Both the position numbers and the translations under genes were made by a program. From Bacteroidota bacterium (GTDB lineage: Bacteria; Bacteroidota; Ignavibacteria; UBA10030), in assembly GCA_049523215.1 (NCBI GenBank), contig JBEKNC010000006.1, positions 21,105 through 85,104 of the forward strand: a DNA stretch of 64,000 nucleotides. Direction: 5' to 3'. The notes under the pieces are model-generated. The model did not search any database. It was given only the letters and a program-made list of their open reading frames with translations, and had not been told where the DNA came from. Positions within the stretch are counted from its first letter, which is position 1. Each line of letters starts with the position of its first letter. Positions 1-64,000 of the stretch are shown here, piece by piece.

Positions 1-232
1 GTTTCTGAACAAATTTTGTTACGGCATGCCGGTCTCGTACATCAAGCGCATCGATATATGAATCTGTCTTAAATTGCTTCTTGAATTCTGCTGCAAGTTT
101 TTCCAGTCGTTCTTTGCGGCGGGCGACAAGAATGAGCTTGGCGCCTGCTTCGGCAAATTTATATGCACAGGAGCGTCCAATGCCGCTGCTGGCGCCTGTA
201 ATGAAAACAAGAGAATGGGCAAGGGCTGTCAT
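1..232 (-). CDS. Short-chain dehydrogenase/reductase (SDR) family oxidoreductase. 5' part only; the gene runs off the window start
   Basis: Reverse strand from the ATG at 232 translates to MTALAHSLVFITGASSGIGRSCAYKFAEAGAKLILVARRKERLEKL..., containing the TGxxxGIG Rossmann motif of SDRs. The listed ORF 19..222 is in a different frame and is not the real gene. Confidence 0.7.
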   Translation of the reverse strand, partial: MTALAHSLVFITGASSGIGRSCAYKFAEAGAKLILVARRKERLEKLAAEFKKQFKTDSYIDALDVRDRHAVTKFVQK

Positions 233-594
233 ATTGATCCATGAATAGATGAAGATTCAATGAAAATTTCTCTATAATGGAAAAATACAAAGCAAGGAAG
301 TGAATGTCAATGAATCAAAAAAATACTTGTATGGTTTCGAAAAGGTATTTTTCTGTTTTTTGACGAATTACGTGAATATTTCTTCTCTTTCTACTCCCCG
401 CCTGTTTTCTTTACCAGTCTGCCCTGCCTCATGATAGGGAGATGCCCGGATTGCACCACTTGCATAAGACACTGGAAATGTGTATCAATATGGCTCGATG
501 CCCGATACACGAGTCGTCACTTTGTGAAAGGTGGTCCGTATGTTGAGTGCTCGTAATGGCTTTATATTCACCTTCTTTGGCCTCAATTACCGAG

Positions 595-652
595 TAAAAT
601 ACGACAGGGTGTGTAACGAAATCGTTACAGTCTAATTGTTAAAATACGACAG
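595..652. repeat. 13-nt direct repeat TAAAATACGACAG (595-607, 640-652) flanking the perfect palindrome GTAACGAAATCGTTAC (613-628)
   Basis: Read directly. Lies in a 700-bp non-coding region between divergent genes. Confidence 0.6.
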
Positions 653-943
653 AAAAATAATTCATGATGAAGTAACTTCTATGTGCAAATAACGACAAGA
701 GTATTTGCTTTCTTCGAAAAATGGCAACCTGTAAAGGTCGATCGACCTATGCAGATCCTTTAACTGGCACATATTTTCTGTGAATGTCAGTTCTTTGGTT
801 GCATTGAAGGAGCTCCGAATGTCTAAGATTATCGAATCGCGAAAAAGTCGCTCTCCGCCCAAGTGATTTGAACATTCCTTTAATTTGTTTCTTCATGTGT
901 TCAATGAACAATTTGAGATTATTACTTCCAAAGGAGATTTCAA

Positions 944-1348
944 ATGTCTATTAAGAAAATTGTTGTTACCGTTTCGATCCTTTCAATAATCGCGATTGCA
1001 CTCTTCATCTATCCTTCAATAAATCAATCTGTCAGAGCAGAGCAAGTAAATTTCGCCGGTTATAAAAACCAAAGCATTTCGTTCCAGGAAGCGAAGAGTT
1101 TAATAAAGACCTTTCAGCGCATTACCGCGTCCGACGCAGTCATTGCACAATACTTTGGAAAAAACATCGTTGATAAAATTCTTGCACAGCCCGGATGTGT
1201 CGGAGTACGAATGTACTATGGCAAGCACACAAACGGTAAGCCTGGTATGATTATCATGGGAGTTGATAAAAATGGAAAAGACATTGTATCAGGTGTTTTA
1301 GCTGGGCCGATCATATATTGTCCTCCATTATGTGGTGATACAAAATAG
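944..1348 (+). CDS. Hypothetical exported or membrane-anchored protein
   Basis: N-terminal hydrophobic helix (IVVTVSILSIIAIALFIY). Good RBS aaaggag 8 nt upstream of the ATG. No recognisable catalytic motif. Confidence 0.5.
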   Translation: MSIKKIVVTVSILSIIAIALFIYPSINQSVRAEQVNFAGYKNQSISFQEAKSLIKTFQRITASDAVIAQYFGKNIVDKILAQPGCVGVRMYYGKHTNGKPGMIIMGVDKNGKDIVSGVLAGPIIYCPPLCGDTK

Positions 1349-1397
1349 GGCATGTTGCAGGACGATCATTCATTTACTATCTTAAGATAGTTTTCTG

Positions 1398-1436
1398 ATG
1401 CGGTGGAACTACACGGCACGCAGTTCCACCGCAGTT
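1398..1436 (+). terminator. Stem-loop (about 13-bp perfect stem, 11-nt loop) downstream of the 944 gene, with no U-tract
   Basis: tgcggtggaact-acacggcacgc-agttccaccgca. A perfect inverted repeat, but the following sequence is not T-rich. Confidence 0.3.
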
Positions 1437-1541
1437 GAAATCCGAGGTCGCTTCAAAAGGTAGTTTTATAAATTCGGCAGTACCATACTCTTACACGATT
1501 GTATCTACTCGAACCAGTAAAAGCAGGAACGGTTTCCATAG

Positions 1542-2183
1542 ATGTTTCATTATCCAATACTTGCTTTTGTTGCACTCTTCAGTACTGCAATACCGATCCT
1601 TGCTGGAATCTACAGGTTGGGATCTATAGACCGTGCGATGAAAATCCTAATTGTGTATCTCATTTTTGCGTTTTCCATCGACATCGTTACCATGTGGTTG
1701 ATTAAGGGCTATTGGGTCAATCTTGGTCTTATGCATATCTATTTTCTTATCGAATACATGTTTATTATGTCTATTATTTTCTTCTGGCAAGAGTCGCCGA
1801 AGATGAAGAGGCTATTTCAAACACTGTTGTTGCTCTACATGCTGTTTTGGATCATTGCAAAGTTTACCTTCGAACCGTTCAATGGATTGTATTCCCTCAC
1901 AACGAGTGTTTCACAAGTTCTGCTTGCCCTCGGAGCAGGATACACATTATTTGTTGTCATGGGGAATAGAGTGCAGCCATTAATCAGTCATCAGCGTTTT
2001 TGGGTGCTTCTTTCATTTGTGCTATTTTATGCAGGCACATTAACGTTTTACGCGTTACTAGGAATTTTTCTGCATTATCCTACAGAAGACATGTTTCTTG
2101 CTGTGTCTATCAATTGGAGCCTTAGAATTCTTTTTAACATTTTACTTACAATAGGATTTCTATGTCCTCGGACTCAACCATAA
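1542..2183 (+). CDS. Polytopic membrane protein (about 6 TM). Putative membrane sensor module of the adjacent histidine kinase
   Basis: A run of hydrophobic helices. It overlaps the kinase ORF by 22 nt in another frame. Confidence 0.5.
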   Translation: MFHYPILAFVALFSTAIPILAGIYRLGSIDRAMKILIVYLIFAFSIDIVTMWLIKGYWVNLGLMHIYFLIEYMFIMSIIFFWQESPKMKRLFQTLLLLYMLFWIIAKFTFEPFNGLYSLTTSVSQVLLALGAGYTLFVVMGNRVQPLISHQRFWVLLSFVLFYAGTLTFYALLGIFLHYPTEDMFLAVSINWSLRILFNILLTIGFLCPRTQP

Positions 2184-2977
2184 TACTGACGGCAGTCTTC
2201 AGTGTTACAATTGTAGTGCTGGGACTGTTCTCTTTTTTTGTTCTCATGATGATTCGTAATCATCGCAAGGTTGAAGCAGCACAGCGTGAACGAATTCGCC
2301 AAATGCAGCTCTTTTCAGAAAAACTCCAATCGGCACGGGAAGAAGAACAAAAACGGATTGCCCGTGAATTGCATGACGAACTTGGCGGAACTCTTACAAG
2401 CATCAAATTTGATCTTCTTTGGCTGGAGCAACATACTTCTGCACAGGGTGAAGTAGCGCAGCGTTTCCACGCGATGCGGGATTTAATTGATTCGACGACG
2501 AAGGTCGTACAACGCATCTCTGCCGAACTTCGCCCAAAAATTTTAGACAGTTTTGGTTTAGCGGTAGCCGTTGAATGGCAAACCAATGAATTTAAGAAAC
2601 GAACCGGCATTGATGCACGATTTCGACAGCTCTCAGAACTTCCTCCCATAGACGAAACCGTAACGACGGGAGTCTATCGGATCGTTCAGGAGTCGTTAAC
2701 GAATATTGTACGTCATGCGCAAGCCACATCTGTCGAAGTAAATTTGCAGCTTCGTAATGACCTGTTGCATGTCGAAATCATTGATAACGGGAAAGGTTTT
2801 GATAAAGCATTGCTGGATCATCCGGAGTCTTTAGGTCTTTTAAGCATTCGAGAACGCGCTAGAATGATAGGAGGAAATGCAGTGATAAGCGGAAATCCAG
2901 GGAAGGGAACGCAAGTCGTCTTGGATACACCGTTGCAGAACAAACATCCATCACTAGCGAAGAATGGTTTGTCATGA
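2162..2977 (+). CDS. Sensor histidine kinase, NarL/DesK type (HisKA_3 plus HATPase_c)
   Basis: One N-terminal TM. H-box ELHDELGGTL. ATPase N/G boxes ESLTNIVRHAQA, IIDNGKGF, GLLSIRERARMIGG. Confidence 0.85.
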   Translation: MSSDSTIILTAVFSVTIVVLGLFSFFVLMMIRNHRKVEAAQRERIRQMQLFSEKLQSAREEEQKRIARELHDELGGTLTSIKFDLLWLEQHTSAQGEVAQRFHAMRDLIDSTTKVVQRISAELRPKILDSFGLAVAVEWQTNEFKKRTGIDARFRQLSELPPIDETVTTGVYRIVQESLTNIVRHAQATSVEVNLQLRNDLLHVEIIDNGKGFDKALLDHPESLGLLSIRERARMIGGNAVISGNPGKGTQVVLDTPLQNKHPSLAKNGLS

Positions 2978-3603
2978 GAGTGCTTGTGGTCGATGATCAC
3001 GAATTCACGCGTGAAGGGGTTATCCGAATACTCACAGACAACTTTTCCATTACAAAAATTGTCCGGGCTGGAACGTACGAAGCCGCCATGGAGCAAATAG
3101 AAAATGGTAAATTTGATCTCATGATACTCGACATCAACCTTCCGGGAAAAAGCGGATTAGGAGTGCTCACATCGGTCAGGGCTTCTCAACCGAGTCTTCC
3201 TATCCTCGTTCTGAGTATGGTTCCTGTTTCGCAATATGCACGCAGGGTGTTGCAGGCAGGAGCGACCGGATATATGACGAAGTCCGAACCGGCTGAAGAA
3301 TTTCTAAAAGCTGTCCGCGCGGTTTCGCAAGGTCTGAGATATTTCAGTCCTGAAGTACAGCAAGAAATTCCTGACCTCGTTGATGAATCGATCAATCGGC
3401 CCAAACACGATAAGTTATCTGACCGTGAGTTTGAAATCCTGCAAAGGATGGCAGATGGAAAAAGTTCAAAAGAAATCGCTGGAGAGTTTAAAATTACGTC
3501 GAACACAGTGAATTCGTACCGCAAGAGGATTATGACAAAACTTCATGCAAAGTCCACCGCCGATGTTATCAAATATGCGTATAAAAATAAACTCTTAAAA
3601 TAG
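2974..3603 (+). CDS. Response regulator, NarL/LuxR family (REC plus LuxR-type HTH)
   Basis: MRVLVVDDHEFTREG...LMILDINLPGKSG (receiver). C-terminal LSDREFEILQRMADGKSSKEIAGEFKITSNTVNSYRKRIMTKL (LuxR HTH). ATGA overlap with the kinase. Confidence 0.9.
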   Translation: MRVLVVDDHEFTREGVIRILTDNFSITKIVRAGTYEAAMEQIENGKFDLMILDINLPGKSGLGVLTSVRASQPSLPILVLSMVPVSQYARRVLQAGATGYMTKSEPAEEFLKAVRAVSQGLRYFSPEVQQEIPDLVDESINRPKHDKLSDREFEILQRMADGKSSKEIAGEFKITSNTVNSYRKRIMTKLHAKSTADVIKYAYKNKLLK

Positions 3604-3726
3604 ACAGGTACATTTCCATTCGTCTTGTTCTCTTCTGTCCCCATAATTTTCCATTAGTCTCTCAGTTCATTTCTTTTCACAATGAAAGAGCGATCAAAGT
3701 TTGTGGCAATGAAGCTATGGCTCATG

Positions 3727-3751
3727 TTCAGACTGCCTTCTGAATTTTTTG
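3727..3751 (+). terminator. Weak rho-independent terminator candidate
   Basis: ttcaga-ctgcct-tctgaa followed by tttttt. The stem is only 6 bp. Confidence 0.3.
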
Positions 3752-3821
3752 AATTCATTCACGGTTGCCTATTGGATCGAACATTTTGTTCAGTGAATGA
3801 TTTTTCCTACATTTCTTTAAA

Positions 3822-4388
3822 ATGATTTCAAAACGAACACCCTCACATAATCGTCCGTTATTTCTTGTCGCGATTCTGTCTCTTGCCTTCTGGCAATCAG
3901 CCATATCTCAGGAACAGAAACATCAGAATGGAATTTCCAGTACATGGCTTATACTGCAGGCGCTTCCAAGTTGTTCCTGGACAAGTTTTCTACGACAGAC
4001 AAATTTTGCTTTTGAATGGGAAGCAGCGCCGGTGTTGTATTCATTTGGGATGAATAGGCAGGATCCACACTGGCATTTTTTTCAAGTAACACAACCAGAG
4101 AGATTTGCCGGTTCAATTGAATTGATTGTATCTACACAACTGTATACGAGCAAGGTCGGAACAAACCATTGGGGTTTCTCCGGACAATGCTTAGCACATC
4201 TGCCGCTCGTTGAGTATGGGGAATATATCGGTCTGAACCTCGGTGTTGCCCGCTACACTATTGCCGGGATGTCATCAAACTATATCATCGGGGGGTTCTC
4301 GACATTTTTTGGTTTTCTTCATTACAATATCAAATTTAGTCCGTCTGACAAAATCTGGATGAATACAATCGAATTTAGATTTTTCTAG
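3822..4388 (+). CDS. Hypothetical secreted protein, probably an outer-membrane β-barrel (C-terminal ...EFRFF)
   Basis: Signal-peptide-like N-terminus. Alternating amphipathic strands. Terminal aromatic residue. Confidence 0.4.
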   Translation: MISKRTPSHNRPLFLVAILSLAFWQSAISQEQKHQNGISSTWLILQALPSCSWTSFLRQTNFAFEWEAAPVLYSFGMNRQDPHWHFFQVTQPERFAGSIELIVSTQLYTSKVGTNHWGFSGQCLAHLPLVEYGEYIGLNLGVARYTIAGMSSNYIIGGFSTFFGFLHYNIKFSPSDKIWMNTIEFRFF

Positions 4389-4396
4389 CCTTCGTT

Positions 4397-5353
4397 ATGA
4401 ATTGCAAAGAACGTCTCCTGCGGTTTGCCTGTTTTTCACTTTTCATTCTTCACTGTTCACTTATCACTACAGGTTGTAATCCTTTCCTGATTCGTTTTAT
4501 TGCAAAATCGTTCGAACAAGTACCTGTTTCACCGGACACCGTAGCAGCAAAGATCGAACATCCTGTTTTTCCGCAAGTTGGACTTTCAGTTTTATGGATC
4601 GGTCATGCAACGTGTTTGATTCAAATTGGCGACAAAGTGCTCCTCACAGACCCGATATTTACCAACACAGCAGGTATGATTTCCAAACGCCGAATAGAAC
4701 CAGGCATTCTGCCGTCATCGATTGATCGATTAGATTACATTCTCATTTCGCATATTCATTTCGATCATTTGAGTTATGGTAGTCTGTCGTTACTGCCCAA
4801 AACTGCAACGATGCTTCTCCCGCCTGGTGGCGGAGAATATACTCCAGAGTTCGGTTTTTCAGAATACCGAGAGATGAATGCGTGGACGACGTTTGAAGCG
4901 GATGGTGTGCGCATTACCGCCGTTCCTGTTAAACATTTTAACGGACGATACGGATTTGATAATGCATGGCTGGATCATCATACGTACACAGGTTATGTGA
5001 TTGAGTACCGAGGGCAAACGGTGTTCTTTGCCGGCGACACCGGCTATGATCCGGAGATGTTTAAGGAAATAGGGAAAAAGTTCACCATCGATATAGCGCT
5101 CATTCCCATCGCACCAGTTGAGCCGCATGATTTCATGATGCGAGTGCATACAGACCCAAAGGAAGCATTACAGATTTTTGAAGACGTTAGAGCCAAGTTC
5201 ATGATTCCTATCCACTATCGCACGTTTGTGCAAGGGCTGGATTCTTCATTGACGTTGGCGCAGGATCAATTGAAACAACTTGTTTCTGAAAGACATATCG
5301 AAGATCGCGTGATGATACTTGGGATTGGTGAGCAGCGTATTTTTGTGCCGTAG
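4397..5353 (+). CDS. MBL-fold metallo-hydrolase, probably a lipoprotein
   Basis: HxHxDH motif (ISHIHFDH). Lipobox-like ITTGC. Confidence 0.8.
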   Translation: MNCKERLLRFACFSLFILHCSLITTGCNPFLIRFIAKSFEQVPVSPDTVAAKIEHPVFPQVGLSVLWIGHATCLIQIGDKVLLTDPIFTNTAGMISKRRIEPGILPSSIDRLDYILISHIHFDHLSYGSLSLLPKTATMLLPPGGGEYTPEFGFSEYREMNAWTTFEADGVRITAVPVKHFNGRYGFDNAWLDHHTYTGYVIEYRGQTVFFAGDTGYDPEMFKEIGKKFTIDIALIPIAPVEPHDFMMRVHTDPKEALQIFEDVRAKFMIPIHYRTFVQGLDSSLTLAQDQLKQLVSERHIEDRVMILGIGEQRIFVP

Positions 5354-5479
5354 ATTTGTTTATTCAAACTGAAGAAGAAGGAATACAGCTTCCTCTTCAT
5401 AAATAAATTAGGGCTTTAAAATATTGTGATCCTCGTTGTTATAGACGAAACAATCACCGGACTGTCAACGACATCACCG

Positions 5480-6613
5480 TTACCGTATCAACATCATTTT
5501 ACAAGACTTCACATTTGTCCCTATAGCGATGCGATAGAAATACATGCCCGATGAAAGCGCCTTTGCGTCAAAGGGTACTTGATAATTTCCTGCTTGCTGT
5601 TCTGCATTGACCAGAGGAGCCACACATTGACCCAGAATATTAAATACTTCAAGTCGCACGTTGGATTTTGTTGGCAATTGATATTCGATCGTCGTCGATG
5701 GATTGAACGGGTTAGGATAGTTCTGCGATAAAACTATTTCCTTTGGAAATGAATTGAAATTTTCTCTCTCTATGCCGGTCGTATTTGTCTTGGATTGTGA
5801 AAATACCCATGGTAAAAGAAAAACATTATTGTATGCTATATCCCAGATTGCATGACCGCCATTTTCGTATTCTGTATAAATAAGCCTTGCACCGTTTTTG
5901 AGTGTGTCGGCAATAATGCTATCGGGGAGCCCTGTACAATTCCCATTACGGCAATTAGTATAGACGACTGTGGCACCTGCATTTTCAAAGGCAGTCATCA
6001 TGTCTCTTGAGTATTGCACGGGGACGGTATTATCCTTAGCACCATGGAAATCCCATATCGGAATGTGTTTGATCAATATCACCTTTGATGCATCCCCTCC
6101 TCCACTCATTGGAACAGCAGCCGCAAACTTATTCGGGAAACGAACAATCAAATCCCATGTTGCGTATCCACCCATCGAAAGACCCGTGATATACATACGG
6201 TTTGTATCAACGGAAAATTCAATCAAGAGAGAATCCAGTATATCATTGACGGTGAGTATGATGTTCGAGGTGGTCCACCACCCATTAGCCAGGCATTGCG
6301 GAACAACGATGAAACAAGGCCAGCGTGTTTGATTTGAATCTTTTGCCCATACTGTTGCCATACTATTATTCTTCACGGCTGAAGGATTATCACCCCTTTC
6401 ACCGGCTCCATGCAAACAGAGCACAAGGGGGTATTGGATTTGGGGATCGTAAGCTGCTGGCACAAATATGTAATAGGGAAGCGTCGTGTTCTGAAAGGTG
6501 TGAGACCTCTTAGTGAAGTTGTTGAAGATATCATCAACGGATTGGGCATGAATCATTCCAGAAATACAGCTGATAATAAGCCATGTGAAAACCAACGTTC
6601 TGAAATTATTCAT
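5480..6613 (-). CDS. α/β-hydrolase family esterase with a type IX secretion C-terminal sorting domain
   Basis: CLHGAGERGDN and the nucleophile elbow GLSMGG. C-terminus NYPNPFNPSTTIEY...LEVFNILGQ...LSSGMYFYRI matches the T9SS CTD pattern. Confidence 0.8.
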   Translation of the reverse strand: MNNFRTLVFTWLIISCISGMIHAQSVDDIFNNFTKRSHTFQNTTLPYYIFVPAAYDPQIQYPLVLCLHGAGERGDNPSAVKNNSMATVWAKDSNQTRWPCFIVVPQCLANGWWTTSNIILTVNDILDSLLIEFSVDTNRMYITGLSMGGYATWDLIVRFPNKFAAAVPMSGGGDASKVILIKHIPIWDFHGAKDNTVPVQYSRDMMTAFENAGATVVYTNCRNGNCTGLPDSIIADTLKNGARLIYTEYENGGHAIWDIAYNNVFLLPWVFSQSKTNTTGIERENFNSFPKEIVLSQNYPNPFNPSTTIEYQLPTKSNVRLEVFNILGQCVAPLVNAEQQAGNYQVPFDAKALSSGMYFYRIAIGTNVKSCKMMLIR

Positions 6614-6840
6614 CTCGTTCCTTTGTAAATATTGAAAATAGGTAATAACAGCTATTGTTTTTATAATATAAACTGTAGCGGTTTTCGAAACACATCACTT
6701 TTAAGGTACGACTTACTTTGAGGAAAAGCACAACTGCATCGTAAATTACTCTCTGTTTTCTCACGCTTTTCGTTGATTCTCCTTCAACTTCTCATTACCT
6801 TTCCACGTCATCGTGAGGTGCTTACTCTGGCAAAAGTGGA

Positions 6841-7458
6841 ATGAACATTGCGGTTTTCGCCTCCGGGCGCGGCTCTAACTTTCAAGCAATTCTCAGCGCA
6901 ATCGATGCCGGCCTTCTGTCGGCACGCGTCACCGTACTTATCAGCAATAAGTCTGATGCAGGTGCGTTTGAGATTGCACGCGCTCGCAGAATTCAAACAA
7001 GTCATCTTTCGCAGAAAATGTTTCCGTCGGAGGAAGCGCTTGCAGAGGCGATGCTTAATGTGTTATCCCAGCAGAGAGCAGAACTTCTTGTGCTCGCAGG
7101 ATATTTGAAGAAAATTCCATTGCAGGTGGTACGACGATACCGTAACCGCATTGTGAATATTCATCCTGCTCTGCTGCCGTTGTTTGGCGGAGCGGGAATG
7201 TACGGTCACTTTGTGCACGAAGCAGTCATTGCGAGTGGTATGAAAGTTTCCGGCGCCACGGTTCATCTTGTAGACGAAGAGTATGATCGCGGTCCGATTG
7301 TGATGCAAAAAACTGTCGAAATCATTCAGGAGGACACTCCGGATTTGCTCGCTGCAAAAGTACTAAAAATTGAACATGAAATTTATCCTTTAGCGTTGAA
7401 AGCCTTTGTTGAAGGAAAAGTAAAAATTGAAGGAAGAAAAGCTTGGATAACGTTATAA
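6841..7458 (+). CDS. purN: Phosphoribosylglycinamide formyltransferase
   Basis: [18 protein letters not shown]..., NIHPALLP. Typical PurN length. Confidence 0.9.
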
Positions 7459-9041
7459 TTCTGGATCCTTTTTCAAAACCAACTTCATCAGACCTCGACC
7501 CGTTGCTGAAAATTCGACGGGCACTGATAAGTGTTTCGGATAAAAAAGGAATCGTCGAATTTGCAAAAGCATTGAAAGAATTCGGCGTCGAGATCATTTC
7601 CACCGGCGGAACATTTACTGCGTTGAAAAACGCCGGCATTGATGTGAAATCGGTTTCAGATGTGACCGGTTTCCCGGAGATTCTTGATGGCCGCGTGAAG
7701 ACTCTGCACCCGATCATTCACGGCGGCATTCTTGCGGTGCTCGACAATCCATCGCATCGCGAACAACTGCAGAAACATAATATTGAACCGATCGATCTCG
7801 TGGTTGTGAACTTATATCCGTTCGAACAAACCATTGCTGTTGAGAATGTGAAGCTCGACGAAGCCATTGAACAAATCGATATCGGCGGACCGGCGATGGT
7901 GCGTTCGTCGTCAAAGAATTTCAAGCACACTGCCGTAGTCGTCAACCCCGATTTGTACGGCGTCGTATTGGAAGAAATGCGCGAGAACGACGGTGCGCTC
8001 ACCGTGCAAACACGTTTCCAACTTGCTTGCCGCGCGTTCCAGCACACCGCTCATTACGATTCAGTCATTGCATCGTATCTTGCTGGATTGACGCCGCAGA
8101 ACACGCTGCCAGATTCCATCACCTTGTCGTTAATGAAGGAACAACCGATGCGGTATGGTGAAAATCCCCACCAATCGGCTGCGCTCTATGGAAAATTTGG
8201 TGAACATTTTCAGAAACTGCACGGTAAAGAACTTTCCTATAATAATATCTTAGATATCAACGCGGCAGCACTCCTGTGCGCCGAGTTTGACGAGCCAACC
8301 GTTGTCATCGTAAAACATAATAATCCTTGCGGTGTTGCTACCGATGCAATTCTCGTTGAAGCTTACAAGAAAGCATTGGCGACCGATACCAAGTCGGCAT
8401 TTGGCGGTATTGTCTGTGTAAATCGTCCGCTGGATCGTACAACTGCAGAAGCCATCAATGAGATTTTCACCGAAGTCGTTATTGCTCCGGAGTATGAGCG
8501 AGGAGTCTTGGAACTTCTGACAAAGAAGAAAGACCGCCGGTTGATGAAGCAAACATTTAATCTGCGCAAAGTGCGGGAGTTGGATATCCGTACGGTCGTT
8601 GGTGGTATATTGGTGCAGGAACGGGATCAGCACCGGATTCATCCAACCGATTTGAAGGTTGTTACCAAACGTCAACCGACGGACGAAGAAGTGCAGGCGT
8701 TATTGTTTGCGTGGCGCATTGCGAAGCATGTGAAATCGAACGCTATCGTATACACATTGGGTGATCGAACACTCGGTATCGGTGCAGGACAAATGTCGCG
8801 TGTCGATTCATCCAAGATCGCGGCAATGAAAGCTACGGACGCTGGGTTTGATTTACACGGCTGTGCAGTCTCATCCGATGCGTTCTTCCCGTTTGCAGAT
8901 GGATTGTTGGAAGCGGTAAAAGTAGGTGCAACTGCAGTAATTCAGCCCGGTGGTTCTGTGCGCGATGAAGAAGTTATCAAAGCAGCAGATGAACATGGCG
9001 TGGCGATGGTTTTCACCGGTATTAGACATTTTAGACATTAA
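7443..9041 (+). CDS. purH: Bifunctional AICAR transformylase / IMP cyclohydrolase
   Basis: [17 protein letters not shown]...[10 protein letters not shown] (MGS-like domain) followed by the AICARFT domain. Confidence 0.95.
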
Positions 9042-9082
9042 ATGATACCTTTGTTCACTTTCTAATTAGTCATTGGATACTC

Positions 9083-10108
9083 ATGGGACTCTTTTCATTA
9101 TTTTCTGCTGACCTTGCCATCGATCTTGGCACGGCAAACACTGTCATCTGGATGAAAGGCAAAGGTATCATCCTGAATGAACCTTCCATCGTCGCGTTCG
9201 ATCGAAACACGAAGCGCATTATTGCCATCGGCAATGAGGCGCGTGAGATGCTTGGTCGTACGCATAAAGATATCCGCACAATCCGTCCGATGAAAGACGG
9301 TGTGATAGCGGATTTTGAAATCGCTGAAGGTATGCTGCGTGAGTTTATCAAGAAAATCAGCGCGGGCTGGGTGCCAAGCAGGCGTATCATCGTGTCGGTC
9401 CCATCCGGCATTACAGAAGTGGAAAAGCGCGCTGTGCGTGATTCTGCCGAGCATGCCGGAGCGAAAGAAGTACACTTGCTTGCCGAACCCATGGCAGCCG
9501 CCATCGGCGTCGGTTTAGATGTCGATGCGCCGGTCGGTAATATGGTCGTCGATATAGGCGGCGGTACAACGGAAATTGCCGTCATCGCATTGTCCGGCAT
9601 TGTTAATGAAGAATCGCGGCGCGTTGCCGGCGATGAGATGAACGAGTCGATCATCCAATTCTTCAAACGGAACCACAACATTTTGATTGGTGAGCGAACC
9701 GCAGAGGCTATTAAGTGCGAAGTCGGATCAGCAATGCCTCTCAAAGAAGAAATCACCATCCAAGTAAAGGGCCGCGATCTTGTCAACGGCATACCGAAAA
9801 CAACAGAAGTAAGTTCCGTTGAAATCCGTGAAGCACTCAATGAACCGATTGCACAAATTGTAGAAGGAGTGAAGATCACACTGGAACGCACTCCGCCAGA
9901 ACTCTCCGCCGACATTCTCGACCGCGGTATTATGCTCACCGGCGGCGGCGCCTTACTCAAAGGTCTTGACGAACGACTTCGTCTTGAGACCAATCTTCCC
10001 GTCCACGTTGCCGAAGAACCATTGCTAGCTGTTGTGCGCGGCACCGGCAAGGTGATGGAGAATATGGAAAAGTACTCCAAGGTTCTGCTGAAGGGAAAGA
10101 GATATTAA
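9083..10108 (+). CDS. mreB: Rod-shape-determining protein MreB
   Basis: DLAIDLGTANTVIW..., DIGGGTTE. Actin-like ATPase motifs. Confidence 0.95.
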   Translation: MGLFSLFSADLAIDLGTANTVIWMKGKGIILNEPSIVAFDRNTKRIIAIGNEAREMLGRTHKDIRTIRPMKDGVIADFEIAEGMLREFIKKISAGWVPSRRIIVSVPSGITEVEKRAVRDSAEHAGAKEVHLLAEPMAAAIGVGLDVDAPVGNMVVDIGGGTTEIAVIALSGIVNEESRRVAGDEMNESIIQFFKRNHNILIGERTAEAIKCEVGSAMPLKEEITIQVKGRDLVNGIPKTTEVSSVEIREALNEPIAQIVEGVKITLERTPPELSADILDRGIMLTGGGALLKGLDERLRLETNLPVHVAEEPLLAVVRGTGKVMENMEKYSKVLLKGKRY

Positions 10109-10126
10109 TGATGTAAGATTGGAGAT

Positions 10127-11017
10127 GTGGAATTTGATATTAAACCTGTCTTCAATCTAAAATCTACAATCCTTATTATGCTTCAACGCTTCTACGATAT
10201 TCTTTATGAATTCAGAGAGTACGCCATTTTCACTGGATTAGTTGTGCTTTCTATTCTCCTGATGGCATTGAATGACAATCCGCAGATAAAACAGATTCGC
10301 ACAATTTCAACAGTAGTATTCGGAGTGATGCAGGATAAACTGAGTTTCATTCCTACCTACTTCGGACTTAAATCCGAGAACGAACTTCTTCGCCATATCA
10401 ATATCGAACTCGCAGATGAAGCACAGCGGCTTCGTGAAGCAAAGCTCGAAAATCTTCGGCTTCGCCAGCTGATGGAACTGAAAAGCCAATTACCATATAC
10501 ATTCACAGCGGGTCGTGTCGTCAACAAAAATCTTTCTCTTCTGCGCAACACACTTACACTTGATGTTGGTCTCGCAGACGGCATTCAGGAGCGCATGCCG
10601 GTAGTGAGCAGTGGTGGATTGGTCGGTGTTGTCACATCGGTCACGAAGCATTATTCCATCGTGAATATTCTCATCAACACAGACTTCCGTGTAAGCGCCA
10701 AAATCCAGCGCAGCCGTGTGGATGGAATTATTGCATGGGATGGGAAAACCTTTGCTCTCAAGAACATACCAAAGATGCGAGATATCAAAATTGGCGATTT
10801 GATAACTACCTCCGAATATGGCAACACTTTCCCATCGAACATTCGCATCGGAATTGTGAGTGATGTACGCGAACAAGCAAGCTCGCTATTCAAATCCATC
10901 ACCATGACGCCCAGTGTGGACTTTGTTAAGCTGGAAGAAGTGTTTGTGATAGTTTCCACACCAGACGCGGAGCGAGTTGAACTCGAGCAGCGTTCTATTC
11001 CGCATACCGGTAGATAA
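10127..11017 (+). CDS. mreC: Rod-shape-determining protein MreC
   Basis: Immediately downstream of mreB. N-terminal TM, coiled coil (ELADEAQRLREAKLENLRLRQ) and MreC β-domain pattern (VVSSGGLVGVVTSV). Exact start uncertain. Confidence 0.8.
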   Translation: MEFDIKPVFNLKSTILIMLQRFYDILYEFREYAIFTGLVVLSILLMALNDNPQIKQIRTISTVVFGVMQDKLSFIPTYFGLKSENELLRHINIELADEAQRLREAKLENLRLRQLMELKSQLPYTFTAGRVVNKNLSLLRNTLTLDVGLADGIQERMPVVSSGGLVGVVTSVTKHYSIVNILINTDFRVSAKIQRSRVDGIIAWDGKTFALKNIPKMRDIKIGDLITTSEYGNTFPSNIRIGIVSDVREQASSLFKSITMTPSVDFVKLEEVFVIVSTPDAERVELEQRSIPHTGR

Positions 11018-11151
11018 CCGGACAACCATACTAAGATTTTTATTTGAGTTCAATAATTGAATAATGGACTTGATCGTGCTTTTCTTGCATCTTGCTCGTT
11101 TTTCCGTTACTTTATTTACGAAATAATTCACAAGTACCAACGAATCCACTG

Positions 11152-12123
11152 ATGGCAAAGCTCAAAACAGAAAAGCCCAGCAAATCGCAAGTTCCGTATG
11201 TCTCCATTGTCATTCCTCTTCTGAATGAAGAAGAATCATTGCGCGAGTTATTTTCGCATATCAGAGAGACGATGCGACGGATAAACAAGCGCTACGAAGT
11301 CATCTTTGTTGATGACGGAAGTATAGATAAATCGTTTAAAGTGTTAGCGATATTACACGCTGAGCATCCGGATAATATTAAAGTGATTCGCTTTCGGCGA
11401 AATTTTGGTAAGTCGGCAGCGCTTTCGGCAGGATTCAAAGAAGCAGAGGGTGACTTTGTCATTACGATGGACGCCGATTTGCAGGATGATCCCCAAGAGA
11501 TCCCCTTGCTCATCGAAGCATTGGGTGATTCGTACGATCTTGTATCGGGATGGAAGAAAAAGAGACACGATTCCGCCATCTTCACGTTGCCATCACGCAT
11601 CGCTAACGCTATTACAAGTAAGTTGACTGGATTGCGTATCCATGATTTGAATTGTGGTTTAAAAGTATACCGAAACGAGGTTGTAAAGGAATTGAAAATT
11701 TACGGCGACCTCTATCGCTATATTCCTATTTTGGTGCATCAAGCCGGTTTTCGTGTGGGAGAGAAAGTTGTTCAACATCATCCACGAAAGTTTGGTCACT
11801 CAAAGTACACGGTTGGAAAATTTTATCGTGGCTTTCTTGATTTGCTGACAATTCTTTTCACTGCAAAGTACATTCGCCGTCCACTTCATCTTTTTGGTAT
11901 CTGGGGACTCATCTCGTTTTTTATCGGTGCAGCGATCGATGGCTATTTGTCTATCGAATGGTTTTTAGGCATCACATCGCTCAGCAATCGTCCACTCTTC
12001 CTTGTCGGGTTTCTCTTTATTATTATAGGCGTTCAATTTGTATCCCTCGGTTTGCTCGGTGAGATGATCTCACGCCACGAACGCAACGAAGAGACTTATT
12101 CCATACGTGAAATTTTGAAGTAA
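11152..12123 (+). CDS. GT2 polyprenyl-phosphate sugar synthase (ArnC/GtrB/DPM1-like) with C-terminal TM helices
   Basis: VSIVIPLLNEEESL, VIFVDDGSIDKS, ITMDADLQDDPQ (DxD). Two C-terminal TM helices. ATG at 11152 preferred over the listed 11092. Confidence 0.8.
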   Translation: MAKLKTEKPSKSQVPYVSIVIPLLNEEESLRELFSHIRETMRRINKRYEVIFVDDGSIDKSFKVLAILHAEHPDNIKVIRFRRNFGKSAALSAGFKEAEGDFVITMDADLQDDPQEIPLLIEALGDSYDLVSGWKKKRHDSAIFTLPSRIANAITSKLTGLRIHDLNCGLKVYRNEVVKELKIYGDLYRYIPILVHQAGFRVGEKVVQHHPRKFGHSKYTVGKFYRGFLDLLTILFTAKYIRRPLHLFGIWGLISFFIGAAIDGYLSIEWFLGITSLSNRPLFLVGFLFIIIGVQFVSLGLLGEMISRHERNEETYSIREILK

Positions 12124-12203
12124 GACTCTGTGTCTATCTGTTCTTCAATCATCGATTCCCATTTTCTATACATCGGATAGTATATACAAACCCGACAGGT
12201 GGA

Positions 12204-12941
12204 ATGACAAACATCGACCGACATCAATTTGAAATTTTGAAGAATAAGCATACGTGGGAATCCAAACGCTTGCTTCGTACCATCTATGCCATGTTTTATC
12301 ATCAGATTGCCAAATTGATCGATCCGACTATTGAGGGAAAGATCGTTGAACTTGGTTCTGGTATCGGTAATTTAAAGTTGGTAATTCCATATGCCTTATG
12401 TACGGATCTGTTCCCGAATCCATGGCTCGATGCGGTTTGCAACGCGTACTCGATGCCATTCGAAAACAGATCCATTTCGCATCTTGTGCTCTTTGATGTG
12501 TTTCATCATCTTGAACGACCCAATGCTTTCTTTCAAGAAGCGTTTCGTGTCTTAAAGAAAGGCGGACGTATCATTATTTTTGAACCTTATATCAGTGTAA
12601 CTTCAATGGTTGTGTATGGGCTTTTCCACCATGAACCAATAGCATGGAACTCGGTCATCGATCCATCGGATCAGCCGCCTATCAATGACCGTTACTACGC
12701 TGCTCAAGGAAACGCCACACGCCTTTTCTTCCGGCAGGAAACGACAAATTGGATAGGGAATTGGAAGGTGTTTCACCGTGAAGCAATTGTGAGTTATAGT
12801 TACCTGTTCTCCGGTGGATATAGCAAACCGGCGTTCTATCCCGAGAAAGCGCTGCCATTTGTCCAAAGGGTTGATGCAGTTCTTTCGCGATGGCCATCGC
12901 TGTTTGCTGCACGTTGTATCGTAGGATTAATGCACATATGA
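12204..12941 (+). CDS. Class I SAM-dependent methyltransferase
   Basis: Motif I VELGSGIGN. Post-I LKKGGRIIIFEP. Confidence 0.75.
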   Translation: MTNIDRHQFEILKNKHTWESKRLLRTIYAMFYHQIAKLIDPTIEGKIVELGSGIGNLKLVIPYALCTDLFPNPWLDAVCNAYSMPFENRSISHLVLFDVFHHLERPNAFFQEAFRVLKKGGRIIIFEPYISVTSMVVYGLFHHEPIAWNSVIDPSDQPPINDRYYAAQGNATRLFFRQETTNWIGNWKVFHREAIVSYSYLFSGGYSKPAFYPEKALPFVQRVDAVLSRWPSLFAARCIVGLMHI

Positions 12942-14365
12942 TAAAGAATACCGACATAACAATTCCCTTGAAAGAATATTTTGACTCCATCGCAGATCGA
13001 TGGGATCGATGGAAAAAGCGTAACCGCTATTATCATACGAGTGTTGAACGTTTGCTGCAATTTCTCGTCACTCCACGCTCTTCTGTACTTGAAATCGGCT
13101 GCGCTACAGGTGATTTACTTCATGCCGTTCAACCGACAGAGGGTGTCGGCGTGGATATTAGTCCTGCAATGATTCAACTAGCTCAGCAAAAGCATCCGCA
13201 TTTAATATTTCATGTAATGAATGCGGAAGAATTATCGCTTGATCAAAAGTTTGACTATGTTATAATGTCTGATCTCGTTGGGCATTTATATGACATCCAG
13301 CTTGCTCTGGAAAAAGCCCATACTGTCATGAGACCGCGCTCCCGCCTTATTATTACATACTATAATTTTTTGTGGGAGCCGGTTCTTCTTCTAGCAGAAA
13401 GAATCGGCATCAAGACTCCCCAACCGCGTCAGAATTGGATCAACACACATGACTTGCATAACTTGCTCGATTTGGCAGATTTTGAAATTATCCGCAATGG
13501 ATATCGATTGCTCCTGCCAAAGAACATTCCTGTAATCTCATGGCTCTTCAACAAATATTTTTCTCAACTTCCCTTGTTAAGAAAATTTTGCGTCGTCAGG
13601 TTCATTGTTGCACGCCCGCGGGTTCAGGAAACCAATTCTGATCGATTTTCTGTTTCTGTCATTATTCCAGCACGGAACGAACGCGGCAATATCGAGACAG
13701 CCGTACAACGCATTCCTAATATGGGCAGCAAAACTGAAATAATTTTTGTGGAAGGTGGCTCTAAAGACGGAACACTTGATGAAATTAAACGTGTTATAAA
13801 TCTTTACGGTGAGAAACAAAATATTACCTATTGCGTACAAAGCGGCAGTGGAAAAGCGAATGCAGTACGCGATGGCTTTGCCCGTGCAACCGGCGATGTT
13901 CTCATGATTCTTGACGGTGACTTGACTGTAGTTCCAGAAGATTTGCCAAAGTTTTTCAACGCACTCACTACAAACCATGGAGAGTTTGTCAACGGCAGCC
14001 GGCTCGTCTATCCAATGGAAAAAGAAGCAATGCGTTTTCTAAATCTCATTGGCAATAAGTTCTTCAGTATAATGTTCACTTACCTGCTAGATCAAAAATT
14101 CAAAGATACACTCTGTGGAACAAAAGTGCTCTTTAAATTAGATTACGAAAAAATTGTAGCAAATCGTTCTTACTTCGGGGAGTTTGATCCGTTCGGCGAT
14201 TTCGATCTTATCTTCGGCGCTGCAAAACAGAATATGAAAATTGTCGAAATGCCAATTCGCTACACTGAACGTACGTACGGTACAACCAATATCCAACGCT
14301 GGCGGCATGGATTATTACTGCTAAAAATGGTAGCAGTTGCAGCACGCCGAATGAAATTTGTTTAA
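12938..14365 (+). CDS. Fusion protein: N-terminal SAM methyltransferase plus C-terminal GT2 glycosyltransferase
   Basis: N-terminal half: VLEIGCATGDLL (motif I). C-terminal half: SVIIPARNERGNIE, ILDGDLTVVPEDL (DxD). ATGA overlap with the upstream methyltransferase gene. Confidence 0.75.
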   Translation: MIKNTDITIPLKEYFDSIADRWDRWKKRNRYYHTSVERLLQFLVTPRSSVLEIGCATGDLLHAVQPTEGVGVDISPAMIQLAQQKHPHLIFHVMNAEELSLDQKFDYVIMSDLVGHLYDIQLALEKAHTVMRPRSRLIITYYNFLWEPVLLLAERIGIKTPQPRQNWINTHDLHNLLDLADFEIIRNGYRLLLPKNIPVISWLFNKYFSQLPLLRKFCVVRFIVARPRVQETNSDRFSVSVIIPARNERGNIETAVQRIPNMGSKTEIIFVEGGSKDGTLDEIKRVINLYGEKQNITYCVQSGSGKANAVRDGFARATGDVLMILDGDLTVVPEDLPKFFNALTTNHGEFVNGSRLVYPMEKEAMRFLNLIGNKFFSIMFTYLLDQKFKDTLCGTKVLFKLDYEKIVANRSYFGEFDPFGDFDLIFGAAKQNMKIVEMPIRYTERTYGTTNIQRWRHGLLLLKMVAVAARRMKFV

Positions 14366-14378
14366 GTGAATTTCGCTC

Positions 14379-16115
14379 ATGGCAAAACACAATCGTTCAG
14401 ATAATAGCAAAACTAAGACTTATGCGAAACTTACAAAATATGATCGCATGAGTTTGTGGTTCGAAAAAAACACACAACTGTGGCTCTTCTGTGTGCTTGT
14501 TATTGGATTGAGCGCCGGCATCTTATCATTCGACATAAAACCAAGTGTTGATGGCGATGACACCTCGTATGTACTGCAAGCGATGAACATTGTTTCTACA
14601 GGTCAGTTTCCGGTTGGATTCAGAACCCCGGGTTATCCAATTATTCTGGCATTGTTTATCTTTGTTTTCGGTACAAACTTGATACTGCTGAAAGCAACAT
14701 CGTTAATATTTTTTCTTGGAATTATTCTTTCGTTATTCTTCGTTTTCCGCAAACGCCTCAAGCCGATGATGCTTTTTCCAACCTTACTATTCATCGCTCT
14801 CAATCCGCTGATGTTAAGATATTCGCATCAGACATTTAGCGAAATATTTTTTGCACTGTTACTGGTATGGGCAATCTATTGCATTCTGCGCGCTAGTGAA
14901 ACAAACTCGTTTATCTTCACGATCTTTGCCGCCATCATTACCATGGCATCATTTTATATCCGCATTGCAGGCATTACAGTTGTTGTAGCAACGGTTCTTT
15001 TCTTCGCACTGCAACGTTGCTGGAAACAAGGCGGTGTATTTATCATTGCATGTATAATACTTTATAGTCCGATAAAGATTTATGAGTGGTCATCCGGAAC
15101 AGCGGCATTCGGACAAGCTTCCATTCTCCTGTTAAAGAATCCGTATAACTCAACACTGGGATTAGAAACACTCGGCGGATTTATCGAACGATTCATCAAT
15201 AACATTATCAATCAATTGAATTATCAAATTCCATTCGCGCTAGGATTGCCTATGCCGCCCGAAATAGGCACTGCCGACGGCAGGTTGTTATCTTTTCCCA
15301 ATGGTTATGGAACCGAGTCAATAAATTGGATTGCATGTTTAGGGATTCTTGTTTCCATCGTTGTACTCATTGGTCTCATCACGTCTCTTGTAAAACGTAA
15401 AATTACGACTACATCTTTCATTGGAATTTTTATCATGGTGTATATTGCCTTCATCTCACTGGCATTGCAAAATCTTTTTGCCACACCACGCATGCTTGTT
15501 CCAATTATCCCATATTTATTTTTTGGAATATTTGAAGGATTCCGCTGGCTCGGCAATCGTTGGGCAAAAGTGACAAATGCAGAAACCGTTTCAGCACGCG
15601 CTAAAACGCTTACGCTTATTGCATGTTGCGGATTGATATTTGCTGGAGTAACGGGAACAAAACAAGCTGTCGATGAAAATTATCCAATACTGAAAGCAAA
15701 CCTTGGTGGAAATAAATTCGCCGGTTTCACGGAAGATTGGGTAAATTATCTGCGGGCATCACTATGGATCAAAGAGCAACTGCCGGCACAAACCACCGGC
15801 ATCATCTGCCGAAAACCTGAATTGTTTCTTATCTACGCCGGTAATTATTCTGTTTATGGAACTTACAAAATTGATCAGACAAATCCGGATTCAATTGTTG
15901 CAAAGTGGAAGTCGCTTAAGATGACACACCTTCTTTACGACAACTTCCAGTGGTCCTCCACGCTGCGCCGATACGTGCAGCCGGTTGCAGAAAAGTACCC
16001 GCAGATGTTTGAACTTGTACATCAAGAAGGCTCGCAATTCCCCAGTTATATTTTTCGTCTTAATTATTTGGCAGCGACCGACTCAGCAGTACTCCAAAAA
16101 GGACGGATGCATTGA
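14379..16115 (+). CDS. GT-C fold membrane glycosyltransferase (ArnT/PMT, GT39/GT83-like)
   Basis: About 12 TM. Acidic DGDD motif in the first extracytoplasmic loop (SVDGDDTSYVLQA). Typical length of about 580 aa. Confidence 0.55.
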   Translation: MAKHNRSDNSKTKTYAKLTKYDRMSLWFEKNTQLWLFCVLVIGLSAGILSFDIKPSVDGDDTSYVLQAMNIVSTGQFPVGFRTPGYPIILALFIFVFGTNLILLKATSLIFFLGIILSLFFVFRKRLKPMMLFPTLLFIALNPLMLRYSHQTFSEIFFALLLVWAIYCILRASETNSFIFTIFAAIITMASFYIRIAGITVVVATVLFFALQRCWKQGGVFIIACIILYSPIKIYEWSSGTAAFGQASILLLKNPYNSTLGLETLGGFIERFINNIINQLNYQIPFALGLPMPPEIGTADGRLLSFPNGYGTESINWIACLGILVSIVVLIGLITSLVKRKITTTSFIGIFIMVYIAFISLALQNLFATPRMLVPIIPYLFFGIFEGFRWLGNRWAKVTNAETVSARAKTLTLIACCGLIFAGVTGTKQAVDENYPILKANLGGNKFAGFTEDWVNYLRASLWIKEQLPAQTTGIICRKPELFLIYAGNYSVYGTYKIDQTNPDSIVAKWKSLKMTHLLYDNFQWSSTLRRYVQPVAEKYPQMFELVHQEGSQFPSYIFRLNYLAATDSAVLQKGRMH

Positions 16116-17239
16116 AAATCGTTATCGTTGGTCCAGCCTATCCTCTACGGGGAGCAATGGCACAATTAAATATCATACTCGGATGGTATTTATCCAAGAA
16201 CCATGATGTGCAAATTGTTTCATTTATAAGGCAGTATCCTTCGTTGCTTTTTCCAGGCAAGTCACAGATAGATCCAGGGAAACCATTGTTCAATATTCCC
16301 ACTGTTTCATTGATAGATTCCATTAATCCAATCTCTTGGTACCGTGCTGCTCGATATATTACAAACCAAAAGCCAGACGTTATCATCTTCCGGTACTGGA
16401 TGCCATTCTTTGCACCATGCTTTGGTTCGATTGCCCGACTAGTAAAGCGTAAAACCAACACACAGGTGATTTTCATTTGTGACAATATCATCCCGCATGA
16501 AAAACGACCTGGCGATGCAGCGCTGACAAAGTATGCATTCCATTCTGTCGATGCGTTTGTCGTGTTATCTAAAACAGTAGAAGAAGATCTTCATCGGTTT
16601 CTTCCAAAGGCGCGATATGTTTTGACGCCTCTTCCCTTGTTCAATGTTTTCGGGGAACTTCAACCAAAGCGAGAAGCACGGATGAAGCTTGGAATATCCG
16701 ACGATCATGTAATGCTTTTCTTTGGCTATGTGCGGGCTTACAAAGGACTTAGTGTATTACTCGATGCAATGCCGCTCATTCTAAAAAAAATATCTGGGAT
16801 GCTTCTTATCGCGGGAGAATTTTATGAGGATGAAGAAAAATATCGGAAAAAAATTCGGGAACTTGGGTTGGAAAAACATATTCGGTTGCATTCCGATTAT
16901 GTTCCGAATGAAGAAATTTCGACATATTTCTCTGCTGCCGATGTCGTTGTTCTTCCTTATGTTTCTGCGACACAAAGTGCAATTGTACCGATTGCCTATC
17001 ACTTTAATAAACCGGTGATTGTTACGAATGTTGGTGGTTTATCCGAAGTGGTTACAAACGGGCGCACAGGATTCATCGTTCCCCCACAGAATCCCAAAGC
17101 GTTTGCGGACGCTGTAGTGAAGTTTTATCAGGAAAAATGTGAGGGCGGGTTCGCATTAAACATTCAAAAAGAAAAGAAACAATACGGATGGGATACATTC
17201 GTCGAGCGACTCGAAAGTTTACTTGAGCAAAATATTTGA
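16112..17239 (+). CDS. Glycosyltransferase family 4 (GT-B)
   Basis: C-terminal EX7E-like region FLIAGEF...VVLPYVSATQSAIVPIAYHFNKPVIVTNVGGLSEVV. Confidence 0.8.
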   Translation: MKIVIVGPAYPLRGAMAQLNIILGWYLSKNHDVQIVSFIRQYPSLLFPGKSQIDPGKPLFNIPTVSLIDSINPISWYRAARYITNQKPDVIIFRYWMPFFAPCFGSIARLVKRKTNTQVIFICDNIIPHEKRPGDAALTKYAFHSVDAFVVLSKTVEEDLHRFLPKARYVLTPLPLFNVFGELQPKREARMKLGISDDHVMLFFGYVRAYKGLSVLLDAMPLILKKISGMLLIAGEFYEDEEKYRKKIRELGLEKHIRLHSDYVPNEEISTYFSAADVVVLPYVSATQSAIVPIAYHFNKPVIVTNVGGLSEVVTNGRTGFIVPPQNPKAFADAVVKFYQEKCEGGFALNIQKEKKQYGWDTFVERLESLLEQNI

Positions 17240-18051
17240 CTATGCAATACGATCCAATTAAAAAGATTTTTGGCGATGTAGCACGGAACAAACCATTGCT
17301 ACGAATTCTATTCTACAAACTGCTCGGTGTGATGTTTCTACGCGAGTGGTATGTGAAGCGCGAACTCCATCGACAACTGGACAATCGTCGTGAACCGTTC
17401 ACCGTGTACGATGCCGGCAGCGGCTTCGGGCAATATTCATACTTTATTGCGAAACAATTTCCGCTTGCGACTATCTATGGTATTGATTTGAAAGAGGAGC
17501 AGGTTGCCGACTGCAATCAATTCTTCCGCACGATTGGTATGGTGCGGTGCTCCTTTGCCATTGAAGACCTGACGCAAATTCAGCATACAGACAAATTTGA
17601 TGCTATCCTTTCGGTAGACGTGCTGGAACATATACAGGATGACGTAACGGTCTTTCAAAATTTTTATCGCGCACTCAAGAAAAACGGACAGCTTTTTATC
17701 AATACACCTTCGAACCTCGGCGGATCCGATGTACATTCGGAAGGCGACCACAGCTTTGTCGAAGAACATGCACGTAACGGCTATGGTATGGAGGAGATAC
17801 GGAACAAATTGGAGGCTGTCGGTTTTCGCGTGGAGATGATACGCTACACGTATGGACATTGGGGCACCGTTGCATGGCGATTGGGCATCAAATTCCCGCT
17901 GCTGCTTTTGAATGCCTCAAAGGGATTTTTTATCTTGCTGCCACTCTACTACCTCATCGTATTACCGTTGGTTTTACCGATGATGTGGTTGGATTACAGT
18001 ACCGATAACAAAACTGGTACAGGATTGAATGTAGTGGCAAAGAAAGTGTGA
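17236..18051 (+). CDS. Class I SAM-dependent methyltransferase with C-terminal TM segment
   Basis: VYDAGSGFGQYS (motif I), LKKNGQLFINTP. Hydrophobic C-terminus. Confidence 0.75.
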   Translation: MTMQYDPIKKIFGDVARNKPLLRILFYKLLGVMFLREWYVKRELHRQLDNRREPFTVYDAGSGFGQYSYFIAKQFPLATIYGIDLKEEQVADCNQFFRTIGMVRCSFAIEDLTQIQHTDKFDAILSVDVLEHIQDDVTVFQNFYRALKKNGQLFINTPSNLGGSDVHSEGDHSFVEEHARNGYGMEEIRNKLEAVGFRVEMIRYTYGHWGTVAWRLGIKFPLLLLNASKGFFILLPLYYLIVLPLVLPMMWLDYSTDNKTGTGLNVVAKKV

Positions 18052-18135
18052 TGTTGTGTGTGCCATTGAATTTGTTGAAAGTAACTCCTTTTCTCTGTAT
18101 TATATTTTCAGGAGAGAATCGAAGCAAGCTCCTCA

Positions 18136-20715
18136 TTGTCAAAAATTTCTCACCATATTCATGAGGGATTAAAATTATTTATGGCAAAGAAAGTAAGAGA
18201 ACAGGTTCGTAACCCCAAAACCATGGCGGAGCATCCCATCATCCCGCCGAAGTATCAACACACCGCAGCGATTGCTATACTTTTCTTGAGCATCATTATC
18301 TTTTTTGCTCCAATAGTCTTTGGAGGTAAAATATTTGTCAGTGTAGATTCTATAGGTTCTCACAGTTGGGAAACGCTGCAACGTGATGCAAAGGAACAGG
18401 GTATCTTTCCTTTATGGAATCCATATATCTTCTGCGGTATGCCGGGATATGCAAGTCTCAGCTTTGCAGGCGAGCGGTTGTTCGATCTTTCTGCTGTAGT
18501 GTTAGGATACGTACATACGATTTTCCAATATATCGTCTTGAATGCTTCTCAAGGTTGGGTATTGTTCTATTACCTTGTCTTTGCCGTTGGTATCTATACG
18601 CTGACGTTTAGCAAGCTAAATAATAAAATTTCCGCTCTGATTGCTGCGCTTGGTGCAACATTTTCCACACGCATCATTGTGTGGGTTATGATCAGTCATC
18701 TTACAAAAATGCCGGTGATGTGCTGGTTCCCATGGATCATTCTGTGCCTTGATAAATTGCGAATGCGTTTCGATTGGAAGTATTTTCTTGGGCTTGTATT
18801 GCTGATCCACTTCAGTTTTCTGCCAAGCCACATGCAAATGATTTTCTATCTATTTCTTGCATTAGGATTATATCTGCTCTACGAGCTTTTAGCTGCAATA
18901 ATAAAGAAGACTGATTGGAAACCTGTTTTGCGATTAATCGGATCTCTTGTTGTTGCAATAGGCATTGCTTTTGCAATGAATGCAGATCAGTACCTTTCCG
19001 TTTTGGAGTACGGTTCATATTCTATTCGCGGCTCAGCGCCGATTGTCAAAGCTCCAGGGGAAGATGCAAAAACTCAAGAAGGCGGGCTTGGCTATGAGTA
19101 TGCTACAAACTGGTCATTTGCCCCAAGTGAAATGATGACATTTGTTGTGCCATCGTGGTACGGTTTCGGTGATCACGAGTATAGCGGAAGATTGGTAAAT
19201 CGTCCGATGCATGTCAACACATACTGGGGACCACAGTCGATGGTAGATTGTCCGAATTATATGGGTATCGTCATTCTCGCATTTGCATTGGTTGGTATTG
19301 TGCGTTATCGCAAAGATTCTTTTGTGCAATATATGGGTATCACAATCATTATTGCGACACTGATTAGTTTTGGAAGAGAATTTTCACTCGTGTATGATCT
19401 TATGTTTAAATATTTCCCTGGATTTAATAAATTCCGCGTACCGATTACGATTCTCGTACTCATGCAAATCTTTCTTCCTATTCTTGCGGCATATGGCATT
19501 ACATCGCTTATGGCGCTAAGAGGAGAACGAGGAAACACAGCAGGGATGAAGAAAATAAAATATGCTATGTATGGACTTGGGATTTTCTTGGTGCTTACAG
19601 TTATCGGTCGAAGCTCTTTTGAAAGTTTATACAGCGGCTTCTTCCCATTAAATGAAGCTGGACCGCATTTGGCGAGAGCAATTGGTACTGGAGATCCTGG
19701 AGTTATTTCAGAATTCTATAATTTCGTTGTCAATGCAGTAATGTCCGATCTCTATTTGGGATTGGTATTACTTCTAGTGAGTTTTGGCAGCATCTGGCTT
19801 TTCTTGAAGGGCTCTCTCAAAGCTACTACACTCAGTGTTATTCTTATTCTTGCTGTAGTTGTTGATTTATGGCGTGTTGACAAAAAACCCATGGAACCGC
19901 AAGAGAAGCGGGTTCAAACAAACCTCTTCGATACTCCAGATTACGCCTCGTATTTACTGAAAGACAAAACTCTTTACCGCACGCTCGAATTCGAAAATGG
20001 CCAACCTCCCTATAGCAATATGCTCGCATATTGGCGTATTCAAAGCGCGTATGGCTATCAGGGTGTGAAGATGCGGCAAATTCAAGATGTATTTGATATC
20101 GTTGGTCTCAGTAATCCGCTTTTATGGGGATTGATGAATGTGAAATATATCATTTCAGATCGGTCTGATTCGAATCAGATACTGCAGCCTATGTTCAAAG
20201 GAAAAGATAAATTCATCCTTTACAATCGCGCAGAATTGCCTCGCGCGTTTTTTGTGAATAGATATGAAATCGCAAAGGGCTTGGATATATTAAACAGAAT
20301 AAAGTCGATGGATTTTAACCCGCGAGATGTAGCATTCGTTTTAGAAGATCCAAAGCTTCAGATCGAAACGCCAAAATCAGACGCAGAAGTTCATTACACA
20401 CATTATGGAATTCAAGATCTTGAAGTACGTGCAACGGCGACAGGGAATAATCTTTTATTTCTCAGTGAAGCTTACTATCCTAAGGGATGGAAAGCGGATA
20501 TCGATGGGAACGAGGTGGAAATTCTTCGGCTTGATTATCTCTTCCGCGGTGTTATTATTCCTCCAGGAACTCATACACTGACGATGAAGTTTGAACCGGC
20601 ATCATTTATTCTTGGAAAGAGTATTAGCTTAGGAACGAATCTGTTGGTTCTCAGCGGTCTTCTGGTGTTCGCGATACAATTCTTCGTTCGAAAAAAGAAA
20701 GAATCACAATTCTAA
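18136..20715 (+). CDS. Large polytopic membrane protein, YfhO-like (putative GT-C glycosyltransferase)
   Basis: 859 aa. More than 10 TM helices in the N-terminal two-thirds and a soluble C-terminal domain, the architecture typical of the YfhO family. Family assignment by architecture only. Confidence 0.5.
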   Translation: MSKISHHIHEGLKLFMAKKVREQVRNPKTMAEHPIIPPKYQHTAAIAILFLSIIIFFAPIVFGGKIFVSVDSIGSHSWETLQRDAKEQGIFPLWNPYIFCGMPGYASLSFAGERLFDLSAVVLGYVHTIFQYIVLNASQGWVLFYYLVFAVGIYTLTFSKLNNKISALIAALGATFSTRIIVWVMISHLTKMPVMCWFPWIILCLDKLRMRFDWKYFLGLVLLIHFSFLPSHMQMIFYLFLALGLYLLYELLAAIIKKTDWKPVLRLIGSLVVAIGIAFAMNADQYLSVLEYGSYSIRGSAPIVKAPGEDAKTQEGGLGYEYATNWSFAPSEMMTFVVPSWYGFGDHEYSGRLVNRPMHVNTYWGPQSMVDCPNYMGIVILAFALVGIVRYRKDSFVQYMGITIIIATLISFGREFSLVYDLMFKYFPGFNKFRVPITILVLMQIFLPILAAYGITSLMALRGERGNTAGMKKIKYAMYGLGIFLVLTVIGRSSFESLYSGFFPLNEAGPHLARAIGTGDPGVISEFYNFVVNAVMSDLYLGLVLLLVSFGSIWLFLKGSLKATTLSVILILAVVVDLWRVDKKPMEPQEKRVQTNLFDTPDYASYLLKDKTLYRTLEFENGQPPYSNMLAYWRIQSAYGYQGVKMRQIQDVFDIVGLSNPLLWGLMNVKYIISDRSDSNQILQPMFKGKDKFILYNRAELPRAFFVNRYEIAKGLDILNRIKSMDFNPRDVAFVLEDPKLQIETPKSDAEVHYTHYGIQDLEVRATATGNNLLFLSEAYYPKGWKADIDGNEVEILRLDYLFRGVIIPPGTHTLTMKFEPASFILGKSISLGTNLLVLSGLLVFAIQFFVRKKKESQF

Positions 20716-20756
20716 GATGTTGTTGAATGTATCAAAGCAATGAGAAAGGGTTCTAA

Positions 20757-21539
20757 ATGAAAGCGGTGATTTTATGCGGTGGTAAGGGGACACGGATCAA
20801 AGGGATATCCGAATTACTTCCTAAACCAATGGTGCCCATCGGCGGCATGCCTATTTTATGGCACATCATGAAGAACTATTCTCATCACGGGATCAAGGAA
20901 TTTATTCTGTGTTTGGGTTATAAATCATGGGAGATTAAAGAATTCTTTGTGAACTATAAGGCCATTTGCCATAATTTCACAATAAATCTTAAGAACGACC
21001 ATATGGACATTCACGATACTTTGGAAGACTCAGATTGGAAAGTGACGCTTGTCGATACCGGAGAAAACACCATGACAGGCGGACGCCTGTCGCGAGTGAA
21101 AAAATATTTAGAAGGTGAAGAGCTATTTTGTCTAACCTATGGTGACGGTCTTTCTGATATAAACATCCGGGAGAGTATAGAATTCCACAAGAAATCCGGA
21201 AAAATCGGTACATTAGCTGCCGTACATCCATCTTCGCGATTTGGTGAAATTACATTTAAAGATTCCACCGTCACAAATTTCAATGAAAAAGCAAATCTTG
21301 GACAAGGATGGATAAACGGCGGATTTATGATCTTCGACAATAAAAGACTCTGGGATTATTTGTGGTCAGATGATGATCTAGTGTTAGAGCGAGACACACT
21401 CCCTGCCCTAGTAAAAGACAATCAGCTGGGGGCATTCCAGCATGAGGGTTTCTGGCTTGGTATGGATACACCGCGAGAATATGAATCCTTAAACGAAATG
21501 TGGGCAAGCGGTACTGCTCTCTGGAAAACCTGGACTTAA
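20757..21539 (+). CDS. rfbF: Glucose-1-phosphate cytidylyltransferase
   Basis: MKAVILCGGKGTRIKGISELLPKPMVPIGGMPILWHIM... Confidence 0.9.
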   Translation: MKAVILCGGKGTRIKGISELLPKPMVPIGGMPILWHIMKNYSHHGIKEFILCLGYKSWEIKEFFVNYKAICHNFTINLKNDHMDIHDTLEDSDWKVTLVDTGENTMTGGRLSRVKKYLEGEELFCLTYGDGLSDINIRESIEFHKKSGKIGTLAAVHPSSRFGEITFKDSTVTNFNEKANLGQGWINGGFMIFDNKRLWDYLWSDDDLVLERDTLPALVKDNQLGAFQHEGFWLGMDTPREYESLNEMWASGTALWKTWT

Positions 21540-21546
21540 TAACTTT

Positions 21547-22650
21547 ATGGAACATTCATTTAAGAACTTTTATCAGAACAAACGTATTTTAGTAACAGGG
21601 CATACGGGTTTTAAGGGAGCATGGCTCAGCATCTGGCTCAACGAGCTTGGTGCAAAAGTATTTGGATATTCATTGGATCCTCCATCGCAACCGAATATCT
21701 ATGAATCGAGCGGTCTGCAAAGCCGCATTGAAGAACTCCATGCCGATGTTCAGAATTATGATACATTAAAAAAATATGTTTCAGAAGTGAAACCTGATGT
21801 CGTGTTCCATTTAGCTGCTCAGGCACTGGTACGATATTCCTATGATGTTCCCCATCTGACCATAAGAACCAATGTTCTCGGAACTTTAAATATTCTCGAA
21901 GCTGTCAAAGAATCTGATTCGGTTAAATCGCTCGTCATTGTCACAAGCGATAAATGCTATGAGAATCATGAACAGGTTTGGGGATATAAGGAGAGCGATC
22001 CTCTAGGCGGGGAAGATCCGTACAGCGCCTCAAAGGCTGCTGCAGAAATTGTTTTTCGTTCGTATCTCAAATCTTTCTTTCGACATAAGGAGAATCTCGG
22101 TGCCGTGAGCGTGCGCGCAGGAAATGTCATTGGAGGAGGAGATTGGGCAAAGGATAGGATCGTACCGGATGCCATCAGATCCTTGAGCAAAGGTGAGTTA
22201 ATTCAAATACGGAACCCCATGGCCATGCGTCCATGGCAGCATGTGTTAGAACCGCTCAGTGGTTATTTATGGCTGGCTGCACGTGCAAGCGATGATCCGA
22301 CCGGATTTTCCGGAGCCTGGAACTTTGGGCCAAACGATAATTCTGCAAAGTGTGTACGTGATCTTGTGGAAGCGATCATTGGTAAATGGAAAAGCGGCGG
22401 ATTCGAAGTTATGCAGCAAGAGGGACGAAAACTCCATGAAGCAGGCTGGTTACGATTGACCTGTGACAAGGCCCATGTCATGCTGCCCTGGTCTGCGGTG
22501 CTCACGTTCGATGAAAACATGAAACTTACTGTAGACTGGTATAAAAAGTATCACGAGAGCCCGGATCAAAACCTGTATCATTACACTGTCCACCAGATAC
22601 GCCAGTATACAGAATTGGCACGAAAGAGAGATCAAGTCTGGGCGACTTAA
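21547..22650 (+). CDS. rfbG: CDP-glucose 4,6-dehydratase
   Basis: ILVTGHTGFKGAWLSIWL, YSASKAAAE (YxxxK). Extended SDR. Confidence 0.9.
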   Translation: MEHSFKNFYQNKRILVTGHTGFKGAWLSIWLNELGAKVFGYSLDPPSQPNIYESSGLQSRIEELHADVQNYDTLKKYVSEVKPDVVFHLAAQALVRYSYDVPHLTIRTNVLGTLNILEAVKESDSVKSLVIVTSDKCYENHEQVWGYKESDPLGGEDPYSASKAAAEIVFRSYLKSFFRHKENLGAVSVRAGNVIGGGDWAKDRIVPDAIRSLSKGELIQIRNPMAMRPWQHVLEPLSGYLWLAARASDDPTGFSGAWNFGPNDNSAKCVRDLVEAIIGKWKSGGFEVMQQEGRKLHEAGWLRLTCDKAHVMLPWSAVLTFDENMKLTVDWYKKYHESPDQNLYHYTVHQIRQYTELARKRDQVWAT

Positions 22651-22692
22651 CACCAGAAATGAGGCTCTGATATTCACGTGTTTTGTATCTGA

Positions 22693-23982
22693 TTGATGTC
22701 TTTTTTAACAAGAACCTGTTATGTGAAAATGAATATGAATCACACAGAGATTTTTTGCCGTTCATGTAGTTTTAACCGGCTTGTATCAATTTTATCGTTA
22801 GGTCACATGCCATTAGCGAACGCCTTACTGACTCAAGCTCAACTCGGCCAGCCGGAATCGACCTATCCGCTGGATCTTGTATTTTGTCCGCAATGCAGCT
22901 TAGTACAGATCACCGAGACAATTTCTCCGGAACAGTTATTTCGAGAATACTTTTATTTTTCTTCTGTCTCTGACACAGTATTGGAAAATGCCAAGAACAT
23001 TGCAAACCGTTTAGTCACAAACAGAAATTTAACTTCATCAAGTTTGGTCGTTGAGATTGCCAGCAACGACGGCTATCTTTTAAAGAACTATCTGAACAAG
23101 AATATTCCCGTCTTAGGAATAGAACCAGCAGCAAATATCGCACACGTAGCAGAAAAAAGCGGTATTCGTACTCTCTGTGAATTTTTCGATGAAACAGTAG
23201 CTCAACGATTACGGACACAAGGGGAACAGGCGGATGTGGTCCATGCCAATAATGTTGTCGCACATGTCGCAAACCTTCATAGTGTTGTGGCGGGAATCAA
23301 TGTGCTTTTGAAACCCGATGGTGTCGCTGTCATTGAAAATCATTATGTAAAGGATCTTATCGATCATGTTGAGTTTGATTCCATTTACCACGAACACTTG
23401 TGCTATTACTCAGTGACATCGTTTCAAAAATTGTTCCGCCAGCACAATCTCGTTCTGGTAGACGCTGAGAGGCTGCCAATCCAGGGAGGTTCCATACGAG
23501 TCTTCTTTCAACGTGCGGACGGTCCATGCAGCATGGCGCACGAGGGTGCCATACGAGTAAAGAGATTGCTTGAAGAAGAAGCTACGTGGGGTGTTGATCG
23601 CTTTGATTGGTATAAAGGTTTTAGCGAAAAAGTAGAGCAGACAAAACGAGAATTGGTTTCGGTTTTACAAAAGTTAAAAACGGAGGGCAAGAAGATTGCC
23701 GTCTATGGGGCGTCTGCAAAGAGCACCACCTTGCTGAACTACTATGGGATCGGATCAGATATTCTCAGTTATGTGGTCGACAGGGGACCAGCGAAGCAGG
23801 GACGCTATACGCCGGGAACCCATCTTCGCATCTATCCGCCGGAACAGTTGCTGGAAACCCAGCCGGATTATGTACTCCTGCTCTCGTGGAATTTTGCAGA
23901 CGAGGTACTGCTTCAGCAAGCTGAATATCGCCGGCGCGGCGGAAAGTTTATCATACCTATCCCCCATCTAAGAATTGTGTGA
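22693..23982 (+). CDS. NDP-hexose C-methyltransferase-like (Zn-ribbon N-terminus plus SAM methyltransferase plus C-methyltransferase C-terminal domain)
   Basis: CRSC...CPQC Zn-ribbon at the N-terminus. [12 protein letters not shown] (motif I). About 420 aa, typical of TylCIII-like sugar C-methyltransferases. Confidence 0.7.
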
Positions 23983-24518
23983 TCAACATGATCTTTTCTA
24001 AAACAACCATCCCTGATGCTTTTCTTATTTCTCTGAATCGTAATGAAGATGAGCGGGGTTTTTTCGCTCGTACATTTTGCCGTTCTGATTTTACAGAACA
24101 TGGACTCAATCCCGATCTTGTACAGTGCAGCATCTCTTTTAATAAGCAGAGGGGCACTTTGCGCGGTATGCATTTCCAGAAACCGCCGTACGAAGAGACC
24201 AAAGTAGTGCGCTGCACGATGGGTGCAATGTTCGATGTTATTATTGATCTGAGACCTAACTCGCCGACATTTAAGCAATGGCTGTCGTTTGAATTAAATG
24301 CTGAGAACCGATCAATGTTGTATATCCCCCGGGGTCTTGCTCACGGATTCCTGACACTGGAAGATAACACTGAAGTGTTTTATCAGATGTCTGATCGATA
24401 CGTCCCTGAATCTGCCGCAGGCGTTCGATGGAACGACACGGCCTTCGGGATCCAATGGCCTGAGACCCCACGGATTATTTCAGTGAAGGATCAGGAGTAC
24501 ACGGATTTCATCTTATGA
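23979..24518 (+). CDS. NDP-4-keto-6-deoxyhexose 3,5-epimerase (RmlC-like cupin)
   Basis: ERGFFARTF...RGMHFQ. RmlC family pattern. About 180 aa. Confidence 0.85.
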
Positions 24519-25435
24519 AGAAGGTTCTCGTAACCGGAGGAAGTGGATTTATCGGTCGTCACTGTTTACCAGTGCTCGTAGCAAACGGTTATGAGGTTCA
24601 CGCTGTGTCTATCGCACCAGAGGATCCTCTACCACAAATTCATTGGCATGTCGTCGACTTGCTGAATCCGGGTGAAGTGAACGAACTCATCGCAAAAGTA
24701 AAACCGACACACCTGCTTCACTTATCCTGGTATACAGTCATGGGAAAGTACTGGACGTCACTGGAGAACATCCGCTGGGTTCAGGCAAGTTTGGAATTAC
24801 TTCGAGTATTTGCGGCAAACGGTGGAAAGAGGGTTGTGATGGCAGGAACGTGTGCGGAGTACGATTGGAAATATGAATTGTATTCCGAGCAAACCACACC
24901 TCTTGTACCCGCGACACTTTATGGAGCCTGCAAACATGCACTGCATATCATGGTTGATGCTTTTTGCAAGCAAACCGGGTTAAGCTATGCCTGGGGGCGA
25001 ATTTTCTTTCTCTATGGCCCGCACGAGCATCCGGATCGACTCGTCTCTTCTGTGATTTGTTCACTCTTGAAAGGAGAACCGGCACGTTGTTCTCATGGCA
25101 ATCAGATGCGGGATTTCCTTCATGTGGAAGATGTCGCTTATGCATTTGTTATGCTTCTCGATTCCGATATGGAAGGTGCTGTGAACATTGGACGAGGAAC
25201 ACCGACAGCAATTCGTGAGGTTATTGAGATAATCGGCGACCAATTACATGGTAAGCATTTAATTCAGCTCGGAGCGCTGCCCGCGCCGCCCAATGATCCA
25301 CCTGCCTTGATTGCCGATGCACATCGCCTCAAAAGTATTGGCTGGCTCCCGAAGTACGATTTGAAAACCGGATTAGAACATACAATTGCTTGGTGGAAAA
25401 CGAACCTTATCACTGTAAAAAGATCGCAAAAATGA
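24515..25435 (+). CDS. NAD(P)-dependent NDP-sugar 4-reductase/epimerase (extended SDR)
   Basis: VLVTGGSGFIGRH. YGACK (YxxxK). Confidence 0.8.
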   Translation: MKKVLVTGGSGFIGRHCLPVLVANGYEVHAVSIAPEDPLPQIHWHVVDLLNPGEVNELIAKVKPTHLLHLSWYTVMGKYWTSLENIRWVQASLELLRVFAANGGKRVVMAGTCAEYDWKYELYSEQTTPLVPATLYGACKHALHIMVDAFCKQTGLSYAWGRIFFLYGPHEHPDRLVSSVICSLLKGEPARCSHGNQMRDFLHVEDVAYAFVMLLDSDMEGAVNIGRGTPTAIREVIEIIGDQLHGKHLIQLGALPAPPNDPPALIADAHRLKSIGWLPKYDLKTGLEHTIAWWKTNLITVKRSQK

Positions 25436-26196
25436 AACTCACCATAGATACGAATTCGAAAATATTAGCTTATGAGATTGACGGCCGCACGCAAAACATT
25501 GATTTGTACTCAAAAGAAGCATTTGAATTGATATCGAAACAATGGCTCAAGGTAGGATGGAATCAAAAATATCTGTATACCTTTAGTTGGATGGGACGAC
25601 CTATCATTCAATTACCCGAGGATATGATTCGCATCCAGGAGGTGATCTATCGCATCAAACCGGATGTGATCATTGAAACTGGAATTGCGCATGGCGGCTC
25701 CCTGATTTATTATGCCAGCCTATGTAAAGCGATGGGAAAAGGAAGAGTTATTGGAATCGATATCGAGATTCGTCCACACAACGCCCAAGCAATTCAAGCA
25801 CATGAATTATTTGGATTTCTTACTCTTGTCGAGGGAAATTCAACTGATCCTGAGATTATTGCGAGAGTGAAGAGTATGGTCAAGCCCGGAGAAACCGTTC
25901 TGGTGATTCTCGACTCCAACCATACAAAGCAGCATGTCGCTGACGAACTTGAAGCGTATTATACTCTTGTGACTCCCAATTCATATATTGTTGCAACAGA
26001 TGGCAGCATGCTCGATTTATTTGATGTACCGCGAGGAAAACCAGATTGGAAATGGAATAACCCTACGGCTGCTGCTGCCGAATTCCAGCACAACCATCCT
26101 GAGTTTATTATAGAACAACCACAGTGGCCTTTTAATGAAAGCGAGCTTTCGCTCAATATTACTCATTGGCCGGGCGCCTGGCTGAAGAAGAAATAA
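25432..26196 (+). CDS. CmcI-family (cephalosporin hydroxylase-like) sugar O-methyltransferase
   Basis: IQLPEDMIRIQEVIYRIKPDVIIETGIAHGGSL. Pattern of rhamnosyl O-methyltransferases. ATGA overlap with the upstream gene. The listed ORF start 25390 is a TTG. Confidence 0.7.
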   Translation: MKLTIDTNSKILAYEIDGRTQNIDLYSKEAFELISKQWLKVGWNQKYLYTFSWMGRPIIQLPEDMIRIQEVIYRIKPDVIIETGIAHGGSLIYYASLCKAMGKGRVIGIDIEIRPHNAQAIQAHELFGFLTLVEGNSTDPEIIARVKSMVKPGETVLVILDSNHTKQHVADELEAYYTLVTPNSYIVATDGSMLDLFDVPRGKPDWKWNNPTAAAAEFQHNHPEFIIEQPQWPFNESELSLNITHWPGAWLKKK

Positions 26197-26202
26197 CGCT
26201 TC

Positions 26203-27693
26203 ATGTCTTCAATAAAAAAAAATGTCGTTGCAAATTTTGCCGGGAGTGCTTGGACCGGCCTAATGGGGGTGATCTTTGTTCCCATTTACATCCGGTTGAT
26301 GGGTGTAGAGTCCTATGGAGTTATCGGAATTTTCGCCTCTCTTCAGGCAATGTTTGCGGTGCTTGATCTGGGCTTATCTCAAGCCCTTGCCAGAGAAATG
26401 GCACGCCTTTCCGTAGATCAGAAAAACACAAACCGCATGGCTGATACGGCACGCACATTGGAAATTATTTATTGGGGAATTGCTTTGGTCGTCATTGCCG
26501 TCATCACAGTGGCGTCTCATTTCATCGCTTATCATTGGTTGAATCCGGAAAAAATATCCCGGGAATACCTGTTGGAAGTCCTCTGGATCATGGCGCTGGT
26601 CGTGGGCTTGCGTTGGCCTGTGTCGTTGTATATGGGAGGCCTCAACGGTTTGCAGCGCCAAGTCCTTGTGAATTCGGTCCTCGCGATTTTCGCAACGCTG
26701 CAAGGAGCGGGTGCGGTAGCAGTGTTATGGCTGATACAACCAACAGTTCAGACGTTCTTCTTTTGGCAGGCACTGATGGCGCTGGCCCAAGTGATCGTGC
26801 TGCGGATTGCATTGTGGCGGAACCTTTCTTCTGAACGGAAAGGAATGTTTCGCGGAGATGTGTTGAAGGAAATCTGGCGGTTTGCAGCGGGCATGACCGG
26901 CATCTCCCTGGTATCAACGATTCTGATGCAAACGGATAAAATCTTGCTCAGCAAGCTGCTTTCTCTCTCTGACTTCGGGTACTACACCTTCGCTGCAACG
27001 GTGGCGGCAGTACTGTACAGGCTCATCGCACCTGTGTTCACAGCGTACTATCCCCGTTTGACAGAGTTGGTTTCCAAAGATGATCAGCCTGGATTAGTGA
27101 GAACATATCATCAGGGCTGCCAATTTATGGCGGTTGTTATTCTTCCGTCAGCGCTTACTCTCGCTTTCTTTTCTAAAGAAGTGCTTAGCTTGTGGGTAAG
27201 GGATCCCGGAGTTATTGCCCATGCAAGTTTATTGGTGAGTTTGTTGGTGATCGGGAATACTCTGCATGGCTTTATGCATCTACCCTATGCATTACAACTC
27301 GCACATGGATGGACAAAGCTTTCCTTTTCTACGAATCTGGTTGCCGTAATTTTTTTCGCTCCTGCAATCTATTTCTCAACGATGGCTTGGGGTACTGTGG
27401 GAGCTGCCAGCATGTGGATCGTCCTGAATATAGGATATCTCCTTATCGTTATTCAGCTCATGCATCTCCGCTTATTGAAACATGAAAAATGGTCATGGTA
27501 TCGCAATGATGTAGGTAAGCTGCTAGCGATAACTCTGGCTGTCACTGGTGTAGGGCGATTGATCATGAGGGATGGTTTGGAAGACATTCTAAAATTCGTG
27601 ATATTAATGATAGTTTTTGGAGTGGCAACGTTGAGTACAGTTATGGGAACAGCATGGTTACGTGATGCATTTAAGATTCGGCGGATTTTATGA
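26203..27693 (+). CDS. wzx: Oligosaccharide flippase (Wzx/MOP superfamily)
   Basis: About 12-14 TM. N-terminal NFAGSAWTGLMGVIFVPIYIRLMG typical of polysaccharide biosynthesis protein family. Confidence 0.8.
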   Translation: MSSIKKNVVANFAGSAWTGLMGVIFVPIYIRLMGVESYGVIGIFASLQAMFAVLDLGLSQALAREMARLSVDQKNTNRMADTARTLEIIYWGIALVVIAVITVASHFIAYHWLNPEKISREYLLEVLWIMALVVGLRWPVSLYMGGLNGLQRQVLVNSVLAIFATLQGAGAVAVLWLIQPTVQTFFFWQALMALAQVIVLRIALWRNLSSERKGMFRGDVLKEIWRFAAGMTGISLVSTILMQTDKILLSKLLSLSDFGYYTFAATVAAVLYRLIAPVFTAYYPRLTELVSKDDQPGLVRTYHQGCQFMAVVILPSALTLAFFSKEVLSLWVRDPGVIAHASLLVSLLVIGNTLHGFMHLPYALQLAHGWTKLSFSTNLVAVIFFAPAIYFSTMAWGTVGAASMWIVLNIGYLLIVIQLMHLRLLKHEKWSWYRNDVGKLLAITLAVTGVGRLIMRDGLEDILKFVILMIVFGVATLSTVMGTAWLRDAFKIRRIL

Positions 27694-27742
27694 TTGATCA
27701 TAAATTATTACGATGGAAACTATTAGACATAATTGCTAAACA

Positions 27743-28948
27743 ATGAGCGAGAGTAATAAATACACTGTCATTATTCCAACGCGAGAAAGAGCAGAGACAC
27801 TGTATCACACTCTGCGCACGGTCGTAGAGCAAGAGTACGACAATCTCAATATTATTGTAAGCGATAATTTCAGCCAGGATAACACAAAGGATGTTGTTAC
27901 ATCCTTTTCCGATTCACGTATTCGATACATCAATACTGGCAGACGTATGAGTATGTCGGAGAATTTCGAGTTTGGACTAAATCATGTCAGCGAGGGTTTT
28001 GTCATGTTTATCGGCGATGATGACGGACTGCTTCCGGGAGCAATTCGGCGTGTAAACGCCATTGTTGAGAAGACCGGCATGCGCGCAGTGACATCCGGCA
28101 TCGCACAGTATGTTTGGCCGAACCATCCCGATGAGCGTTCACGACATAAAATGTCATGGTCCATTCGGGATGATGTTGAAATTCGGCGTTCCTCCGAATG
28201 GATTAGGAACGTTCTGAGTTTTAGACCACTGTATACATTCGATCTTCCAGGACTGTATTGCGGTTTTGTCCATATCGACGTGATCAACTCCATGAAAAAA
28301 GATGGTGTGTTTTTCCGATCACAAACACCTGATGCCTATTCAGCGTTTGCCTGTGCCGTTGCACTCAACACGTATGCGTTTTCACATCGACCGTTTGCAA
28401 TTCATGGTGCCTCGGGACGCAGTAACGGCGCCTCTTATCTCGGTGGCGGGGACAAATCAGAATCAGAAAAGTTCTTTAAAGAAAACACTATTCCATTTCA
28501 CCCGATGCTTCGGGTGTGTCCATCATTTCGTGTGATTGCATCCGAGACGTTTCTGCAACTGAGAGATGCATTCCCGGAAAAGACTAGCCAATACAAATTT
28601 GATTTACCGGCACTCTTATCTGTCACCCTCAGCGAACGCAACGACCATTCTCGTATCGCAATTGAACAAGCTGTTTCGGAGATGGCCACTGTAAACAACA
28701 TTGATATGAACCGTGTTCTCCGACTCGCCCAAAAAAAATGGCCACGAGTTCAACGGTATCTCTTTGAGTTATCAAAATTACTACCGTTACGTGTAAGATA
28801 TTCCCGTGTTCCCGACTCATCCAAGATAGGTGTGTGGAATATTTATGATGCGGCAAAGGCTATGGCTGTCTTTTTTGGGCTGAACGATGGCATTGTTACT
28901 TCTCGTTATCATTTTTATGTGAAGCGGTTTTTAGGACTCTTCAAATAG
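27743..28948 (+). CDS. Glycosyltransferase family 2
   Basis: YTVIIPTRERAETL, IVSDNFSQDNT, FIGDDDGL (DxD). Confidence 0.8.
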   Translation: MSESNKYTVIIPTRERAETLYHTLRTVVEQEYDNLNIIVSDNFSQDNTKDVVTSFSDSRIRYINTGRRMSMSENFEFGLNHVSEGFVMFIGDDDGLLPGAIRRVNAIVEKTGMRAVTSGIAQYVWPNHPDERSRHKMSWSIRDDVEIRRSSEWIRNVLSFRPLYTFDLPGLYCGFVHIDVINSMKKDGVFFRSQTPDAYSAFACAVALNTYAFSHRPFAIHGASGRSNGASYLGGGDKSESEKFFKENTIPFHPMLRVCPSFRVIASETFLQLRDAFPEKTSQYKFDLPALLSVTLSERNDHSRIAIEQAVSEMATVNNIDMNRVLRLAQKKWPRVQRYLFELSKLLPLRVRYSRVPDSSKIGVWNIYDAAKAMAVFFGLNDGIVTSRYHFYVKRFLGLFK

Positions 28949-29025
28949 TCAAAGGGTCCAAGCTCTCGTGTTACCAAATAACTGAATTATCGACACCATC
29001 TGATAACCTGATCATATCATGTAGT

Positions 29026-29967
29026 ATGCAGACTAAACCATTCACTACTCCAATTCTTTTTCTCATCTTCAATCGACCTGATACCACTGAAAAAGTATTT
29101 CAACAGATTCGTAAAATTCGTCCCAAGCAGTTTTTCATTTCTGCAGATGGACCACGTCAACACAAAAGGGGTGAAGACCGGCTATGTGCCGAGACACAAA
29201 AGATTGTTGAAAAAGTAGATTGGAAATGCGAACTCCAGACAAACTTTTCGAAAAAGAACTTAGGATGTCGAATAGGTGTCAGCTCCGGCATCGACTGGTT
29301 CTTCAGTCACGTAGCCGAAGGAATTATTCTTGAAGATGATTGTCTTCCGGATATTTCATTTTTCCATTTTTGTAAAGTTCTCCTTAAATATTATAGAAAT
29401 GACGAACGAGTCATGCACATAGGTGGTGTCAACTTCCAGGATGGCATTGTTCGCGGTGCCGGTAATTACTATTTTTCAAAATTGAATCATATCTGGGGAT
29501 GGGCAACATGGAAAAGAGCTTGGGATAAATATGATGTGAACATATCGACATATCCACAATTGCTTGAGCAGAATCTGCTTTCTTCCATATGTGAGGAGCC
29601 ATCGATGAGGAAATATTGGCAGAAGAAATTTGGCCTCGTATATAAGAAAGAAGTGGATACTTGGGATTATCAATGGCAGTATGCACTGTATATTCATAAC
29701 GGATTAGCAATTCTTCCCAATCATAATCTTGTCTCAAACATAGGATTTGATGTTCATGCAACACACACCATTGACAATTTTCATACGCTTGCTAACCGCT
29801 CAACGGCGCGCATCGATACAGTGATCCATCCACCATTTATTGTTCCCGATTATTTAGCAGACGCATATACTTTCAAAAAATACTTGAATCCCAATAAATT
29901 GCTGAAATTGTGGCGGTTACTTCCCGTTAAATCTGCTTTGGCAAACATTATAAAGGAATATATCTGA
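29026..29967 (+). CDS. GT-A fold glycosyltransferase, GnT-I / HlpA-like
   Basis: ILFLIFNRPDTTEKV. EDD motif in IILEDDCLP. Confidence 0.55.
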   Translation: MQTKPFTTPILFLIFNRPDTTEKVFQQIRKIRPKQFFISADGPRQHKRGEDRLCAETQKIVEKVDWKCELQTNFSKKNLGCRIGVSSGIDWFFSHVAEGIILEDDCLPDISFFHFCKVLLKYYRNDERVMHIGGVNFQDGIVRGAGNYYFSKLNHIWGWATWKRAWDKYDVNISTYPQLLEQNLLSSICEEPSMRKYWQKKFGLVYKKEVDTWDYQWQYALYIHNGLAILPNHNLVSNIGFDVHATHTIDNFHTLANRSTARIDTVIHPPFIVPDYLADAYTFKKYLNPNKLLKLWRLLPVKSALANIIKEYI

Positions 29968-30032
29968 TTTGTCGGTAAAATTTGCGTCAATACTTCTTTA
30001 ATAAACAACATATTTCGTTTTCAAGGGGTATT

Positions 30033-30839
30033 ATGAAAAAAATCCTGCCTCCAATAGTATATGATATACTAATTCGCTTATACAGATTCTGTATTCCTTC
30101 CAACCCTCGCTGGAATACTATTCAGTCGGGCATACTGAAAGGAAATGAGATATATGTAAATCAACGGACGCCGCATTTCAAAATGATGGTGGATGGTAAT
30201 TATGATCTTTTTTTTACCGATTATCTTAATCGCTGTTCATGGTCAGGTGCTGTAGTATTGGATATAGGAGGTCATATAGGTTATTCAGCGCTTACTTTTG
30301 CCGCTTTAACTGGAGCAGAGGGTAAGGTAGTTGTTTTTGAGCCCAACCGATTTAATTTGGAAAGATTAATGATGAATGTTTCCAGGAATAAGAACTTAAG
30401 AGAGATCATTCGTATTGAACCTGTTGCATTATCAGATTTTAACGGGGAATCAGAGTTTAATCTTTCTTCCAATATTGATGATGAAACAAGCAGTGGAGGT
30501 TTTTTGGAAGGTGCTGCCAAACCTTTGGAAAATGTTATTTATTCGGAATATGGTTTCAGGAAAGAAAAAGTTAAGGTGGTCAGATTAGATGATTACATAA
30601 AGAAATTAGAAATTGCCAAAGTAGATCTTATCAAAATTGACGTGGAAGGTGCTGAGTACATGGCATTGGCTGGAGGTATTGAACTATTGAAAAGAGACAA
30701 ACCTACGCTACTTATTGAGGTGCATTCTATTATAGCTATGATGAAGACATGCGAACTTCTTCTTCCACTCGGTTATAAGATAGAGATTTTGGATAAGGAT
30801 CAGCTAAGCAGATGTTTTATCTCTGCAGTATACTCATAG
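30033..30839 (+). CDS. FkbM-family methyltransferase
   Basis: VVLDIGGHIGYSALTFAAL...VVVFEPN. RBS aagggg upstream of the ATG at 30033. Confidence 0.7.
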   Translation: MKKILPPIVYDILIRLYRFCIPSNPRWNTIQSGILKGNEIYVNQRTPHFKMMVDGNYDLFFTDYLNRCSWSGAVVLDIGGHIGYSALTFAALTGAEGKVVVFEPNRFNLERLMMNVSRNKNLREIIRIEPVALSDFNGESEFNLSSNIDDETSSGGFLEGAAKPLENVIYSEYGFRKEKVKVVRLDDYIKKLEIAKVDLIKIDVEGAEYMALAGGIELLKRDKPTLLIEVHSIIAMMKTCELLLPLGYKIEILDKDQLSRCFISAVYS

Positions 30840-30915
30840 TTTGTACAAGTTGAAGCACCATCCAATATTAGTGAAATGGCAATCGGAAGTTGTATCCAGT
30901 TGAGATATCTATTAT

Positions 30916-30978
30916 AAAAAATGATCTTGTCGAGCAAATGTTCGTAATTTCCTTAGACGCAAGATCATGCATTTTTTA
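30916..30978. terminator. Possible bidirectional terminator between convergent genes (9-bp stem, long loop, T-run)
   Basis: aaaaatgatcttg...caagatcat-gcatttttt. Confidence 0.25.
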
Positions 30979-31035
30979 CACCATGCAGTTACGTTTTATC
31001 GGCTATTTTACAGAATTCTTCACACTCCCCAAAAA

Positions 31036-32277
31036 TTATTTCTGAATGTTTTCAAATAGTCTTTGATACCGTTTTGCTATTGTAGCCAGGTTAAACTTTT
31101 CCACGGCATAGGTTCTTGCATTTTTACTGAACTCCTCATATTTATTTTTGTTTTGAAGTAGTTCAAATGTTTTTTCTGCTGCGAGTTTGTAATCCCCGTT
31201 TGGTATACTGAAACCATTGTAACCATCTTTAATAATGCCTACAGTACCGCCCATTGCAAACGACACACAAGGAATCCCACAGGCTATTGCCTCCATGAGT
31301 ACCAGAGATACACTATCTGCTTTAGTAGGATATACGAATACATCACAGGTATTATATGCCTCCGACATTCTTTCATCTGAATTAATATATCCAAGATTAA
31401 CTGGCTGTATATTTTTCAAATATTCGATATTTTCCAAGTTATCTTTTCCAGCTAGAAGAACATAAATCTTTTCTTTTGTTAAATGATTAAGATAATTTAA
31501 AACCTTTATAAGATCCGCTCCACCTTTGAAAATATTGTTTTTGAGTTTTTCTGCAGAAAACATGATGACAGAAGCATGCTCAGGAATATACATTTTCTTC
31601 CTGAGATCAAATTTTCCCATAGGCTTAAAAATATCGGTGTCAATTCCATGCGGAATCAATTCTATTTTTCTCTTTTTCAGTAAAGGGCTCTGAATAGAAA
31701 GATTATACATCCATTCGGAAGGTGCAATAAAGGTAATGGAGGAACAGTCATAAATTTTTTTCTTTCTTTTGATGAGCCAGTTTCCTGTAGGCAAACCTAT
31801 TGCCGGGTAAATATTTTTCTCATTTTTCCCCGCTTTCATATTTTTCCAAGATTCATCGCCGAAGGTATGAGATGCATTTGCAGTGAAAGGCCACATGTCA
31901 TGCATCGTCCATACGGTACTAGCAATTTTGGAAATTTTAATAAGGTCTCCAATTACAAAGTATCCCCCGATTAAGTTATTGAGCCAGATGACATCCGGTT
32001 TTTCCTGTTTAAGTTTCTTGTAAATAAACCGTGGTGAAAAAGGAAGCCAAAGGTATTGTAATCCCAGAAGATTCATACCTATGTTAAACAATCTTTCAAT
32101 TTTTGATAAAAATTTATTGGCAGTAGTAGTGTAGATGCTGGCATGATTTACCGACTTTGTCCTTACCAAATAAAATACCTCATTATGCAAATCTTTTCTC
32201 AGTGCTTCGGCAACCCTGTATGTAGCAATGCCTGATCCTCCAATACGGTCTGATATATTGATTATAACAATTTTCAT
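31036..32277 (-). CDS. Glycosyltransferase family 4
   Basis: MKIVIINISDRIGGSGIATY... C-terminal GT-B donor-binding region. Confidence 0.8.
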   Translation of the reverse strand: MKIVIINISDRIGGSGIATYRVAEALRKDLHNEVFYLVRTKSVNHASIYTTTANKFLSKIERLFNIGMNLLGLQYLWLPFSPRFIYKKLKQEKPDVIWLNNLIGGYFVIGDLIKISKIASTVWTMHDMWPFTANASHTFGDESWKNMKAGKNEKNIYPAIGLPTGNWLIKRKKKIYDCSSITFIAPSEWMYNLSIQSPLLKKRKIELIPHGIDTDIFKPMGKFDLRKKMYIPEHASVIMFSAEKLKNNIFKGGADLIKVLNYLNHLTKEKIYVLLAGKDNLENIEYLKNIQPVNLGYINSDERMSEAYNTCDVFVYPTKADSVSLVLMEAIACGIPCVSFAMGGTVGIIKDGYNGFSIPNGDYKLAAEKTFELLQNKNKYEEFSKNARTYAVEKFNLATIAKRYQRLFENIQK

Positions 32278-32505
32278 CCTTAATACAGGTGTTATTTAAT
32301 TAATGATACAATCATTGTTCACAAACTGAGTAGTAGATGAGTGATTCCTATAAGTTATTGTCATTGTAACTGTTAAGATATTTTTCGATCCTCTTCTATT
32401 TCAATGCAAGAATGTTATATAAACTTGAAATAAATCAAAAGTTATTCAACAACAATGTAATGGCAAAGAACTTAAAAGGAGAGTCAATAGTATAGTAAGG
32501 ATAAT

Positions 32506-33798
32506 TCATCCTAAAATCTCTGCAAGTTCTTTCGCTATTACTTCTCTACTGAATTGTTTTGCAATCTCCGGATTGGGACTGCACGAAGAAAGTTGTTGAA
32601 AAATGTCTGTAGTGTCATAACTGTAAGAAAAGATTTTCCCGGCATTTGCCTTCCGTAAAATGCTTTCTACTTCGTTGTTCTCATCTCCGAAGACAATAAT
32701 TTTATTTCCTGTGCGTAAATATTCAAATAGTTTTCCAGGTATGTGGCGCTTCTCCGTCGGACATACAAGCAGGTATGTGGCATTCAGCATCTCTTCTATA
32801 ACTTTATTGTATGGAAGGAATCCGGCGTAGTCAGTCCAATCAGCAAGGTTATTTTCTTCTATTGCTCGTCTGATCCCAGGGCTTACCGTTCCAATAAATT
32901 TGAGGCGAAGTTTTCTTCCTCTATTGATTTCTTGTCGAATTGTTTTCCACAATATTCGCGGATTTTGGTAATCAAAAATATTCCCTGCATGAAGAATCGT
33001 TTCAACATTACTTGAAGATTGTCTCGTTAATCCATCGAAATTCTCTTCGTTGTAACCCCAATAAAGGACATGCGATTTGTCGTTTAGCCATGAATATTTT
33101 CTCACATAATCTTCTTTCATGCTTTCCGTAACAAACACTATATGTGAAGCTTCTTCTAGGACTGACCGTTCTAGGTGACGATCAAGCGCAAGTGTAATTA
33201 CGCTTCGTTTGAAATCACGGTAGTACGTGATATCAACCCACGGATCGATGAATACAGGAATATGCGGAATGCCAAATTCCTTGCTCAACTTTTTCCCAAC
33301 CAACAATGTCGTATGCGGCGGACCAATAGATACAATTGCCTGAATGTTTTCTGAACGAAGAATTTGTTTTCCCTTGCGGACGGCATTCCAGTACCAGCCA
33401 ATTCGTGCATCCGGTACAAAGAGATTCATCCGAATCCAAATTGCAAGTCGATGCCGCAGCCCGCGGTTGGTCGTTGATATTGTTTCCGATGCTGTCAATG
33501 GCGTGTTCTTCTCTTTTCCTAACAAGCGGCGGTAGAGGTCGAACGGTTCTACTGCTCGTGCTTTGAAGACCTTCAGATCAGGATCAACTTCCTTAAGCAA
33601 GGATTCATCTTGAGAAGAAAATGTGTCTTCATCTGCAGTGAGAACAATCGGTTGCCATCCAAAACCTGGCAGGTGCTGGATCATCTTTAACGGCCAGTGC
33701 AGGGTTGCTTTGCCGGACGGAGGCCAGAAATATGTAACAAAGAGGACTTGCTTCATTGATGGTGATGGATAACCGCTGTAATGTATCGTGATTTTCAC
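32506..33798 (-). CDS. Glycosyltransferase family 4 (WcaI-like)
   Basis: VLFVTYFWPPSGKA N-terminus typical of the WcaI-like GT4 subgroup. Start may be M15. Confidence 0.7.
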   Translation of the reverse strand: MKITIHYSGYPSPSMKQVLFVTYFWPPSGKATLHWPLKMIQHLPGFGWQPIVLTADEDTFSSQDESLLKEVDPDLKVFKARAVEPFDLYRRLLGKEKNTPLTASETISTTNRGLRHRLAIWIRMNLFVPDARIGWYWNAVRKGKQILRSENIQAIVSIGPPHTTLLVGKKLSKEFGIPHIPVFIDPWVDITYYRDFKRSVITLALDRHLERSVLEEASHIVFVTESMKEDYVRKYSWLNDKSHVLYWGYNEENFDGLTRQSSSNVETILHAGNIFDYQNPRILWKTIRQEINRGRKLRLKFIGTVSPGIRRAIEENNLADWTDYAGFLPYNKVIEEMLNATYLLVCPTEKRHIPGKLFEYLRTGNKIIVFGDENNEVESILRKANAGKIFSYSYDTTDIFQQLSSCSPNPEIAKQFSREVIAKELAEILG

Positions 33799-33894
33799 GG
33801 AATGTCAAAAAACATTCCTTCGATAAAAAGGAAATGGCTTCCTTCTGAACAACCGAAAAGAAGCCATCCAAATTCTTTCAAAAAGAATAGCTCG

Positions 33895-35520
33895 CTATTT
33901 CACTTGCAGCATTGTAGAATCACGAGGGAACAGTTGATCACGCATTGCTGCATTGTAAGCGAACAATGCCATAATTGTCGCTGCTTGTTTCATATCATCC
34001 TCAACAAGCCGGTCGTACACATCCATATTGGAATGACGCGTGCGGAGACTGTAATCCATCGGATCCTGTATGAATTGAAATCCCGGCAGTCCGACACCAT
34101 CGAACGCCTGATGGTCAGTGCCGCCCGTATTCGCAATCGTCAATGTCTGCGCAACAGGATCATCATAGGCCGCCAGCCAAGAACGGAAAATAGACCGCGC
34201 TCCTTCATTGCTCTGCAGATACACCCCGCGCACTCTGCCTCCGCCATTATCATTATTGAAATAGACACTGAATGAGCTTGCTTCAGGCTTAAAGATAACC
34301 GGGCCGGTTGTATTTGTTCCTTGCTGCCCGCTGGAATTCTGACGTTCGGCATAATGTTGCTTGACATATGCATGCGATCCAAGCAATCCTTCTTCTTCGC
34401 CGCCCCAGAGACAAATGCGGATCGTCCGTCGCGGCTGCAATCCGAGCTTTTTGATGATACGAAGACTTTCAAAACAGACTGTCACACCGCTGCCGTTATC
34501 CGTAGCGCCGGTACCGGAATGCCATGTGTCGAAGTGCGCACCGATCAACACTGTTTCATTCTTCAGATCTGTTCCGGGAATTTCTGCAATGATGTTGAAG
34601 CTGGAGTCTGCCTTCGTCGTTTCTACATCCAGTCGCATTTCTGCTTTCACCGAAATACCTTTTTGAATTGTTCGGACAAGACGATTATACTGCTCCGCCG
34701 ATACGGTTATCTGCGGAAGAAATGCCGGTGCATCGGCATCATAGGGATTTTTTCTGTTGTTAAAATACTCTACCGGGTCTTGCGGCATCTGCGGCACTGT
34801 TGCTCCCTGCACATACAGCAATGTCCCATCGTCACCCGGATTTGCTTCGAGTACCGCAGCAGCACCTTCCGACTGACAGAATTCTAACTTTCTAAAACCG
34901 AATCGGAACCGTTGAACACTCGCCGAGTCACCCCGCTCACGGCGAAAAAATCTGTTTTGATCGCTGATATTCCGGTTCGCAAGCTGCAACAGCGTTGAAT
35001 CTGCCCTGCGTGATGCATCCGGTTGAAAGTGCGGCTGCACCTTTACGGGTTCGCTGATCAACACCAACTTACCTTTTAACTTTCCATGAAATTTTGCCAG
35101 ATCGGACTCGTTCACAGCGTCCAAATAGATTACCTTGGCATCGACCGTTCCTCTGGTGCCGGGCGACCATGCTTTTGGATAGGCAATTACAGGAAACATC
35201 CGCGGTTCAGTAATGTTCAGGAAAAACTTTTTCAAACTCCATCCTTTTCCAACCGGAGCAAAGTTTTCAAAATGGACATTCTCAGCGCCGTATTCCTTCA
35301 GTTTGGCAACTGCCCATTCCGCGGCTTCCCGATATTCCGGGGACCAATTCAGCCGCGGAGCATGGACATCCGATAACCAACTCGAGATTTCCATCACAAG
35401 CGAGCGATTCAACCCCTCCTCTTTGATCTTTGTAATGGCAGCGGTATCGAGTTTTTCCTGTGCCGATGATAGCTGCATGCAGACTGCTAAAAGAAAAAAA
35501 AGAATAAATATGCGATTCAT
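33895..35520 (-). CDS. M28-family zinc aminopeptidase with PA domain, secreted
   Basis: Signal peptide. GAHFDTWHSGTGATDNGSG and CLWGGEEEGLLGSHAYV metal-ligand motifs. Confidence 0.8.
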   Translation of the reverse strand: MNRIFILFFLLAVCMQLSSAQEKLDTAAITKIKEEGLNRSLVMEISSWLSDVHAPRLNWSPEYREAAEWAVAKLKEYGAENVHFENFAPVGKGWSLKKFFLNITEPRMFPVIAYPKAWSPGTRGTVDAKVIYLDAVNESDLAKFHGKLKGKLVLISEPVKVQPHFQPDASRRADSTLLQLANRNISDQNRFFRRERGDSASVQRFRFGFRKLEFCQSEGAAAVLEANPGDDGTLLYVQGATVPQMPQDPVEYFNNRKNPYDADAPAFLPQITVSAEQYNRLVRTIQKGISVKAEMRLDVETTKADSSFNIIAEIPGTDLKNETVLIGAHFDTWHSGTGATDNGSGVTVCFESLRIIKKLGLQPRRTIRICLWGGEEEGLLGSHAYVKQHYAERQNSSGQQGTNTTGPVIFKPEASSFSVYFNNDNGGGRVRGVYLQSNEGARSIFRSWLAAYDDPVAQTLTIANTGGTDHQAFDGVGLPGFQFIQDPMDYSLRTRHSNMDVYDRLVEDDMKQAATIMALFAYNAAMRDQLFPRDSTMLQVK

Positions 35521-35595
35521 AAGAAATATCCTTCCGTTTTAGATTCCCACGTAAATGTACCCTGAATCCTATGGAATGTCAAAAGAGGAATAGAA

Positions 35596-36360
35596 TTACT
35601 TGCAGAGAAAATCTCCTTCGAGGAGGAGATGTCCGTTCTTCTGCCTCACCTGCGGTATCGGCATTTCATCGAAGGTTCTTCCGGAGAGCTCGCGGCCGGC
35701 TGCTTTCTTGCGGACACCACCCCATTGCTTAAAGAAAAATGGAACTTCTGCTTCCCGGCAGCGGCGCTTAATCTGCGTTACCCAGTCACGCTCCATCGGG
35801 CGCGCACCCGGACCCGATTCGCCGCCGACAATAACCCAATCAATTCCTCTCAGTGGAAGTCTTGAGATGGGGCCAAGCAGCGGTTCTAAGGAAAGAAATC
35901 TCACAGCTGCTGGCACTTTGACCAGTTCATGGATCCGGTCTGTATATTTTTGAGATTCGACGCTCACGCCCATCCAGACATTTTCCGGCCACGGGAGATA
36001 CGGCGCAATTTGTACTAACCGATCCGATCTCTTCGTGAGTATCTGGAAAGTATGCCAATGTGCACGCTTCATGGTATCAAAAACTTTTACGATGAAATCG
36101 CAGGGAACATCTTTATGCAATAAATCGCTCATCGAGTTCACAAAAATGACGCGCGGTTGTTTCCATTCGAGCGGCAATTCAACGATATCTTCCTGGAGCG
36201 TGACTTGAAATCCATTCCGATACCGTGATGATCCCATTGCCTGAAGCCGCATAGCCATCCGCTCTGCGTAGCAATTCTTGCAGCCCGGACTGATTTTACT
36301 GCAGCCGGTTACCGGGTTCCAGGTAGATTCAGTCCATTCAATATGAGATTTTATCGCCAT
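35596..36360 (-). CDS. Phage Gp37/Gp68-family (DUF5131) protein with an N-terminal three-Cys motif
   Basis: N-terminus [36 protein letters not shown] matches the hallmark IEWT..TWNP.TGC...SxGCxxCYA signature of PF07505. Confidence 0.7.
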
Positions 36361-36362
36361 GA

Positions 36363-37247
36363 TTAATCCTCGAAAAGAGGTCTTTGATCTGATGCATATT
36401 TTTTAACTTCTTTCCAATATCGATATCCTAAAGAATGGCGAGAAAAAAATGCCAAATGATATAGAGATAAATTTTTTTCATCTGATTTGATTTCAAGCAT
36501 TTGTTTAATCGATTCTTCTTTATAATTTAATGTAACCATTTGTTGTGCATATTCGTTCGCTAGAAATTTACGAAAACTTTTCCCTTTAATTTGTTCATTT
36601 TTCCAGCGACCTCTCCATTCTGATAATCCAAGAAATTTATCGATTCTTTGATTGTTATTCTCTATATAAATAGATTCGTTTCTGACTCCATCCATAGAAA
36701 GAGCAAGAAGAATCAAAAAATCAACATATCTTTGTGCACATAGAGTTCTGATCGTATCAAATTCTATATTTAAAGAGAATGGATCCACAAAACAGAAAGT
36801 TAAAACTTTGTTATTCCGAGAAGGCGTTGGAATAAGCTTTAAAACATCAGTGATTTTTTTATTGCAGTCACCTAATATATAATGTGCATTCACTTGTGGA
36901 TATTCAGATTCTACCCTTGTTTGCAACGCCTGTAATAATCCTTCATTTTCTTCACAAAAAATGTATTGATCAAATTTATTTGCTAGTCCTAAAGCAAGAA
37001 GGGGCGAACCCGCTAAGATTTTATCTGTGTTCCTAACTTTTGCCTTTCCCGAACCAGCAAAAAGATCAATATAGACAAGTTGATTCCATGAATGCCTTAT
37101 ACCCTTTAAAAAAAGATCACAATAGAGATGCACTAATTTATATTTTCTCTCTGCCCAACTCCCGACTTCTGGAATAATAAGCCCATCATCAGATGAACAA
37201 ATACCTGAATGGTCAATATTTAAGCTGTTATCAATTTTATTCCCCAT
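36363..37247 (-). CDS. TcmP-like 'three-Cys-motif partner' protein. Methyltransferase-fold with RsmD-like motifs
   Basis: Sits 3 nt upstream of the Gp37/68 gene. Motif I-like IDLFAGSG. Motif IV-like FCFVDPF (DPPF-like). Confidence 0.55.
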
Positions 37248-37361
37248 TTTTTCCCTTTCATGACAATTAATTTACTTCTTCGCTTCCTTTTCCTTCCTTA
37301 CACTCTCTGAATCACCTTCACCACCCACCTCCTTCCGCCTCAACAATGTCCCTAATCCCGG

Positions 37362-37787
37362 TTATTTCTTTTTCCCGCACTCAATACAATATCCTTTGTG
37401 AACACAAATCGTACCTTTACATCGGGAACAAGTCCATCTTATATCTTCGTTCTTTAAAAATTTTCTCATACTGAAATTTTTAATATTTTCAAGATTTTCG
37501 ATCATGCTCATATCGTATTTAGTTCGGTATCTTGTATCCAAATGTTTCAAATTATCGCAGGGGAAATTTCGGCATTCAAAACAAAACTTCGCTTTGCCTT
37601 TTTGAAATATTGTGCAGGTCTTGATTTTACATCTAACACGGGTGATCGGTTTATCGGTGTCCACTCCTCTACAACCGGGACATTTATTTTTTTCTCTCAA
37701 ATAAGCCATGCAAATGCCGCAGTTCATTCCGCAGGGGGCTACAAGAGAAAATTTATTCAAGGATTCCATCTTTTCTTTCTCACACAC
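37362..37787 (-). CDS. Cys-rich small protein, DUF3795-like
   Basis: APCGMNCGICMAY, CPGCRG, CFEC, CSRC, CIEC. 18 cysteines in 141 aa. Overlaps the repressor gene by 8 nt. Confidence 0.5.
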   Translation of the reverse strand: MCEKEKMESLNKFSLVAPCGMNCGICMAYLREKNKCPGCRGVDTDKPITRVRCKIKTCTIFQKGKAKFCFECRNFPCDNLKHLDTRYRTKYDMSMIENLENIKNFSMRKFLKNEDIRWTCSRCKGTICVHKGYCIECGKKK

Positions 37788-38442
37788 TCTTAATCACTTT
37801 TATGACGCGCCACATGAAAGTCACGTCCTTCTTGCGCACGACCATCGGTTCGTATTCGGGATTGAGTGGAATCAAATGTACAAACTGCTCATCGATTTTG
37901 ATCCGCTTCACGGTGTCCTCCTCATCCACGCGCACCACGCAGATATCACCGCTTCTCACTTCTAATTTTGGCGTTACCACGATGATGTCGCCGTTCTCAA
38001 TGCGGGGCGCCATGCTGTTTCCCTTCACTTCGAGTGCGAAAGCATTCGGGTCGCGAACATCATCCACCGTAATGTATCGGTCAGCATGATCGGAATGAAA
38101 CCGCTGACTCAATGCACCAGCTGGCACAGAGGCAAGCAAGGGGAGTGAAACGAGGTCTACTTTTTTATAACGGCTTGTCGGTAATGGTATAACCTTGGAT
38201 TTGTGCTGTTCAGCAGAAACCATCTCTCCTTCACCAGTCAGTAGCCAGTGAGCCGTTATGCCGGTTGCTTTGGCAATGCGCATGAGATAATTACTGTCAG
38301 GCACCTGTTCGCCTTTTTCCCAGCGTTGAACGGTGCGAGTGGCAATATCGATCTTCGCGGCAAGGTCAGCTTGATCAAATTGTTTTAACAACCGCGCTTC
38401 GCGGATGCGTTGTGCAATTGTAGATTTCATAGAGTTATTCAC
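37780..38442 (-). CDS. LexA-like / phage cI-like repressor (XRE-type HTH plus S24 autopeptidase)
   Basis: HTH: IAQRIREARLLKQFDQADLAAKIDIATRTVQRWEKG. Ala-Gly cleavage site VPAGAL. Ser in GNSMAP and Lys in TVKRIK. Confidence 0.8.
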   Translation of the reverse strand: MNNSMKSTIAQRIREARLLKQFDQADLAAKIDIATRTVQRWEKGEQVPDSNYLMRIAKATGITAHWLLTGEGEMVSAEQHKSKVIPLPTSRYKKVDLVSLPLLASVPAGALSQRFHSDHADRYITVDDVRDPNAFALEVKGNSMAPRIENGDIIVVTPKLEVRSGDICVVRVDEEDTVKRIKIDEQFVHLIPLNPEYEPMVVRKKDVTFMWRVIKVIKSV

Positions 38443-38471
38443 TTTCTTCGGAATTTTTTTCCACCACCCCT

Positions 38472-38882
38472 TTATCCCCTCCTCACAGAGGAGGGGACAT
38501 GGGGAGGAGTAATTTTCTCATTGTATCTTGTTGTCCATTCGTAAATCGTTTGAAGAACACCATCTATATTGTTGCAAACATCATCGTTGGTAAAGCGCAT
38601 AAAATGAATACCGAAAGATTCAATATACTTCTGCCGTTCGTTGTCATATTTCTCAGAGAGATAGCCATAGTGACTATCTCCATCAATTTCGATAGCGAGC
38701 TTGAGTTCTGGACAATAGAAATCAATGACATACTGATTCACACTATATTGCCGGCGAAATTTGAATCCATTCATTTGTTTTCGTGAAAGATGCAACCAGA
38801 TAACCGCTTCCGCCTTCGAAAGTGATCGACGTAATGCTTTACGTCGTGCTGTATATGTTTTGTTATTAAAGACAATCGACAT
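38472..38882 (-). CDS. DUF559 (Vsr-like endonuclease domain) protein
   Basis: YVIDFYCPELKLAIEIDGDSHY pattern. A GC-rich hairpin encodes the last 8 codons. Confidence 0.65.
   Translation of the reverse strand: MSIVFNNKTYTARRKALRRSLSKAEAVIWLHLSRKQMNGFKFRRQYSVNQYVIDFYCPELKLAIEIDGDSHYGYLSEKYDNERQKYIESFGIHFMRFTNDDVCNNIDGVLQTIYEWTTRYNEKITPPHVPSSVRRG
38476..38496. repeat. Perfect 9-bp-stem hairpin cccctcctc-aca-gaggagggg (REP-like). A related copy lies at 39160-39186
   Basis: Read directly from the sequence. Confidence 0.5.
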
Positions 38883-38913
38883 AGTCTTTTCATTATCAAC
38901 AGTTCAGGTTAAT

Positions 38914-38929
38914 ACGACATAAATGTCAT
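38914..38929. promoter_or_regulatory. Candidate operator site 1: ACGACAT-AA-ATGTCAT imperfect palindrome
   Basis: About 35 nt upstream of the DUF559/repressor operon start. Inverted copy of the same motif at 39023-39040. Confidence 0.35.
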
Positions 38930-39014
38930 AATCAAAATAATGCTTTTTATCCCATATTGTCAATAGCTTTGTGATAGAGCGGAAAACGACGACGGATAGC
39001 ATCGGAATCACTTC

Positions 39015-39043
39015 TTGACAAGATGACAAAAATGTCGTATTCT
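39015..39043 (+). promoter_or_regulatory. σ70-like promoter candidate TTGACA-17-TATTCT pointing toward the imuA-like/polB genes, with operator site 2 (ATGACA-AAAA-TGTCGT) filling the spacer
   Basis: TTGACA at 39015-39020. Operator at 39023-39040. TATTCT at 39038-39043. Confidence 0.35.
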
Positions 39044-39199
39044 TTTTTAGGAATATAAGTTCTCATTACTCAATGAGAGTGTTAATAATGATAGAGGAAC
39101 AATTCCCTCTCCTCATAAAAGAGGGTTAGGGTGAGGTCAAAAAAACTGACCCCCATCTTAGTCCTCCCCTTGGAAGGGAGGAGACTAATAAAAGAATTT

Positions 39200-39991
39200 A
39201 TGAGCAAAATAAAACCCATATCTCCCGCCCAGCATCACCGCCGGTACCCTGCTCCGCAGCCAACCGTGGATATACACGATGATGCGGTGCCTATTCGCTC
39301 TGAGCGGATGATTCATGCCTTTGCAGACAAGCCCGGCAAGGTATTTCTGCTGTACGGCGAGCGGTCTATTTTTCAACTATCGCTTCAGATGGCCGCACAC
39401 GCGATGGTTCAGGGAAATCCTATTGCCGTTGTAGACGGCTGCAACCGTTTCGATGTGCACGCGCTTTCACGATTTGCACGCGTACGGAAAATAGACCCGA
39501 ACAAGTTCCTCAATCATATCTTCATCTCGCGCGGCTTCACGTGTTATCAAATGGAACAGGCTATTACACATAAGCTGCCGGCGTTTCTTGCTACCATTCA
39601 TTCAAGCACTGCACTGGTCTTTGGACTGCTCGACACCTTTTACGACGAACAGGCATCTCTGCGTGAAGTGCGGCAGATTCTTCAGAGACTGCTCGGCTCG
39701 TTTCAAGAAATGAAATCGAAAGGAGTCTCGCTCCTGCTGGTGTGTTTGGAAAGGACCGTTGCACCGCAGGAACGCAATCAGTTATTTACCACACTCAAAA
39801 ACGGTGTGGATCGCGTGTATAAACTCGATACCAATGAACGCGGATCGCTTCAGCTCTACTTAGAATCTCAACAGCCCGTGCACGAACAAATAAAAGGAAC
39901 ATTGAATTATGGGACGAACCGTACCCACCTTTACCAACCTGATCGATGCGGAACTGGCAAGCTGGTCGAAGTTCCGCCGCGGACTGCGTAA
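39200..39991 (+). CDS. ImuA/SulA-like RecA-fold protein (degenerate Walker A)
   Basis: KPGKVFLLYGERSIFQLSLQMAAHA...IAVVDGCNRFDVHALSRFA...VSLLLV. Matches the ImuA/SulA family pattern. No GKS/T lysine. The listed ORF begins at a GTG at 39131. ATG at 39200 used here. Confidence 0.5.
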   Translation: MSKIKPISPAQHHRRYPAPQPTVDIHDDAVPIRSERMIHAFADKPGKVFLLYGERSIFQLSLQMAAHAMVQGNPIAVVDGCNRFDVHALSRFARVRKIDPNKFLNHIFISRGFTCYQMEQAITHKLPAFLATIHSSTALVFGLLDTFYDEQASLREVRQILQRLLGSFQEMKSKGVSLLLVCLERTVAPQERNQLFTTLKNGVDRVYKLDTNERGSLQLYLESQQPVHEQIKGTLNYGTNRTHLYQPDRCGTGKLVEVPPRTA

Positions 39992-40206
39992 AGACGATCA
40001 GGAAGTCTTCGACGAAATATTCCGCGCTGCAAAACTGCATCTGGCAGAAAATTTTTATGCGATGCGTGCAGTTCCGTTCGAAAGCATGATGATGTCGATT
40101 GTAGTAGAACAGCAGAAGACGCTTCGGCGATTAGAGGAAGAAAGGAAGAAGTTAAGTAGATGAGTCTGTGAGTAGATGAGTAAGAGAAGGATGGAATAAT
40201 AGAACT

Positions 40207-42537
40207 ATGATTCAATCAGGCAATCACCCAATGGCTCAATCACGCCTCTCTGCCTGGCTGTTCGATGTGTATCCGTCTGAACGCGGCGTTACACTCTGGT
40301 TCATCGGCCGGAACGGTGTACGGCTGCGCTGCTTCCGAAAATTCACGCCCTCGTTCTTTCTTCACCTGAACAATTTCGACGCCAAGCGTGCGGCGGTTCT
40401 TGCCAATCAGTGCCCTATTCCAATATCACTTGTACCAACCACCCGTACGGAAATTTATTCCGGCGATTCCATCGACGTGCTGCAAGTCTTTGTTCATGAT
40501 CCGATGCGGTTCAAGAAAGTTGTATGGTACTTCGAGAAATTTTTTCCACACTTTGCATTTTTTAATTCCGATGTTTCCGTGGAACAGCAATTTCTGTATG
40601 AAACACAGCTGTTTCCGCTGGCACTTGGCGAGTATGAGGTCAGCAAGGAAGAAGAACTTCTCTCCTGGCATCTCAATGACAACCGTGAAGCGCCGGAATA
40701 TGAGCTGCCGCCGTTTTCCATTATGCAGCTTCGCAACAGTCCCGACTTTGTCGGGATGCCGCCGAAGTACCAAAAGTTTCTGCAATTAGAGATCAGTTAC
40801 GACAGCCGGACATATGCTTTAGAACAAAATTCGCCGCGCGAACTGCTCGAAGCGTTCAACTGGCATCTGCATCACTGCGATCCCGACTTGCTCGTTACCG
40901 ATTACGGCGATGCTGTTCTTCTTCCGAAGATTCTGCAGCTTTCCAAACAGTTCAACATTCCTTTGCTTCTCAATCGAGACACTGAGGCACAGCACCGCAC
41001 GACGAAGGAATCAAGTTTCTTTCAGTACGGAAAGATTGTCCACAAAGACGGCGCATTCACGCTCGCCGGGCGCTGGCATGTCGATGCGAACAATTCTTTT
41101 ACCGTGAGCGAAGCCGATCTTGACGGATTATTCGAGATGACACGTCTGACACAAATGTGCGGACAGCGGCAGGGACGCGCGAGCATCGGCACATCGATGT
41201 CATCGATGCAGCTTTCGTGGGCTTACCGCAACAATGTTCTTATTCCGTCGAAGAAGCGCGAACCGGAGGAGTTCAAGTCAGCTGCAACACTGCTGCTTGC
41301 CGACCGCGGTGGACTTATTTTTAACCCTCCGCTTGGCTATCACGAAGATGTTGCTGAACTCGATTTCGTCTCGATGTACCCAAACATTATGGTCAACAAC
41401 AATGTCTCGCCGGAAACGATCAACTGTCGATGCTGTAAAAATGAAGTTGTTCCGGAACTCGGTTACACAATCTGCGAAAAGCGGAGAGGCGTTGTGCCGG
41501 AGACACTTCGCGCTGTTGTCGCCAAACGTGCGTACTACAAACGGAAGAAAAAAGAATTCAAGGGAAAAGATGAAGCGCTTTTTAAACGGTACGATTGCCA
41601 GCAAAGTGCGCTCAAGTGGATGCTGGTAAGCTGTTTCGGATATCTCGGCTACAAGAATGCGCGCTTCGGCCGCATCGAAGCGCACGAATCAGTCAATGCC
41701 TTTTCGCGGGACGCCATTCTCACTGCAAAAGAAATTGCCGAGAGCCGCGGCTACAAGCTTCTCCACGCTATCATCGATTGTGTGTGGCTGAAAAAGCCGG
41801 GCGCGACACAGAACGATTACGAAGAGCTTACGCGTGAAATCTCCACACGTGTCGGTATTGATATTTCGCTGGAAGGCATGTACAACTGGATTCTTTTCCC
41901 TGCTTCCAAAACTGATCCGTATATCGCTACAGCAAATCACTATGTGGGATGGTACCGGCATGGTGACATCAAAATGCGCGGCATTGAAGCGCGCCAGCGT
42001 GATACGCCGAAGTTCATCAAGAACATGCAGAAAGCAATGCTGGATAAAATGTCCGCCGCAAAGAATGTCGAGGAAGTATCGGCACTCGTGCCGGAGATGT
42101 TGGAGATCGCACGCGACTTCATTGCAATTCTTCAAAGCGGCCGCGCAAACCCGATGGAGCTTGTTCTCAAACGCCACATCACGCATGAGGCCGATGAATA
42201 TCTCAATAACAGCATCAGCGCGGTTGTCTCAAAGATGGTAGAAGAAATGGGAGTACATCTCTCAGCAGGCGAGTCGATCGAGTTCATTATTCTCGATCAA
42301 TCCGGCAAGAAAAAGCCTGAAAAAGCTAAACCTGTTGCGTTGTACGCATTCGAGGATGGCTACGATATTGAGCAGTATACCGAGCTTGCCTTGCGGGCAG
42401 TGGAAACGCTTCTCCTTCCTTTCGGCTACGATGTACAGCGGTTGAAAGCACATTTTAAAATCGGCATACCAAAACAAAAGCGCCTGCAGGTACCCCAAAA
42501 AAGTCAGGAACTCCCGTTGTTCCGAATCCAGGTCTAA
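40207..42537 (+). CDS. Family B DNA polymerase (Pol II-like) with apparently degenerate 3'-5' exonuclease motifs
   Basis: Motif A DFVSMYPNIM. Motif B KWMLVSCFGYLGY. Motif C region HAIIDCVWL. Pol II-like N-terminus AWLFDVYPSERGVTLWFIGRNG. Expected Exo I (F/V)D(I/V)E(T) position is occupied by FSIMQL. Alternative start ATG 40231. Confidence 0.75.
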   Translation: MIQSGNHPMAQSRLSAWLFDVYPSERGVTLWFIGRNGVRLRCFRKFTPSFFLHLNNFDAKRAAVLANQCPIPISLVPTTRTEIYSGDSIDVLQVFVHDPMRFKKVVWYFEKFFPHFAFFNSDVSVEQQFLYETQLFPLALGEYEVSKEEELLSWHLNDNREAPEYELPPFSIMQLRNSPDFVGMPPKYQKFLQLEISYDSRTYALEQNSPRELLEAFNWHLHHCDPDLLVTDYGDAVLLPKILQLSKQFNIPLLLNRDTEAQHRTTKESSFFQYGKIVHKDGAFTLAGRWHVDANNSFTVSEADLDGLFEMTRLTQMCGQRQGRASIGTSMSSMQLSWAYRNNVLIPSKKREPEEFKSAATLLLADRGGLIFNPPLGYHEDVAELDFVSMYPNIMVNNNVSPETINCRCCKNEVVPELGYTICEKRRGVVPETLRAVVAKRAYYKRKKKEFKGKDEALFKRYDCQQSALKWMLVSCFGYLGYKNARFGRIEAHESVNAFSRDAILTAKEIAESRGYKLLHAIIDCVWLKKPGATQNDYEELTREISTRVGIDISLEGMYNWILFPASKTDPYIATANHYVGWYRHGDIKMRGIEARQRDTPKFIKNMQKAMLDKMSAAKNVEEVSALVPEMLEIARDFIAILQSGRANPMELVLKRHITHEADEYLNNSISAVVSKMVEEMGVHLSAGESIEFIILDQSGKKKPEKAKPVALYAFEDGYDIEQYTELALRAVETLLLPFGYDVQRLKAHFKIGIPKQKRLQVPQKSQELPLFRIQV

Positions 42538-42697
42538 TTTCGAGAAGATATTCTGTTTTGCTGAGATGATTATGCAAAACAAGATTTGAATTTCAGATGA
42601 TCTCAGATTATCTTCCAGTGTGGTATGTTGTACGACGTTAAGACTTCAAATGCTGTCTATGGTGTTTGAGGTCATTTCAAAAACTAAAGGTGACTTC

Positions 42698-44116
42698 ATG
42701 AAAAATTTTATTGTGTTTCTTTCCGCAGCTCTTGTACTTGCGCCTTTTCTCTTTGCAGATGCACATGCTGTCAAAGAAGATACGACGCTGTCCCGATCGC
42801 AAAAAATGCCGGAGAATACTGCCAACAGCATCGACAGAAATGCACCCGTTTTTTCTCGTGATAAGAATGTCCAAGATTCGGATACACTCAATGTGAATGG
42901 TGTTGCAGGATATGAAGATACAATACTAACGGAAACAAAAAGTTACCGGGAAACGCGTAAGAATTTTTCGCAATCAAGTCGAACTTTTGATGTATTATGG
43001 CGAAGCGAGCAAACCAATTGGGATAATTTTATTTTTCGGTATAACCGCGTGGAAAGTCTTTTCCTCGGCCTCGGTACGGGAAAGAAATTCTATTGGGATG
43101 GTGAAAAAGTCTGGAATGCGTACGGCAGCATCGGTTGGGGATTTAAATCGCACACGTGGCGCAGCAATTTGGGATTAGTGCGGCAGTTTGCGCTTCTTTC
43201 CGATGAAGGATCGGGAATTATTGAACTGGGAGCAGAAGGATATACTCTTACCGACACGAAAGACCAATGGATTATTTCACAAAACGAAAATACAGCGTCA
43301 GCCTTAGTGATTCATGAAGATTTTCGTAATTACTTTGAGCGCAAAGGTTTCACGATCCATACAGCGTACTATTTGAAGCATGATTATTGGAAGGGTGAAT
43401 TGACGCTGGCATATCTGGCGGATTCTTACGATTCTCTTACTAACAAAGTCGATTGGGCATTATTGGGCGGTAGGAAGAAGTTTCGTGCGAATCCTGCCAT
43501 TGATCCGGGCAAGATGCGCAGCGTGATGCTGAGCGGCGGAATCAGTACTGTGACAAAAACAAGCCGGGCACAAGAAGGATGGTGTTTGTTTGGGTCCGCC
43601 GAGTTTGCTAAAAAGAACTTGGGAAGCGAATTTGAGTTCTATCAATATATCTTCGATATACGGCGTTTCCAACCATTGGGACGATATGAGAATTTTAATG
43701 TGCGTGTACGCGTAGGCACTGCAACCGGTGTGCTCCCGCCTCAGAAAGAATACGAGTTAGGCGGATTGGGAACGATGAATGCATTTCCCTTCAAGTCAGA
43801 CATTGGCAACCGGATGATGCTCGTTAATATGGAATTCATTTTAAGCGGCAGTATTATGGATGATTTGAACTTTTGGCCGACATGGATTTTTCAGTATGTG
43901 AATATCATCCTCACCTCGGATGCCGGATTCACACGTTCCGTTCTTCCGTGTGCTAGTGCGACCCAGGCATTCGGCGGAATGAAATTGAACGAATTTCAGC
44001 ACAACTTTGGCGTAGCATTAGGAAACCGGATCGGCTCCTACAGGATTGGATTTGCATGGCGAACAGATCGACCAGCCCCGGTACAATTTCTTCTCAGGTT
44101 TAACAGGCCATTCTAA
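42698..44116 (+). CDS. Hypothetical secreted protein, probably an outer-membrane β-barrel (C-terminal ...RFNRPF)
   Basis: Signal peptide MKNFIVFLSAALVLAPFLFADAHA after the RBS aaagg. Terminal Phe. β-rich composition. Confidence 0.5.
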   Translation: MKNFIVFLSAALVLAPFLFADAHAVKEDTTLSRSQKMPENTANSIDRNAPVFSRDKNVQDSDTLNVNGVAGYEDTILTETKSYRETRKNFSQSSRTFDVLWRSEQTNWDNFIFRYNRVESLFLGLGTGKKFYWDGEKVWNAYGSIGWGFKSHTWRSNLGLVRQFALLSDEGSGIIELGAEGYTLTDTKDQWIISQNENTASALVIHEDFRNYFERKGFTIHTAYYLKHDYWKGELTLAYLADSYDSLTNKVDWALLGGRKKFRANPAIDPGKMRSVMLSGGISTVTKTSRAQEGWCLFGSAEFAKKNLGSEFEFYQYIFDIRRFQPLGRYENFNVRVRVGTATGVLPPQKEYELGGLGTMNAFPFKSDIGNRMMLVNMEFILSGSIMDDLNFWPTWIFQYVNIILTSDAGFTRSVLPCASATQAFGGMKLNEFQHNFGVALGNRIGSYRIGFAWRTDRPAPVQFLLRFNRPF

Positions 44117-44191
44117 AAAGATAACCGTCCTACATTTTTCTGCTAAAGGTAGAGCGTAGCGAATTGTTCAATAATTATGTGATTTTTTACT

Positions 44192-44208
44192 TGCATAATT
44201 ATTCAGAT
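44192..44208. promoter_or_regulatory. ARG-box-like operator (TGCATAATTATTCA) upstream of argC
   Basis: One mismatch to the TGAAT-wwww-ATTCA core. argR is encoded in the same cluster. Confidence 0.4.
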
Positions 44209-44265
44209 TATTGTATATTCATACAAGTAACAAGAGCAAGAAACTGAAAGGAAAACACTCAACCG

Positions 44266-45282
44266 ATGATATCTGTTTCTGTGGTTGGCGCGTCAGGATA
44301 CTCCGGCGCTGAACTTATAAAACTTCTCATCAAGCATCCCGGTGTGCGGATCGATAAGCTCTTCGCGCATACTTCGGCAGGGAAAAAGCTTGCCGATATC
44401 ATGCCGTCGTTCAACAAAACGCTGGATGTTGTTCTTGAATCGTACTCCGTTGAGTCTATCGCCAAGAGCGATCTGATTTTTATTGCTTTGCCGTCTGGTG
44501 AGGCGATGAATCTTGTCCCGGGCATGCTGTCGGCAGGAAAAAGAGTGATCGATCTCGGCGGCGACTTCCGCTTGCAAGATACTTCACTCTATGAGCGATA
44601 TTACAAACGTACTCACTCGGCAAGCACGATATTGAAACAAGCGGTGTACGGTTTACCTGAATGGAATTTTAATCAAATCAAGTCGGCTGCTCTCATTGCG
44701 AATCCCGGTTGTTACCCGACAAGCGCCATTCTTCCGCTTGCTCCATTGTTGAAGGAAGGTATTATTGAATCGAAAGGAATTGCCGTGAGTTCGCTCTCAG
44801 GTGTCTCCGGCGCTGGAAAGAGTACGGCTGTCGATATGTCGTTTGCGGAAGTGAACGAATCGGTTCGAGCATATAAAGTTGGTGTACATCAGCATCTTCC
44901 GGAAATTCGTACTGTTTTAAAGATGCTCTCGGGCGCACTACCTTCGCTCTCATTTGTGCCGCACCTTCTTCCGATAACGCGCGGCATCTATACGACCATC
45001 TATGCGACGTTGTTGAAACAGCTTGATGACCAAGCGATACTTACTATCTATGAAAAGTATTATGGGAAAGCGCCGTTCGTTCGTTACTCGGCATCAGCAA
45101 TTCCAGAAATAAAAAATGTTAATTATACAAATTTTATCGATATCGGATTCCGTGTTAATCAAGAAGACGGGCAGATCGTCGTTCTTTCCGCTATCGATAA
45201 CTTGATCAAAGGTGCGGCGGGACAGGCAGTACAAAATATGAATATCATGTTTGGATTTGGTGAAACAGAAGGATTGAGGTAA
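44266..45282 (+). CDS. argC: N-acetyl-γ-glutamyl-phosphate reductase
   Basis: MISVSVVGASGYSGAELIKLL. Catalytic Cys region NPGCYPT. Confidence 0.9.
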   Translation: MISVSVVGASGYSGAELIKLLIKHPGVRIDKLFAHTSAGKKLADIMPSFNKTLDVVLESYSVESIAKSDLIFIALPSGEAMNLVPGMLSAGKRVIDLGGDFRLQDTSLYERYYKRTHSASTILKQAVYGLPEWNFNQIKSAALIANPGCYPTSAILPLAPLLKEGIIESKGIAVSSLSGVSGAGKSTAVDMSFAEVNESVRAYKVGVHQHLPEIRTVLKMLSGALPSLSFVPHLLPITRGIYTTIYATLLKQLDDQAILTIYEKYYGKAPFVRYSASAIPEIKNVNYTNFIDIGFRVNQEDGQIVVLSAIDNLIKGAAGQAVQNMNIMFGFGETEGLR

Positions 45283-46499
45283 TGGGACTTGAAACAATTC
45301 AGGAATGTGACGGCGGTGTGACTGCTGCTCAAGGATTCTTTGCTGGCGGATTGTCCTGTGGTATACGAAAAGTAAAAAAAGATATCGCACTTGTTCAATC
45401 GACAAAACCCGCACTTACTGCCGGTGTGTTCACGCTGAACAAAGTTATGGCAGCGCCGTTGCTGGTGGATAAGTTACAGCTTCAGAAGTCAAACCTGTGT
45501 TCTGCCATTGTTGTGAATAGCGGCAATGCCAATGCATGCACAGGTGAGCAGGGAATGAAGGATGCATGGACGATGGTCGATATGACGGCGAACGCTCTTC
45601 ATCTACCGCGTGAGCAAGTGCTTGTCTCTTCCACTGGAGTGATCGGACAATATCTCCCAATAGAAAAAGTCACAGAAGGAATTCGTGAGCTTTCCACCAA
45701 CCTCTCAACGGATGGAAATAAAGATGCCGCTGAAGCGATCATGACAACAGATCTATTTTCAAAAGAATGTGCTGTTCGTTTCACATGCGGTTCATCTGTT
45801 GTGACAATAGGCGGAATGGCAAAAGGTTCCGGAATGATTGCGCCGAACATGGCTACGATGCTGGCATTTGTCACGACTGATGCTGTCATTGCACCTTCAG
45901 CTCTGCAAGCGGCTCTGAATGCTGCGAACAGTCATTCTTTCAACTGTATTTCTGTCGATGGGGATATGAGCACGAATGATATGGTGCTCGTGCTTGCCAA
46001 TGGTTTGGCAAAGAATGAAGAGATTCGGCAAAACACTCCTGCATTCCAGCAATTTCTAACTGCATTGGAATATGTTCTCGTCAAACTTGCCAAAATGATT
46101 GTACGTGACGGTGAAGGTGCGACAAAGTTCGTGGAAATTATCGTCCAAGGTGCTCGAAGCGAAGAAGAAGCAATGCAAGCGGCGCGCTCAGTGGCAAATT
46201 CTAATTTGGTAAAAACTGCACTTCACGGTGCGGATGCAAATTGGGGACGTATTCTTGCCGCTGTCGGGTACTCCGGCATTGAATTTAATCCGGCGAATGT
46301 ATCGATCAGTTTTAACGGCTTGCCGGTCTTCAAACCGAATTACGAAATTGTCCTCGATGAAATGAAAGCAAAAGCGGCCCTATTACAAGAAAACATCACT
46401 GTATTGATCGACCTGAATCAGGGTTCCGCTGAAGCGCACTTCTGGACATGCGATCTGTCAAAAGAATATGTGGATATTAATGCGAGTTATAGATCATAA
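45282..46499 (+). CDS. argJ: Bifunctional glutamate N-acetyltransferase / amino-acid acetyltransferase
   Basis: ATMLAFVTTDA autoprocessing Thr region. ArgJ length and pattern. Confidence 0.9.
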   Translation: MGLETIQECDGGVTAAQGFFAGGLSCGIRKVKKDIALVQSTKPALTAGVFTLNKVMAAPLLVDKLQLQKSNLCSAIVVNSGNANACTGEQGMKDAWTMVDMTANALHLPREQVLVSSTGVIGQYLPIEKVTEGIRELSTNLSTDGNKDAAEAIMTTDLFSKECAVRFTCGSSVVTIGGMAKGSGMIAPNMATMLAFVTTDAVIAPSALQAALNAANSHSFNCISVDGDMSTNDMVLVLANGLAKNEEIRQNTPAFQQFLTALEYVLVKLAKMIVRDGEGATKFVEIIVQGARSEEEAMQAARSVANSNLVKTALHGADANWGRILAAVGYSGIEFNPANVSISFNGLPVFKPNYEIVLDEMKAKAALLQENITVLIDLNQGSAEAHFWTCDLSKEYVDINASYRS

Positions 46500-46592
46500 A
46501 GATGCAGAATTTTGAAGATGGAATGTAGAACATAAAAATTAGCTGTTAATGCTAAAAACTCAGAACTCTTAACTGATTACTGAAAAAATAAT

Positions 46593-47441
46593 ATGATCGA
46601 TACTCAAACAAAAGAAGAAGTTCTCATTAAGGCATTACCGTACATTCAAACGTACGAAGGCAAAACATTCGTCATCAAGTACGGCGGCGCGGCAATGAGA
46701 GATGAACGTCTGAAGGTGACATTCGCTCAGGATGTAACGATTCTGCGAAAGATAGGCATCAATATTATCATTGTGCATGGCGGAGGAAAAGATATTACCG
46801 ATCTTGCAGCTGCACTGAATATTGAATCGCGATTTGTTGATGGTCAACGTTATACCGATGAACAAATGGTGGATGTGGTGCTGATGGTGCTTGCAGGAAA
46901 GTTGAATAAAGAAATAGTGAATCTTATTAATTCGAACGGCGGGAATGCGATTGGATTGTGCGGTGTGGACAACGGATTGCTCAAGGCAAAGCGGAATTCA
47001 GAAAAAGATCTTGGTTTGGTGGGAGAAGTAAATTTTGTGAACGTAACTTTTCTCAACTTACTTCTCAATAATGGAATGATGCCGGTGATCGCCCCACTTG
47101 CTGTAGGAGAGGACGGTAAAATTCTTAACATTAATGCCGATCTCGCAGCCGGTGCCATTGCAGCGGAATTGAAAGCAGAAAAATTAGTGTACCTGAGCGA
47201 TATTGAAGGTGTGCTCGTGGATCAGAAGCTTATTTCATCGCTCACGCATTCGGAAGCGGAATCGCTTGTCGAACGTGGTGCTATTCACGGTGGAATGATT
47301 CCAAAAGTACGCTCGGCGTTCGCAACACTCAATCGCGGTGTTCGAAAGGTTCACATCATCGACGGGCGCATCAAGCATTCACTGCTGCTTGAAATTTTTA
47401 CCGACGAAGGAATTGGAACCCAAATGATACACGAATCATAG
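46593..47441 (+). CDS. argB: Acetylglutamate kinase
   Basis: FVIKYGGAAM, IIVHGGG. Amino-acid kinase family. Confidence 0.9.
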   Translation: MIDTQTKEEVLIKALPYIQTYEGKTFVIKYGGAAMRDERLKVTFAQDVTILRKIGINIIIVHGGGKDITDLAAALNIESRFVDGQRYTDEQMVDVVLMVLAGKLNKEIVNLINSNGGNAIGLCGVDNGLLKAKRNSEKDLGLVGEVNFVNVTFLNLLLNNGMMPVIAPLAVGEDGKILNINADLAAGAIAAELKAEKLVYLSDIEGVLVDQKLISSLTHSEAESLVERGAIHGGMIPKVRSAFATLNRGVRKVHIIDGRIKHSLLLEIFTDEGIGTQMIHES

Positions 47442-47452
47442 GGAACACGCAT

Positions 47453-47908
47453 ATGGAAAAACAGCGACGCCATCTGGCAATCAAACAAATCATTGCCAAC
47501 CGCACCATTAACACACAAAGCGAGTTGGCATCGGCCATGCGGAAAGAAGGATTTAAAACAACTCAGGCGACGCTCTCGCGTGATATGAAGGAGCTCGGTA
47601 TTGCATGGGTGTACACCCCGAGCGGTGCAAAGTACATGCTCAATCCGGAACAGGAAGAAGAACGGCTGACAACGCTCATCGGTATGGAAGTCGAAAACAT
47701 TGAAGCGAATGAGACCGTGGTAGTTGTCAAAACACTTCCTGGTCGTGCACAAGGTGTTGCAGAAATTATTGACCATCTTCGGTTGCCGTCTGTGCTTGGC
47801 ACACTTGCCGGCGATAATACAGTGTTCATTTTGCCGCGTTCAATCAAGAGGATCAAAGCAACTATTCAAGCACTGCGCGATGTGCTCGCAAAGACAAAAC
47901 AACGATAA
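47453..47908 (+). CDS. argR: Arginine repressor
   Basis: N-terminal winged-helix QSELASAMRKEGFKTTQATLSRDMKELGI. C-terminal oligomerisation domain. Confidence 0.85.
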   Translation: MEKQRRHLAIKQIIANRTINTQSELASAMRKEGFKTTQATLSRDMKELGIAWVYTPSGAKYMLNPEQEEERLTTLIGMEVENIEANETVVVVKTLPGRAQGVAEIIDHLRLPSVLGTLAGDNTVFILPRSIKRIKATIQALRDVLAKTKQR

Positions 47909-47947
47909 CCGTTTTTACCACGCACGGTTTCAGAGGAATATACTTTC

Positions 47948-48286
47948 ATGGTTGTTCGTACTATTGACATTGCGCATCCGCCGCTGAAGTCTGATGATGC
48001 TGAACAATTGTTGGAAAATGAATTGCGAAGCGCCCGCTTGTCAAAAGAACGACGTGTGTTGAAAGTGATCCATGGTTACGGTAGTCATGAACGGCCCGGC
48101 GTGTTAAAGGAAATCGTTCGCAATTGGACGTATCGAAACCGTGCGAAGCTGCTAGCAGTTATTCCTGGAGAAGAGTATCACATGTTTGATGCGAAGACGA
48201 TCGAAATGCGGAAGGCGTGCGGACAGATGTCCGATCCCGATCTCGGTGCGAGCAATCCCGGTATTACATTGATTTGGATAAAATGA
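47948..48286 (+). CDS. Smr-domain protein
   Basis: VLKVIHGYGSHERPGVLKEIVRNW matches the Smr hGxG...l...v..w pattern. Confidence 0.6.
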   Translation: MVVRTIDIAHPPLKSDDAEQLLENELRSARLSKERRVLKVIHGYGSHERPGVLKEIVRNWTYRNRAKLLAVIPGEEYHMFDAKTIEMRKACGQMSDPDLGASNPGITLIWIK

Positions 48287-48378
48287 GTTTTTGAGAAGTT
48301 GAGTCGATGGCAGTTGAGCTGAAAAACCTTTAGAAATAATTTTAATACTTGGAATAGCAGAAAATAAATCTTAGGAGA

Positions 48379-49605
48379 ATGAACGTGAAAAAGGAACGCA
48401 TTGCCGTCGCATATTCTGGCGGTCTCGATACCTCAGTCATTGTGAAATGGCTGCAGGAAAAATACAACGCCGAAATTATCACTGTCACAGGAAATCTGGG
48501 ACAGAAAAAAGAACTGATCGGCGTGAAAGAGAAAGCACTGAAGACCGGTGCGAAGAAAGCATACGTCCAGGATCTCCGCAAGGAATTTGTGGAAGAGTAC
48601 ATCTATCCTGCACTCAAAGCTGGTGCATTGTACGAATACAACTATCCGATGGCAACAGCGATAGGGCGTCCCTTGCTGGCAAAATCTTTGGTAGAAGTTG
48701 CGAAGAAAGAAGGATGCACGGCAGTTGCGCACGGTTGTACTGGAAAAGGAAACGATCAAGTCCGCTTTGAAGTCGCTGTGGCGGCGCTTGCTCCGGAGTT
48801 GAAAGTGCTGGCTCCTGTGCGCGAGTGGGAATTCAAATCGCGCGAAGAAGAGATTGCCTATTGTGAAAAGCATGGCATTCCGGTTTCTGCGACGAAGAAG
48901 AATCCATACTCCATTGATGAAAATCTCTGGGGTACTGCCATCGAGTGCGGTGTGTTGGAAGATCCGATGGTTGAGCCGCCTGCCGATGCATACCAACGTA
49001 CCGTACCACCCAATCTCGCACCGGACGAACCTACCTACGTAACGATCGAATTTAAAGAAGGTGTTCCGGTCGGATTGAATGGAAAGAAAATGTCGGGTGT
49101 TGATTTAATTAATCGTTTGAATGAACTTGGGGGCGCAAATGGCGTCGGCAGACTTGATCTTGTCGAGAACCGATTGGTCGGCATCAAATCGCGCGAGGTG
49201 TACGAAGCTCCGGCTGCAACTATTCTCCATTTTGCACACCGTGAGCTTGAGCGCCTTGTACTCGATAAAGATACCTCGCACTTCAAAGCGAAGCTTGCCG
49301 CCGATTATGCCGATATGATTTATAATGGCCTGTGGTTCACACCTTTGCGTGTTGCTATGGATGCATTTGTGAATGAGACGCAGAAAGTCGTTTCCGGTTT
49401 TGTGAAAGTAAAACTCTACAAAGGCAACATCGATATAGCCGGACGCACATCGCCCTCTTCGCTGTATGACACAAAGCTGGCAACATATACGGAAGAGGAT
49501 TCGTTCGATCACAAAGCGAGCGTCGGCTTCATCAAAATCTATGGTTTACCGGTGAAGACGTTTTATTCGGTGAACAAACAATTGCTAAAGAAAAAAAAGA
49601 AGTAA
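48379..49605 (+). CDS. argG: Argininosuccinate synthase
   Basis: [14 protein letters not shown]-loop. RBS taggaga. Confidence 0.9.
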
Positions 49606-49742
49606 CCCAAGAAGTAAATTTTTACTATCAAAAAGCCATTCCATGTTATAGGATAGCTTTTCTATTTTGGGTTTGTGCTTGAATTTCATCTTATTTCTTG
49701 ATTGATTGATACCAGTCATTTATATCTATATCAGGAATTCTC

Positions 49743-51602
49743 GTGCTTCGTTCAATCATCACAACATTTTTTATTACAACAAGTCTCTTAGCTCAAAACA
49801 AAGTTGACACGGTCCAACTGCTGCCACCTATACAAGCCAACATAAAGAAAGACACACTTTTCTTGCAAGTACAGCGTCCGGATAAGGATACTATTTGGAC
49901 ATTTGCCTCGCGTTATCGGATAGCCGCTTGCACACGTCCGGATGCGAAAGCATTTATTAACGGGAAGCAAACAAAAGTATATGCAAGCGGAGCGTTTGTT
50001 GAACTTGCACATATTAACGTCGATACAAATATTATTCGTTTCACCGTAAAGTCGGCAGCCGGTGATTCGTTGTGGAAGGAGTTTGTCATCATTTGTCCCG
50101 AACCGATGAAGAACTCACCGCACGACACGCTTGTCATCGAACAAGCTATGATGGAACCATCCGAAGATATGTGGTTGACAACAGGCGATGTGCTGGAAGT
50201 AAAATTTAAAGGAAGCCCGGGATGGGAAGCATCGTTTGATATTCCGAAAGTTGAATCAGGAATTCCAATGCGCGAAGTGCCGCCGAGCGAAGGCGGCGGA
50301 TTTACCGGCATCTACATCGGCCGCTACAAAGTAAAAGCGACTGACGTAACGCATGAAGTACAGATCGAATTCCGACTGAAGAAAGGTTTCTGGAGCCGTG
50401 AGAAAGCATACTCTACAGCGAAGATTTCTATTCTTCCAAAAGAATTACCGCGCGTTGCAGAAGTTATTGGCAAGCGTCCGTATCTCAATGCCGGGCTTGG
50501 TGAGGATCGGCTTGGTGGTTCAAAACTTGGTTTTCTTCAAGCGGGTGTGCGGGTAGAGGTAACAGGAAAAATCGGATCGCAGTACCGCATACGCTTATCA
50601 GAAACAATGGAAGCATGGCTGTCGGAAGAATTTGCAAAACTCCTTTCGCCGGATACGCCAGTAGTACGATCGCTCGCCGGCGCAATTTCTGCAACCGGCA
50701 GTAGTACAGAAGATATTGTTACGGTTGCTCTTTCTGAAAAGCTTCCTTTCACAAGCGAGCAGTCAGTCAATCCCAATGCAATTGTTGTGGATATCTATGG
50801 TGCAACATCGAATACAAATTGGATTTCGCAGCAGCTTTCTGCAAAAGGAATCGAAAGCATAACATGGAAACAAGTTGCTGCAAACCAGTACCAAATCATC
50901 ATCAGTCTTCTGCATTCACATTGGGGATATGATATTGACTATGCAAGTAATTTGCTGCGCGTGAAGATCCGTCGCGCGCCAATGATGGCGTCGCCCGATT
51001 CAGTTCTTTCCGGACTCACCATTGCCGTTGATGCAGGACATGGCGGCGACAATCACGGTGCAATCGGTGCAACGGGCGTACAAGAAAAAGATATGACCAT
51101 CTCGATGGTTCATTACGTTGATTCTATTCTAACCGCCAAGGGTGCAAAGGTTGTACTAACACGAACGGAAAATGACGGCGCGGCAATGTCCGAGCGCATA
51201 GATAAAATTGTTCGTTCAGGTGCGCGCCTGCTAGTAAGTCTTCATTGTAATTCTGCCGGTGATGCCTCCGATCCGCTTGCTCTTCGCGGGGTCAGCACGT
51301 ACTACCGACATATTGGTTTTAAACCACTTGCCGACATTATGTATGACAAGATGCTTGCTATCGGACTAAAACAGTTTGGTGTTGTAGGTGGCTTTAACTT
51401 TATGCTCAATTCACTAACACAATTGCCCAATGTGCTCATAGAAACGGCGTTTCTTTCTCATCCAGAAGATGAAATGCTTTTGTTGGATAATGGATTCCGA
51501 AAGAAGGTGGCGGAGCAGATTGTAAAAGGACTTGAAGAATTTGTGAAAATTAATGCAGATGGATCGGAAATTGCAAAGGATAAACTAAGAAGTAAAAAGT
51601 AG
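49743..51602 (+). CDS. N-acetylmuramoyl-L-alanine amidase (Amidase_3) with a long N-terminal domain
   Basis: C-terminal IAVDAGHGGDNHGAIG...VSLHCNSA Zn-ligand pattern. Confidence 0.85.
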   Translation: MLRSIITTFFITTSLLAQNKVDTVQLLPPIQANIKKDTLFLQVQRPDKDTIWTFASRYRIAACTRPDAKAFINGKQTKVYASGAFVELAHINVDTNIIRFTVKSAAGDSLWKEFVIICPEPMKNSPHDTLVIEQAMMEPSEDMWLTTGDVLEVKFKGSPGWEASFDIPKVESGIPMREVPPSEGGGFTGIYIGRYKVKATDVTHEVQIEFRLKKGFWSREKAYSTAKISILPKELPRVAEVIGKRPYLNAGLGEDRLGGSKLGFLQAGVRVEVTGKIGSQYRIRLSETMEAWLSEEFAKLLSPDTPVVRSLAGAISATGSSTEDIVTVALSEKLPFTSEQSVNPNAIVVDIYGATSNTNWISQQLSAKGIESITWKQVAANQYQIIISLLHSHWGYDIDYASNLLRVKIRRAPMMASPDSVLSGLTIAVDAGHGGDNHGAIGATGVQEKDMTISMVHYVDSILTAKGAKVVLTRTENDGAAMSERIDKIVRSGARLLVSLHCNSAGDASDPLALRGVSTYYRHIGFKPLADIMYDKMLAIGLKQFGVVGGFNFMLNSLTQLPNVLIETAFLSHPEDEMLLLDNGFRKKVAEQIVKGLEEFVKINADGSEIAKDKLRSKK

Positions 51603-51718
51603 AATAAAGTTTATTTTGCATTTATCTTTTTTTACTTCGCGCCATTGTTCCCTCCAACAAATTTGAGTAAATTGATTAAACTAATTTTTTATCAACTCTT
51701 ATTATATGGACGCCGGTT

Positions 51719-53110
51719 ATGCCAAATCAAACGCTTTGGGGTGGACGATTCAAAGAACCTCTCGCTGAAATTGCATTGAAGTTTTCTTCTTCCATTGAAT
51801 TCGATAAACTTTTGTACGTAGAAGACATTGCAGGAAGTATCGCCCACGTCGAAATGCTTGCCGCATGTAAGATTCTTACTGCAACAGAAGGACGGCGCAT
51901 TCGCACAGCCCTGAAGGCAATCCAGAAAGACATTGAAACTGGAAAATTTAAATTGACGTCTGAGTATGAAGACGTGCACTCGGCAATCGAGCAACGGCTC
52001 ACACAAAAAATCGGTGCGCTTGGCGGAAAACTCCACACAGCCCGCAGCCGCAACGATCAGATTGCACTTGATGAACGATTATTTCTCCGCACCGCTATAC
52101 GTGAAATCAGCAAACTCGTCATTAATCTTCAGCGAGTGCTGCTCTATAAAGCGGAAAAGAATTATGGCGTTTTGATGCCGGGCTATACCCACGCACAGCG
52201 GGCGCAAGCCATTATGTTGTCGCATCACCTGCTGGCGTATATCAGCATGTTAGAACGCGACTTCGAGCGCTTGCAGGATTGTAGCAGGCGTCTGAATAAA
52301 TCTCCGCTTGGCGCTGCGGCATTTGCCGGAACACCGTTCCCGATCAACCGTGCATTGGTAGCAAAGAAATTAGGCTTTGATGGTATCGTGGACAATAGTA
52401 TCGATGCCGTGAGCGATAGGGATTTCATTCTTGAATTCATCTCTGCATGCAGTTTGATGATGATGCACCTGAGCCGTTGTGCTGAAGAGCTCGTGCTTTG
52501 GACCACGAAAGAATTTTCCTTCGCTCAAATCAGCGACTCCTACACGACCGGCAGCAGTATTATGCCGCAGAAAAAGAATCCGGATATGGCGGAACTGGTT
52601 CGCGGTAAAACAGGACGTGTGTATGGAGCATTGGTGAATCTTTTGACGACGATGAAAGGACTGCCGCTCGCATACAACCGCGATATGCAGGAAGACAAAC
52701 AGCCAATGTTCGATGTCGTGAAGACGGCGCGAGAGTCTCTCTTTATCCTTGCGCATGTCTTGGTCCATACGACGTTTGACAAATTCCATCTGGAAGAAGA
52801 ACTCCGCACAGATTTTCTCACCGCAACGGATATGGCTGACTATCTTGTCACGAAAGGTATTCCCTTCCGCGAGGCACATACGATCACAGGCGAAGTCGTT
52901 CAATACTGCGTGACACGTAAGATGTATTTCGGCAATCTGGATCTTGGCACGCTGAGGGAATTCTCACCGAAGTTCGAGTCGGATATCTTTGATTTTATTT
53001 TGCCTCAAACAAGCGTTGAGCGCAAGCAATCGGCAGGAAGCACAAGCCCGCAGGAAGTAAAAAAACAAATTGTGCATTGGACTCGAGTGTTGAATAAACG
53101 AAGAGTCTAG
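51719..53110 (+). CDS. argH: Argininosuccinate lyase
   Basis: LWGGRFKEPLAEIALKFSSSIEFD. Fumarate-lyase signature GSSIMPQKKNPD. Confidence 0.9.
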   Translation: MPNQTLWGGRFKEPLAEIALKFSSSIEFDKLLYVEDIAGSIAHVEMLAACKILTATEGRRIRTALKAIQKDIETGKFKLTSEYEDVHSAIEQRLTQKIGALGGKLHTARSRNDQIALDERLFLRTAIREISKLVINLQRVLLYKAEKNYGVLMPGYTHAQRAQAIMLSHHLLAYISMLERDFERLQDCSRRLNKSPLGAAAFAGTPFPINRALVAKKLGFDGIVDNSIDAVSDRDFILEFISACSLMMMHLSRCAEELVLWTTKEFSFAQISDSYTTGSSIMPQKKNPDMAELVRGKTGRVYGALVNLLTTMKGLPLAYNRDMQEDKQPMFDVVKTARESLFILAHVLVHTTFDKFHLEEELRTDFLTATDMADYLVTKGIPFREAHTITGEVVQYCVTRKMYFGNLDLGTLREFSPKFESDIFDFILPQTSVERKQSAGSTSPQEVKKQIVHWTRVLNKRRV

Positions 53111-53132
53111 TGCTGTCTTTGTGCTGATTATA

Positions 53133-53176
53133 AAAAAGCCGTCCTGTTCCATCAAGACGGCTTTTGTGTTTTTCTA
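53133..53176. terminator. Rho-independent terminator, bidirectional position between argH and the convergent gene
   Basis: aaaagccgtcctg-ttccatc-aagacggctttt followed by gtgtttttc. Confidence 0.6.
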
Positions 53177-53211
53177 TGCAACTCCATAATTGCTATATGT
53201 TCACTGCTTAA

Positions 53212-54774
53212 CTACCAGTTATATCGTATGGTATAGGTAATTATTTTTTCTTCGTCCTTTTTCAGCTTCACAGAAAACTTGATTGTAGTCTGATCTACTT
53301 TTTCCCAAGAGGCATTGTTTTTTGTAATATCCCATTCATTCCAGCGCCATGGATGTTCATAGACGAGAATTTCGACCGGTTCTGATTTGTGGTTGCGTAC
53401 TTTTATCTCAAATGTCTCATCGACGACGTGGCCAGAAACAACGACACGAAAATCTTTCTGTGCTCTTTCGCCGACAATGTCGAATGCGTTTCCGAGATAC
53501 AGTTTAATTTCTTCATCCTTTGGTGTGTGATCGATTTCATCTTCACCAATGAATTGTTCTTTACCATCATCATCTCGTTTGTAGACGCGCACTTTGCCCT
53601 TCGGTAATGCGATGCCGAGCCCGGCTTTCTCTTCGTTCTTAAAAGTCATAAATACACCGACTTTTTTGTTCGATTCCTGGCCGAAACTTCCCTGCGCACG
53701 ATACGAGTAGTTATTGTACCAATACCGCCACTGATCAGAAAGACCGTCATAGATAAAGACTTTTTTTGAAAGAACATTTTTTGCAGATGTTAGCTCAATC
53801 TGCTTTGTTTCGTTATTACCAAGATCTGTTTTGCGCTGGAGCGAATAGAGTTTGTATTCAAACAGTTCTTTTTGCTGAAATTGTGGTGCGGCAACTTTCT
53901 CGTCCATCGCCATCCTAGATTTCATCATGCCGCTATAACTGGCTTGCTCTTCCTTTACAAGATTGACGTCACCTGCGACAAGTTTAAGTCCGGCATTTTT
54001 AAATGTTGTGCCGGAGTTATTTATCACGGTAACCCAGCCTGTGAGATCGATTTCTGTATCTCCCGCACTTAATAGAGCAACATAATTGCAGCTCCAAGTC
54101 AACTGATTGGCAAGGTAACTGATTTCCGTTTTGTGCTGGCCTGCCTTTGTTGTATTGACGAGCCACTCAAGCTGCGGTTTGAGAATCAATCCCTCCGGCA
54201 AACTGGGAAGGACAAGCCGACCCTCGGGACCGATTTCGATCTTTCCGTTGATCTCTGCAATCATTTGTCCTGACATATAATACGGTGCATTACCGCCATA
54301 TTGATTATAATTTAGCTGCGGCTGCCAACCGGTAGCAAGAAGTTTTCCTTTGACGGTGTAATCTTTCTTTGATTCGTTGTCTGTTCGGATAAATTCCACT
54401 TCTTTGCCGATGTATTTTTCCATTAACTTAGCTTGGTGTACAAGGTCGTACTGGTAGTTTTGTTCTAGCACTTTCACTGCTGCCGGGTCGGTGAGACTTG
54501 AAAAGTGCAGCGACGTGCCGTCGATGGTGGCAGGAATATCGGGAATAACGACGCGGTTCAATCCTTTCGCCAAGTCGATTGTGCGTTCCTCACGAACCAG
54601 TGCAAGATTAGCATTATAGATAGTGAGGTCGACCGATTGGCGATTGCTTGCCGGCGTGATAGGCTGTGCTGATGTTTCATACCAGCCACTCATCAACACA
54701 CCAACAACAGTGAACAACGAGCAAAAGAGATTTTTCATAGCGAACTCCTTTCGTTTATGGTTAACGAATACCAT
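53212..54774 (-). CDS. Hypothetical secreted protein (possibly DUF4139-like)
   Basis: Signal peptide MKNLFCSLFTVVGVLMSGWYETSAQ (alternative start 54739). No catalytic motif recognised. Confidence 0.5.
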   Translation of the reverse strand: MVFVNHKRKEFAMKNLFCSLFTVVGVLMSGWYETSAQPITPASNRQSVDLTIYNANLALVREERTIDLAKGLNRVVIPDIPATIDGTSLHFSSLTDPAAVKVLEQNYQYDLVHQAKLMEKYIGKEVEFIRTDNESKKDYTVKGKLLATGWQPQLNYNQYGGNAPYYMSGQMIAEINGKIEIGPEGRLVLPSLPEGLILKPQLEWLVNTTKAGQHKTEISYLANQLTWSCNYVALLSAGDTEIDLTGWVTVINNSGTTFKNAGLKLVAGDVNLVKEEQASYSGMMKSRMAMDEKVAAPQFQQKELFEYKLYSLQRKTDLGNNETKQIELTSAKNVLSKKVFIYDGLSDQWRYWYNNYSYRAQGSFGQESNKKVGVFMTFKNEEKAGLGIALPKGKVRVYKRDDDGKEQFIGEDEIDHTPKDEEIKLYLGNAFDIVGERAQKDFRVVVSGHVVDETFEIKVRNHKSEPVEILVYEHPWRWNEWDITKNNASWEKVDQTTIKFSVKLKKDEEKIITYTIRYNW

Positions 54775-54823
54775 AAGTTAATATGATGGAATTCAAAAAG
54801 GTAAATAAATCTTTCTATGTTTT

Positions 54824-55735
54824 TTATTTTGTAGATGCAGATTTCCGTTTTGCCATTTTATCCCACAACTTTATCAACAATGGAGCAAGAGCAAGCGCAA
54901 GGAATGCAACTGCAATACCTACCACTGCATCGGTCACATAATGATAACGGCAATAGAACGTAGAAATGTACAGTGAGAGTACGATTGGTGACAAAATCCA
55001 GAACGATGGGCGATGATATCGATATGCCATCATCCACATAATTGTTGCGGCGGCTGTATGCGGACTGGGGATCGATCCGCCGGCAAAGTGCAGGTACTTC
55101 CGCATGCACTCACCAAGAAATGTCCAGACCCAACCATCTAATGGAACAGTGTATAATTGTTTGATGTAATACATCGGACTCGCGACGGGAAAAAGGATGA
55201 AGCCAATATCACAGAGAATGTTGGTGAAGCCGAGCGTGAAGAAGTAATCCTCCATTGCCAGCTCGCCGCGCAAATAATAAATGATTCCGCAAAGCACGGG
55301 ATACATAGGAACATAAATCACGTAAGAGAACATCATCCATTCCGTCAGAGGTTTAGAGATGAAGTCTTCAAGCCATAAAGTTGGTTGTACACCGAAAACC
55401 CATTGTTCGAAATCGGTAACATAATAATCCATCCATTCACCATGAATCAGCAATTGGAATTTATCGACGGCACCGAAAAGATAAGCATAGGTCAAAGTTA
55501 CTGTTGCAACGCGCAGAAAAAATCGCCAGAATTTCTTCGAAGTTTTCTCACTCAACCGGTTGAAGAGAATGTATGCAATCGCAACGGCAATGTTTTTCAG
55601 GACCAACATCCACCATCCTTCGATCCGATTGAAAAAGATAATTGCAAGTAAACTGAAGAAGGCAAGTGTTGCGAGAATTAATCCATCTGTCGCTCCAAGT
55701 TGTAATTTTCCGATTGTGAATTTTTTATTTGTCAT
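54824..55735 (-). CDS. PAP2-superfamily membrane protein (AUR1 / inositol-phosphorylceramide-synthase-like, PAP2_3)
   Basis: PAP2 motifs PSPHTA (C2) and RYHYVTD (C3) in a polytopic membrane protein. Confidence 0.6.
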   Translation of the reverse strand: MTNKKFTIGKLQLGATDGLILATLAFFSLLAIIFFNRIEGWWMLVLKNIAVAIAYILFNRLSEKTSKKFWRFFLRVATVTLTYAYLFGAVDKFQLLIHGEWMDYYVTDFEQWVFGVQPTLWLEDFISKPLTEWMMFSYVIYVPMYPVLCGIIYYLRGELAMEDYFFTLGFTNILCDIGFILFPVASPMYYIKQLYTVPLDGWVWTFLGECMRKYLHFAGGSIPSPHTAAATIMWMMAYRYHRPSFWILSPIVLSLYISTFYCRYHYVTDAVVGIAVAFLALALAPLLIKLWDKMAKRKSASTK

Positions 55736-55798
55736 AGTTTATCCACAATGACCTTGCGAAGGTTGTCTTCATCGAAGACATAAGAACCTTCGTAAAAG

Positions 55799-56524
55799 TT
55801 ACCTCGCAAAGCAAATGAAATAATCGAGTGAGATACCAAGAAGCCAATGTGTTGTAATCGCCGGCCAGATTGATTTGGAACGGAACACCAATATTCCCCA
55901 CACCAAAGCACCGAGAATGGAGCCATATATTTCGCTATCCGGTTTGCCGATATGGACGATACATGAGAGAGCAACCTGTACCAGAATGGCGCCCCAAATG
56001 CCGAATCGCGGTGTCAATCCGGTCTGCATAAAACCGCGGAAGAAAATTTCCCAGCTGATGTAATAAATGAGATAGGCAAAAGCGTGCATCGCAAATAGCT
56101 GCATTGAATCACCTGCACCTTTGTACAGCGGATATTCTGCAATATATTGCGGATCTTTTGATGATGGATAGGAGAGCCCAATCATTACCGCCCCGACGAC
56201 AAGCGCTGTCGGAATCCAAAATTTCCAATCGCCAACTTGCAATCCGTAATCAGCAAGCGATTCCTTAAACACCAATTTAATAATAGCGATGGAAGACACA
56301 CCTAGTAAAACAAAGGCAGAAAAATAATTATACCACTCCGCTGTCATTGCGGCACTGTTGAATAAAACAAACGTGTTGCTAAGATGAGCAAGGTAAAACG
56401 ATTTGGTGCCGTAGTACTTCCACGTGGTCAGGACAAGCGGAGCGATGAGGAGAATGATAGTTGGTTTTTTATTCTCTTTGGAAAAAAGCCCAGGAAGAGA
56501 AAAGAAGTCTTCGAATCTGTTCAT
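55799..56524 (-). CDS. CPBP (CAAX/Abi) family intramembrane metalloprotease
   Basis: EIFFRGF (EExxxR), SCIVH (FxxxH), ITTHW motifs. ATGA overlap with the upstream epimerase gene supports the start at 56524. Confidence 0.6.
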   Translation of the reverse strand: MNRFEDFFSLPGLFSKENKKPTIILLIAPLVLTTWKYYGTKSFYLAHLSNTFVLFNSAAMTAEWYNYFSAFVLLGVSSIAIIKLVFKESLADYGLQVGDWKFWIPTALVVGAVMIGLSYPSSKDPQYIAEYPLYKGAGDSMQLFAMHAFAYLIYYISWEIFFRGFMQTGLTPRFGIWGAILVQVALSCIVHIGKPDSEIYGSILGALVWGILVFRSKSIWPAITTHWLLGISLDYFICFAR

Positions 56525-57540
56525 GATATTTTCTTCTTGAGTTGGCGTTGTTGGAGAATCCATTCGTAGGTCAAACGAATTCCTTCCTTGAGAGGTGTGA
56601 ATGTATAACCAAGTTCTCGTTCGGCTTTTGCACACGAATAAGCCCAATCCTGCAAAAATGTTTCTACCCAGCCGGTAGTTATCTGTGGATAAACGCCGAA
56701 TCTATTGGCTGCAAATTTTTGGATACCGCCGTACGCAAGTCCTGCTTTCGGTGGAAGATTCACTTGAAAATGCTTCTTGCCACTGACTTCATCCACCAAT
56801 TCGAAGAAACGTTTCAATGATGCATTCTCACCGCCAATGATATATCGTTCGCCAATGCGTCCTTTTTCCATCGCAAGAATGTGTCCGCGCACTAGATCGT
56901 CGACGAGAACATAATTTCCGATGTTGACGCCGCGATTTAAAAGGATTGGGATTTGACCTCGATCGTATTGGTCAATCATTAAGCTCACAGAGTTACCTTC
57001 AGTCAGTTTTCCGGGACCGTACACACGCGTGGGGTTCACGATAACAAAAGGAAATCCTTCCGCGGCAAACTTGATTGCCTCTTGCTCCGCAAGAGCTTTC
57101 GTTTCTTCATATTCGGTATAATATTTTTTTGTTATACGCGGCATTGTTTCATCGCCAATAACTCCAGATGTAGTTGGTCCAAATGTAACAATAGTAGATG
57201 TCCATACGACACGCTGAACTCCGATTTGTCTGGCGGCTTCAAAGACGTTCCGCATACCGATGACATTATGGTCATAAAAAATTTTCTGATCAGGTGCCCA
57301 GTTCTTCGTATACGCCGCAAGGTGGAAGACATGCGAACTGTCCTTCATCCCAGCAATAAGCGATTCACGGTTCATAATATCACCTTGTACCAGCTTAATG
57401 TGTTCGTGATCAAGTCCTTCGCGGTTGCTCTTTGCACGTGTTAGTGCGTGAACGGTGTGTCCTTGCCGGACAAGTTCGTTCACAAGCTTCGTGCCGATAA
57501 AACCTGTGGCACCGGTAACAAAAATAGTTGTTGGGTTCAT
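56521..57540 (-). CDS. NAD-dependent epimerase/dehydratase family protein
   Basis: IFVTGATGFIGTKLV. YxxxK in YEETK. Confidence 0.8.
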   Translation of the reverse strand: MNPTTIFVTGATGFIGTKLVNELVRQGHTVHALTRAKSNREGLDHEHIKLVQGDIMNRESLIAGMKDSSHVFHLAAYTKNWAPDQKIFYDHNVIGMRNVFEAARQIGVQRVVWTSTIVTFGPTTSGVIGDETMPRITKKYYTEYEETKALAEQEAIKFAAEGFPFVIVNPTRVYGPGKLTEGNSVSLMIDQYDRGQIPILLNRGVNIGNYVLVDDLVRGHILAMEKGRIGERYIIGGENASLKRFFELVDEVSGKKHFQVNLPPKAGLAYGGIQKFAANRFGVYPQITTGWVETFLQDWAYSCAKAERELGYTFTPLKEGIRLTYEWILQQRQLKKKIS

Positions 57541-57771
57541 AATATTAGGGGCGGATAACAATCCGCCCAAGGGGCGATGTATTCATCACCCAATGAACAT
57601 AGATGTTCAGGTCGTGAGCAAGGTAGAAAAAAATGAGGCGAGAGACAATGAAGAATTTCGAATTCTGCTCACTTGGAAGAACATCTTTTCTCTGGGAGTT
57701 TATAATTCGTACGAAAAAAATCCGTGCAACTCTCGCTGCACGGACACTCCTTTACTTACCCGCACTATCTT

Positions 57772-59445
57772 CTACTCCTGTTTTACCGCATTAACCTTCA
57801 CGTTTACATCAAGCTCGACCGCTTTTTTTGCTTGCTTGAGATCGACACCAATAAGACGGATATTTTCCGAAGTTTCTCCAACAACCTTAACAAACACATC
57901 GGCTGCCGCGGGATATGAGCCCCCATTGATAGTAACATTGCGGCTTGAGATGATATTGAACACTGCACCTGATTGAGGAACAATTCTGCATCCATTCAAT
58001 TGAATTCCATCCGCATCGGCAATGTATACACCTCGTTTTGATGTAATAGATACATTCTCAAGATTCATGTTCTTGATCGACATTTCTGGAAGTCCGTTGA
58101 TAACCACCGCTCGATCTGCTCCGTTGCAGACGATATTCTTAACGTAGAAATCTTTGAATTGCGGCGTCATGTTTGTCACAACCTCCGCTTTCCGGATAGT
58201 CAAGTCCTTTCTTGCTTCCACATCGGGTGCACCGCCGGAATAATACATATCGAAGAGAATAGCGTCGGTCACGATCTCGCGCATTTGTATACCATCGAAG
58301 AATACCTTTTCTATGATACCACCCCTATCCCGCGCCGATTTGAATCGAAGTCCCACATCCGTTCCGATAAAGACACAGTTGCGGACGGAAACGTTGCGCA
58401 CACCTCCATAACTTTCGCTGCCAATGACAAAACCTCCATGTGCATGGTAAACGACACAGTCAGCAACCACGATATTCTCACACGCCGGCCCTGGCATTTG
58501 GCTCTCAGCAACGGCTCCCGGTTTAAGACAAATTCCATCATCGCCGACATCGATCAGACAGTTGTAGATTACAACATTGCGGCAAGATGCTGGATCAATC
58601 GCGTCTGTGTTTTTTCCGGATACAGGTGCAAACACTTTCACATTGCGGATGATCAGGTTTTCACATTGTACTAGAAGGATGTGATACCTGGGAGAATTCT
58701 CGAAGGTCGGGCCATCAAATAAAATATCATTGCATTGAATAAGATTTACAAGATTGGGACGCAGGTATTCCCGTGTCTTTTTATAATCCGCCACCGTGAG
58801 TTCCTTTTTCAATTGTGCGATATCTTTCAAAAACCGTTCTCCCTCCATTGCTTCTTTTGATGGCCACCATGCTTCGCCATTCGCCGACACAACGCCTCCA
58901 GAAGCAGTGAGCGCTTTCCATTGCAGTTCAGTTAAATCTTCCCGTAAGACATAACGCCAGACTTCTCCGGCGCCGTTGAAAACACCTTCACCGGTAAAAG
59001 CAATGTTGGATGCTTTATTAGCACTGATCAGCGGAGTTTTACCATAACGTTCTGATCTGCCATCAGGACTTTGGATGAACGGATAATCATCAATATTCTT
59101 GCTGAACTGAACAAGCGCACCCTTTTCCACATGAAGATTGATATTGCTTTCCAGTTTGATCGGTCCTGTGAGCCATGTTCCTGGAGGGACGAGCACCGTT
59201 CCGCCTCCTGCTTTAACACATGCTGCAATCGCATCGGCAAATGGTTTGGTATTCATCGTATGCCCATCGGCAATAGCACCGTACTCCACAATACTAAATG
59301 TGCGGTTCGGAAACTGCGGCTCTTTCATTTCCGGCATCGTGAACGAAAGGTTGGCAAGATAATCCTTCAGTTGCTTCTGACCTCTTGCATTGACACTAAA
59401 GACAAACACGAAGATACAGGCTATAATAGCATATTTGCGGAACAT
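57772..59445 (-). CDS. Glycoside hydrolase family 28 (polygalacturonase-like), secreted
   Basis: NTDAID, HAHGGFVIGSE, RFKS. The GH28 NTDGID / G(H/D)G.S.GS / R.K triad. Signal peptide. Confidence 0.75.
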   Translation of the reverse strand: MFRKYAIIACIFVFVFSVNARGQKQLKDYLANLSFTMPEMKEPQFPNRTFSIVEYGAIADGHTMNTKPFADAIAACVKAGGGTVLVPPGTWLTGPIKLESNINLHVEKGALVQFSKNIDDYPFIQSPDGRSERYGKTPLISANKASNIAFTGEGVFNGAGEVWRYVLREDLTELQWKALTASGGVVSANGEAWWPSKEAMEGERFLKDIAQLKKELTVADYKKTREYLRPNLVNLIQCNDILFDGPTFENSPRYHILLVQCENLIIRNVKVFAPVSGKNTDAIDPASCRNVVIYNCLIDVGDDGICLKPGAVAESQMPGPACENIVVADCVVYHAHGGFVIGSESYGGVRNVSVRNCVFIGTDVGLRFKSARDRGGIIEKVFFDGIQMREIVTDAILFDMYYSGGAPDVEARKDLTIRKAEVVTNMTPQFKDFYVKNIVCNGADRAVVINGLPEMSIKNMNLENVSITSKRGVYIADADGIQLNGCRIVPQSGAVFNIISSRNVTINGGSYPAAADVFVKVVGETSENIRLIGVDLKQAKKAVELDVNVKVNAVKQE

Positions 59446-59672
59446 TTTGTTTTCCTTTCTTTATGATTGAATGGTCAACACTCTAATATACGACGAAACA
59501 AGATCGAATGACAAACGAAAATGACGCCGGAATTATTTTGTTATTTATTGAAAAGGGCAGAAATTTGCTTGATTTTTTTTTAGTTCTCTTTTTTTTTCTA
59601 ATGTATGAAATAGTTGCAATTGAATATTCCTTGTAATATAATGAATCATTCACCTATTTACTTATCCATGGA

Positions 59673-60035
59673 GTGTGTATGAAATACGTCATTCTCTGTA
59701 TTCTCGCATTATCTTTTATTTCATGTCAAGAAATCGTTAACACACCGCCGCTTACCTATGATTTGAAACAGAATTATCCTAATCCGTTTACCGATACCAC
59801 ACGGATAGTCTATGGTGTTCCGTCTGTCGGGGCAAATGCTACAGGACCGTGGATACGCATCGTTATCAAGGATCGATTCAATCATACGGAAGCCACACTT
59901 ATTGATACCTACAATCATCCGGCGGGTTATGACACAGTTGTATGGAACGGCCGTAGAGCAAATTATCAAAAAGTTTCAGCTGGAATATATTACATCGAAC
60001 TTCAACAATTGACTCAAGGTGATGTGTATGTTTAA
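59673..60035 (+). CDS. Small lipoprotein consisting essentially of a T9SS-CTD-like β-sandwich domain
   Basis: Lipobox FISCQ. LKQNYPNPFTDTTRIVY...SAGIYYIEL resembles the T9SS C-terminal domain. Confidence 0.5.
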   Translation: MCMKYVILCILALSFISCQEIVNTPPLTYDLKQNYPNPFTDTTRIVYGVPSVGANATGPWIRIVIKDRFNHTEATLIDTYNHPAGYDTVVWNGRRANYQKVSAGIYYIELQQLTQGDVYV

Positions 60036-60072
60036 GGCCGCCGGGTCGCACTAAAACAATAAGGAACCTGCA

Positions 60073-60633
60073 ATGAAAACAATTCTCTTTATTCTCTCAT
60101 TGATACTGCTCCTACCGTCATTACAAGCACAAGATACCGTCTCTTCTCCCGTTCTTTCGAAATACAAATTTTCATTCAGCTATGGAATCTATTCTATCAA
60201 TCCGAGTGATATCAATGATCATATATCAACATCAAATGATGTATTTGGAAGTACAACCCGAACCATAAGATCTATTCCTGAAATTGCAGCAACATTTTCT
60301 GTGCGTCCGCTGCAAGACAATCAAATTCTTTTCCTTCGAGGCGGATATATGTCCATCCAGCGCTCCTATCAAGTTTCTATTCCAGAAACACAAAACACTC
60401 CGGTGGCAACAGCGTACACTACAGGTACTATTAAGGAAATCTATACCGCATATCCTCTTTCCATCGGTGTAGGCCTTGCATCGTTCACATTCGATTCACA
60501 AATTCAACTAGAAATTATTTACGGACTGGGATACATCAAAGAAGAAACATCCTATACTTCTTCAACAGGTAAAGGGACATCCTATTCAAGATCTTTCTTT
60601 AGCCCGGCGTACGGTTTTAGGATTACCGGATAA
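60073..60633 (+). CDS. Hypothetical secreted β-rich protein
   Basis: Signal peptide ending LQAQD. Alternating β pattern. Confidence 0.4.
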   Translation: MKTILFILSLILLLPSLQAQDTVSSPVLSKYKFSFSYGIYSINPSDINDHISTSNDVFGSTTRTIRSIPEIAATFSVRPLQDNQILFLRGGYMSIQRSYQVSIPETQNTPVATAYTTGTIKEIYTAYPLSIGVGLASFTFDSQIQLEIIYGLGYIKEETSYTSSTGKGTSYSRSFFSPAYGFRITG

Positions 60634-60942
60634 ACAACAGTCCGATTTTCAGACAAAATCGGTGTAACACTTGAACTTGGGTACCGTGGACTTGTCTTCG
60701 ATGAATATGAAGATGACACTTCTACACAACCTGCAAATATTAAGTTTTCGTATTCTGGTGTGAATGGCTCTGCCGGATTGTCGATTATATTTTAACTCAA
60801 CTTCTACCGGATATTGGATGCGGTAAGTGTGAAAAATGTCTGTTGCGCAAATTGTTCTTCATCATAGCCGATTGGTACGCAATAACACACTAATCAAGAT
60901 GGATTTTTCAAATGTATGTGTTAGTATTTCCGCCGCAGACAA

Positions 60943-61278
60943 CTACTTCACGATATAGTGCATCTGAGTCAGCTTTTCAGTGACACGTGCGCGTTGATCT
61001 CCCTGTAGTTCGATCTTTCCTTCTTTGACTGTTCCTCCGGCTCCGCAATATTGTTTTAATATCCGGCCAATTTCTTCCATTGTTGTCGGATTATGCCGTA
61101 AATCGCTCACGATTGTGACACTCTTTCCTTTTCTTCCATGCGTATCTAGCAAAACATGAACAGTGCTGCCTTTTCCGTCGTGTTGACCTTTTGGAGGGAC
61201 AGCACGAACCGGCTGCGGTTCGATGAGTTGCTTTAGATCGGAGAGAGCGCGATATTTCTTTTGATGTTCCAAGTGCAA
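60943..61278 (-). CDS. yciH: SUI1/YciH-family translation initiation factor
   Basis: GKSVTIVSDL...CGAGGTVKEGKIELQGDQR. SUI1 signature. Confidence 0.8.
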   Translation of the reverse strand: MHLEHQKKYRALSDLKQLIEPQPVRAVPPKGQHDGKGSTVHVLLDTHGRKGKSVTIVSDLRHNPTTMEEIGRILKQYCGAGGTVKEGKIELQGDQRARVTEKLTQMHYIVK

Positions 61279-61300
61279 TATTCTATCATGACTTCCTAAA

Positions 61301-61459
61301 CTATTTCAATCCGCGTTTCTTTTTCTCTATAACAACCTGAGCATCCACAGGAACAGCGCAGAGAGGACACACGTAGCGTCGCGTGGTTTCATTGAAGTCG
61401 GGTTCATGGACCTGCTTGCAATTCGGACATCGTATCAAGAGCGGTTTTTCGTCTTTCAC
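61301..61459 (-). CDS. Small zinc-ribbon protein (52 aa), not in the ORF track because it is under 60 aa
   Basis: GTG start with aagga 9 nt upstream. VKDEKPLLIRCPNCKQVHEPDFNETTRRYVCPLCAVPVDAQVVIEKKKRGLK. CPNC...CPLC. Confidence 0.35.
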   Translation of the reverse strand: MKDEKPLLIRCPNCKQVHEPDFNETTRRYVCPLCAVPVDAQVVIEKKKRGLK

Positions 61460-61461
61460 CT

Positions 61462-62595
61462 TTATCCTTTTGTTCCTTGATTAACGTTCTTTCTTTTTTT
61501 CGATATAAGAGGAATATTTTTAACTGGTATCTCCGGTCCGAGTAATACTGCAAGCCACCGCGTTTGTTCATGATTCTCTAATGCAAATTTTAATGTCATG
61601 GTGAAAGGGATACACAAAACCATGCCGATCAGGCCTAGTAAGTTACCCCAGAAAATTAATGAAAGAAAAACAACGAGTGTCGACAAACCGACACCGCGTC
61701 CCACGAGTTTTGGTTCAACAGCTGTGCCAATAATAAAATTTACTGCTAAATACCCGCCAGCTGCAAGCGCCGCATGACCCGGCCCAAATTGGATCAGAGT
61801 GAGAAGTACTGCGGGTGCAGCCGCAATTATTACTCCAAGATTCGGTATATAATTAAGCAGGAAAGCCAGAAAACCCCAGAGCACTGGAAAATCTACGCCG
61901 AGAATGGACATCCAAATTCCGATAAGGATACCTGTGGATACGCTGACACCGGTTTTGATGAGCAGATAGCGGTTGAGATCCTCGATAAATTTTTTGAATT
62001 GTGAAAATTCTGCTTTTGGATCTTCGAGAATAGCACGAAGCTTAACGGGAAAACTTGAGACTTCGAGCAGGATGAATGCGACCGTGAGCAGGATGAGAAA
62101 AATGCTGGAAAGTGTTGAAGTTAATCCTAAAAGCAAACTGGCAGTCAAACCCATCACCGCTCCCGGATTGGCATATTCGAGCACAGTATTATCCTTGATC
62201 GTGAAACCTTTGTTTGCCAAGAATCCTCTCAATGCTTGGACTTCCTCCTGTATGCGTCGCTGATAGAACGGCATACTATCGGAAAAGTGAGCGAGCGATG
62301 TGCCGACGAGTCCGCCGATCATGAGCAGAATGGTGACCATACACGTTAGAACTACCAGCACCGCAAGAACAGAAGGAATTCGCTTCTCTTTGAGCCACAG
62401 TACCAGCGGCGCTCCGATGACAGCAAGGAATAGAGCGACGAGCATAAGCACCAGAATAGATTGTGCCTGAACGATGCCCCAGACAATAATGACAAGTGAT
62501 GCCGCGACGACGAGAAAACTCGTTCTGCGTTGAGTGTTGTTTTTTTCATTCATACTAAAATCTCTTTCCGAGTCCTTTGTGGACATCTTCTTCAT
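61462..62595 (-). CDS. AI-2E family transporter (PerM/UPF0118)
   Basis: 8-TM topology. Conserved G-rich C-terminal segment. Family pattern. Confidence 0.8.
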   Translation of the reverse strand: MKKMSTKDSERDFSMNEKNNTQRRTSFLVVAASLVIIVWGIVQAQSILVLMLVALFLAVIGAPLVLWLKEKRIPSVLAVLVVLTCMVTILLMIGGLVGTSLAHFSDSMPFYQRRIQEEVQALRGFLANKGFTIKDNTVLEYANPGAVMGLTASLLLGLTSTLSSIFLILLTVAFILLEVSSFPVKLRAILEDPKAEFSQFKKFIEDLNRYLLIKTGVSVSTGILIGIWMSILGVDFPVLWGFLAFLLNYIPNLGVIIAAAPAVLLTLIQFGPGHAALAAGGYLAVNFIIGTAVEPKLVGRGVGLSTLVVFLSLIFWGNLLGLIGMVLCIPFTMTLKFALENHEQTRWLAVLLGPEIPVKNIPLISKKRKNVNQGTKG

Positions 62596-62819
62596 CTCCC
62601 CTTGAGAGAGGAGAGTTCTTACTTTCTCTAAAGCGCACTCCGCTAACTATCATAGAACATCCTAAATCATACAAAAAATGTATCTGTTTTCTTGAGAGAA
62701 TGCAAGAGCATGGGGAAAGATGAAGACAGAGAATTAGAAGTGCGAAATGGAAAAATGAGGAAATCGCAAAACGGCGATTAAGTGAGAATTCTAACAGACA
62801 CGAGTCATCGTTCGTCCAA

Positions 62820-63962
62820 TCAATCGCCGCCGGCGGAAGAGAGGCCATGCTTCGCTGAATCAAGGATACCCATGAAGCGATCAATATTCTCAAAACTCCA
62901 ATTTACTTTATTGCACAGCACGATAATCGTTGTTTTATCATGAAGTCTTCTCACAAAGATACTACTGTACCCGCGCCACAAACCGGCGTGGTACACAATC
63001 TTACTGCTGTCGTTCGTCGTTGCGATGCGCCATCCATAGCCATAACTATTGTCGTTCCGCCAGTCATAGCTGAAGGGTGTAAACGCTTCCTGAAGAGTTG
63101 TTTGTTTGATTAATTGTTCGGTGTACAGCGCTTGGTCCCACTTGAACATATCTTCCACGGTGGAGTAAATCCCTTTATCTCCGACCACACCGCTTAAATA
63201 ATCTTCCTCCGCTCTGCGCTTATTTTTCTTGTATCCCAATGTACGGTATTCAACATCCAACATATTCTTCGTGTTATAGATGAACGTCCTCTTCATGCCG
63301 AGCGGCTTGAAAATCCGTTTTTCCAGAAAAATATGGAACTGTAATCCCGATACCTGCTCAACGATACACGCAAGAATCACATATCCTGTATTGTTGTATT
63401 TGTATTTTCGATCCGGTACAAAAACCAATCCCGGATGATGCGTGATCAACATATCCAAAATGTCATCGTTGCTCATGAGACGTCTCTTATTTTTCCAGTA
63501 CCGCTTGGCGAAACTCATATATTCTGGCAAGCCGGAGCGATGTGTAAGCAATTGGCGAATGGTTATGTCATGGTAGGGAAATCCGGGAAAGAATCGCTGC
63601 AGCGTATCGGTAAAGTTGAGCTTGCCTTCATCGTGCAGCATCATAATCGCCATTGCCGTAAACTGTTTCGTTATTGAGGCGAGTTGGAAAGTGGATTCGA
63701 TATGGAGCGGCGTTTTCTCTTTCAGGTCGGCATAACCGAAGGCGTTTTCATAGATAACTTTCCCTCCCTGTGCAATCAGAACGTTACCGTTAAATCCTCT
63801 CTTTGTTGAAAGGACTTGAAAGAGGGAATCTATCTTGAAGACGATATCGCCGGATGCGTGATCGTTAGCCGGGATACTGCCGGAAATTGTTGACGAAGTC
63901 GTATCGTTCGTGAAACATGCGGAAAACAACGTCAGCAAGAAGCAGAAAAAAAAGGAAATCAT
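62820..63962 (-). CDS. Serine hydrolase, β-lactamase / PBP family (class C-like)
   Basis: SxxK motif FQLASITKQFTA. YxN-like region. N-terminal lipoprotein signal. Confidence 0.8.
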   Translation of the reverse strand: MISFFFCFLLTLFSACFTNDTTSSTISGSIPANDHASGDIVFKIDSLFQVLSTKRGFNGNVLIAQGGKVIYENAFGYADLKEKTPLHIESTFQLASITKQFTAMAIMMLHDEGKLNFTDTLQRFFPGFPYHDITIRQLLTHRSGLPEYMSFAKRYWKNKRRLMSNDDILDMLITHHPGLVFVPDRKYKYNNTGYVILACIVEQVSGLQFHIFLEKRIFKPLGMKRTFIYNTKNMLDVEYRTLGYKKNKRRAEEDYLSGVVGDKGIYSTVEDMFKWDQALYTEQLIKQTTLQEAFTPFSYDWRNDNSYGYGWRIATTNDSSKIVYHAGLWRGYSSIFVRRLHDKTTIIVLCNKVNWSFENIDRFMGILDSAKHGLSSAGGD

Positions 63963-64000
63963 TTCAAGTTAACCGTATAAAATTAAATTACCTGTCATCA

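Follow-up and report, generated by a model that had tools for sequence, protein, structure and literature searches.

A palindromic ACGACA-N4-TGTCGT element as the likely SOS operator between a CI-type S24 repressor gene and a PolB2 mutasome operon in Ignavibacteria-type Bacteroidota

The 318-bp region at positions 38883 to 39200 of the window (the whole 64-kb stretch of DNA that was analyzed, from an Ignavibacteria-type Bacteroidota genome) is predicted to hold the control elements for an SOS-type switch that is run by the adjacent 216-aa repressor. The probability of this assignment is estimated at roughly 85%. Judging from comparison of related genomes, the palindrome that occurs twice in this region most likely serves Ignavibacteria-type Bacteroidota as their DNA-damage (SOS) operator. 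In about 90 related genomes the palindrome marks the promoter of the repressor gene and the genes for damage-tolerance polymerases. The operator motif has a sharpness of ~25 bits, an invariant core of GACA-WWWW-TGTC, and a spacer that contains only A and T.

Candidate operator sites and divergent promoters

The two candidate operators were located by pattern match, by alignment of orthologous loci, and with a weight matrix made from 92 distinct orthologous sites. Operator O1 is ACGACATAAATGTCAT at positions 38914–38929 and operator O2 is ATGACAAAAATGTCGT at positions 39023–39038, with no strand assigned to either. The weight matrix scores for O1 and O2 are 24.3 and 24.8 bits, respectively. The first-pass annotation had proposed two operator-like sites, and both are present in the sequence as the sole strong matches in 64 kb. 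No other position in the window exceeds 12 bits, and the next best scores 11.7 bits. The proposed start of the second site was retained, and its end was moved from 39040 to 39038, which is 2 nt shorter. The reverse complement of O1 is ATGACATTTATGTCGT, which is identical to O2 at 13 of 16 positions. The two sites had been described as reverse complements of one another; this is correct for the 6-nt arms and incorrect for the 4-nt spacers, which differ. The counterpart of O2 in the relatives is a perfect ACGACAAAAATGTCGT. The pattern AYGACA-N4-TGTCRT has three matches in the 64-kb window versus an expectation of 0.02 from 100 shuffles. The third match (50122–50137) is intragenic and has a spacer containing G and C.

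The divergent promoters were identified with a consensus scan (10/12 for each promoter) and by alignment of the orthologous loci. The promoter for the polymerase-side operon on the plus strand (39015–39043) consists of TTGACA at 39015–39020, a 17-nt spacer, and TATTCT at 39038–39043. The promoter for the repressor operon on the minus strand (38934–38963) consists of TTGACA at 38963–38958, an 18-nt spacer, and TATTTT at 38939–38934. O2 fills the gap that separates the –35 element of the polymerase-side promoter from its –10 element. O1 begins 4 nt past the –10 element of the repressor-side promoter and spans the expected transcription start. Among 17 aligned loci, the TTGACA of the polymerase-side promoter is invariant and its TAT..T element is conserved. 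On the repressor side, TGTCAA is retained in 16 of the 17 loci, and the TAT..T of the –10 element is conserved. The elements are as first annotated, divergent TTGACA promoters with embedded sites, and both the hexamers and the –10 elements are retained in the same register relative to those sites. Since TTGACA itself includes the half-site GACA, part of this conservation could be due to contacts with the repressor rather than with the sigma factor.

Conservation of the palindrome was determined for 80 species-level genomes in which the repressor is 52–98% identical. The sequence GACA-N4-TGTC precedes the repressor orthologue in 79 of the 80 genomes; in the remaining genome, the contig breaks off before the promoter is reached. 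When all 4-mer dyads were counted without bias, GACA-N4-TGTC ranked first, with 68 of 80 loci versus 0 of 66 control windows. The bases GACA/TGTC occupy 184 of 184 half-site columns, which follows from how the set was assembled. The motif is not scattered without association to promoters. In 838 kb of sequence, 116 of 118 cores with an A/T spacer lie within the repressor control region (a density ratio of 216-fold), and the window contains only O1 and O2. The repressor gene always adjoins its operator in the orthologous loci. Many loci, designated type B, have an oppositely oriented SRAP gene between the operator and the PolB2 genes, and an operator directly before iRadA was not found in the type B loci. 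Six known LexA boxes (including CTGT-N8-ACAG and GAAC-N4-GTTC) were each present in 0–1 of the 80 repressor upstream regions. The boxes known from Bacteroidetes, CTAA-N5-TTAG, TTAC-N5-GTAA, and GGA-N5-TCC, were found in 0, 0, and 3 of these 80 regions, respectively, and the last value equals the control count. The motif is therefore unlike the classical LexA boxes, as had been suggested, and unlike the Bacteroidetes boxes as well.

The 5′ leader of iRadA contains an insertion of ~143 nt unique to this genome (about 39057–39196, plus strand) that was recognized by alignment with the relatives. This insertion is missing from loci L001–L006, where the ATG is located ~11 nt after the –10 element. 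The ends of the insertion are inverted (ATAAGTTCT and AGAATTTAT), and the segment is strongly structured, with an RNA folding energy of –46.7 kcal/mol and a z-score of –3.4. A search of Rfam with positions 38700–39400 gave zero matches at E ≤ 1, and neither the window nor a set of 200 loci contained a second copy of the insertion. Two additional palindromes, TCTCATT-N4-AATGAGA (39061–39078) and GGTCA-N7-TGACC (39135–39151), had been assigned to the control region. Their coordinates are correct, and both fall within the insertion. They are absent from the closest relatives and do not belong to the conserved control region. Auxiliary operators were rejected as an explanation for these palindromes since they are located in a nonconserved insertion.

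The repressor and the flanking operons

The repressor gene is located at positions 37780–38430 on the minus strand and matches the Pfam families HTH_3, Phage_CI_repr, and Peptidase_S24. The protein contains 216 aa when counted from the conserved ATG; the 220 aa given initially for this S24/XRE repressor is the length of the open reading frame from the GTG at 38442, and the domain assignment is unchanged. The repressor belongs to a chromosomal family in which a CI/XRE-type HTH (PF01381) is fused to an S24 domain. Residues ~5–70 form an N-terminal HTH of the 434/P22/CI type, and residues 101–212 form the S24 domain (PF00717, E = 1.4e-26). The C-terminal domains of LexA, CI, and UmuD in the PDB match the repressor at E values of 1e-12 to 1e-8. 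The bond between Ala104 and Gly105 is the predicted site of cleavage, and Ser139 and Lys175 are the predicted catalytic dyad. The segments VPAG, GNSM, and TVKR of the repressor align with VAAG (A84–G85), GMSM (S119), and TVKR (K156) of E. coli LexA, respectively. Across 16 orthologues, the serine, the lysine, and the glycine at the second position of the predicted scissile bond do not vary. At the first position of this bond, either alanine or glycine is found, and in most orthologues the bond is Gly-Gly rather than Ala-Gly.

The HTH segment ATRTVQRWEKGEQVPDSNYL is near-invariant among the orthologues, as is the operator core GACA/TGTC. Covariation between the HTH and the motif was uninformative because neither varies. 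A canonical LexA was considered for this protein and rejected. The winged HTH of LexA (PF01726) has no match in the repressor, and TIGR00498 gives 67 bits versus a cutoff of 111 and aligns with the C-terminal part only. The earlier proposal that one adjacent, dimeric HTH/S24 repressor serves both divergent promoters is strongly supported by comparison, namely by the conservation of the motif at the orthologous genes, the register of the sites with the promoters, the near-invariant HTH, and the alignment of the catalytic residues.

A gene for a DUF559 protein with a Vsr-like endonuclease fold (38472–38882, minus strand; Pfam E = 5e-33) is found between O1 and the repressor gene. This arrangement occurs only in the window and in loci L001–L003 and L116. 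In loci L004–L006, which have no DUF559 gene, the ATG of the repressor gene is located 13 nt beyond O1, and the start of the site is 29–31 nt upstream of this ATG. From these comparisons, DUF559 is a recent insertion and is now the first gene of the putatively repressed transcript. The DUF559/repressor operon of the initial description is therefore of recent origin, and DUF559 at this position is limited to this genome and its 3–4 closest relatives.

Three genes follow the repressor gene on the minus strand (35596–37787). These genes encode DUF3795 (37362–37787), TcmP (36363–37247), and DUF5131 (35596–36360). No convincing terminators were found between the genes for the repressor, DUF3795, TcmP, and DUF5131, and the last three are probably cotranscribed with the repressor gene. 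In loci L053 and L057, (TcmP)-DUF5131 is upstream of the repressor gene, immediately behind the operator. The operator is immediately upstream of TcmP-DUF5131 in locus L097 and upstream of DUF5131 in locus L199.

The plus-strand operon contains the genes for iRadA (39200–39991), PPB2 (39909–40163), and PolB2 (40207–42537). iRadA is predicted to be a catalytically inactive homologue of RadA/Rad51, and its gene stands at the head of the PolB2 mutasome operon. The protein has no match in Pfam or NCBIfam and was identified by comparing a profile of 13 iRadA orthologues with the PDB, which gave an E value of 3.4e-5 for an archaeal (Pyrococcus) RadA and 7e-5 for Rad51. The Walker A sequence (GKT, GxxxxGK[TS]) is absent from the alignment of the iRadA orthologues. 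PPB2 (arCOG07300/DUF8156) is a putative helical partner protein of 84 aa that was recognized from its open reading frame and from homologues found with tblastn. Its open reading frame overlaps the end of that for iRadA by 83 nt, and wherever iRadA and PolB2 occur, a homologue is located between them. The homologues carry precomputed PF26485 assignments, and the open reading frame in the window has no match of its own in the copies of Pfam and NCBIfam that were searched.

PolB2 is an archaeal-type family B polymerase (Pfam DNA_pol_B, PF00136) for which the best NCBIfam models are those of archaeal-type PolB and not Pol II. Motif C of PolB2 is AIIDCVW (residues 521–527), in which the first aspartate of the DxD sequence is substituted. 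The iRadA-PPB2-PolB2 family, the inactive iRadA, and the substituted DxD of PolB2 are features described previously (PMC11791011). The three genes lie on one strand, and their order recurs at 35 genome loci as well as at 7 dinB loci. The genes of this arm had been annotated as imuA-like/polB; the gene called imuA-like is iRadA, and the operon is iRadA-PPB2-PolB2 instead of imuA/polB. An imuA-imuB-dnaE2 cassette was rejected because genes for ImuB and DnaE2 are missing, the polymerase belongs to family B, and the homologue of recombinases resembles archaeal RadA.

Unlinked sites, proposed mechanism, and alternatives

A module of the form TTGACA-N2/3-ACGACA-N4-TGTCGT-AT was detected before dinB operons in 8 of 8 loci of this clade with no repressor gene within 3 kb. 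The sites in these modules score 24–27 bits, and an auxiliary site is located 31–32 nt upstream in 7 of the 8 loci. The sites in the 8 loci are flanked by conserved TTGACA and TAT..T elements. The presence of the module at dinB operons that are unlinked to the repressor gene therefore marks a trans-acting, SOS-like regulon. In the wider clade, dinB is often joined into a single dinB-DUF72-iRadA-PPB2-PolB2 operon. Additional genes adjacent to operators encode DUF72, a PA0069/SplB-like radical SAM protein, and TcmP-DUF5131, all of which are damage-related. No site was found at the PA0069 radical SAM genes that are 3.5 kb from the repressor gene (loci L065–L076).

A pattern scan of metagenomes with ACGACAWWTTTGTCGT returned 120 contigs with G+C contents of 24–67%, about 8 of which are repressor loci. 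The genes that flank the remaining intergenic matches have no enrichment for DNA repair families, and thus most of these matches are due to chance or are unrelated. The matches were filtered for paired sites 31–32 nt apart, which yielded contig L112 and led to the analysis of the dinB operons. Contig L112 has the same promoter–operator arrangement as the unlinked dinB loci.

In the proposed mechanism, a dimer of the repressor would bind the 16-bp ACGACA-N4-TGTCGT sequence (core GACA-WWWW-TGTC). At O2 it would act on the promoter that drives the translesion operon iRadA-PPB2-PolB2, and at O1 on the promoter for DUF559, the repressor, and probably DUF3795-TcmP-DUF5131. Since O2 is within the promoter spacer and O1 is just past the –10 element, the bound repressor would exclude or block RNA polymerase and limit its own synthesis. 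Upon DNA damage, filaments of RecA on single-stranded DNA are expected to trigger self-cleavage at Ala104–Gly105 via Ser139 and Lys175. Cleavage would separate the DNA-binding and dimerization halves, and both promoters would be released. In the wider clade, the same pair of protein and operator would also control dinB, DUF72, the PA0069/SplB-like radical SAM gene, and TcmP-DUF5131, and the repressor would therefore be the equivalent of LexA in Ignavibacteria-type Bacteroidota. The binding of the repressor to O1 and O2, its cleavage, the dependence on RecA, and the induction are predictions from sequence.

The palindromes might alternatively be chance or structural features (hairpins, spacer composition) or the sites of an unrelated transcription factor. 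Each site could fold into a stem of 6 bp and a loop of 4 nt. However, the sequence itself and not merely the pairing is invariant, as found with the unbiased count of dyads; the spacers contain only A and T, and no compensatory changes between the operator arms were seen. Together with the small number of matches expected by chance per window and the exclusive association with one repressor gene, which is a signature of autoregulation, these properties make such an origin extremely improbable. An immunity region of a prophage or mobile element, with a CI-like repressor acting on divergent promoters similar to PRM and PR, would be consistent with the full phage CI architecture of the repressor (about 30% identity to many such proteins), with the divergent layout of the promoters, with the occurrence of the DUF5131 family in phages, and with the local mobility apparent from DUF559 and the 143-nt insertion. 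This assignment is nevertheless very unlikely, given that orthologues with recurring chromosomal neighbors are found in the 80 species-level genomes, that no integrase, cro-like, or structural phage gene is nearby, and that the flanks encode peptidase, Omp85-like, and arginine biosynthesis proteins. The divergent operon contains polymerase genes rather than lytic functions.

The repressor could also be a strictly local regulator of its own gene and the PolB2 operon, with the main response run by another factor such as a canonical LexA. The window holds only O1 and O2, the sites are found solely before the repressor gene in 45 of the 80 loci, and a self-contained unit of this kind has been published for Francisella FddR (PMC13148647). 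The module at the dinB operons and in contig L112, and the operators adjacent to the genes for the PA0069 radical SAM protein, DUF72, and TcmP-DUF5131, argue against a local role, which is considered unlikely. An SOS-type switch remains the preferred interpretation of the control region.

Comparison with known systems and implications

SOS networks are run by CI-type S24 repressors in Francisella (PMC13148647) and in Bacteroidetes, and those of Bacteroidetes are designated as noncanonical LexA proteins (Sanchez-Osuna et al., NAR 2021, PMC8565304). The repressor described here shares with these proteins a chromosomal CI/XRE HTH fused to an S24 domain with a cleavage site and a Ser-Lys dyad, and a broad lineage (FCB group/GTDB Bacteroidota). 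Also in common, here in silico, are a palindromic dyad-spacer operator in the promoter of its own gene, often in two copies, and targets that include genes for translesion polymerases (dinB) and for SplB-like radical SAM proteins. The motifs differ, with CGACA-N4-TGTCG here versus GGA-N5-TCC, CTAA-N5-TTAG, and TTAC-N5-GTAA. A BLASTP comparison with the C-terminal domains in Supplementary Data S5 of that study gave 36 bits for WP_025606010 and 32 bits for WP_075324850 (C-terminal parts only). In the same comparison, the repressor scored 66 bits with lambda CI and 64 bits with E. coli LexA. The repressor stops at the S24 domain, whereas the published clades carry an additional C-terminal helix of about 35 aa. 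By its C-terminal domain scores and the lack of this extension, the repressor is placed outside both published clades of noncanonical LexA from Bacteroidetes. The published study leaves out Ignavibacteria, and the core target here is the PolB2 mutasome.

FddR from Francisella is a co-opted phage-type S24 repressor with a palindrome in its own promoter, and it has been proposed that SOS networks can be rebuilt from self-contained divergent units (PNAS Nexus 2026, PMC13148647). A phage-type S24 repressor with predicted regulation of itself and of divergent genes is common to both systems. The FddR motif is GTG-N11-CAC, and its gammaproteobacterial host also retains a diverged LexA. Unlike that of FddR, the unit described here includes a polymerase operon, and dinB operons unlinked to this unit carry the operator as well.

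The N-terminal domain of the repressor matches the 434 and P22 C2 repressors with E values of 6e-5 to 9e-4, and the whole protein is ~30% identical to phage CI proteins. The operators of 434, P22, and lambda CI are likewise short, paired palindromes with an A/T-rich center that overlap promoter elements. By analogy, the pairing of O1 and O2 could support cooperative binding. The operator of phage 434 is ACAA-N6-TTGT, unlike the operator here. In further distinction from phage CI, the repressor gene is chromosomal, is conserved vertically, and is accompanied by neither a cro partner nor lytic genes; its putative targets function in tolerance of DNA damage.

Bacterial polB2 operons have already been noted to adjoin lexA (Makarova et al. 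2014, PMC4104785; Timinskas et al. 2025, PMC11791011). Both reports are confined to the adjacency of the genes to lexA and give no description of a promoter or an operator. DUF72 and SRAP are enriched among the neighbors, and the genes occur in the order iRadA-PPB2-PolB2, both in agreement with published data (PMC11791011). As in the PolB2 operons linked to lexA and in the imuA-imuB-dnaE2 operons regulated by LexA, an inactive recombinase homologue, an accessory protein, and an error-prone polymerase are encoded beside or together with the gene for an SOS repressor, which is putative in the present case. In contrast to the lexA-linked PolB2 operons, the adjoining repressor here is not a canonical LexA.

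A broader interpretation is that a lineage of CI-type HTH/S24 proteins, separate from canonical LexA and from both published clades of noncanonical LexA in Bacteroidetes, has taken on the role of master SOS repressor in Ignavibacteria and related Bacteroidota, acting through a portable TTGACA-N2-ACGACA-N4-TGTCGT-AT module on a core regulon, a translesion block of DinB and the archaeal-derived PolB2 mutasome. This proposal is tentative and is given slightly less than even odds. If correct, it would represent a further independent rebuilding of the SOS response and the first defined regulatory input for a bacterial PolB2. The literature that was searched contains nothing relevant on the motif or on LexA in Ignavibacteria. 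For this environmental class and its allies, the present assignment would provide an SOS operator together with a first regulon. It would also add a case for the repeated rebuilding of SOS networks around phage-type S24 repressors and would supply the uncharacterized bacterial PolB2 mutasome with a concrete promoter and operator whose inducibility by damage can be tested. With a motif of this sharpness, regulons in metagenome-assembled genomes can be annotated directly, and Ignavibacterium album is a cultured relative in which experiments are feasible.

Putative operator sites and divergent promoters

The control region extends from the start of the DUF559 gene (38472-38882, minus strand) at 38882 to the plus-strand ATG at 39200. 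It contains two 16-bp imperfect palindromes, read from the sequence as O1 (38914-38929, ACGACATAAATGTCAT) and O2 (39023-39038, ATGACAAAAATGTCGT), with a centre-to-centre distance of 109 bp. Both sites had been reported in the first-pass annotation; the end of O2, placed there at 39040, was 2 nt too far. The two sites had also been described as reverse complements of each other, which holds for the 6-nt arms and fails for the A/T spacers. The predicted polymerase-side promoter on the plus strand consists of TTGACA (39015-39020) and TATTCT (39038-39043), and its 17-nt spacer is filled by O2. The predicted repressor-side promoter on the minus strand consists of TTGACA (38963-38958) and TATTTT (38939-38934) separated by 18 nt, and O1 begins 4 nt past this -10 element. 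The arrangement of divergent TTGACA promoters with embedded sites is as originally described.

A weight matrix built from 92 distinct sites gives scores of 24.3 bits for O1 and 24.8 bits for O2; the best score elsewhere in the 64-kb window is 11.7 bits. The pattern AYGACA-N4-TGTCRT has 3 matches in the window versus 0.02 expected. The third match (50122-50137, ACGACACGCTTGTCAT) is located inside a 619-aa amidase gene, has a low matrix score, and carries a G+C spacer (CGCT) that is absent from all orthologous sites. This match is probably due to chance, though with 0.02 expected per window a third match is itself unexpected.

The repressor and the polymerase operon

The repressor is encoded on the minus strand by an ORF that opens with GTG (37780-38442), and the conserved start at ATG 38430 gives a protein of 216 aa. 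The protein combines an N-terminal HTH_3/Phage_CI_repr domain, which matches the 434 and P22 repressors, with a C-terminal Peptidase_S24 domain. The catalytic residues are present: VPAG, GNSM, and TVKR align onto the Ala84-Gly85 bond, Ser119, and Lys156 of E. coli LexA, and the counterparts are A104-G105, S139, and K175, respectively. The nearest database relatives (71-91% identity) are from Ignavibacteriales/Bacteroidota metagenome-assembled genomes.

This protein is not a canonical LexA, because it has no winged-helix domain of the LexA type and its score falls under the TIGR00498 cutoff. The non-canonical LexA of Bacteroidetes (PMC8565304) and FddR of Francisella (PMC13148647) are closer in design: in each, a phage-type S24 repressor regulates its own gene through a palindrome and controls damage genes transcribed in the opposite direction. 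The motifs of the published Bacteroidetes LexA clades are absent here, as is the C-terminal helical extension of those clades. When the C-terminal domains alone were compared, the S24 domain of the window scored 66 bits against lambda CI and 64 against E. coli LexA, versus 36 and 32 against two clade representatives (Supplementary Data S5 of PMC8565304). Membership of the published clades was ruled out by these three differences, the scores being those of C-terminal domains.

DUF3795, TcmP, and DUF5131 are encoded on the minus strand to the left of the control region, beyond the repressor gene. The TcmP (three-Cys-motif partner)-DUF5131 pair (35596-37247) follows the repressor gene in the same orientation. 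In some genomes the operator immediately precedes this pair, which stands either ahead of the repressor gene or alone (L053 1035-1757, L057 316-1870, L097 3976-5560, and L199 5356-6081). The pair may be part of the damage regulon.

The first gene of the polymerase arm had been called imuA-like. Its product has no match in Pfam or NCBIfam, and a profile of 13 orthologues matches archaeal RadA/Rad51 (E 3e-5), with the Walker A motif absent. It is followed by a conserved 84-aa ORF and then by an archaeal-type family B polymerase with AIIDCVW as motif C. Judged from their sequences, these genes are the iRadA-PPB2-PolB2 "PolB2 mutasome" operon (Makarova et al. 2014; Timinskas et al. 2025), with the 84-aa ORF as the probable PPB2; this replaces the imuA-like/polB designation and eliminates an imuA-imuB-dnaE2 cassette. 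According to both studies, bacterial polB2 operons tend to adjoin lexA; neither study describes an operator. The iRadA and PPB2 ORFs overlap by 83 nt in different frames (39909-39991). The iRadA-frame tail, YGTNRT.L.QPDR..GKLV.VPPRT, is apparently kept in several orthologues and missing in others, in which iRadA ends near "LES". Published iRadA-PPB2 fusions may be relevant to this overlap.

Conservation of the putative operator and regulon

A genome scan provided 80 species-level loci with repressor orthologues of 52-98% identity, nearly all labelled Ignavibacteria, Ignavibacteriae, or Bacteroidota, with a few labelled Chlorobiaceae. In all but one of these loci (79 of 80), the repressor orthologue is preceded by GACA-N4-TGTC with an A/T-only spacer, usually 20-200 nt from the ATG; in the remaining one the contig stops short of the promoter. 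There are 118 such cores in 838 kb, with 102 located within 300 nt upstream of a repressor gene, 14 in the same control region but displaced by inserted genes, and 2 elsewhere. This distribution, with 116 of 118 cores in the repressor control region, is the opposite of a motif scattered without promoter association. When all dyads of 4-mers separated by 0-12 nt were counted without prior assumption, GACA-N4-TGTC ranked first (68/80 upstream regions versus 0/66 control windows). The LexA boxes of E. coli, Gram-positive bacteria, and Bacteroidetes (three) occur in essentially none of the 80 upstream regions, in agreement with the initial view that the motif is unlike classical LexA boxes.

An alignment of 17 control regions of the window type shows no change in either core palindrome or in the plus-strand TTGACA. 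The minus-strand TGTCAA is intact in 16 of the 17, and the TAT..T pattern persists at both -10 elements; the sequence between sites and promoter elements varies almost everywhere. In parallel with the invariant operator core, the HTH segment ATRTVQRWEKGEQVPDSNYL is almost unchanged in all 80 orthologues. At the sequence level this is the pattern classically expected of a repressor that controls its own gene. The proposal that one adjacent S24 repressor serves both arms is supported by the upstream sites in 79 of 80 loci, the near-invariant HTH, and the promoter register. Motif-like GCGACATCATTGTCGT occurs within some repressor genes (L014 6440, L028 6440, L050 6446, L053 2541, L016 1615, and L079 1899), where it encodes the conserved peptide GDIIVV. 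Coding for this peptide is its simplest explanation; the repressor gene of the window does not score there.

The operator scan covered 64 kb of this genome and the gene neighbourhoods of the others, and four locus types were observed. In type A (the window and 16 loci) the repressor gene is divergent from iRadA-PPB2-PolB2, with sites 96-109 bp apart. In type B (14 loci, sites 32 bp apart) the divergent neighbour of the repressor gene is DUF72, which is followed by SRAP and the PolB2 operon; the SRAP gene is antisense between DUF72 and iRadA, and DUF72-iRadA-PPB2-PolB2 is one operon in 3 of the 14. In type C (4 loci) one operator precedes all the genes, which form the single operon (TcmP)-DUF5131-repressor-iRadA...; in type D (3 loci) the gene divergent to the repressor gene encodes a PA0069/SplB-like radical SAM protein.

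If sites with one mismatch are counted as well, a pair separated by 30-33 bp (roughly three helical turns) is present in most loci. This centre-to-centre spacing holds for most genomes (L015-L080 and L201-L208), and in the sub-clade of the window it is 96-98 or 107-109 bp. Speculatively, same-face, possibly cooperative, binding of two dimers could underlie the 31-32-bp spacing and the 109/98-bp spacings, which differ by one helical turn from one sub-clade to another.

A broad metagenome motif scan gave mostly noise, with one metagenome contig (L112) carrying an operator pair before a PDDEXK_3 gene and dinB, and no repressor gene. A DinB homologue search that included proteins named Ignavibacteria/Bacteroidota led to nine contigs, of which the eight that gave DNA (L201-L208) were examined. 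TTGACA-N2/3-ACGACA-N4-TGTCGT-AT..T precedes the dinB operon in all eight (24-27 bits), an auxiliary site is located 31-32 nt upstream of this module in seven, and no repressor gene is within 3 kb of dinB in any. The operon continues as dinB-(DUF72-like)-iRadA-PPB2-PolB2 in 7 of the 8. An operator module before dinB with no repressor gene nearby argues that the motif acts in trans on translesion polymerase genes, which are the conserved core of SOS regulons (PMC8565304). The dinB-to-PolB2 operon (L201-L208, with dinB at 3001 onward, L015, and L020), present in many related genomes, frequently starts with a small Cys-rich (zinc-ribbon-like) ORF. Yip1-DUF72-UvrD-like helicase genes occupy the divergent side of dinB operons, and in L015 a PIN/MazE toxin-antitoxin pair is located between PPB2 and PolB2.

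Insertions and the proposed switch

The iRadA ATG of the closest relatives (L001-L006) is about 11 nt after the -10 element, and the transcript would therefore be nearly leaderless. In the window alone, about 143 nt of additional sequence (~39057-39196) separates the iRadA ATG from the polymerase-side promoter. Two additional palindromes noted in the first-pass annotation are present, but both lie within this window-specific stretch and are not part of the conserved switch. The stretch has a strong fold (z -3.4) and inverted ends; it matches nothing in Rfam, and searches of the window and 200 loci gave no further copy. It has a CCCTCTCC...GAGAGGGTTAGGG element in common with the 5' flank of DUF559 genes at this position in L007 and L010, and so may be the remnant of a DUF559-type cassette. 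DUF559, likewise outside the conserved switch, separates O1 from the repressor gene in the window, L001-L003, and L116 only; L004-L006 lack it there, and their repressor ATG is 13 nt past O1, with the site starting 29-31 nt before the ATG.

Small ORFs that are nuclease-like or "selfish-looking" and belong to three unrelated families (DUF559, PDDEXK_3/GxxExxY, and 23S_rRNA_IVP) recur inside operator-controlled units (window 38472-38882, L007 5462-5758, L010 5437-5733, L053 3781-4134, L056 2691-3083, L112 1234-1638, L201 2440-2988, and L207 5822-6154). They often separate the operator from the first repair gene, and their position and orientation vary by genome, which suggests that such ORFs entered damage-inducible leaders several times independently or were retained there.

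In the proposed mechanism, repressor dimers would sit on O2, inside the -35/-10 spacer, and on O1, over the transcription start, where they would block RNA polymerase at both promoters and make repressor synthesis self-limiting. Upon damage, RecA-ssDNA would trigger S24 self-cleavage at A104-G105 and derepress both arms; the polymerase arm would then provide iRadA, PPB2, and PolB2, and the other arm would restore the repressor. Binding, cleavage, RecA dependence, and induction are modelled after LexA, lambda CI, and the Bacteroidetes proteins. A search of open-access papers returned no LexA motif for Ignavibacteria and no description of this palindrome as an SOS box. The comparisons support O1 and O2 as the putative operator pair of an SOS-type switch that would control the PolB2 mutasome, and dinB in related genomes, and whose regulator would be a CI-type S24 repressor of a distinct lineage.

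Follow-up and report, generated by a model that had tools for sequence, protein, structure and literature searches.

A bacterial PolB2-family DNA polymerase without exonuclease motifs, encoded with iRadA and PPB2 beside a LexA-like repressor gene in an Ignavibacteria genome

PolB2 is an archaeal multisubunit mutasome that was acquired by bacteria and rewired to LexA and the β clamp. The bacterial group, G2, is an offshoot of archaeal PolB2/Dpo2, and its hallmarks have been published (Kazlauskas 2020, PMC7544198; Feng 2022; Timinskas 2025, PMC11791011). In groups B2/G2, one Asp is left in motif C, ExoI lacks conservation, and there is no ExoIII at all (PMC7544198); HxxxD is the PolB2 form of motif C (PMC8764526). 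PMC11791011 describes the operon, defines the MGRT motif of PPB2, reports an FxxA-like contact, clamp motifs and lexA enrichment, and lists Ignavibacteriales entries. The clamp motif occurs in PolB2 or in iRadA, rarely in both, and models of other members give a PolB2:iRadA:PPB2(3) heteropentamer (PMC11791011). The Dpo2 enzymes of S. islandicus and S. solfataricus are robust polymerases with no detectable 3'-5' exonuclease activity; they were shown experimentally to extend mismatches and lesion-paired termini, and their expression is damage-inducible (PMC8764526). The literature searched yielded no biochemical study of a bacterial member.

The locus analyzed here lies in a 64,000-nucleotide stretch of DNA from a Bacteroidota bacterium (Ignavibacteria), the whole of which is referred to as the window (Table 1). 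With G2 operon type 1a (PMC7544198, PMC11791011), the window shares the gene order, the HxxxD/IID motif C, the missing ExoI, ExoII, and ExoIII residues, MGRT, a P-loop-less RadA core, an FxxA-like loop with D(K/R), an adjoining lexA-like gene, and a probable clamp motif in one partner only. It differs in the DUF559 gene between operator and lexA, a 145-bp leader insertion, and the out-of-frame overlap of the last 83 nt of iRadA with PPB2; nothing essential is different. With Sulfolobus Dpo2, the window PolB2 shares the IID motif C with its invariant His, the lack of Exo motifs, and the partner genes. The size of Dpo2 is far smaller, its exonuclease domain having decayed strongly (its IID is at 401–403, compared with 522–524 in the window PolB2), and Dpo2 is regulated by Orc1-2/Cdc6-type factors rather than LexA and would have PCNA rather than β as its clamp partner. 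The ORF is a member of the already described PolB2 family, and its odd motifs are a known family hallmark and no new discovery; a previous sequence-only reading had correctly rediscovered PolB2 hallmarks from raw sequence. We consider it very probable that the ORF encodes the catalytic subunit of an SOS-controlled bacterial PolB2 mutasome (G2, archaea-acquired) that is co-transcribed with an ATPase-dead iRadA and PPB2.

Table 1. Features of the PolB2 locus (positions in the window)
Feature	Position	Strand	Description
LexA-like repressor	37780..38442	-	XRE/434-CI-type HTH + S24 autopeptidase; divergent, upstream of operon
DUF559 endonuclease-like gene	38472..38882	-	Pfam DUF559 4.9e-33; between operator 1 and lexA-like gene
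Candidate operator 1, ACGACATAAATGTCAT	38914..38929	.	Just downstream of -10 of DUF559/lexA-like promoter
Divergent DUF559/lexA-like promoter	38963-38934	-	TTGACA, 18 nt, TATTTT
Sigma-70-like promoter, iRadA-PPB2-PolB2 operon	39015..39043	+	TTGACA, 17 nt, TATTCT
Candidate operator 2, ATGACAAAAATGTCGT	39023..39038	.	Within operon promoter spacer
iRadA, 263 aa	39200..39991	+	Rad51/RadA-core homologue without Walker A, without N-terminal domain
PPB2, 84 aa	39909..40163	+	Predicted helical partner; MGRT arm at start
PolB2 (bacterial group G2) catalytic subunit	40207..42537	+	776 aa; family-B DNA polymerase, dead exonuclease-like domain
Exo I-equivalent strand, F170-S-I-M-Q174	40714..40728	+	No Asp/Glu; placed by secondary-structure order of model
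Exo II-equivalent, G234-D-A-V-L238-L-P240	40906..40926	+	HMMER to P. abyssi PolB, MAFFT with verified Pfu Pol, family counts
F356-K-S-A359 (FxxA, Rad51-oligomerisation-like) + D366-R367 (D(K/R))	41272..41307	+	Predicted iRadA + PPB2 N-terminal-arm contact
Motif A, D386-F-V-S-M-Y-P392	41362..41382	+	Catalytic Asp D386, steric-gate Tyr391
Cys cluster C407-x-C409-C410-x12-C423	41425..41475	+	Conserved in homologues
Motif B, 470-KWMLVSCFGYLGY-482 (K470-WMLVSCFGYLGY-482)	41614..41652	+	Lys retained
Motif C, H520-A-I-I-D524	41764..41778	+	HxxxD instead of YxDTD; second Asp retained
Q767-E-L-P-L-F772	42505..42522	+	Probable β-clamp-binding motif, disordered C-terminal tail

The ORF had been read as a family-B polymerase, and this was borne out by its Pfam DNA_pol_B match (2e-33); the protein is of full size, and the 768-aa version called by NCBI begins at another possible start, 40231. 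The AlphaFold model (pLDDT 91.9, pTM 0.89) was matched full-length by archaeal PolB in Foldseek (TM 0.70–0.73), and by sequence (HMMER) Thermococcales PolB could be aligned only to residues 312–748. Beyond Ignavibacteriota and Bacteroidota, some of the nearest relatives are archaeal PolB genes that have PPB2 and/or iRadA as neighbors, and archaeal PolB genes adjoining PPB2/iRadA genes are 32–36% identical to the window PolB2 over ~740 aa. An Ignavibacteriales orthologue that is 70% identical (L029, MBI3110572.1) is catalogued in the supplementary table of PMC11791011 under PolB2 operon type 1a and has the identical HAIIDCVWL string; among the listed entries of that supplement, neither the window protein nor the string QELPLF was found, only orthologues. 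The label "Pol II-type" given in the sequence-only reading did not hold. An SOS polymerase of the E. coli Pol II type (single-subunit and proofreading-proficient, acting in accurate restart and lesion extension) would have a similar size (783 compared with 776 aa), an SOS link, and a C-terminal clamp motif, QLGLF, resembling the one found here, and homologues are sometimes named "DNA polymerase II". However, NCBIfam Pol II models scored 21–46 bits against the window ORF, with cut-offs of 570–1435, and in a profile search Pol II (3k57) was matched at E=2.6e-32 over the palm and fingers only, compared with 6e-113 for archaeal PolB. The protein also has no exonuclease carboxylates and two operon partners that are foreign to Pol II, so that a Pol II-type enzyme is barely credible. 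Given the identity to PPB2/iRadA-flanked archaeal PolBs, the weak Pol II matches, and the catalogued orthologue, archaeal PolB2 appears to be a nearer relative of the ORF than are Pol II and the replicative PolB1/B3 enzymes.

The motif content and fold of the protein, and the operon with its conservation, are direct results of this analysis. No Pfam exonuclease domain was found in the ORF at E<=0.01. In the AlphaFold model, the elements run in the order strand 172–177, strands 194–198 and 201–204, helix 210–224, strand 228–231, and helix 234–249. This order favors placing Exo I at F170-S171-I172-M173-Q174, within the FSIMQLRNS string that had been proposed as an Exo I site without an acidic pair; the assignment is by secondary-structure order and not by residue-level superposition. 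At this position, the Asp is replaced by S171 and the Glu by M173, and the family carries R/K/S at 171 and M/L at 173. HMMER profile alignment instead puts Exo I on the 149–156 hairpin, where there is no acidic pair either; because neither placement contains a D-x-E, its absence is independent of the placement chosen. When PolB2 sequences and Pfu Pol were aligned globally in MAFFT, both Exo I and Exo III came out misplaced, and for these two motifs the alignment was set aside in favor of the HMMER profile and the model order. In Exo II, Leu238 stands at Pfu D215, and 98 of 103 homologues have Leu or Ile there. The Exo III segment comprises ~39 residues, compared with ~84 in P. abyssi PolB, and no Tyr-x3-Asp was found within it in the profile alignment. 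No intact DxE or YxxxD was found under either Exo I placement or in the Exo III segment, and the proposed loss of the exonuclease motifs was upheld: neither Exo I nor Exo II retains a carboxylate, and Exo III has been lost as a segment. The window protein therefore shows the PolB2 hallmark of a nonconserved ExoI, a mutated ExoII, and a missing ExoIII.

Conservation of the polymerase active site was counted in two homologue sets, A1 (n = 76) and A2 (n = 103). Motif A was intact, as claimed, with D386 invariant in both sets (76/76 and 103/103) and Y391 present in 100/103. The claim of an intact motif B stood for K470; relative to KxxxNSxYG of Pyrococcus PolB, it failed for the Asn and Tyr, which are Val474 and Phe477, and these changes are family-wide. 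In motif C, HAIID aligns with Y-I-D-T-D of Pyrococcus PolB, so the first Asp is Ile522 and the second is D524, in agreement with the proposal that only the second is kept; H520 was found in 102/103 homologues and D524 in 103/103. The same PolB2 substitutions are fixed in >100 homologues at 30–95% identity, and the motif pattern is therefore not due to chance. The loss of the first motif C Asp, the Tyr-to-His change, and a motif B without its canonical Asn and Tyr could suggest a pseudo-polymerase that is catalytically inert and acts in structure or regulation, and inactivity was the original prediction for PolB2, made from the damaged motif C and exonuclease motifs (PMC7544198, PMC8764526). 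Against this, D386, D524, K470, Y391, and K589/R591/R596/D599 are invariant or nearly so among homologues at 30–95% identity, which is unexpected for a dead active site, and Sulfolobus Dpo2, whose motif C is the same IID/HxxxD, matches the replicase in activity (PMC8764526). In solved PolB structures, the metal ligand is the second Asp of motif C, retained here as D524, so catalysis need not be impaired by the atypical motif C (PMC8764526). We regard an inert protein as very unlikely. For the active PolB2 polymerase that we favor, activity and extender behavior are extrapolated from the Sulfolobus enzymes, which are ~30% identical and much smaller.

The operon partners and the probable SOS control, missed in the sequence-only reading, are the stronger functional evidence. 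The genes iRadA, PPB2, and PolB2 lie in that order on the + strand, with PolB2 last; this order is conserved in 53–57 of 70 loci, and iRadA is upstream of PolB2 in 53 of the 70. At 11 of the 13 loci without PPB2, less than ~1.1 kb of sequence was available upstream of PolB2; the loci L027, L054, and L055 have a full 5-kb flank. A profile of 53 iRadA homologues gave P. furiosus RadA as its best PDB matches (4a6p, E=0.0018; 1pzn, E=0.0036). The AlphaFold model has a confident core (pLDDT 84–97), disordered residues 1–25, and no helical N-domain, and the best 50 Foldseek matches were all Rad51, Dmc1, or RadA (E about 1e-11 to 1e-10). At the P-loop position, the sequence is LLYGERSIFQLS; GKT/S is missing from it, and there is no GxxxxGK[ST]. 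PPB2 starts with MGRTVPTFT, and 56 of 57 upstream PPB2 homologues share the MGRT start, including those at archaeal loci (L062, L063, and L070; 37–47% identity). The iRadA tail (YGTNRT...KLVEVPPRTA) is disordered in the AlphaFold model; it was given no independent weight in favor of a function or a programmed frameshift, being the alternative-frame reading of the conserved PPB2 5' end.

The loop predicted to contact the partners has a pLDDT of 66–71 in the AlphaFold model. Its residues are strongly conserved (F/W/Y356 in 102/103, K357 in 101/103, A/G359 in 101/103, D366 in all, and K/R367 in 98/103), and the contact roles of the FxxA-like loop and D(K/R) are those modeled in PMC11791011. The C-terminal tail (pLDDT <=50) carries QELPLF, which ends 4 residues before the C terminus. 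Relatives conserve Q[ED]LPLF, KQIPLF, or QxxLF here within a variable flanking linker, and a Bacteroidota orthologue has QLSLF at the same position in the published table (PMC11791011). QELPLF is a hexapeptide variant of the canonical QLxLF and is a probable β-clamp-binding motif, as judged from sequence. A simple regular expression found a clamp-like motif in only 10 of 103 PolB2 tails, and the motif is thus lineage-specific, in agreement with the literature. No convincing clamp motif was found in the iRadA sequence; the candidate QL(F/Y)LE was rejected, as it has no terminal aromatic and directly follows the last confident core strand.

The operon has arginine-biosynthesis genes, glycosyltransferases, an Omp85-like gene, and a peptidase gene as neighbors. 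Bacterial family-B polymerases are often element-borne, and a polymerase that replicates an integrated virus or mobile element (pipolin, casposon, or prophage) might be suspected from the slightly raised G+C at the locus (0.49 vs. about 0.44), the DUF559 gene, and the TcmP/DUF5131 pair nearby. However, the operon is not bordered by genes for an integrase, a terminal protein, or structural proteins, and both operon and candidate operators are conserved in many Ignavibacteriota MAGs in different chromosomal contexts, one being between purN/purH-like and pdxJ-like ORFs (named from their N-terminal sequences). Replicative mobile-element PolBs also normally retain proofreading. We therefore hold an element-borne replicase to be highly improbable. 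A close copy of the DUF559 gene occurs at the same position only in the window and three other loci (L001, L002, and L004); two more (L007 and L008) have a DUF559-like match, 34–39% identical, on the opposite strand, and the other lexA-like loci have none. The DUF559 gene is a passenger and no conserved part of the PolB2 system.

The repressor gene matched Pfam Peptidase_S24 (1.4e-26), HTH_3, and Phage_CI_repr; its N-terminal domain matches the 434 and P22 repressors, and in an alignment to E. coli LexA, its Ala-Gly cleavage site and the Ser and Lys of GNSM and VKRI, respectively, fall into register. Its architecture matches the noncanonical Bacteroidetes LexA, in which a lambda-CI/XRE-type HTH is joined to an S24 peptidase and which uses short palindromes of the dyad-spacer-dyad form to regulate both itself and error-prone polymerases (Sanchez-Osuna et al. 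2021, PMC8565304). The motifs given there are GGA-N5-TCC, CTAA-N5-TTAG, and TTAC-N5-GTAA, in contrast to (A)CGACA-N4-TGTCG(T) here, and neither Ignavibacteriota nor polB occurs in that paper. Both candidate operators are the 16-bp palindrome ACGACA-N4-TGTCGT, which overlaps the two divergent promoters and is conserved in relatives, and the operon promoter that spans one of them was assigned by consensus match (10 of 12 positions). The core GACA-N4-TGTC was found 44 times in 18.6 kb upstream of iRadA, compared with 30 times in 501 kb elsewhere; many of the latter sites, and nearly all those with an A/T-only spacer, adjoin lexA-like starts or are found immediately upstream of solo PolB2 genes. 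At the two I. album MAG loci (L044/L045), no such palindrome was found, though the operon is present. Because the palindrome in relatives is nearly confined to the vicinity of lexA-like genes and PolB2 operons, it is a candidate SOS operator, and we put at about even the chance that the XRE-type LexA of Ignavibacteriota has in ACGACA-N4-TGTCGT an undescribed SOS operator. Where the palindrome lies and how it is conserved were observed directly, and the predicted repressor binding rests on these observations. The palindromic candidate operator is an addition of the present analysis; no mention of it was found in the available portion of PMC11791011. If this reading is true, the archaeal-derived PolB2 operon is a core member of the SOS regulon in Ignavibacteriota.

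In undamaged cells, the LexA-like repressor would occupy the two palindromes and block its own promoter and that of the polymerase operon. DNA damage would lead to self-cleavage at Ala-Gly by the Ser/Lys dyad and to derepression of both units. By analogy with published models, the FKSA (FxxA) loop of PolB2 would hold iRadA, a PPB2 trimer would touch PolB2 near D366-R367 with its MGRT arm, and the QELPLF motif would bring the complex to stalled primer ends, where polymerization would use D386 and D524. Because an exonuclease-like domain without an active site cannot excise a mismatched or lesion-paired 3' end, PolB2 would extend it, and such an "extender" translesion polymerase would fix damage-induced mutations. 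A true PolB2 complex could alternatively perform nonmutagenic SOS repair synthesis, filling gaps after excision or processing abasic sites, and PolB2 neighborhoods are enriched for SRAP and the UV-damage-endonuclease-related DUF72 (PMC11791011). However, neither SRAP nor DUF72 was found among the ORFs scanned at 31036–51602, and an enzyme that has lost proofreading and has altered minor-groove-sensing residues in motif B fits the tolerance of distorted termini; we consider repair synthesis unlikely. The reading as a proofreading-free translesion or mutator polymerase, already reached from the sequence, is supported by analogy with the exo-minus extender Dpo2 (PMC8764526), yet it is also the published view and already known.

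More distant mutasomes show similar architecture. Like PolB2, eukaryotic Pol zeta, in which Rev3 is joined by accessory subunits, is a family-B "extender" that has several subunits, a link to damage, and an inactivated exonuclease; unlike PolB2, it belongs to a different, Delta-like PolB clade, so the likeness is analogy and not orthology. Pol zeta also has a canonical DTD motif C, a C-terminal metal-binding domain, and the unrelated accessory subunits Rev7, Pol31, and Pol32. The comparison with Pol zeta made in the sequence-only reading is drawn as well by Timinskas et al. (PMC11791011), where architectural parallels with Pol V and ImuA-ImuB-DnaE2 are also noted. The E. coli Pol V mutasome (UmuD'2C-RecA) and ImuA-ImuB-DnaE2 share with the PolB2 system LexA control, multisubunit composition, error-prone synthesis, a RecA-family subunit, and the β clamp. 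Their catalytic subunits are of family Y or C rather than B, and their RecA/ImuA partners are bacterial RecA-like, whereas iRadA is archaeal RadA-like. With a repressor, two candidate operators, both partners, and a probable clamp motif, the window holds a clean and complete example, which could serve for an experimental test of the published in silico mutasome model and could help define the SOS box of Ignavibacteriota.

A third palindrome-like site (50122–50137), inside an amidase gene and with a G+C-rich spacer, was judged to be due to chance. The 145-bp insertion of the window genome lies between the operon promoter and the first start codon, and no further copies were found within the window; in most relatives, the operon mRNA appears from sequence to have almost no leader, as the ATG follows the -10 hexamer by 11 nt. 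The CxCC-x12-C cluster was found in 103/103 of the A2 sequences and in 65–69/76 of the A1 sequences, and may be a structural metal or disulfide site in bacterial PolB2.

PolB2 is a family-B polymerase of 776 aa encoded in an Ignavibacteriota/Bacteroidota metagenome-assembled genome. A deposited protein named 'MAG: DNA polymerase domain-containing protein [Bacteroidota bacterium]' is identical to it; a database search returned >4000 homologues, mostly from Ignavibacteria. The sequence matched Pfam DNA_pol_B at 2e-33, and the NCBIfam models that matched best were the generic 'type B DNA-directed DNA polymerase' ones, which scored under their cut-offs. The whole AlphaFold model (pLDDT 91.9, pTM 0.89) was aligned by Foldseek to Thermococcales PolB with a TM of 0.70–0.73. 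Polymerase motifs were placed against Pyrococcus furiosus (Pfu) Pol, using a copy identical to PDB 3a2f_A across 775 residues; single-sequence HMMER, a profile-versus-PDB search (76 representatives, 30–40% identity) and MAFFT were all concordant. A sequence-only reading had described motifs A and B as intact, with only the second Asp of the YGDTDS region retained. The motif A Asp (D386) is invariant, and HAIID lies opposite Y-I-D-T-D, with Ile in place of the first Asp and an invariant second Asp (D524). Motif B needed one refinement: it retains the Lys, yet Val474 and Phe477 stand in for the Asn and Tyr of KxxxNSxYG, so it is not fully canonical. In RB69-type enzymes, the counterparts of this Asn and Tyr touch the incoming nucleotide and serve as minor-groove sensors. 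The two substitutions would fit a tolerance of distorted termini. Several representatives of 1200–1300 aa (e.g., P0125, P0163, and P0172) match PolB2 in two stretches, the first ending at query residue 477–478, which would be consistent with a putative intein inserted at motif B. Another homologue (P0349, 888 aa) has TIR-domain Pfam matches (PF01582, PF13676) beside its polymerase domain.

Features of the PolB2 locus (window positions; residue numbers where indicated)
Feature	Position	Strand	Remark
31-nt direct repeat	33780-33810 and 35554-35584		AATGTA...GGAATGTCAAAA; 77% identical
Peptidase M28 gene	33895-35520		G+C 0.50
DUF5131	35596-36360	minus	9e-102
TcmP, three-Cys-motif partner protein	36363-37247	minus	TIGR04474, 1.4e-41
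DUF3795	37362-37787	minus	overlaps lexA stop
lexA-like gene	37780-38442	minus	divergent from operon
G+C-rich hairpin-like sequence	38460-38510
DUF559 endonuclease-like gene	38472-38882	minus	between operator 1 and lexA-like gene
lexA-side promoter		minus	TTGACA-18-TATTTT
Operator 1 (candidate)	38914-38929		ACGACATAAATGTCAT; just downstream of lexA-side -10
Operator 2 (candidate)	39023-39038		ATGACAAAAATGTCGT; within operon promoter spacer
Operon promoter	-10 at 39038-39043	plus	TTGACA-17-TATTCT
Leader insertion	39052-39196		~145 bp, G+C-rich hairpins
iRadA	39200-39991		263 aa; upstream of PPB2
iRadA/PPB2 overlap	39909-39991		83 nt, different frames
PPB2	39909-40163		84 aa; directly upstream of PolB2; starts MGRTVPTFT
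PolB2	40207-42537	plus	776 aa
Motif A	residues 386-392		DFVSMYP
Motif B	residues 470-482		KWMLVSCFGYLGY
Motif C	residues 520-524		HAIID
Cys cluster	residues 407-423 (41425-41475)		C-x-C-C-x12-C

The exonuclease region retains a fold but not its active site. None of the Pfam exonuclease-domain models matched PolB2, and the AlphaFold model shows the strand and helix order of an RNase-H-like exonuclease domain. The Exo II alignment is unambiguous and shows Leu238 in place of the catalytic Asp (Pfu D215). Exo I was put at different places by the HMMER profile alignment and by the sequence-only reading; the first strand of the model, at 172–177, favors the latter (F170-S-I-M-Q174). The claimed loss of the Exo I acidic pair holds under either placement, and the positions are R/K/S and M/L family-wide. 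In PolB2, the stretch from the conserved GRWHVD strand to the palm spans ~39 residues, versus ~84 in P. abyssi PolB, and contains no YxxxD; Exo III is effectively deleted. The motif content rules out an E. coli Pol II-type enzyme, as do scores of 21–46 bits against the Pol II NCBIfam models, whose cut-offs are 570–1435.

These motif and exonuclease features are the defining ones of archaeal PolB2 and its bacterial offshoot, G2; Kazlauskas et al. (PMC7544198) is one source for the hallmarks. Feng et al. 2022 (PMC8764526) described the YxDTD-to-HxxxD change in PolB2, identified the second Asp of motif C as a metal ligand, and noted the same mutations in G2. In that study, the Sulfolobus enzyme Dpo2 showed robust polymerization and undetectable 3'-5' exonuclease activity; it inserted poorly opposite lesions and efficiently extended mismatched and lesion-paired termini. 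The match to PolB2/G2 motifs and the precedent of this exonuclease-deficient extender support the earlier interpretation of a proofreading-free, polymerase-competent translesion enzyme. A dead pseudo-polymerase is unlikely given that the catalytic residues are invariant and Dpo2 is active. Both the observation, here confirmed, and its interpretation restate published knowledge that already includes Ignavibacteriales orthologues. Timinskas et al. 2025 (PMC11791011) reported the iRadA-PPB2-PolB2 operon and a predicted heteropentamer; in the accessible part of its supplementary table, the string HAIIDCVWL appears in entries for Ignavibacteriales assigned to operon type 1a. One of these table entries, MBI3110572.1, shares its first 30 residues with the PolB2 of a related locus (L029), whose identity to the window protein is 70%; the window protein itself is not among the entries in that part of the table. 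The small additions made here are a candidate operator, a leader insertion, and a Cys cluster.

The product of the first operon gene had no match in Pfam. With a profile of 53 homologues, the top PDB matches were to P. furiosus RadA (E=0.0018 and 0.0036), the AlphaFold core (pLDDT 84–97) gave only Rad51/Dmc1/RadA cores among its best 50 Foldseek matches, and the P-loop position reads LLYGERSIFQLS. These profile matches, this fold, and this P-loop position identify the protein as iRadA, a RadA core that is ATPase-dead and lacks the N-terminal domain. PPB2 homologues encoded upstream of PolB2 genes begin with MGRT in 56 of 57 cases and include archaeal loci (Altiarchaeota, Hydrothermarchaeota, and Methanomassiliicoccales; 37–47% identity). 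The three-gene order occurs in 53–57 of 70 related loci; of the 13 loci without PPB2, eleven have less than ~1.1 kb upstream of PolB2, and a full 5-kb flank is present in L027, L054, and L055. Many relatives keep the iRadA/PPB2 overlap. It encodes an iRadA tail that the model shows as disordered and that is probably nothing more than an alternative reading of the conserved PPB2 5' end; true iRadA-PPB2 fusions exist among published relatives. Four Ignavibacteriales loci (L022, L027, L054, and L055) encode a PolB2 (~72% identical) with two candidate operators directly upstream, and keep the FKSA and DRGG partner-contact motifs. Neither iRadA nor PPB2 was found within their locus sequences (5 kb each side in L027 and L054, 5 kb upstream only in L055, and 856 nt upstream in L022). 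In L027 and L054, PolB2 is flanked by purN/purH-like and pdxJ-like ORFs, whose names come from N-terminal sequences alone.

In PolB2, F356-K-S-A359 (FxxA) and D366-R367 are conserved and lie in a lower-confidence loop of the model; they match two published elements (PMC11791011), the beta-alpha motif for binding iRadA and the D(K/R) PPB2-arm contact. The disordered C-terminal tail ends in QELPLF-RIQV, and relatives keep Q[ED]LPLF, KQIPLF, or QxxLF amid otherwise variable tails. QELPLF is a probable beta-clamp-type motif; iRadA contains no convincing counterpart. The Cys cluster is invariant in 103 of 103 mostly bacterial PolB2s and present in ~87–91% of a broader set. It may be a metal or disulfide site located where Thermococcales have the C428-C442 disulfide. 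The main text of PMC11791011 contains neither 'Cysteine' nor 'zinc'.

The divergent lexA-like gene encodes an S24-type repressor. Aligned with E. coli LexA, its C-terminal domain has the Ala-Gly site, the GNSM Ser, and the VKRI Lys in register. At the N terminus it carries an HTH domain of the 434/P22/lambda-CI type in place of the LexA winged helix, the same architecture as the non-canonical Bacteroidetes LexA (PMC8565304). The two best sigma-70-like promoters within the 5-kb neighborhood both lie in the intergenic region, each accompanied by a palindrome. Across related loci, GACA-N4-TGTC was counted 44 times in the 18.6 kb that lie upstream of iRadA versus 30 times in 501 kb elsewhere; many of the latter, among them nearly all whose spacer is A/T-only, sit next to the start codon of a lexA-like gene or directly precede solo PolB2 genes. 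This distribution provides good comparative evidence for a candidate SOS operator with the consensus ACGACA-W4-TGTCGT, which differs from the published Bacteroidetes LexA motifs GGA-N5-TCC as well as CTAA-N5-TTAG. GACA-N4-TGTC was absent upstream of the operon in two Ignavibacterium album MAG loci (L044 and L045), a lineage in which regulation may be different. The leader insertion separates the operon -10 from the iRadA start codon, and no second copy was found in the window. In L001, L003, L005, and L012, the ATG lies only 11 nt past the -10, so the mRNA would be nearly leaderless.

In the proposed mechanism, DNA damage would lead to RecA-stimulated self-cleavage of the repressor and derepression of the operon. 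The PolB2-iRadA-PPB2 complex would then assemble, be recruited to the clamp via QELPLF, and extend mismatched or lesion-paired primer termini; no excision would be possible since the exonuclease-like domain lacks an active site. A non-mutagenic role of the complex in repair synthesis retains a small probability. PolB2 is unlikely to be a mobile-element replicase, given its housekeeping neighbors (argC/J/B, argG, and glycosyltransferases) and the conservation of the operon across different chromosomal contexts.

Downstream of the lexA-like gene, three further minus-strand genes (35596–37787) encode DUF3795, TcmP, and DUF5131 proteins and may form one SOS-controlled transcription unit. Besides the window, only its closest relatives (L001, L002, and L004) have a close copy of the inserted DUF559 gene at this position; L007 and L008 have only a distant match, 34–39% identical and on the opposite strand. 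The 3' end of this gene runs into the G+C-rich hairpin-like sequence. The direct repeat flanks the peptidase M28 gene, whose G+C is above that of its surroundings.
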